In this document: positions 1 to 14,943 of the stretch, piece after piece
Layout of the letters: every line of letters begins with the position of its first letter
Position numbering within the stretch: the first letter of the stretch is position 1
Source of the DNA: Candidatus Heimdallarchaeota archaeon
GTDB taxonomy: Archaea > Asgardarchaeota > Heimdallarchaeia > Hodarchaeales > Hodarchaeaceae
Reading direction: 5' to 3'
NCBI GenBank assembly: GCA_019057635.1
Contig: DXJL01000038.1
Coordinates: 1 to 14,943 of the forward strand
DNA: 14,943 nucleotides
Made by a program: the position numbers and the translations under genes
Notes under the pieces: generated by a model
Databases searched by the model: none
The model's input: only the letters and a program-made list of their open reading frames with translations
Told to the model about the DNA's origin: nothing

Positions 1-20
1 AAGACTATTAGGGTGCAATT

Positions 21-932
21 GTGGGAGTAGGCCCATCTGGTGGTATTCTAGGAGCATTTTTATTTCAGAAAGGCATAGAAGTTACTTTAATAGATATTTG
101 GAAGGATCACATTAAGGCAATTCAAAGAAACGGATTAAAAATAACTGGTGTTTCCGATTTAACTGTTAATTTTGATGCGGATCATCTAAAAACATCAATC
201 AAAGACCTTAGGGATACAGCTGTTGACATAGTATTTATCGCTACTAAGACCCCTTTTCTAAAAAGAGTTGTTGATGATTTAAAAGGAGTTATTCCAAACA
301 ATTCTCTAATCGTTAGCCACCAAAATGGGTTACACACAGAAAAGGTTATATCAGACGTATTTGGAGAAGAAAGGACATTTCGTGACGTCATAAATTACGC
401 TGGTAATATGATTGAACCAGGAAAGATAGATATGACCTTTTTTAATCCACCGAATTATGTTGGTGCAAATTCACCAAGTATGAAAGATACAGCTAATGCT
501 ATAGCTGAATTGATGAATTCACCAGATTTTGGTACCACATCTGTTGAAGATATTCAACCTGCTGTTTGGAAAAAAGTAATTTTAAATTCTGCTTTAGCTC
601 CAGTATGTGCAATTACAAGTCAAACAATGAAAGAAGCAATGGACTTTACAGACACAAACAACCTTGCAAGTGAAATAATTAAAGAGGGTATTGCAGTTAC
701 AAACGCCATAGGTATTTCATTTGGTCCGGATTTTCATAAGATTTGTATGGGATATTTATCCAAGGGGGGTCATCATAAGCCTTCAATGTTAATTGATATA
801 GAGAATCAAAATCCAACAGAGATTGATTATCTAAATGGAAAAATTGTGGAATTGGGCAAAAAACATAATATTCCTGTCCCATTCAATGAGGCGACTACCT
901 CTTATGTCCGTGCTTTAGAAACGAAATATTAA
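21..932 (+). CDS. panE: Ketopantoate (2-dehydropantoate 2-) reductase family protein; the true N-terminus probably lies at or before the window edge across a 1-nt frameshift
   Basis: Rossmann motif (AIV)GVGPSGG, then HQNGL, WKKVILN (catalytic Lys region), PSMLID and TEIDYLNG (catalytic Glu region); 303 aa is typical of PanE/ApbA. Confidence 0.85.
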   Translation: MGVGPSGGILGAFLFQKGIEVTLIDIWKDHIKAIQRNGLKITGVSDLTVNFDADHLKTSIKDLRDTAVDIVFIATKTPFLKRVVDDLKGVIPNNSLIVSHQNGLHTEKVISDVFGEERTFRDVINYAGNMIEPGKIDMTFFNPPNYVGANSPSMKDTANAIAELMNSPDFGTTSVEDIQPAVWKKVILNSALAPVCAITSQTMKEAMDFTDTNNLASEIIKEGIAVTNAIGISFGPDFHKICMGYLSKGGHHKPSMLIDIENQNPTEIDYLNGKIVELGKKHNIPVPFNEATTSYVRALETKY

Positions 933-969
933 AATGATTACTTCATAGAATTTGTTTATTCTTAAGAAA

Positions 970-1239
970 TTAGTAAGTATGATTAGATGACTTTTTCTCT
1001 TTAGTTCTAACCTCTCTTGGTCTTCGTGTATAGATTACACGAAAATTACTACATTCCACCTTAAAACATTCACTACAACCCTCCATCTCACTGGGAATCA
1101 CAGGTTCAACTCGTACTTCTTGATCCAATGATTCATATAATTCTACGTACTCGTTCACTCGATGCTCTTCAATAATAAATTTTCTTTCCCACCCCTTCTC
1201 CTCTAATGGTGATTTTCTTTTTGTATTGCTGTTTTTCAA
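970..1239 (-). CDS. Small hypothetical protein (89 aa) with GWERKF...ELYESL...CxxC...IYTR; last gene of the bzd operon
   Basis: TTG start with AGGA upstream, 32 bp downstream of bzdV on the same strand; protein-like composition; CSECFKVEC motif. Confidence 0.7.
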   Translation of the reverse strand: MKNSNTKRKSPLEEKGWERKFIIEEHRVNEYVELYESLDQEVRVEPVIPSEMEGCSECFKVECSNFRVIYTRRPREVRTKEKKSSNHTY

Positions 1240-1271
1240 ATATATCCTATCATTTTTATTGTCTATTATAT

Positions 1272-3797
1272 TTAAAAAAGATCATCCTCTAGATCTTCAT
1301 TGCCCTCTGGCATTCTCCCGAATTCTTGCATGAATTGTTGTAGTAATTCACTCTCTTTCTTAGTATACATGGGATCTTCCTCGTAACCAAAGTAGCTAGC
1401 TTTTGGGTTACTGATTAACTGCTCTTCTACCGCATATCGTAAATTTTGTGTTCCTTGAATGAGTATAATTTGTTTATTTTCGTCAAGAAGATGAAATGCG
1501 CCTTCGCTTTCAGGAATATTTAGCAAATTCTCTTTCAACAATTCAATCCATTTCTGAGGGGGAAAAGTTACAGATGATATCTGGAGCCTTAGATCACATC
1601 CTAAACATCGTTTTGCTTCTACAACAGCCATCTCTTCATTATAACCTAATTCTATCTCGTCAAAACCTTTTAAACGATCTGAGATTGGTAATTTTGGCAT
1701 TATAACGCGTTTCTTGTCGTAAAAATCGTCATCACGTCCAATCCACGGGTTAGAAGTCATGTCTTTCGTGAGATCTCCATCGATTTCACCAGTACCTCCT
1801 AAGTATTTATCAATTGAACGAGCAGCCTTTCGACCTAATTCAATTGCTTCAACAACAGAAATGGGTCCTTCTGTCACTTCTCCTCCTGCAAACACTCCTG
1901 GAGTGGAAGTTTCTAGTGTACTTTCACTAATTTGGATAAACCCTTCAGGAGAAATGTCTACCTCAACTTCCGTACTTAAAACCGATAAATCGATCTTTTG
2001 ACCGATTGCCATTATTATTATGTCAGTATCAACAGATAGTATCATTGTTTCATCAAAAGTAGGATTAAAATTTCCTTTGGTATCAAAAACACTAGTACAC
2101 TTAATTAACTCGACTCCAGTTACTTTTCCATCTTTTCCAAGTATTTTATTGGGTCCCCATGAACAATTGAGACCGATTCCTTCGTCTAATATTTCTTTAA
2201 TCTCCCATTCGTGAGCTGGCATCTCTTCTCTAGATTCTAAACAGACCACTTGGACTTTGTTTGCCCCTTGGCGAAGAGCAGTTAATGCTACATCCATTGC
2301 AACATTTCCTCCACCTATAACAAGGACATGATCTCCTACCTTAATTTCAGGATTTGAATTAACATCCTTTAGAAATTCTAATCCCCAAAGTACATTATCA
2401 TATTCTATTCCATCTATTCTCAACTTTTTTGCCTGTTGAGCTCCAATTGCTAGAAAAGTTGCCTCATATCCTTGGGATTCCAGATCCGCGAGAGTTAATT
2501 CCTTTCCAATAATCTCTTCAGTTTTTATTTCAATTCCCATGTTCAAAATATGTTCAAGGTCTTTCTGAAGAATTTCTCTTGGTAATCGGTATTTTGGTAT
2601 GCCGAAACTCAACATACCTCCCACATTTGCTTCAGCTTCAAATACCGTTAACGAATGGCCAGCTTTCGCTAAATAATAGGCAGCAGTGAGTCCAGCTGGG
2701 CCAGAACCTACAACTGCGATCTTTTTTCCTTTAGGGGGTATTGAAGTTTTTTGTGATTTCCATGCTCCTGAATCATGTTCTAGGGCAAAACGTTTGAGTG
2801 CACATATAGCAATAGGTTCGTTAATCTGACTCCGACGACAATTCTCCTCACATACATGAAAACAAATCCTTCCAAGCACTGAAGGGAATGGAGTTTTCTC
2901 ACGAATAACTGCCACGGCTTGATCATAATCTCTATTAGCTATATGGCGAATATAACGGGGAACATCCGCTTCTAAAGGGCAATTATCGCGACATGGGACG
3001 AGAGTACTTTCACGTTCAGCCCAAAGAATGTCTTTGTCCGATAATGCTCCTGTCGGACATACTTCTACACAAGCACCACAGAATTTACATCCTGATTCTT
3101 TTAATGTAGGTTTAATGCTCCCTACGATCGTTTCACCATCGGAAAAAACGAAGCCAAGTGCATCTACTCCCCTAACATCCCGACATATTCTTACACATCG
3201 GGTACAACCAATACAAAGCTCATAATTTCGAGTAAATAGAGGTTCATCCTCAAGTACATTAAATTCCTGGGGTATATAACGTGGCGTATCTTCTCTGATT
3301 CCAATGTATTCAGCAACTTTTTGCAATTCGCATCGTCCAAATTCTGGACAACATCGTTCTTCTACTGGAACATTTGTTGAACAAGGTTCACGACTACATC
3401 CTTTCTGTTGAGCACAAGTTAAACAGGCATGACGGTGTTTTGAGAGAATATTCTTCATTTTCTCTCTCCGATAATCTTTGATATCGGAGGTATCAGTCCA
3501 AATCTTCAAATTTTCTTCTGTCATTCTGTTACATGATGTTACTAGCTCTTCTTCTCCTTCTATTTTCACTATACAAAGTTGACACCCCTCATGTTCTTGC
3601 AAGGAATTATCATTTTTGTACTGTACCGTACCTTGGTACACAGATTCTACTGGTTTCATTCCTTGAGCAGATGATAAGTCAGGATGTGTACAAAGTCGTG
3701 GTATATAGATTTCAGAAACTTCTGCTGCTTCCAGTATTGATATTCCCTTTTCTACAGAAAAATCCACACCATTTATCGTGAGATTGACTTTTTCCAT
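1272..3797 (-). CDS. bzdV: BzdV-like NAD(P)H:ferredoxin oxidoreductase: NuoG-like [2Fe-2S]/[4Fe-4S] N-terminus, GltD/NfnB-like FAD/NAD(P) domain, C-terminal GIY-YIG-like domain
   Basis: IPRLC...GCQLC...TSC [2Fe-2S]; CIGCTRCVRIC and CKFCGACVEVCP 2x[4Fe-4S]; PCRDNCP/GRICFHVCEENC GltD clusters; GSGPAG FAD and GGGNVAMD NAD(P) motifs; EAKRCLGC; lies directly after bzdNOPQM. Confidence 0.85.
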   Translation of the reverse strand: MEKVNLTINGVDFSVEKGISILEAAEVSEIYIPRLCTHPDLSSAQGMKPVESVYQGTVQYKNDNSLQEHEGCQLCIVKIEGEEELVTSCNRMTEENLKIWTDTSDIKDYRREKMKNILSKHRHACLTCAQQKGCSREPCSTNVPVEERCCPEFGRCELQKVAEYIGIREDTPRYIPQEFNVLEDEPLFTRNYELCIGCTRCVRICRDVRGVDALGFVFSDGETIVGSIKPTLKESGCKFCGACVEVCPTGALSDKDILWAERESTLVPCRDNCPLEADVPRYIRHIANRDYDQAVAVIREKTPFPSVLGRICFHVCEENCRRSQINEPIAICALKRFALEHDSGAWKSQKTSIPPKGKKIAVVGSGPAGLTAAYYLAKAGHSLTVFEAEANVGGMLSFGIPKYRLPREILQKDLEHILNMGIEIKTEEIIGKELTLADLESQGYEATFLAIGAQQAKKLRIDGIEYDNVLWGLEFLKDVNSNPEIKVGDHVLVIGGGNVAMDVALTALRQGANKVQVVCLESREEMPAHEWEIKEILDEGIGLNCSWGPNKILGKDGKVTGVELIKCTSVFDTKGNFNPTFDETMILSVDTDIIIMAIGQKIDLSVLSTEVEVDISPEGFIQISESTLETSTPGVFAGGEVTEGPISVVEAIELGRKAARSIDKYLGGTGEIDGDLTKDMTSNPWIGRDDDFYDKKRVIMPKLPISDRLKGFDEIELGYNEEMAVVEAKRCLGCDLRLQISSVTFPPQKWIELLKENLLNIPESEGAFHLLDENKQIILIQGTQNLRYAVEEQLISNPKASYFGYEEDPMYTKKESELLQQFMQEFGRMPEGNEDLEDDLF

Positions 3798-3875
3798 TTC
3801 CTTTACTCCCAGAATAATAATTTCTTTCTCTGCTAGGTAGAAACATTGTTAAAATCATATTAATGAGGAAATATC

Positions 3876-4163
3876 TTACCATGAATGGGAAATAGCACCA
3901 GGTTCACAGCTTTGAACACAAGGCAGATTTATTGGTCCAGTAGTAGGTTTACAAGGGGCACAGGAATATTTAATTTTCTTTCGATGTTCATCAGTGACTC
4001 TTGCGACAAGTTCCTCTGCTAGAGGATCTAATTCGTTTTCAACTACCTCTAAAACTTTTTCAGGACAGGCTTCAACGCATCTAGTACACCCATCGCAGAG
4101 TTCGGTATCGATAGTAATATAAAATTCTCCTGAACCATCTTTATAGCCATAATTTGCTTTCAT
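3876..4163 (-). CDS. bzdM: 2x[4Fe-4S] ferredoxin, BzdM type (electron donor to benzoyl-CoA reductase)
   Basis: ANYGYKDGSGEFYITIDTE N-terminus, CDGCTRCVEACP and CAPC-x10-CVQSCEP, ending AISHSW; directly downstream of bzdQ. Confidence 0.85.
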   Translation of the reverse strand: MKANYGYKDGSGEFYITIDTELCDGCTRCVEACPEKVLEVVENELDPLAEELVARVTDEHRKKIKYSCAPCKPTTGPINLPCVQSCEPGAISHSW

Positions 4164-4202
4164 CTTACACTCACTTCATTGAAAATAGTAATCAGCTTTA
4201 AA

Positions 4203-5081
4203 CTACTTTTTACTCGCCTTTTCGACCAAAGCTTTCCCAAATAAGGCACCACCAATTGCGCCTGCAAGTTGTGGATCAATACTCGGTTCTGGAGCTGTCA
4301 CTTTCAACTCCTTCTCAATTCGTGAAACGACACCAATATTCTTAGCAATTCCTCCAGTAATAGCAAAATCATCTTCTACACCAAGTCGTTCAAGAAGGGT
4401 TACTACACGATGTGCCATCGCTCCACAATAAGCAGCTAAGACATTATCTTTAGACCATCCTTTTCGCAATAAAGCTACCGCTTCAGATTTGGCAAAAACA
4501 ACACAAGTGCTACTCACTGGTTCTGGTTCTTCATCTACTAGTGACATCTGACCTACTTCATTAATATGTACCTGAAGAAGATCTGCAAACACTTCCATCC
4601 CTCTTCCAGTCCCCGCAGCACATTTATCATTCATTAGAAATGCAGTAACCTTACCACGGTGGTCACATCGTATTGCTTTACAATCTTGACCTCCCATGTC
4701 TAATACTGTACGGATAGTTGGTCCGTACATAAAGTTAGCACCACGTGCATGACACGCTATCTCCGTAATGGCTCTTTTTGCGAAAGGAACATTTACACGG
4801 CCATATCCAGTTCCGACAGCGTATTCTATGTTATCTAAGGGGAGTTCTGTACCATCTAATGCCCATTTCATTGACTTATTTGCGCTATCAGGACTATCAC
4901 TTCCAGTTCTCATATTGGCATAGCAATAAATTTCTCCATCCACCATTACAACTGATTGAGTACTAACTGACCCTACATCTACCCCAGCGGAAATTATCTC
5001 TCCATTTTTCCAATCTAGATCTGGATTGGTCCAACGTGATTCAGTCCATCTCCAATATTCTTTACTTTCTGAATTAGCCAA
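4203..5081 (-). CDS. bzdQ: Benzoyl-CoA reductase, Bzd type, ATP-binding activase subunit Q (alpha)
   Basis: ASKHA ATPase motifs GVDVGSVSTQ, TGYGR, DMGGQDCK, NDKCAAGTGRG, STCVVFAKSE; Trp-rich N-terminus (EYWRWTESRW); TTG start with GGAGG RBS inside the end of bzdP. Confidence 0.92.
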   Translation of the reverse strand: MANSESKEYWRWTESRWTNPDLDWKNGEIISAGVDVGSVSTQSVVMVDGEIYCYANMRTGSDSPDSANKSMKWALDGTELPLDNIEYAVGTGYGRVNVPFAKRAITEIACHARGANFMYGPTIRTVLDMGGQDCKAIRCDHRGKVTAFLMNDKCAAGTGRGMEVFADLLQVHINEVGQMSLVDEEPEPVSSTCVVFAKSEAVALLRKGWSKDNVLAAYCGAMAHRVVTLLERLGVEDDFAITGGIAKNIGVVSRIEKELKVTAPEPSIDPQLAGAIGGALFGKALVEKASKK

Positions 5082-5086
5082 TTATT

Positions 5087-5875
5087 TTATCCTCCATTCA
5101 TCGTATCTTGAGCTACGAGAGCAGCTCCATAAGCTGAAATAAATTCTGGCACAATTGGATCCTTAGGAATTAAAAGATCGAATCCTAGGTTTCGTTTCAT
5201 TGAATCAACAAACCCTATGTTGTTTGCTACACCTCCAACTAGAGCTACGTCTTTCTCAATCCCCACTCTACGAGTCATGCTAGTGATCCGATCAGCGATC
5301 GCATCATGAACTGCTCTTATAATATCTTCTCTCGGAGTATTTTGGTGAATTAAGGACACTACTTCTGATTCTGCGAAGATTGTACATTGTGCATTCATGG
5401 GTACTGCCTTTGTGGACTTTAAAGACATTTCTCCCATCTTTTCTAACTCTACTTCCAAAGCTCTCGCCATAGCTTCGGTGAATGCGCCCGCGCCAGCAGC
5501 ACATTTCTCATTTATTCCAAAATCAATTATTTTTCCGTTCTCATTTAAGCGAATTGCCCTTCCTTCTTCTGCACCTATATCGATCACAGTACGTACGGAA
5601 GGAAAAACTTTCGAGATTCCACGTGCACTTGCACTGATTTCAGTAACTGTATCGTTTGCAAAAGTAATAGCATCCATTCCAGCTCCTGTTGCAGTAATGT
5701 GTTTAATGTCCTCTCGAGTTATTTTAGCTTTATTCAATGCTTCATTTACTGCTTCTTCAGCAGAAGATTGTTGGTCAAACCCACTCAGAACCGAGGAGGT
5801 TGCAAGAATTTCACTACTCCTTAGAATCACTACTTTCGTATTTTTTGCTCCTAAATCAATTCCAATTACTGTCAT
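5087..5875 (-). CDS. bzdP: Benzoyl-CoA reductase, Bzd type, ATP-binding activase subunit P (delta)
   Basis: GIDLGAKNTK, IDIGAEEGR, NEKCAAGAGAF, NAQCTIFAESEVVS; 262 aa; GGTGA RBS; between bzdO and bzdQ. Confidence 0.9.
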   Translation of the reverse strand: MTVIGIDLGAKNTKVVILRSSEILATSSVLSGFDQQSSAEEAVNEALNKAKITREDIKHITATGAGMDAITFANDTVTEISASARGISKVFPSVRTVIDIGAEEGRAIRLNENGKIIDFGINEKCAAGAGAFTEAMARALEVELEKMGEMSLKSTKAVPMNAQCTIFAESEVVSLIHQNTPREDIIRAVHDAIADRITSMTRRVGIEKDVALVGGVANNIGFVDSMKRNLGFDLLIPKDPIVPEFISAYGAALVAQDTMNGG

Positions 5876-5890
5876 AAGAATTCACCATAT

Positions 5891-7207
5891 TTAATCTACT
5901 AACTTCTTCATTCCAAGGCTTTCCATGAATGCATCTATCCGAACCATTGTTCTTGTAAGATCGAATTCTCTTTCATCCCCCATATTCCCTTCAAATGGCA
6001 TTACTGGAAACCCAGCTTTCTGAATAGCCAAGCGATTTTCTGCAATTCCAAGGCTTAACCCTTCACAACCCCTATTAAAGTGCAAAAGAACTCCGTCAAG
6101 CTTCCATTCCCGTGCAATCCGAATCATCATTTCAGATTTCAATTGTGGGTGATAGAAATGCTGCCATTCAGGTTTACTTAAATTCCACTTTGCAAGAGCT
6201 CGTAAGGCTTCATCGCGATTTGTAATCTCAATTTCAGGAATAGCTTTTGGACCCCATGTCCCATCTTCCTTATCTTCCCACAATCCAATGAGTGAGAAAG
6301 TATAAAGACTTCCTATTGATACACAACCATATTTCTCCATATACCGGAAAACTTTAAGGAATGCCCATGGAGGTTGGGTATCGGTCATAATACGACATTG
6401 TTCGTTTTCTACAGCAGCAATTCCTCGTTCTACACGACTTTTAACTTCAGGATATAGCTCTTTCTCGTAGAAATCGGCAGTCCACTGTGAAGATTTTCTT
6501 AATGTACCTAGAACGTATAAAGCATACATTGTTTTTTCATCTAACGGTGCAGGTATTGTTTTATTAAGCTCACAAATAGCTGCCCAGTAATGACAACTCC
6601 GAAATTCGTTGTGAACTGCTTTGATGAGGAGTTCATCATCGTAGTCTCTACCAGTTTGTTTTTTGAGCCATTTTATTCCATCATGCATTTGTCCTACAAT
6701 ATAATTGATTCTACTTTCGGTTAGTTCTTCATAAGGGCCCACTGATACATCAATGCTAAACATGGGAATCCCTCCTTCAAGATCACTAGCAACCTGATAC
6801 CATTTAGCATGTGAGCAACATATGTGATCTTGCCACATAAAATCAGGCTTTGGAAATTCCTTTGAGAATTGTGGCCAGGCGTATTTGTTTAGAATAATCG
6901 ATCCCCAATAATTTCGCATATATGAACATAGATCTCTTGCATATCCTTTGGTTTCAATAGCTTCTTGACATTCTAAAGCTAATTCTTTATTAAAAGCAAC
7001 AGTTGCGCCATAAGGCTCCCCTGTTAAGCACCATACATCTTCACCCAATCCGGAAGGAATAGCATCGAAAGACCAAGCCCCTCCAGCCCAGCGTATTCCA
7101 CCCTTATCATGGGCTTCTGCGAAGTCTCTATAATAATTCTCACGTAGAGTCTTCGCTTTTCCCCAGCTTTTCAATCTCTCAAATGGGTATTTTGCTTTAC
7201 TCATCAT
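5891..7207 (-). CDS. bzdO: Benzoyl-CoA reductase, Bzd type, subunit O (beta; 2-hydroxyacyl-CoA dehydratase/HgdD fold)
   Basis: [70 protein letters not shown]; GGAGG RBS overlapping the bzdN stop. Confidence 0.93.
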
Positions 7208-7215
7208 ATTTCCTC

Positions 7216-8367
7216 CTAAAATAAATCCTCCTCTCGTAATATTTCAAGAAATGCCTCGACGCGGGTTTTGAATTGACCAATTGGTACAGTAACATCAAAC
7301 TCAAGGAATAAAGTTGCAATTCCCTTATCTTCTAGTTTTTCTTTTATTGCGGGTGTATCCAATTCGTGTGGATCACAAAATTTCTGTTGAATTAAAATTG
7401 CGCCTTGTACATCATATTCTTTTGTTAGTTGTAAAATGTGATCAAGTCTAGTACGATTTGGCCAATCTTTGCTTGGACATGGCACACGTTTCACATATCG
7501 TTCTGCTATTGCGCTCATTAAATCTCTAGATGAACCTACTTCCTTTTGGAAATAGCGGGTACCTGTACAATGATCATCAGTTACAAAAGTTGCTCCTAGC
7601 GATTCAACCATTTTCATAAACTCTGTATCGTCATCTTCAGACCCTATGATAATTAGCCTTTCCCCAGGATCACCTATATCGCGTGAAGGTAGCTTTTGAA
7701 GAAGTAACTCCAACTCACGGTTATGTTCTTCCTTATCTATCATTTGACTTGATACTACCATATACATTGCTTCTAATCCTGTAAGAGGTGGGTTGGGTTC
7801 TTTTCTAAGCTCATACACTTGGTTCATCAAGCGTCGATTTTTGTTCATTAGTTCAATACCACTTTTTAAGTCCTTATCAGTGATAAGATGACCAATCCAT
7901 TTTTCTAGAGATTTTTTGAATTGAATCAACTCTTCTTTTAGGTAAGGAATAGCATGAGGACTCTGGACATGCATTGGATGAGGTAAATAGTAACTATAAT
8001 CTGTGGGAATATGGAGATCCCAGCTTGTATATGCCTGTCTAATGTGAAGACAGCTTTGAGCAATCATGATTCCATCTAGATAGTCAAAACGGCCTTTCAA
8101 TCCCTGTGCAAGGCAATCACGACAAAATGGACAGAACATCGCGAAAATGTGTGGTTCTGTAACATCCTGTGGTTCATGACTTCCTAAAATACGGACTGGA
8201 AGTATATTTGCGGCATAAAGAATCTCTTCGGGTACGTAGGTACAGAAATATCCTATCACCTTTCCCCCAGTGCGTTCTTTCCAAGCCTTTGCATACTCAT
8301 GGCGATTTTCGTACCAATCCTTGAATTGGTTGAAGGTTAAATTTTCTTCTTCTTGTACAAGTTGCAT
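7216..8367 (-). CDS. bzdN: Benzoyl-CoA reductase, Bzd type, subunit N (gamma)
   Basis: [67 protein letters not shown]; AGGTG RBS upstream. Confidence 0.93.
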
Positions 8368-8444
8368 GATTTAAACACCTTTAGATCAATAAATCCATCA
8401 TATACACATACTTTCCGTTTTATTCGGTTTGGTCATGTTTTCTT

Positions 8445-8894
8445 TCATAATTCCTTCATTAAAGTAATGTAGTCGCTTTTGGTCATTCCAAGTGTATGAA
8501 AAAATTCAAGTAAATCACTGGATGTCCACTCGACTGTTGTGTGAACAACTTTTATCCCTCGTGATTTGAAATCTTCTAGAAGCTTCTCTCCAAGTTTTTT
8601 TCCTACTCCCTTAGCAGTGTGCTTTGGATCAACTCCAAGAATCTCGATCCATCCTCCGTTTTCGATACCAAATAGCCAAGGATGGATTGTTCCAATCATA
8701 AATCCTATTACCTGCTCCTGAATTTCAGCAACAAGACCAATACTGTTGTTTTTAAGATAATGTTGGATTTCACTTTTCCACATTTCAGGTCGGGATATCC
8801 CTGAAATGAGCTCATCAAGTGAGGCAATTGAAGCGATGTCTGATTCTTTCAATTTCCTAATAGTGATTTCTTCCCATGGGTTCATAATAATCAT
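8445..8894 (-). CDS. GNAT-family acetyltransferase-fold protein (start uncertain)
   Basis: ITIRKLKESD first strand, LVAE..VIGF, WIEILGVDPKHTAKGVGKKL acyl-CoA pyrophosphate loop, LLEFFHTLG motif B. Confidence 0.85.
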   Translation of the reverse strand: MIIMNPWEEITIRKLKESDIASIASLDELISGISRPEMWKSEIQHYLKNNSIGLVAEIQEQVIGFMIGTIHPWLFGIENGGWIEILGVDPKHTAKGVGKKLGEKLLEDFKSRGIKVVHTTVEWTSSDLLEFFHTLGMTKSDYITLMKEL

Positions 8895-8936
8895 CTCTTG
8901 ATATTTTAGCCATTACTCCTTGGCCTGTCCTGATAC

Positions 8937-9167
8937 TCATTTTCTCTTCGAAACACGTATAATTTTGACTGTAGATCCAATCCAATTCTTTGGTAAATAG
9001 ACACGGCCCGTATTTCCACTTTGTTTCACCTCACGTTCAATCATTTCAAATCCAGTAACTTTCAATTCTGATGGTAGCTCTTCTACTGGCTCAACCACAT
9101 CATTCACCACTTTTATTATACGTTTCGGTCGTTTGTCAGGAACGTTTATTATATAGGAACCCTCCAA
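8937..9167 (-). CDS. DUF2080-like small protein (AbrB/swapped-hairpin-like putative DNA-binding protein)
   Basis: EMIEREVKQSGNTGRVYLPKNWIGSTVKIIRV matches the DUF2080 pattern (V+xxGNSxxVxLPxxWxGxxV+II); first gene of the operon; TTG start just downstream of a TATA-like box. Confidence 0.75.
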   Translation of the reverse strand: MEGSYIINVPDKRPKRIIKVVNDVVEPVEELPSELKVTGFEMIEREVKQSGNTGRVYLPKNWIGSTVKIIRVSKRK

Positions 9168-9195
9168 GATCTTTTTATTCTTTAGTTGGTATTAC

Positions 9196-9203
9196 TATAT
9201 ATA
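9196..9203 (-). promoter_or_regulatory. Putative archaeal TATA box for the DUF2080-GNAT-bzd operon (near-leaderless transcript)
   Basis: TATATATA lying 29-36 nt upstream of the TTG at 9167; no Shine-Dalgarno sequence before that start. Confidence 0.5.
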
Positions 9204-9240
9204 TGCCTTGTGGCTGCTAAGAGTTCACTATGTGATAATA

Positions 9241-9247
9241 TTATAAA
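9241..9247 (+). promoter_or_regulatory. Possible TATA box for the moaD-AOR operon
   Basis: TTATAAA in the divergent intergenic region, about 95 nt upstream of the ATG at 9340; the region is AT-rich, so specificity is low. Confidence 0.3.
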
Positions 9248-9339
9248 CTCATAATCAATGGACCCAAAAAAATATAGTTGGGAAAAATTGAAGAATACTA
9301 AACATAGGTTTAATGATTGTTTGATCGAGACTGAGAATT

Positions 9340-9624
9340 ATGATGAAAGAGAGTATTGAAATCATCTTTACTGCAACTTTCAGAGAAATCACAAAAAAGA
9401 GGAAAATCATTGAAGAAATTAATGAGGATTGTACTTTTGAAAGAATTTTAACACGTTTAGTGAAAAAGTACGGTAATGATTTTAACAACGTAATTAACTC
9501 TCAAACAGGTAAAATTTCTAGCGATATTCTTATAATGTTGAATGGAAAAGGAATCAGAGATATTGATGAGAAAATTAAAGATAAAGATGTTTTGATATTC
9601 AGTCTTCCTGTAGGTGGCGGTTAA
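9340..9624 (+). CDS. moaD: MoaD/ThiS/SAMP ubiquitin-like sulfur carrier
   Basis: Beta-grasp pattern (IIFTATFREIT...ILIMLNGKGI...KDKDVLIFSLPVGGG) with C-terminal diglycine; adjacent to an AOR-family gene, a common context. Confidence 0.88.
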   Translation: MMKESIEIIFTATFREITKKRKIIEEINEDCTFERILTRLVKKYGNDFNNVINSQTGKISSDILIMLNGKGIRDIDEKIKDKDVLIFSLPVGGG

Positions 9625-9639
9625 ACAGGTGTTGTTACA

Positions 9640-9786
9640 ATGAATGAAGTCAGATGTTTAAATTGTTTGAAACGCTTTCAAGTTCAACTAAATAGTGAAA
9701 AAGCTGAATGCCCTCAATGTAATACTCAATATAGAATATCTTGGCCAAAGCCAGATCAACCAAAGATTCGTGGTTTAGCAAAATAA
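9640..9786 (+). CDS. 48-aa zinc-ribbon microprotein (CxxC-x14-CxxC), absent from the ORF track
   Basis: Manual translation: MNEVRCLNCLKRFQVQLNSEKAECPQCNTQYRISWPKPDQPKIRGLAK*; AGGTG RBS at 9626-9631; fills the moaD-AOR gap (15 bp and 19 bp spacers). Confidence 0.8.
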   Translation: MNEVRCLNCLKRFQVQLNSEKAECPQCNTQYRISWPKPDQPKIRGLAK

Positions 9787-9805
9787 ATCGTTAAAGGTTT
9801 TTACT

Positions 9806-11698
9806 ATGGTTTGGAATAGGAAAATCGCGCATATTAATCTAACCTCTGGGAAGGTACAGACTAAAAAAATCTCTAAATCCCTTCGGAAACAATTCCTAGG
9901 AGGGAGAGGGCTTAATATGTACTACCTATATCAATACATTAAACCTGGAATTGACCCTTTAGGCCCTGAAAATGCTTTATTTATAGGAACTGGCATACTT
10001 ACTGGAATTCCAGCTCTCGGTGCTGGGAGATGTGACATTGCAGCAAAGTCACCTTTGACTGGTGCAGTTGGTGATTCTAATATTGGAGGTTTTTTTGCTC
10101 CTGAATTGAGATTTGCAGGTTTTGATCATTTGATGGTAACTGGGAAAGCTGAAAAACCAAGTTATATTTGGATCCATGATGGAGAAGTAACAATTCAAGA
10201 TGCAACCCATTTATGGGGGAAAGATACCTTTGAAACTCAAGATCAAATCCGTTCCGACCACAATGATGAACAGATAAAGAGTTTAGTAATAGGTAAGGCA
10301 GGAGAAAACCTTGTTAGATATGCGAATGTAAGGACTGGTATGAAAAACGCAGCTGGCAGAACAGGGATGGGATGCGTTATGGGCTCAAAGAATTTGAAAG
10401 CAATCGCTACACGAGGAACATTGGATGTAGAGTTTGCCTATCCTGACAAATTACTAGATTATTGTTCAGAAATGAATAATCAAATCACAGGATCACGATG
10501 GGCAAGCGCCCAATCAAAATGGGGAACACTCATAATTTATAGTAATACAAATACTACTGGATTAATTAGAACACGAAATTTCCAGCTAAATCTTCTCGAG
10601 GATGGTGAAAATTTAGAGCCTGAAGTAATGGACGAATATACAATTGGAATGTCTGGCTGTTATGGATGTAGTGTCCATTGTCGTCATCGATATGTACTAA
10701 AAGATGGCCCGTATGCCCCTCTTTTTGGTGAAGGTCCAGAATACACCTCTCTTGGAGCATTTGGTACCATGGTTGGCTGTAAAAAAATGGAAACCGTTCT
10801 AGTTGGTAATCATCTTGTGAATAAGTATGGTATTGATACACTAGAAGTTGGTGGGATCATAGCTTGGGTTATGGAGCTTAATGAGAAAGGTTTACTTTCA
10901 GAAAAATTAACCGATGGCTTAAATCTTGAATGGGGGAATGAAGAGGCTGTTTTTGAGCTCATCAAAAGAATCAGTAAAAGAGAGGGTGATTTAGGGAACA
11001 TACTTGCTGATGGTTTTCTACCAGCAATAGCAAAAATAGGGAAGGAATCAGAGTATTATGCCATGCAAATTAAAGGCATGAGTAATTTACATTCCGATGA
11101 ACGTCCTACACCAAGTTTAGCATTGGGTATCGCAACTTCCACACGAGGTGCGGAGCACTTGAGAAGTCGTCCCGCCATAGATCTTTATGGACTTCCAGAA
11201 GAACTCTTGGAAGAGATTTATGGGGCACCAATGTCTTCAGATTATACTTCATATGAGGGAAAAAGCCGTATGGTCTGGTGGCAGGAACTTTTATATGCAG
11301 TCACAGATTCAATTGGTATATGTAAATTTCAGACTGTTTTTTGTGCTGTACATGCCCCCAAATTCGAAGAATTTTCTAAACTTATTGAGTATACTTCTGC
11401 TCTAAAGATTTCAAAACCTGAGCTTATGGAAATCGGCGAAAGGATAATAACAACAGAGCGAATGTTTAACAATCGCGAAGGATTTTCCAGAAAAGACGAT
11501 AAGCTACCTGAAAGATTCTTTAAAGAACCAACAACCTTAGGACTTCCTATAATCAAAGGAAAGAAGATTGAGAAAGGAAGATTCAATACTATGATTGATG
11601 AATACTATTCCCTCCATGGATGGGATAATAATGGAGTTCCTTCTGAAGAAACGCTTAAGAGGCTTGGATTAGAAAATAAATATTCAATGAATAGCTAG
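9806..11698 (+). CDS. aor: Tungsten-dependent aldehyde:ferredoxin oxidoreductase (AOR/WOR) family catalytic subunit with non-canonical active-site residues
   Basis: FLGGRG, AKSPLTG..GDSNIGG, AAGRTGMGCVMGSKNLKAI, CYGCSVHC plus GICKF [4Fe-4S] ligands, GIDT, RGAEHL, DDKLPERF, EYYSLHGWD..GVP; 630 aa. Confidence 0.92.
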   Translation: MVWNRKIAHINLTSGKVQTKKISKSLRKQFLGGRGLNMYYLYQYIKPGIDPLGPENALFIGTGILTGIPALGAGRCDIAAKSPLTGAVGDSNIGGFFAPELRFAGFDHLMVTGKAEKPSYIWIHDGEVTIQDATHLWGKDTFETQDQIRSDHNDEQIKSLVIGKAGENLVRYANVRTGMKNAAGRTGMGCVMGSKNLKAIATRGTLDVEFAYPDKLLDYCSEMNNQITGSRWASAQSKWGTLIIYSNTNTTGLIRTRNFQLNLLEDGENLEPEVMDEYTIGMSGCYGCSVHCRHRYVLKDGPYAPLFGEGPEYTSLGAFGTMVGCKKMETVLVGNHLVNKYGIDTLEVGGIIAWVMELNEKGLLSEKLTDGLNLEWGNEEAVFELIKRISKREGDLGNILADGFLPAIAKIGKESEYYAMQIKGMSNLHSDERPTPSLALGIATSTRGAEHLRSRPAIDLYGLPEELLEEIYGAPMSSDYTSYEGKSRMVWWQELLYAVTDSIGICKFQTVFCAVHAPKFEEFSKLIEYTSALKISKPELMEIGERIITTERMFNNREGFSRKDDKLPERFFKEPTTLGLPIIKGKKIEKGRFNTMIDEYYSLHGWDNNGVPSEETLKRLGLENKYSMNS

Positions 11699-11699
11699 A

Positions 11700-12200
11700 A
11701 TGGAGAATTTCAGGATGCAGAAATTTTTATTTATAAACCCGGAAAAATGTTCTGGGTGTCGGATTTGTGAAACAGTTTGCTCCCTTCACCACGAAAAAGT
11801 TTGTAATCCAACTTATGCACGAATTCAAGTGATCAAATGGGAAAGTTCAGGTTTATACATACCCATGGTTTGTCAGCAGTGTGAAGATCCAATTTGTGAA
11901 ACTGTTTGTCCAATGGGGGCAGTATTTAAGGATGAAAATACTGGAGCTATTCTGATTGACTATGATCTATGTGTCGGGTGTAAACTTTGTGTTACACATT
12001 GTCCCTTTGGTGGAGTTGTTATAGGTAAAGACGGAAAAATTAAGAAGTGTGATCTTTGTGATGGAGATCCGTTATGTGTTAAGAATTGCGAACCGAAAGC
12101 TCTTCAGTACATTGAGGGAACCACAATTAATTTTCATAAACGCAAAGCTGCCGCTCAAAGATTTTCTGAATTAATGCAAAAATTGTTAGCAGCGACTTAA
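11700..12200 (+). CDS. 4x[4Fe-4S] electron-transfer subunit (DmsB/HycB-like; small subunit of the AOR); alternative start ATG at 11715
   Basis: 16 Cys in CSGCRICETVC, CQQCEDPICETVCP, CVGCKLCVTHCP and CDLCDGDPLCVKNC; begins 1 bp after the AOR stop; GGAG at 11702-11705 favours the ATG at 11715. Confidence 0.9.
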   Translation: MENFRMQKFLFINPEKCSGCRICETVCSLHHEKVCNPTYARIQVIKWESSGLYIPMVCQQCEDPICETVCPMGAVFKDENTGAILIDYDLCVGCKLCVTHCPFGGVVIGKDGKIKKCDLCDGDPLCVKNCEPKALQYIEGTTINFHKRKAAAQRFSELMQKLLAAT

Positions 12201-12202
12201 TA

Positions 12203-13744
12203 TTACTCATGAGTCTTTTTCAATGCAGATCCGACGATTTCTGTAATATCACTAACTTTTATTGGTATCGATTTTCTTTTTGCAGTAATACGAAAGTTCA
12301 TTTGACAAAGAGGACATGCTGTTGTCAACATATCTATATTTAAAGGTGAAAAGTCATCATATAATCTATTAGAAGCAATATCCATACTTATCTGATAATT
12401 AAAATTCCATAATCCGCCCCCTCCGCCACAACATCGTGCTTGAGATCTATTGAACATCATTTCGGTTAGTTGAAGATTTGGTATCATTTTCAAGATTTTA
12501 CGAGGTGCATGATAGACACCACTGTGTCTACCAAGAGAACATGGATCGTGGTACGTGATTTTTGCATTTAAGGGATTAAACTTCAATTTCTTCTTTTTAA
12601 TTTCGTTTTCGATATATTGTGTTGAGTGAAAAACTTTACACGGCAGATCAAGATTGAATATCTCTGGAAAAAGCTTCGTGAAGGTGTAAAAACATCCTGC
12701 ACAGGGAGTAATTACCGTGTTAACCCCTGTTTTTTCAATTTTTTGAATAATTTCCTTTGCAATTATTTTTGCTTCATTCCACAGACCTGATGAAAACAAA
12801 ACATACCCACAACATCCTTCATCTTCCCCTAGCGTTGTAAAGTTAGCTTGAACCGCTTTTAAAATATTATAAAATGCTATGGCGGTTTTAGGAGTACGAC
12901 TTGATACCATACATCCAACCCAATAAAGAATGTCTGGTTTTTCTGAGAAGTTTCTATCAGAGATATCATTTAACCATGCGAAGCGTTTTTCATGTGGAGT
13001 TGCGGCTGGGTCTCCAGTTTTTGATATGTTTGAAGAGGTTGTATAAAATATGCTAGGAGCTAAATTTTTTTCTGCAATCATATTCCTTGTATGAACAATT
13101 GCTTTGTGAAAGTCTGAATGCTTAAAACACTCGCTAAAACAGTTACCGCACTCACTACAAGTATATAAAACATCAATAATTTTTTTTGAAATTTCTAATT
13201 CTCCTTTAAGTAATCCTCTAATCAATAGCATCCTCCCCTTAGCCGACCATGTTTCAACTCCGTCATAAGAACGAGTAATTGTACAATAACTACCAATGGT
13301 GTTATTAAATAAGCATTTAGTTAAGCTACTCTCTGAAAACAATGTCTGTATTGCTGATGTAATGTTATTTTGGACACTATGCGGATTTTTCTGTATCTTA
13401 CGTATAATTAATTCCTTGATATTGGTTGGTTTCTCTGATAAGCGACTAATTTCAGGGATTTTTGTATTATCTAGCAATATAGAGATTTTTGAAGGATTAC
13501 TTAATGGGAATGAATCTGGTGTACTTTTTCTGATTATTTCGACATTTTTTTCTTTCTCCCAATTTAATAATATAGTAGAAATTTCAGATTCATTATCCCT
13601 TACCACAATGTCAAACATTGGATGAATTGATCTTGTATAAATGTTTTCAAAAGAGTAAACATATCGATCTTCAATATCCGTCAGAACTTGAATCTTTGGA
13701 GATAAGCTGCTGAATTCTTTAACAATTTCGCTTACAGATTTCAT
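12203..13744 (-). CDS. HdrD/GlcF-like Fe-S oxidoreductase with two CCG domains, a degenerate first ferredoxin motif and a vestigial GlcD-like N-terminus
   Basis: CSECGNCFSEC; YWVGC...GCCG...TPCAGC; YHDPCSLGR...CCGGGGG...TACPLC; ETWSAKGRMLL is typical of GlcF-like proteins. Confidence 0.82.
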   Translation of the reverse strand: MKSVSEIVKEFSSLSPKIQVLTDIEDRYVYSFENIYTRSIHPMFDIVVRDNESEISTILLNWEKEKNVEIIRKSTPDSFPLSNPSKISILLDNTKIPEISRLSEKPTNIKELIIRKIQKNPHSVQNNITSAIQTLFSESSLTKCLFNNTIGSYCTITRSYDGVETWSAKGRMLLIRGLLKGELEISKKIIDVLYTCSECGNCFSECFKHSDFHKAIVHTRNMIAEKNLAPSIFYTTSSNISKTGDPAATPHEKRFAWLNDISDRNFSEKPDILYWVGCMVSSRTPKTAIAFYNILKAVQANFTTLGEDEGCCGYVLFSSGLWNEAKIIAKEIIQKIEKTGVNTVITPCAGCFYTFTKLFPEIFNLDLPCKVFHSTQYIENEIKKKKLKFNPLNAKITYHDPCSLGRHSGVYHAPRKILKMIPNLQLTEMMFNRSQARCCGGGGGLWNFNYQISMDIASNRLYDDFSPLNIDMLTTACPLCQMNFRITAKRKSIPIKVSDITEIVGSALKKTHE

Positions 13745-13772
13745 AGTACTATCTCAATAGTAGAATAAATGC

Positions 13773-13779
13773 ATATAAA
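13773..13779 (-). promoter_or_regulatory. Putative archaeal TATA box (TTTATAT) for the HdrD/GlcF-like gene, near-leaderless
   Basis: Minus-strand TTTATAT ending 29 nt upstream of the ATG at 13744. Confidence 0.45.
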
Positions 13780-13841
13780 TTACTTGTTCATAATAGTAAA
13801 AGGATTCAATATCTTTAATCATTTGTCTCGAAATGTTGAAA

Positions 13842-13851
13842 TTATATATAA
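13842..13851 (+). promoter_or_regulatory. Putative BRE/TATA box for the dch-had transcript
   Basis: TTGAAA followed by TTATATATAA, about 175 nt upstream of the dch start. Confidence 0.35.
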
Positions 13852-14025
13852 GCAATGATCAAATTCATATCTTAGTACTTAATTTAAACTTTTTCATAAC
13901 GCTAGAGGTCTTTCCTTAAACCCACGTTGAACAGAACGATTCAAGATTGTGGTCTGGCTTGAATTTAATCGAAAATAATCTGATAAATCTGCAATTAGAG
14001 AAACGGAAGCATAGGTGAAGAAAAA

Positions 14026-14790
14026 TTGAGTGATGAATTAATTTTAGTCGAAAAAAGAGATTCTATTGGGAAAATAATCTTTAACAACGGCCCATTAAAT
14101 ATTTTAAATATTGACATGATGAAACAGATCAATAAGACGCTTGATGATTTCCTAGAAGACAATTCTCTCAAAGCGATAGTGTTTGATCACTTTGGAAAAG
14201 CATTCTCTGCAGGAGTCGATGTCGGGGAACACGTGGGGGATACTGCTAAAAAAATGTTAGAAGTATTCCATGGAATGTTTAAAAGGTTAAATCATATGAA
14301 AATACCTACAGTCGCTTGTGTAAAGGGAGCTGCATATGGTGGGGGATGTGAGGTAGCTGCTTTCTGTGATATTGTATTAGCTTCAGAGAAAGCGAAATTT
14401 GGTAATCCAGAAATAAAAGTGGGGGTCTTTCCTCCCGTGTCAGCGGTCATATTTCCTTCTATACTTGGAGAGAAAAAAGCATTTGAACTTATATTACAAG
14501 GAGAGATTATAGATGCGGAAGAAGCACACAGAATAGGCCTTGTCAATCAAGTATTCTCCTTAGAATCTTATGAGCAAGATGTATCTACATTTCTTGAAAG
14601 ATTTAACAAATTAAGTGCTATTGTATTGCAATATTCTAAAAAGGCCATTAAATTAGGAATATCTGACTTTGAGACCAAGTTAGACGAAGTAGAAACTCTT
14701 TATCTCAAAGAACTTATGGCAACAACTGATGCGAATGAGGGTTTACAAGCTTTTATTGAGAAACGTTCGCCTCAATGGCAGAATCGATAA
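14026..14790 (+). CDS. dch: Crotonase-family hydratase, most likely cyclohexa-1,5-diene-1-carbonyl-CoA hydratase (Dch/BzdW/BamR type)
   Basis: PLNILNIDMMKQIN, AFSAGVDVGEH, GAAYGGGCEVA, KFGNPEIKVGVFPP (both catalytic Glu present), DANEGLQAFIEKRSPQW; AGGTGA RBS with TTG start; benzoyl-CoA reductase context. Confidence 0.75.
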   Translation: MSDELILVEKRDSIGKIIFNNGPLNILNIDMMKQINKTLDDFLEDNSLKAIVFDHFGKAFSAGVDVGEHVGDTAKKMLEVFHGMFKRLNHMKIPTVACVKGAAYGGGCEVAAFCDIVLASEKAKFGNPEIKVGVFPPVSAVIFPSILGEKKAFELILQGEIIDAEEAHRIGLVNQVFSLESYEQDVSTFLERFNKLSAIVLQYSKKAIKLGISDFETKLDEVETLYLKELMATTDANEGLQAFIEKRSPQWQNR

Positions 14791-14857
14791 TTATCACTAA
14801 TTTGAGAGATTAGGGAATTTAAACCGAATAATTATAAGAATACGGGAAGAAATTAAT

Positions 14858-14943
14858 ATGAGAGCTGCTGTTTTTGAAGAAGTAAAATCACCATTAATAA
14901 TCAAGGATGATTATCCTAGTCCGAAAATCAATGAATTACAAGG
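14858..14943 (+). CDS. 5' fragment of a Zn-dependent medium-chain dehydrogenase, by context probably 6-hydroxycyclohex-1-ene-1-carbonyl-CoA dehydrogenase (Had/BzdX); truncated by the window end
   Basis: Manual translation MRAAVFEEVKSPLIIKDDYPSPKINELQ resembles the MDR N-terminus (MKAAV....PL.I...P.P); follows dch. Confidence 0.6.
   Translation, partial: MRAAVFEEVKSPLIIKDDYPSPKINELQ

Follow-up and report, generated by a model that had tools for sequence, protein, structure and literature searches.

The window analyzed here is the whole of a 14,943 nt stretch from a Hodarchaeales genome (Candidatus Heimdallarchaeota archaeon, contig DXJL01000038.1). Its plus strand carries four closely spaced genes. 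The first encodes a 94 aa protein of the MoaD/ThiS fold with a C-terminal Gly-Gly-Gly (9340..9624), the second a 48 aa zinc-ribbon protein with four cysteines (CxxC...CxxC) that gives only sub-threshold matches to Pfam zinc ribbons (9640..9786), the third the 630 aa catalytic subunit of the AOR/WOR family, designated WorL* (9806..11698), and the fourth the 166 aa polyferredoxin WorS (11700..12200; Fer4_11 and related Pfam families). A check of the open reading frames returned these coordinates and gaps of 15, 19, and 1 nt exactly, in agreement with the tight four-gene operon of the original prediction.

The module is divergent from a bzd operon on the minus strand, and NCBIfam equivalogs confirm that this operon specifies a genuine Bzd-type benzoyl-CoA reductase (BCR). 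The products of bzdN (7216-8367; 499 bits, cut-off 454), bzdO (5891-7207; 684 bits, cut-off 449), and bzdQ (4203-5081; 414 bits, cut-off 380) were recognized in this way, and bzdP, the second BcrAD ATPase (5087-5875), matches CoA_E_activ with 218 bits. From these assignments, bzdNOPQ are predicted to encode a true class I enzyme. Pfam places a 95 aa BzdM-like ferredoxin (3876-4163) and an 841 aa BzdV-like Fe-S flavoprotein (1272-3797) on the same strand. The best PDB matches of the latter are Nfn/GltD-type modules (9bov, 9n5u, and 5jca), and its PDB search returned no AorC chain at E ≤ 1e-10. Two further minus-strand genes separate bzdN from a 172 nt divergent intergenic region: a GNAT acetyltransferase (8445..8894; Acetyltransf_1, 3e-11) and, as the first gene of the operon, a small AbrB-like DUF2080 protein (8937..9167; NF033496, 66.8 bits against 22). 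The positions of both are conserved across Hodarchaeales loci.

On its other side the module was thought to be flanked by dch and had. A Dch-like enoyl-CoA hydratase is indeed encoded on the plus strand at 14026..14790 (TIGR03189, 188 bits, below the cut-off of 292.5), but the Had-like gene lies outside the window, on another contig (C41) of the assembly. The first 438 nt of C41 match the end of the window at 99.1%, and the hydratase gene runs on into it. C41 also carries Oah (570 bits against 464), β-oxidation genes, a CoA ligase, and an acyl-CoA dehydrogenase. Between the four-gene module and the hydratase sits a fifth gene, on the minus strand and convergent on WorS (12203..13744), which encodes a soluble EtfD/HdrD-like Fe-S protein, CCG* (Pfam CCG, 6.6e-31).

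Both AOR domains are present in WorL* (AFOR_N, PF02730, 5e-79; AFOR_C, PF01314, 6e-116). Its best PDB matches are 1aor (360 bits), 9mqx_D (355 bits), and 8c0z_A (322 bits); BamB (4z3w_A) scores 234 bits and WOR5 227 bits. The cysteines of the [4Fe-4S] cluster, a CxxCxxxC motif plus a distal Cys (C285, C288, C292, and C506), are shared by all 120 WorL* homologs, and WorL* is predicted to be a W-bis-pterin catalytic subunit of the AOR/WOR family with one [4Fe-4S] cluster. Two positions of the active site are substituted throughout the clade. At the position of Glu313 (P. furiosus numbering) all 120 close homologs have Thr (Thr314 in WorL*), and at that of Tyr427 all 120 have Ser (Ser430 in WorL*), a pairing that a fast MAFFT alignment can displace by one residue; His429, just before Ser430, is kept in 119 of 120. 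The equivalents of Thr243 (T241; 118 Thr and 2 Ser) and His448 (H451; 120 of 120) are conserved among these homologs, and WorL* retains those of Glu311 and Tyr312. Each of the five solved chains whose alignment covers this stretch has Glu at the Glu313 position, and Glu313, Tyr427, and His448 have been described as universally conserved among known AORs (PMC12096430). According to the same source, BamB and YdhV lack the second-shell residues and do not oxidize aldehydes, and Cys322, the W ligand of BamB, is shared with Cys336 of YdhV. With YdhV taken as a proxy for BamB, this Cys lies within a 17-residue insertion that is absent from WorL*. The clade-wide loss of Glu313 and Tyr427 speaks against the earlier picture of a plain aldehyde oxidizer, and "WOR" is apt as a cautious label. 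Because a residue kept in all known aldehyde-oxidizing relatives is missing, the chemistry of WorL* may be new. In a FastTree phylogeny, WorL* belongs to a branch of 29 rows (SH-like support 99), none of which has Glu at the Glu313 position, and the canonical AOR paralogs of this genome fall outside it. Judged by these features, WorL* is a non-standard AOR and a probable member of an unstudied enzyme type.

WorS has 16 cysteines that are invariant in 41 sequences, enough for four [4Fe-4S] clusters, and its PDB matches are 9mqx_E (132 bits), 8c0z_C (AorA, 132 bits), WOR5-S (101 bits), and BamC (47 bits). Its gene was found in 62 of 64 related loci, and a contig end cuts both misses. The arrangement is that of a class II WOR, with the four-cluster WorS gene 1 nt from WorL*; Pfam detected in the plus-strand operon no FAD/NAD-binding third subunit of the class III (AorABC) type. 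In the class II enzyme WOR5/ASOR of P. furiosus (6x6u), WorL likewise pairs with a four-cluster WorS and ferredoxin is the expected carrier (PMC13328260), but WOR5 is a more modest match to WorL* and retains the Glu. The main text of that paper makes no mention of zinc, HdrD, heterodisulfide, Asgard, or Bathyarchae.

The other known systems resemble the module in part. P. furiosus AOR (1aor), the top sequence match, shares the two domains, the cluster cysteines, and the equivalents of Thr243 and His448, but forms a homodimer that has no small subunit, and both Glu313 and Tyr427 are in place. Chains D and E of 9mqx, named "Aldehyde:ferredoxin oxidoreductase" and "Fe-S-cluster-containing hydrogenase subunit," are the second-best match of WorL* and the best of WorS; 9mqx_D, however, retains both the Glu and the Tyr, and no bifurcating HydABC-type genes adjoin the WorL* module. 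AorAB(C)DE of Aromatoleum aromaticum EbN1 (8c0z) is similar in its W subunit and four-cluster small subunit, its operon includes MoaD-like genes, and the enzyme oxidizes aromatic aldehydes in an aromatic-degrading anaerobe (PMC6365974). In contrast, the WorL* operon has no FAD/NAD subunit, other residues occupy the Glu313 and Tyr427 positions, and the archaeal module adds a zinc-ribbon gene and a CCG partner and is tied to BCR.

The link of WorL* to class I BCR is strong. In the window, bzdNOPQ-M-V is 1.4 kb away, and a BCR/HAD-family gene occurs within 10 kb of the module in 50 of 64 related loci. BzdO is encoded in 41 of 57 WorL*-positive and 16 of 343 WorL*-negative Asgard genomes (400 in all); among 301 Bathyarchaeia genomes the corresponding figures are 8/8 and 2/293. 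When both genes are present in an Asgard genome (n = 41), they share a contig in 26 cases (10 within 5 kb, 16 at 10.7–27.6 kb), lie on separate contigs in 13, and are far apart in 2, both of them complete genomes. An Asgard lineage with BzdO and without WorL* (f12) carries another member of the same branch 6–18 kb from bzdO in all five genomes tested, and in L092 that member lies downstream of bzdNOPQ-M-V on the same strand. Synteny and genome co-occurrence in two phyla thus uphold the proposed coupling to class I BCR, and the same data show that the clade does not occur mostly outside aromatic clusters. Together with the CCG* gene, the module is best described as a putative accessory of archaeal Bzd-type BCR islands, an uncharacterized, ferredoxin-linked tungsten oxidoreductase system.

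The proximity to bzd might still reflect a single inherited or transferred island whose genes have no common task, with WorL* serving amino-acid fermentation as an ordinary aldehyde:ferredoxin oxidoreductase of broad range. Asgard reconstructions take AORs as generic peptide-fermentation enzymes (PMC8163825), and this genome has nine PF01314 matches. The 70%–75% identity of WorL* between Asgard and Bathyarchaeia would fit block transfer, and the separation of WorL* from bzdO in the two complete genomes points the same way. Nevertheless, the link is kept in both gene orders, in both phyla, and in a second clade of the enzyme, the active site of WorL* differs from the generic one, and the other AOR paralogs of the genome all lack an adjoining zinc-ribbon gene, with a WorS-like neighbor next to just one of them. 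We consider this explanation unlikely.

The first gene of the operon had been labeled a SAMP. A β-grasp fold with a Gly-Gly end, here ...VGGG, is common to MoaD and SAMP, but the protein reaches 34 bits with the NCBIfam SAMP1 equivalog, whose cut-off is 60, and reads better as a cofactor-maturation MoaD. It lies above the cut-off of Pfam ThiS (PF02597; 24.5 bits against 22.5) and at the border of TIGR01687 moaD_arch (49.4 against 49.5), and a ThiS-family gene is found near WOR in 52 of 64 related loci. MoaD-like genes adjoin three other pterin enzymes in this genome, and aorD/aorE adjoin the aor genes in Aromatoleum (PMC6365974). Cofactor maturation is therefore the likelier function, and the 94 aa protein is probably a tungsten-cofactor maturation factor. 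That it is instead a ubiquitin-like SAMP conjugated to proteins, the operon being a modification system, seems very improbable. The fold and the Gly-Gly end would allow it, and two JAB/MPN genes lie 2–5 kb upstream in one related locus (L046); however, a JAB homolog is near the module in just 1 of 64 loci, Pfam detected neither an E1-type gene nor a JAB gene within the window, and the association with a MoaD-like gene is shared by other pterin enzymes of the genome.

The zinc-ribbon gene is present in 59 of 64 related loci, four of the five misses being cut by a contig end, and in 8 of 9 evaluable loci of a sister group with 50%–58% identity. An alignment of 54 sequences has a mean column identity of 71%, with C6, C9, C24, C27, R5, and W35 invariant and a conserved C-terminal tail, YRISWP..QPKIRGLAK. 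The protein could be either a small subunit or a regulator. A stoichiometric subunit looks odd because in Loki-type loci the gene is on the strand opposite to WorL*.

CCG* is composed of an N-terminal α/β domain, a 4Fe-4S dicluster, and two CCG domains (Pfam; AF2 model, pLDDT 82). Foldseek matched the model best to M. smegmatis EtfD (9ojn, E 1.7e-18), followed by LutA and HdrB. The sequence match to EtfD spans only EtfD residues 406–716; a membrane (quinone-side) domain as in EtfD/HdrE is absent, and the model has a small α/β domain at the N terminus. The gene is found in 54 of 64 related loci, and full-length orthologs occur in 50 of 57 WorL*-positive but 4 of 343 WorL*-negative Asgard genomes. 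It is missing from the 50%–58% sister group and from the L092 type. This conserved gene, overlooked in the earlier reading, belongs with the four-gene module. The resemblance to EtfD raises the idea of an electron sink, in which ETF and the acyl-CoA dehydrogenases of the lower pathway would deliver electrons through CCG* and WorS to WorL*, which would reduce a substrate. EtfAB and acyl-CoA dehydrogenase genes are located 3–7 kb away in L046, an ACAD homolog is present in 22 of 64 related loci, and C41 has its acyl-CoA dehydrogenase. Acid reduction is the known reverse reaction of AORs, but the potential of ETF electrons is far too positive for it. No acceptor can be named, CCG* has no counterpart of the EtfD membrane part, and CCG paralogs with 33%–37% identity are widespread without WorL*. 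Such a sink is, in our estimate, slightly less likely still than an ordinary fermentative AOR.

Our first choice, held tentatively, is a modified aldehyde oxidation by WorL* that feeds ferredoxin to BCR. An aldehyde-type substrate from the aromatic pathway, for example benzaldehyde or an arylacetaldehyde from side-chain shortening of aromatic acids, would be oxidized by WorL* in a two-electron, low-potential step, with Thr314, His429/Ser430, and His451 as altered acid-base residues in place of Glu313 and Tyr427. Electrons would pass from the WorL* cluster through the four WorS clusters to ferredoxin (BzdM) and on to the ATP-driven BCR or, in Loki-type loci, to related dehydratase-type enzymes; two electrons per aldehyde would equal the two needed per ring reduction. 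CCG* may provide a second electron port. This mechanism is favored by the two AOR domains and the greater similarity of WorL* to AORs than to BamB (360 versus 234 bits), by the AorA-type affinity of WorS, by the retained Thr243, Glu311, Tyr312, and His448 equivalents, by the adjoining bzd genes and the Had-like, Oah, β-oxidation, and CoA ligase genes of C41, and by the synteny and BzdO co-occurrence described above, including f12 and L092. The two substitutions, each in 120 of 120 homologs at a position preserved in known AORs, count against it, the first of them also in view of the Glu in the five solved chains; so does the failure of BamB and YdhV, which lack the second-shell residues, to oxidize aldehydes. 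In addition, the island yielded no identifiable lyase or decarboxylase that would form an aldehyde, and bzd already comes with a ferredoxin and an Nfn-like BzdV of its own. The Loki-type strand arrangement disfavors the zinc ribbon as a stoichiometric subunit.

Close behind ranks a different chemistry, possible but doubtful: WorL* may be a new tungsten enzyme whose substrate is not an aldehyde but an aromatic, alicyclic, or ring-derived CoA thioester. It might, for instance, reductively remove a ring hydroxyl or carry out some other low-potential reduction, and WorL*, WorS, and CCG* would form a triad like BamB-BamC-BamD. BamBCD of Geobacter metallireducens (4z3w), the core of class II benzoyl-CoA reductase, likewise serves an aromatic-ring pathway and pairs a W subunit with a polyferredoxin and with an Hdr-like CCG protein; BamD has been described as Hdr-like (PMC13328260), and the standard AOR second shell is incomplete in BamB (PMC12096430), as in WorL*. 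The only two characterized clades without these residues are, according to these two reports, not aldehyde oxidizers. The absence of Glu313 and Tyr427 from the entire clade, the well-supported branch that excludes the canonical paralogs, the tracking of WorL* by CCG*, and the handling of CoA esters by all neighbors agree with such a role. On the other hand, WorL* lies closer to AORs than to BamB, the loop with the metal-binding Cys336 of YdhV (as a proxy for BamB) has no counterpart, and WorS has four clusters as in AorA, compared with three in BamC. Unlike the BamBCD system, the module has no HdrA-like or NuoEF-like genes and stands alongside a class I BCR. Moreover, the BCR-Dch-Had-Oah core pathway is complete without WorL*, dehydroxylation could fall to the four XDH-family enzymes encoded in the genome, and the CCG gene is absent from the sister group and the L092 type.

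To our knowledge, no consensus exists on how archaeal class I BCR obtains its electrons. The altered active site and the extra partners (zinc ribbon, EtfD/HdrD-like protein) make the module a defined target for either new tungsten chemistry or a new low-potential electron supply for ATP-dependent ring reduction. Were WorL* to act on a CoA thioester, the AOR family would gain a third functional type besides aldehyde oxidation and the ring reduction of BamB, and WorL*-WorS-CCG*, perhaps with the zinc ribbon, would serve ATP-driven BCR pathways in Asgard and Bathyarchaeia. The clade spans these two abundant groups of sediment archaea, the former being the closest known relatives of eukaryotes, and on genomic grounds it is clearly assigned to a single pathway, the anaerobic degradation of benzoyl-CoA. 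A physiological role has been defined for only 5 of 92 WOR clades (PMC13328260). WorL* together with bzdO offers a practical metagenome marker for aromatic-degrading archaea.

An ApbA/PanE-family reductase (21..932, plus strand; Pfam ApbA and ApbA_C) is encoded at the start of the window. Such a gene is near the module in 42 of 64 related loci, and in Loki-type loci it has the same direction as WorS. The divergent intergenic region (9168..9339) contains, besides a conserved TATA-like block, a short inverted repeat. In an alignment of six Hodarchaeales loci, GT.TTACTATATATAT and TTGTGGC are invariant, and CACTATGTGATA, which follows TTGTGGC, is conserved in five of the six, its ACTAT part differing in L015.

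ORF calling confirmed the four genes of the original prediction, with gaps of 15, 19 and 1 nt. They encode a ThiS/MoaD-fold protein (9340-9624; Pfam) that ends Gly-Gly-Gly, a 48-aa zinc-ribbon protein with two CxxC pairs (9640-9786), an AOR/WOR-family tungsten catalytic subunit of 630 aa (9806-11698, plus strand) with two AOR domains (5e-79 and 6e-116, Pfam), and a 166-aa Fer4_11 polyferredoxin (11700-12200, plus strand; Pfam). The last two are called WorL and WorS here. On the minus strand of a 172-nt divergent spacer lies a class I Bzd-type BCR operon, in which BzdN, BzdO and BzdQ score 499, 684 and 414 bits against NCBIfam equivalog cut-offs of 454, 449 and 380, respectively, followed by a second BcrAD ATPase, a ferredoxin and an 841-aa BzdV-like protein. 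GNAT and DUF2080 genes are located between bzdN and the spacer. At the other end of the module, the gene for a 513-aa CCG-domain protein (12203-13744, minus strand) is convergent with the polyferredoxin gene, with 2 nt separating the ORF ends, and a Dch-like hydratase gene is the next downstream. The window is the entire contig C214 of a 3.19 Mb assembly in 214 contigs, and its closest protein matches are from named Hodarchaeales/Heimdallarchaeota (Asgard archaea). Its last 438 nt (14506-14943) overlap the start of contig C41 with a 99.1% match, and this contig (locus L074, 1-13483) continues the island beyond the window end. It encodes a Had-like dehydrogenase (222 bits, under its cut-off), a thiolase, an SDR, an acyl-CoA dehydrogenase, a true Oah (570 bits against a cut-off of 464), a second thiolase, a 3-hydroxyacyl-CoA dehydrogenase and a CoA ligase. 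This gene content, together with the bzd and Dch-like neighbours, establishes that the module lies inside a benzoyl-CoA degradation island. In the BzdV-like protein (1272-3797), 2Fe-2S and NuoG-like Fe-S domains are joined to a flavoprotein of the Nfn/GltD type; a role for this protein as an AorC-like third subunit of the WOR was not supported.

Among solved structures, WorL is closest to P. furiosus AOR (360 bits), followed by 9mqx_D (355), AorB (8c0z_A; 322), FOR (311), BamB (234) and WOR5 (227); it reached no NCBIfam equivalog cut-off. WorS, which has 16 invariant Cys, matches 9mqx_E and AorA (132 bits each), WOR5-S (101) and, weakly, BamC (47). The enzyme family and a chain of one plus four [4Fe-4S] clusters are established here, and the pair is a Class II WOR by the subunit scheme set out in the main text of PMC13328260, where that class is defined as WorL plus WorS. 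According to the accessible sections of a 2025 review (PMC12096430), aldehyde-oxidising members have a conserved second shell of Thr243, Glu313, Tyr427 and His448 (P. furiosus AOR numbering), residues that are absent from BamB and YdhV. When WorL was aligned to 1aor with HMMER, Thr241, Glu312, Tyr313 and His451 (window numbering) were in place, Glu313 was replaced by Thr314, and Tyr427 by Ser430, which is preceded by His429. Unlike WorL, 9mqx_D and 8c0z_A retain Glu and Tyr at both positions. The two substitutions are fixed in 120/120 close WorL homologues (72-100% identity). At the Glu313 position, six of the seven other site-covering paralogues in the window's genome have Glu and one has Gln, and all five solved chains aligning over that stretch have Glu.

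The first choice, a tentative one, is that WorL oxidises an aldehyde-type pathway intermediate using altered acid-base residues. Against it stand the missing Glu, the fact that no aldehyde-forming gene was found, and the presence in the bzd operon of an Nfn-like BzdV already. The main rival, in which a BamBCD-like triad would carry out chemistry other than aldehyde oxidation on a CoA ester, is only a little less likely. At residue level E. coli YdhV served as proxy for BamB, the short-region PDB search having returned AOR-type chains only; the YdhV loop that bears the metal-binding Cys has no counterpart in WorL.

WorL and its close homologues form a distinct clade. Across 1.84 billion cluster representatives, identity to WorL is 72% or more inside the clade and then steps down to 56%, 49% and at most 46%. 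In a quick FastTree phylogeny of 117 rows on a fast alignment, the clade falls inside a 29-row branch (SH-like support 99) in which 0/29 members have Glu at the Glu313 position, and the canonical paralogues of the window's genome fall outside it. The sister group, represented by 10 metagenome loci at 50-58% identity, retains the motifs GPEYTS and SNLHSDER and, in 8/9 evaluable loci, the order zinc-ribbon, WorL, WorS. Two of its four annotated loci, L076 and L078, look bacterial because IclR regulators are found there. Cys76 (GRCD) and Cys325 (MV[D/G]CKKME) are invariant in 120/120 of the tight WorL clade, which has a CCG partner; the two positions vary in the sister group, which is without a CCG gene. 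A further branch member (45% identity) is found on metagenome contig L092 (346-16927), where GNAT, bzdNOPQ, bzdM, bzdV, an MBL-fold hydrolase, the WorL-type gene and WorS share one strand, followed by genes for an NADH-oxidase-like flavoprotein, ApbA, a CoA ligase, a lone HGD-D and an ATPase. Zinc-ribbon and CCG genes were looked for and not found on this contig. At another locus, L085 (584-10204), a branch member with 43% identity has a NuoE-like gene and a gene for a NuoF-GltD fusion as neighbours, with a CCG protein near; this set of parts is similar to that of bifurcating WORs (Bam- or Class IV-like).

The neighbourhood was compared across 64 loci of species-representative genomes whose enzymes share 65-93% identity with WorL. 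Their labels are Hod-, Promethe-/Loki-, Hermod-, Thor-, Odin- and Heimdallarchaeota and Bathyarchaeia, and the proteins of the window and of L046, a Loki-type locus, served as queries. WorS was present in 62 loci (a contig end cuts both misses), the zinc-ribbon gene in 59 (a contig end cuts four of the five misses), the CCG protein in 54, the ThiS-family gene in 52 and an ApbA-family reductase in 42. True Bzd subunits occurred in 12/64, with the complete set of four in 9, a distant BcrAD-type ATPase in 36 and a lone HGD-D subunit in 31; either BCR or HAD type was found in 50/64. Two gene orders were observed. That of the window occurs in Hodarchaeales and several Bathyarchaeia, and the Loki-type order is HGD-D, MaoC, ThiS (minus), CCG (plus), zinc-ribbon (minus), WorL, WorS, ApbA, ATPase. 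At four Bathyarchaeia loci, the full 10-kb flanks contained no gene of BCR or HAD type; true BzdO was encoded elsewhere in three of these four genomes and in the one Loki-type genome tested (4/5). In an ESM Atlas search, the zinc-ribbon protein matched unnamed clusters only. Two large JAB/MPN-domain genes upstream of the module at L046 (2582-5440) are probably unrelated to it, since a homologue lies near the module in 1/64 loci.

The window's CCG protein is counted as part of the WOR system because in the Loki-type order the CCG gene is nested among WOR accessory genes. Full-length orthologues (43-75% identity) were found in 54/400 Asgard genomes, that is, in 50/57 with WorL and 4/343 without; paralogues at 33-37% identity that do not have the N-terminal domain are widespread. 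The predicted structure is confident (pLDDT 82), and its best match is EtfD of M. smegmatis (E 1.7e-18 over 408 columns), ahead of LutA and HdrB. The protein does not have the membrane part of EtfD, and a module acting as an ETF-linked electron sink is quite improbable. A 2-hydroxyacid oxidoreductase (Proteus type) was considered as the identity of the enzyme because ApbA and CCG proteins are frequent companions of 2-hydroxyacid enzymes. That enzyme is mentioned in the accessible part of PMC6365974, and the review PMC12096430 contains no text on it.

Counted as raw genomes, with kinship ignored, 57 of 400 Asgard genomes had WorL and 57 had BzdO above its cut-off: 41 had both, 16 WorL only, 16 BzdO only and 327 neither. 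The corresponding raw counts for 301 Bathyarchaeia genomes (WorL at ≥68% identity) were 8 and 10, with 8 having both, none WorL only, 2 BzdO only and 291 neither; one of the two with BzdO only has the sister-group enzyme. In 10 of the 41 Asgard genomes, all of the window's own genus, the two genes are on one contig within 5 kb, and in 16 (family f20) a single contig carries both, 10.7-27.6 kb from each other; 2 complete genomes have them far apart, and the remaining 13 have them on separate contigs. In another Asgard family, f12, BzdO was found in 10/19 genomes and WorL in none, and all five tested genomes of the family carry, at a distance of 6-18 kb from bzdO, another Glu-less branch member that shares 65-66% identity with the enzyme of L092. 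Six genomes of this family (G098, G104, G108, G109, G111 and G112) carry one in-frame stop per BzdO match (TAG in five, TAA in one), which may fall at match ends or reflect recoding.

Co-inheritance of the module with BCR of the Bzd type, or with related enzymes driven by ATP, is established here. These enzymes all require low-potential ferredoxin, with whose pool the module would exchange electrons. If WorL oxidises an aldehyde, the two electrons gained per aldehyde would equal the two required per ring. That WorL is instead a generic AOR which merely came along when the island was transferred is unlikely. An empty niche for 4-hydroxybenzoyl-CoA reduction was rejected: the genome has four XDH-family matches (385-518 bits against a cut-off of 994.55, which none reaches; a 31-bit fragment, the fifth match, is left out of the count), and the niche is therefore not demonstrably empty. 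Between Asgard archaea and Bathyarchaeia (L013-L070 against the window), WorL is 70-75% identical, and BzdO and BzdN merely 57-65%, a difference that suggests either that the module was transferred or that it is under exceptionally strong constraint.

The first gene had been labelled a SAMP. The window's genome has six ThiS-family genes, four of them beside pterin enzymes, namely WorL, two other AOR paralogues and one XDH-family gene (67 nt away). In Aromatoleum, according to the accessible part of PMC6365974, the MoaD-like aorD and aorE products are missing from the enzyme as purified, and a role in cofactor maturation is proposed for them. A better label than SAMP is therefore called for, and a function of the first gene as a protein modifier is very improbable. 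A separate MoaD-like gene seems to accompany each pterin enzyme; for the two other AOR paralogues and the XDH-family molybdoenzyme it adjoins the enzyme gene on contigs C101, C208 and C133.

No earlier description of a WOR-BCR link was found in the portions of the literature searched. The accessible text of the Hermodarchaeota paper (PMC8163825) describes bzd clusters and treats AORs merely as generic fermentation enzymes. The main text of PMC13328260 has no match for HdrD, heterodisulfide, Asgard, Bathyarchae or zinc, and a number for the WorL clade may be given in its supplementary datasets.

Two smaller features of the window are also conserved. An 89-aa protein with no family match (970-1239), which adjoins bzdV, is conserved in Hodarchaeales, and a homologue lies ∼9 kb upstream of the module at several Loki-type loci. 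In the divergent spacer (9168-9339), a TATA-like run, TTACTATATATAT, and TTGTGGC are invariant in six Hodarchaeales loci, and CACTATGTGATA, part of a short TCAC..GTGA inverted repeat, is kept in five of the six, with a variant at L015. These conserved blocks may form a promoter with an operator, perhaps one for the DUF2080/AbrB-like protein.

Follow-up and report, generated by a model that had tools for sequence, protein, structure and literature searches.

Gene content of the locus

The window (the whole stretch of DNA that was analyzed, 14,943 nucleotides from a Candidatus Heimdallarchaeota archaeon) encodes the large subunit of a WOR/AOR-family enzyme, WorL, whose gene module lies inside a Bzd-type class I benzoyl-CoA reductase cluster (4203 to 8367, − strand). 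The genes are as follows.

21 to 932, + strand: PanE/ApbA-family 2-oxoacid reductase (domain searches, locus comparison)
1272 to 3797, − strand: 841-aa 2Fe-2S/NuoG-like/GltD-like flavoprotein (Pfam/NCBIfam searches)
3876 to 4163, − strand: ferredoxin (Pfam/NCBIfam searches)
4203 to 5081, − strand: bzdQ (NCBIfam equivalog BzdQ, 413.9 against a cutoff of 380.2)
5087 to 5875, − strand: second ATPase (passes the activase domain model only)
5891 to 7207, − strand: bzdO (NCBIfam equivalog BzdO, 684 against a cutoff of 448.6)
7216 to 8367, − strand: bzdN (NCBIfam equivalog BzdN, 499 against a cutoff of 453.8)
9340 to 9624, + strand: ThiS/MoaD-like small protein ending in Gly-Gly-Gly (Pfam ThiS, 24.5 bits; NCBIfam moaD_arch, 49.4 against a cutoff of 49.5)
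9806 to 11698, + strand: WorL, 630 aa (Pfam AFOR_N and AFOR_C; match to 1aor; AlphaFold2 model)
11700 to 12200, + strand: WorS, small subunit of the polyferredoxin type, whose 16 Cys account for four [4Fe-4S] clusters (matches Fer4_11 and related Pfam families)
12203 to 13744, − strand: HdrD-like protein, convergent with WorS (Pfam CCG, 106.7 bits; best NCBIfam match TfrB, 160 against a cutoff of 385)
14026 to 14790, + strand: ECH_1-domain gene (Pfam ECH_1; TIGR03189, 188 bits against a cutoff of 292.5)

In the portions of the two papers drawn on here, a ThiS/MoaD-like protein of this kind is called WorX (PMC13328260) and flavoproteins such as the 841-aa protein, when found in bzd clusters, are called BzdV (PMC8163825).

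The WorL gene travels with the ThiS-like gene, WorS, and the gene for the HdrD-like CCG protein, an association that is new here. Among 39 related loci with at least 5 kb on both sides, WorS adjoined the WorL-type gene in all 39, and within 10 kb, 37 had the CCG protein and 36 the ThiS-like gene. The 8 other AOR paralogs of this genome served as a control, and neither a WorS nor a CCG gene adjoins any of them. In Lokiarchaeal loci, the CCG gene is located upstream and in the same orientation, and in Hodarchaeal and Bathyarchaeal loci, it is located downstream and in the opposite orientation; its adjacency thus persists through rearrangement. In the Lokiarchaeal arrangement, a PanE/ApbA homolog directly follows WorS.

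Acyl-CoA-type genes occur within 10 kb in all 39 loci, HGD-D proteins in 32, BcrAD-type ATPases in 30, and the GltD/NuoG-like 841-aa flavoprotein in 6. Of the partner types that make up BamD-I (Hdr-like, MvhD-like, and NuoEFG-like), the HdrD-like one alone was conserved around these loci, with no conserved HdrA-, MvhD-, or NuoEFG-like protein. Because a Bzd-type cluster is present in the window and acyl-CoA-type genes accompany every related locus, the genomic context is consistent with an aromatic or CoA-linked substrate for WorL. Models for WtpA (TIGR03730) and ModA (TIGR01256) had no match in the genome itself, which at 91.6% completeness does not establish that these proteins are absent.

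WorL and WorS belong to the AOR/WOR superfamily

WorL scores far above the Pfam cutoffs for AFOR_N (265.1 bits; cutoff, 29.8) and AFOR_C (388.1 bits; cutoff, 27), which places it in the AOR/WOR superfamily, and its best match among solved structures in a phmmer search is Pyrococcus furiosus AOR (1aor; E = 1.9e-106, 360 bits), compared with 234 bits for the BamB structure 4z3w. An AlphaFold2 model (mean pLDDT, 95.7) has the three-domain fold of the family, with Z scores of 42 to 54 against seven WOR structures; it superposes on 1aor with a Z of 53.7 and an rmsd of 1.5 Å over 598 residues at 36% identity, and reaches a Z of only 42.4 on BamB, so that the closest similarity is to AORs and not to BamB. 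The quality of the 1aor superposition indicates that the register of the sequence alignment is reliable. The fold, the [4Fe-4S] ligands, and the pterin-binding motifs are all AOR-like and, judged from its sequence, WorL is the catalytic subunit of an uncharacterized clade of tungsten (or molybdenum) bis-pyranopterin oxidoreductases.

The WorS gene starts one base past the WorL stop, and all 16 Cys of its product are invariant in 33 of 33 sequences. Among solved structures, it most resembles AorA (8c0z_C, 156 bits) and the small subunit of AmWOR1 (9mqx_E, 151 bits), followed by WOR5 beta (117 bits) and BamC (62 bits). Class II WORs (WorL plus WorS) in the part of PMC13328260 consulted use ferredoxin as their electron carrier, have no further subunit, and are marked by an adjacent four-cluster small subunit of this sort, which WorL also has.

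A search of the literature found no enzymology for, and no characterized member of, the WorL clade. The passages taken from PMC9246946 contained nothing on these lineages or on active-site residues, a search for "Aor9" and Desulfosarcina variabilis returned nothing relevant, and Asgard and Bathyarchaeal names do not appear in two supplementary files of PMC13328260 (41,661 characters), the other supplements of which may place the clade.

Two second-shell residues are replaced in WorL

The residues of the WorL active site and cluster were located by alignment and are listed with their conservation in a close set of 120 sequences, made up of the query and 119 homologs at 72 to 93% identity.

10526 to 10528, + strand: T241, equivalent to Thr243 of P. 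furiosus AOR (PfAOR), retained (T in 118/120, S in 2/120)
10658 to 10681, + strand: C285, C288, and C292, three of the four [4Fe-4S] ligands (each C in 120/120)
10745 to 10747, + strand: T314, in place of PfAOR Glu313 and FOR Glu308 (T in 120/120)
11093 to 11101, + strand: S430-D431-E432, in place of Tyr427-Asp428-Pro429 of PfAOR (alignment, conservation)
11156 to 11158, + strand: H451, equivalent to PfAOR His448, retained (alignment)
11321 to 11323, + strand: C506, the fourth [4Fe-4S] ligand (C in 120/120)

The motifs concerned begin at residues 309 (EGPEYTS), 429 (HSDER, 11090 to 11104), and 447 (RGAEH), and the codons of S430 and E432 occupy positions 11093 to 11095 and 11099 to 11101. In the phmmer alignments to solved structures, T314 stands opposite Glu313 of 1aor and Glu308 of 1b25, S430 opposite Tyr427 and Tyr416, and H451 opposite His448 and His437, while C285, C288, C292, and C506 fall on C288, C291, C295, and C494 of 1aor; three further alignments listed (9mqx, 8c0z, and 9g7j) also have Glu in the Glu313 column. 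The spacing from Tyr to His, or from Ser to His in WorL, is 21 residues in WorL, 1aor, and 1b25 alike, as the initial annotation of this DNA had noted. Translation and alignment likewise reproduced the positions it gave for T314, S430, E432, and H451 and the retention of the four cluster Cys that it had stated, and the reference residues that it had named (E313 and H448 in AOR; E308, Y416, and H437 in FOR) are borne out by the alignments and by the portions of PMC12096430 and PMC13328260 used here. It had also named superposition on P. furiosus AOR as a check, and the superposition supports the register of the sequence alignment, which has Thr and Ser in the Glu and Tyr columns.

Glu313 of PfAOR, the proposed catalytic base, is replaced by Thr, and the substrate-positioning Tyr427 is replaced by Ser, with a clade-invariant Glu two residues past that Ser. 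Thr243, Glu313, Tyr427, and His448 form a conserved second-shell set (PMC12096430 and section 5 of PMC13328260, in the parts consulted); WorL keeps Thr243 and His448 of AOR sensu stricto and lacks Glu313 and Tyr427, the latter being His in some members. According to the passages used from PMC12096430, a 2025 review, Glu313 is kept in every characterized aldehyde-oxidizing clade and serves as the proton acceptor in current mechanisms, and the second-shell set is missing only in BamB and YdhV, all of which conserve a Cys ligand to tungsten (BamB Cys322). Five of the seven residues that these passages name around the metal are nonetheless retained in WorL (T241, E312, Y313, H451, and Y461), which argues for a modified AOR-type chemistry rather than for a BamB-like rebuild. 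E312 and Y313 are the equivalents of PfAOR Glu311 and Tyr312, and both are present, with H451 and Y461, in 120 of 120 sequences; the residue before H451 is E450 in WorL and D in 119 of the 120.

The initial annotation had also stated that the motif, unlike that of BamB, carries no Cys, and the Glu313 column of WorL, the presumed place of BamB Cys322, indeed holds Thr. YdhV Cys336 lies 22 residues past the third cluster Cys, as does T314 in WorL, a match of spacing alone: phmmer aligned only the N-terminal domain and the C-terminal tail of E. coli YdhV to solved structures, MAFFT places Cys336 inside an insertion, and the YdhV alignment is unreliable in this region. Two other Cys, C76 and C325, are invariant in the WorL clade; the idea that they form a coevolving pair was rejected, as they never co-occur among 150 diverse representatives of the family.

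Conservation and distribution of the clade

T314, S430, and E432 are invariant in all 120 close sequences, which come from Asgard archaea and Bathyarchaeia; in the EYTS and SDER motifs, whose conservation had been proposed as a further check, these three positions are fixed. Across the 630 columns of this set, 162 are invariant, and 24 are both invariant and clade specific (the residue being found in fewer than 10% of the 150 diverse representatives), the three substituted positions among them, so that their conservation exceeds what chance would give. The clade has a support of 0.998 in a FastTree tree, so that the distinct WOR clade with a remodeled pocket put forward in the initial annotation stands. 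Its sister group, in Chloroflexota-type bacteria and 52 to 59% identical, carries the same T/S/E signature in 79 of 80 loci.

The loss of Glu and Tyr, to which the initial annotation had given too much weight, is a clade signature but is not rare in the family. Glu is kept in the T314 column by 67 of the 150 representatives and is absent from 83, and the WorL clade is nested in a 39-tip group that lacks it; the proposal that the T/S/E change is unique in the family was therefore rejected. In the E432 column, Glu occurs in 4 of the 150 representatives, all of which have a non-Glu residue at 314, and since these four are related, they do not provide independent evidence for a role of E432. The invariance of E432 in the clade and its place two residues past S430 are consistent with a substitute carboxylate, as far as the sequences can indicate.

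The lineages in which the cofactor motifs, cluster ligands, and pocket residues are invariant are Hodarchaeales, Heimdallarchaeota, Promethearchaeota, Hermod-, Thor-, and Odinarchaeota, and Bathyarchaeia. At least half of the words sampled from positions 9300 to 13800 occurred in the DNA of three metagenome runs, one from marine sediment and two from cold seeps, which belong to three studies; no RNA data sets were listed for this interval.

The HdrD-like protein as a candidate third subunit

The HdrD-like protein consists of an N-terminal part of unknown fold (residues 1 to 130), an HdrC-like ferredoxin part (about 140 to 260), and CCG motifs at 278 to 351 and 402 to 480; its profile matches HdrB over residues 273 to 489 and HdrC over residues 193 to 262 in the PDB. 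In the N-terminal part, an Atlas feature search returned an FAD_binding_4 fragment at 0.80, which is below the trust level of the tool. None of the ten CCG Cys (C278, C311, C312, C348, C351, C402, C438, C439, C477, and C480) varies among 33 sequences, all of which also have a complete second ferredoxin motif (C196/199/202/206). The first ferredoxin motif has two of its four Cys in the copy of the window and all four in 22 of 33 relatives.

A model of the WorS-CCG complex scored 0.72, against 0.00 for the best control. Of 157 solved complexes, 116 attain this mark, as do 2 of 215 mismatched pairs, a calibration that holds only roughly for the self-made alignments used here. Three model runs share at least 77% of their contacts, with a partner pLDDT of at least 82, and the modeled interface joins WorS 65-73/92-100 with CCG 172-180/203-219, which are cluster-binding stretches. 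Together with the conservation of the HdrD-like gene, the model suggests that a third subunit may be present beyond WorL and WorS. Neither the HdrD-like partner nor the polyferredoxin subunit had figured in the initial annotation. The sister clade shares the T/S/E signature, yet the CCG gene was found in only 5 of its 28 loci with flanks of at least 2.5 kb, so that the altered pocket can occur without the HdrD partner.

Proposed function and alternative explanations

The WorL clade is a real WOR variant with a remodeled second shell and an unreported set of subunits, whose substrate and chemistry we infer. Our results lead us to favor, tentatively, an enzyme composed of WorL, WorS, and the HdrD-like protein that performs AOR-type two-electron chemistry on an aldehyde-type carbonyl and delivers the electrons to the HdrD-like subunit, a reading that we regard as plausible but hold with less than even confidence. 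Such a heterotrimer would oxidize an aldehyde-type carbonyl intermediate from the breakdown of aromatic or alicyclic acids, or would carry out the reverse reduction; T314 and S430 would enlarge the pocket that holds the substrate, and the acid-base role would pass to E432 together with H451. Electrons leaving tungsten would reach the cluster in WorL first, then the four in WorS, and from there the HdrD-like subunit with its ferredoxin-type cluster and two noncubane clusters, where they might be exchanged with a thiol/disulfide pair or another acceptor, rather than or besides with free ferredoxin. The loss of two of the four Cys of the first ferredoxin motif in the CCG protein of the window speaks against this reading, as does the scarcity of the CCG gene in the sister clade. 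Aldehyde oxidation coupled to disulfide reduction would also waste much free energy, which makes a disulfide a questionable electron sink, and we know of no aldehyde-producing step in the benzoyl-CoA pathway.

It is rather unlikely, yet deserves serious consideration, that WorL and WorS form an ordinary ferredoxin-dependent, broad-range aldehyde oxidoreductase of Class II that clears aromatic or aliphatic aldehydes arising as by-products when 2-oxoacids and aromatic acids are metabolized, in which case the T/S/E change would tune the substrate range and the CCG gene would be an uncoupled neighbor. The nearest solved structures are AORs sensu stricto (1aor, 360 bits and Z of 53.7), five of the seven residues surrounding the metal are kept, WorS is nearest to AorA and to the AmWOR1 small subunit, most loci of the sister clade, which shares the signature, have no CCG gene, and the published Asgard reconstructions, in the portion of PMC8163825 used, read all AORs in this manner. 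However, Glu is present in all characterized aldehyde-oxidizing clades, as noted above (PMC12096430), and the passages drawn on report no aldehyde activity for WOR4, in which Tyr is changed to Trp, or for CsWOR41L, which has lost the second shell and was assayed with 46 aldehydes (PMC12096430; PMC13328260). An uncoupled neighbor is also at odds with a CCG adjacency that survives rearrangement at 37 of 39 loci and with a WorS-CCG model that passed its controls. That WorL is instead a catalytically silent or purely electron-transferring paralog with a structural or redox-relay role, as proposed for WOR4, appears very improbable to us: half of the four second-shell residues are gone, and WOR4 shows no detectable activity after a single such change (PMC12096430, in the part used), but the cofactor motifs, cluster ligands, and new pocket residues are invariant across Asgard lineages and Bathyarchaeia, a pattern that selection on the pocket would produce.

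The subunit set also invites comparison with a non-aldehyde, reductive tungsten enzyme that acts on a CoA thioester of an aromatic or alicyclic pathway, for example, in ring, dienoyl, or hydroxy-aryl reduction, in parallel to BamB-BamC-BamD. The tungsten subunit, polyferredoxin, and HdrD-like protein mirror BamB, BamC, and BamD (section 11 of PMC13328260, as consulted), the catalytic Glu and Tyr are gone as in BamB, a benzoyl-CoA reductase cluster is present in the window, and BcrAD-type ATPases and HGD-D proteins accompany 30 and 32 of the 39 loci. We nevertheless consider this reading unlikely, as there is no Cys in the Glu313 column, whereas a Cys ligand is conserved in all BamB and YdhV (PMC12096430, same passages); BamB is the more distant relative by bits (234 versus 360) and by Z (42.4 versus 53.7); the AOR second shell is otherwise intact; bifurcating partners of the HdrA or NuoEFG kind are not conserved, with the flavoprotein at 6 of 39 loci; and the genome already encodes an ATP-dependent benzoyl-CoA reductase. 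In a wider form, which we likewise judge improbable, the WorL clade would join BamB and the YdhV group as a third type of WOR chemistry not acting on aldehydes, with a W-pterin that has no protein ligand and that works via the polyferredoxin to the HdrD-like noncubane subunit, either reducing or dehydroxylating an aromatic or alicyclic CoA thioester or coupling its substrate to a thiol/disulfide pair. If true, this would be an unrecognized step of anaerobic aromatic acid breakdown in Asgard archaea and Bathyarchaeia.

With two of the four residues thought to carry the chemistry exchanged, with its conserved Fe-S and HdrD-like neighbors, and with its place among genes for the breakdown of benzoate-type acids, the WorL enzyme probably does something that no studied family member does. 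A conserved clade in which Glu and Tyr are replaced and the rest of the site is kept is a natural test of the mechanisms built on Glu313: either E432 substitutes, or the enzyme works by another chemistry. Among the Asgard archaea and Bathyarchaeia that inhabit marine and cold-seep sediments, the clade is common, and its host clusters are now read as benzoyl-CoA or 2-hydroxyacyl-CoA pathways; because it sits within such clusters, what it does matters for current views of how aromatic and other organic acids are degraded by these archaea.

Comparison with known systems

With AOR sensu stricto (P. furiosus, 1aor; C. autoethanogenum, 9g7j), WorL shares the fold, the [4Fe-4S] ligands, and the equivalents of Thr243, His448, Glu311, and Tyr312, and differs in having Thr for Glu313, Ser for Tyr427, and Glu for Pro429. 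AOR sensu stricto is a lone homodimer, whereas WorL is accompanied by a polyferredoxin and an HdrD-like partner, as known here from genes and a model. Class II and III WORs (A. aromaticum AorAB(C), 8c0z; P. furiosus WOR5/ASOR, 6x6u; A. mobile WOR1, 9mqx) have in common with this locus the WorL-WorS pair, a four-cluster WorS, and a nearby WorX. They keep the Glu, by alignment in 8c0z and 9mqx and as Glu328 in WOR5 (PMC12096430, in the passages used), where WorL has Thr, and instead of an HdrD-like CCG protein, they have an FAD/NAD subunit or a WorABC bifurcating module as the third partner (PMC13328260, in the part consulted). A subunit composition with an HdrD-like partner is absent from the Class I-V scheme as set out in sections 5 and 9 to 12 of that paper.

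The class II benzoyl-CoA reductase BamBCDEFGHI of G. metallireducens (BamBC, 4z3w) likewise combines a tungsten subunit devoid of the aldehyde-type Glu and Tyr with Fe-S and Hdr-like subunits in a benzoyl-CoA context. In contrast, WorS has four clusters and BamC three (PMC13328260, same portion), and WorL is more distant from BamB in sequence and structure than from AOR, has no Cys in the Glu313 column, and lacks conserved HdrA-, MvhD-, and NuoEFG-like partners. The partner protein itself resembles the CCG proteins of the HdrD/TfrB/GlpC type in joining an HdrC-like ferredoxin to an HdrB-like part in which both CX(n)CCX(n)CXXC motifs are complete, but it falls below all family cutoffs and has an extra N-terminal 130 residues. 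Whereas HdrD, TfrB, and GlpC pair with HdrE, TfrA, and GlpAB, the partner here is a WOR.

Altered active-site residues in an AOR-like protein

WorL, the large subunit of a WOR-type enzyme, belongs to a real and conserved clade of the WOR family that has an AOR-like fold and AOR-like cofactor sites and in which two of the four second-shell positions of the active site have changed. Contig C214, which is the window, belongs to a 3.19-Mb genome that is 91.6% complete; the nearest WorL homologs, at 93% identity, carry the names Hodarchaeales and Heimdallarchaeota, which makes the source an Asgard archaeon.

Features of the window (coordinates, strand, description)
1272-8367, minus: Bzd-type benzoyl-CoA reductase genes (subunits N, O, and Q, each above its NCBIfam equivalog cut-off), plus another ATPase of activase type, a ferredoxin, and a GltD/NuoG-like flavoprotein of 841 aa
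9340-9624, plus: ThiS/MoaD-like gene with a Gly-Gly-Gly end, upstream of worL
9806-11698, plus: WorL, intact ORF, 630 aa (Pfam AFOR_N, 265 bits; AFOR_C, 388 bits)
11700-12200, plus: WorS polyferredoxin, 166 aa, starting one base past the AOR stop
12203-13744, minus: CCG protein, 513 aa, two CCG domains, convergent with WorS
14026-14790, plus: downstream enoyl-CoA hydratase; best model dienoyl-CoA hydratase, below its cut-off

The initial annotation had proposed that this protein lacks the canonical Glu and Tyr and retains the His and all four cluster cysteines, and comparison with solved structures bears this out. The first residues of EGPEYTS, HSDER, and RGAEH are 309, 429, and 447, and their codons had been correctly assigned. 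By phmmer alignment, T314 replaces Glu313 of Pyrococcus furiosus AOR (PfAOR; 1aor) and Glu308 of FOR (1b25), S430 replaces Tyr427 and Tyr416, and H451 matches His448 and His437; the Tyr-to-His interval is 21 residues in WorL (S430-H451), AOR, and FOR alike, and C285, C288, C292, and C506 align with the cluster cysteines. Glu also occupies the T314 column in the remaining structures with alignments shown (9mqx, 8c0z, and 9g7j). [quoted passage not shown]

Passages of PMC12096430 and section 5 of PMC13328260 name Thr243, Glu313, Tyr427, and His448 as second-shell residues conserved in aldehyde-oxidizing members; of these, WorL has only Thr243 (as T241) and His448 (as H451), with other residues in place of Glu313 and Tyr427. 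E312, Y313, and Y461 correspond to Glu311, Tyr312, and Tyr452, likewise assigned to the active site in passages of PMC12096430, so that all three are kept.

Conservation and place in the WOR family

In an alignment of WorL and 119 homologs (n = 120; 72-93% identity), T314, S315, S430, D431, E432, R433, and H451 are invariant (120/120), as are only 162 of the 630 columns overall. Defining clade-specific residues as those present in <10% of a diverse set (the best 150 of 12,258 family representatives, clustered at 50% and sharing 34-56% identity with WorL), we found only 24 columns that are both invariant and clade-specific, T314, S430, and E432 among them; others include C76, D77, W239, C325, L428, I442, and Y461. 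GPEYTS together with xxSDER recurs in 62 of 64 related loci from named genomes, the exceptions being one GPEYST with IISDDR and one locus where the first match to the pattern was GPEFRL. The T314 column of the eight other AOR paralogs in the same genome holds Glu in six and Gln in one, and the last is cut by a contig end.

Several single residues may be recorded here. E450 (11153-11155), just before the conserved His, is Glu in WorL alone and Asp in the 119 other close homologs. C76 and C325, invariant in the 120 close homologs, each occur in 6% of the best 150 of 12,258 representatives and never together among them; C76 directly follows the Arg aligned with Arg76 of PfAOR, which we take to be pterin-phosphate-binding.

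The view that the changed pocket marks a distinct, conserved clade holds, and the supposed rarity of the change does not, as Glu is found at the T314 column in only 67 of the best 150 of 12,258 representatives, followed by Gly (18), Asn (13), Ala (11), Ser (10), Asp (8), and Thr (6). For a phylogeny, FastTree (LG+gamma) was run on 622 columns from 171 sequences, with E. coli YdhV as the root. The set comprised the 150 representatives, 13 close homologs out of the 120, 7 paralogs, and YdhV itself, with a truncated paralog and 107 redundant close homologs omitted. The clade of WorL is distinct (support, 0.998) and lies inside a 39-tip group (support, 0.90) without any Glu at the T314 column, while canonical T-E-(Y/H)-P-H types fall in other groups, the root and deep nodes being weak. 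The named members of ten neighboring clusters are Chloroflexota, Syntrophaceae, Desulfosarcina variabilis ("Aor9"), and Heimdallarchaeota, with generic names only.

According to passages of PMC12096430, Glu is kept in all characterized aldehyde-oxidizing clades (with both Thr and Glu present in GAPOR, and Glu328 in WOR5), WOR4, with Tyr changed to Trp, has no known activity, and only BamB and YdhV are without the second-shell set, having a Cys ligand instead. CsWOR41L, of the YdhV clade, showed no activity on 46 aldehydes (PMC13328260, section 12). Because Glu is absent from the group that contains the WorL clade and the characterized aldehyde-oxidizing clades keep it, this clade is part of a large uncharacterized section of the family where the textbook mechanism cannot hold as written.

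A conserved gene module in acyl-CoA neighborhoods

The ThiS-like, WorL, WorS, and HdrD-like genes form a conserved module that always lies in acyl-CoA neighborhoods, here a benzoyl-CoA reductase cluster. We counted genes within 10 kb of worL in the 39 related loci whose flanks extend 5 kb or more in both directions. All 39 have the polyferredoxin and an acyl-CoA-type gene of some sort; 37 have the CCG protein, 36 the ThiS-like gene, 32 an HGD-D family protein, 32 a thiolase, and 30 a BcrAD-type ATPase. The CCG gene adjoins the AOR gene in both of two arrangements: Lokiarchaeal loci have CCG-worL-worS-panE-like-activase on one strand, surrounded by genes for an HGD-D protein, MaoC hydratase, CoA ligase, thiolase, ETF, and acyl-CoA dehydrogenase, and Hodarchaeal and Bathyarchaeal loci have the CCG gene downstream on the opposite strand. 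The eight other AOR paralogs of the same genome served as a control: among the ORFs closest to each of them (46 of 83 scanned), none is an adjacent gene for a polyferredoxin or a CCG protein.

The 16 cysteines of WorS are invariant in 33 of 33 relatives. The CCG protein appears to have HdrD architecture, because its family profile matches HdrC (residues 193-262) and then HdrB (residues 273-489). Both CCG motifs keep all ten of their cysteines, and the second ferredoxin motif keeps its four, in every one of the 33 sequences compared; the first ferredoxin motif (residues 144-154) has only two of four cysteines in the window's protein and all four in 22 of 33 relatives. This motif is partly degenerate in other Hodarchaeal copies too, and the Hodarchaeal form may do without one [4Fe-4S] cluster.

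A sister clade, found via the Chloroflexota-named representative P0123, comprises 80 metagenome loci at 52-59% identity to WorL, of which 79 carry the T/S/E signature. Where flanks reach at least 2.5 kb, WorS is present in 27 of 28 loci and a CCG513-like gene in only 5; the neighbors are a thiolase with DUF35, a 3-hydroxyacyl-CoA dehydrogenase, and, at some loci only, a Pyr_redox_2 protein. Because this clade has the signature mostly without the CCG gene, the pocket change predates the HdrD partnership.

Other features of these loci were noted. This Hodarchaeales-type genome has a complete-looking Bzd-type class I cluster (bzdN, bzdO, second ATPase, bzdQ, ferredoxin, and BzdV-like flavoprotein), near which lies the Dch-like hydratase (14026-14790, plus strand); homologous clusters, at least 57% identical, occur in 9 of 64 related loci (L010-L013, L015, L021, L032, L033, and L064). 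Such bcr clusters are known from Hermod-, Heimdall-, and Lokiarchaeota according to passages of PMC8163825, in which AORs figure only as general aldehyde scavengers. An operon-like row (HGD-D protein, MaoC hydratase, ThiS on the opposite strand, CCG, worL, worS, PanE-like reductase, and BcrAD-type activase) is conserved at locus L047 (5976-14188) and about 30 other Lokiarchaeal loci; its HGD-D protein (341-408 aa) is a single subunit, the usual number being two, with one BcrAD-type activase. A 1018-aa ORF without a Pfam match lies a few kilobases downstream of the module at L051 (14978-18034) and seven other Lokiarchaeal loci. Elsewhere in the window's genome, one canonical AOR paralog, with a DeoC aldolase at its flank, has a second, shorter CCG-domain ORF at a distance of 3.6 kb (L075, contig C20, 12773-13846; 357 aa, 36 bits), and another of the nine AOR paralogs (L079, contig C72) is in two pieces about 500 bases apart, a 98-aa AFOR_N part and a 511-aa remainder (2403-2699 and 3196-4731), and may be a frameshifted or interrupted gene.

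Predicted contact between WorS and the CCG protein

Modeled together from 33-row alignments of each protein, WorS and the CCG protein scored 0.72 (median of three runs) versus 0.00 for the best of three controls. Of 157 solved complexes, 116 attain the mark that the pair passed, as do 2 of 215 mismatched pairs; this calibration is only rough here because we built the alignments ourselves. Contact agreement between runs was at least 77% and partner pLDDT at least 82. The predicted interface sets cluster-binding stretches of WorS (65-73 and 92-100) against the ferredoxin portion (172-180 and 203-219) of the CCG protein, as would be expected of an electron-transfer contact. The CCG-family profile found no WOR-associated relative in the PDB and thus gives no sign that a solved complex lies behind the score, although one may have contributed to it.

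Interpretation and comparison with known systems

The reading that we tentatively favor, at somewhat under an even chance, is that WorL, WorS, and the HdrD-like protein form a complex that retains two-electron chemistry of the AOR type, with a carbonyl or carboxyl compound from acyl-CoA pathways as its substrate. T314 and S430 would enlarge the pocket, E432 would serve with H451 as the acid-base pair, and the HdrD-like subunit would receive electrons by way of five cubane clusters. Three points count against it: a disulfide as sink would waste energy, the sister clade manages without an HdrD partner, and the benzoyl-CoA pathway has, to our knowledge, no aldehyde step.

A possible, if rather unlikely, alternative is that WorL is an ordinary AOR whose pocket has been tuned and which is linked to ferredoxin. 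That WorL might work reductively on a CoA thioester, in the manner of BamB, seems doubtful to us; its setting is a benzoyl-CoA reductase cluster, and its model lies closer to 1aor than to BamB. A silent paralog is very improbable.

A literature search that included parts of PMC13328260, PMC12096430, PMC8163825, and PMC9246946 found no paper on the WorL clade or on its signature, nor, apart from the Bam complex, on any WOR that has an HdrD-like partner; the clade may already be numbered in the 92-clade tree of Schut et al. 2021. Among solved relatives, WorS scores highest with AorA of A. aromaticum (156 bits); the A. mobile WOR1 small subunit follows at 151 bits, WOR5 beta at 117 bits, and BamC at 62 bits.
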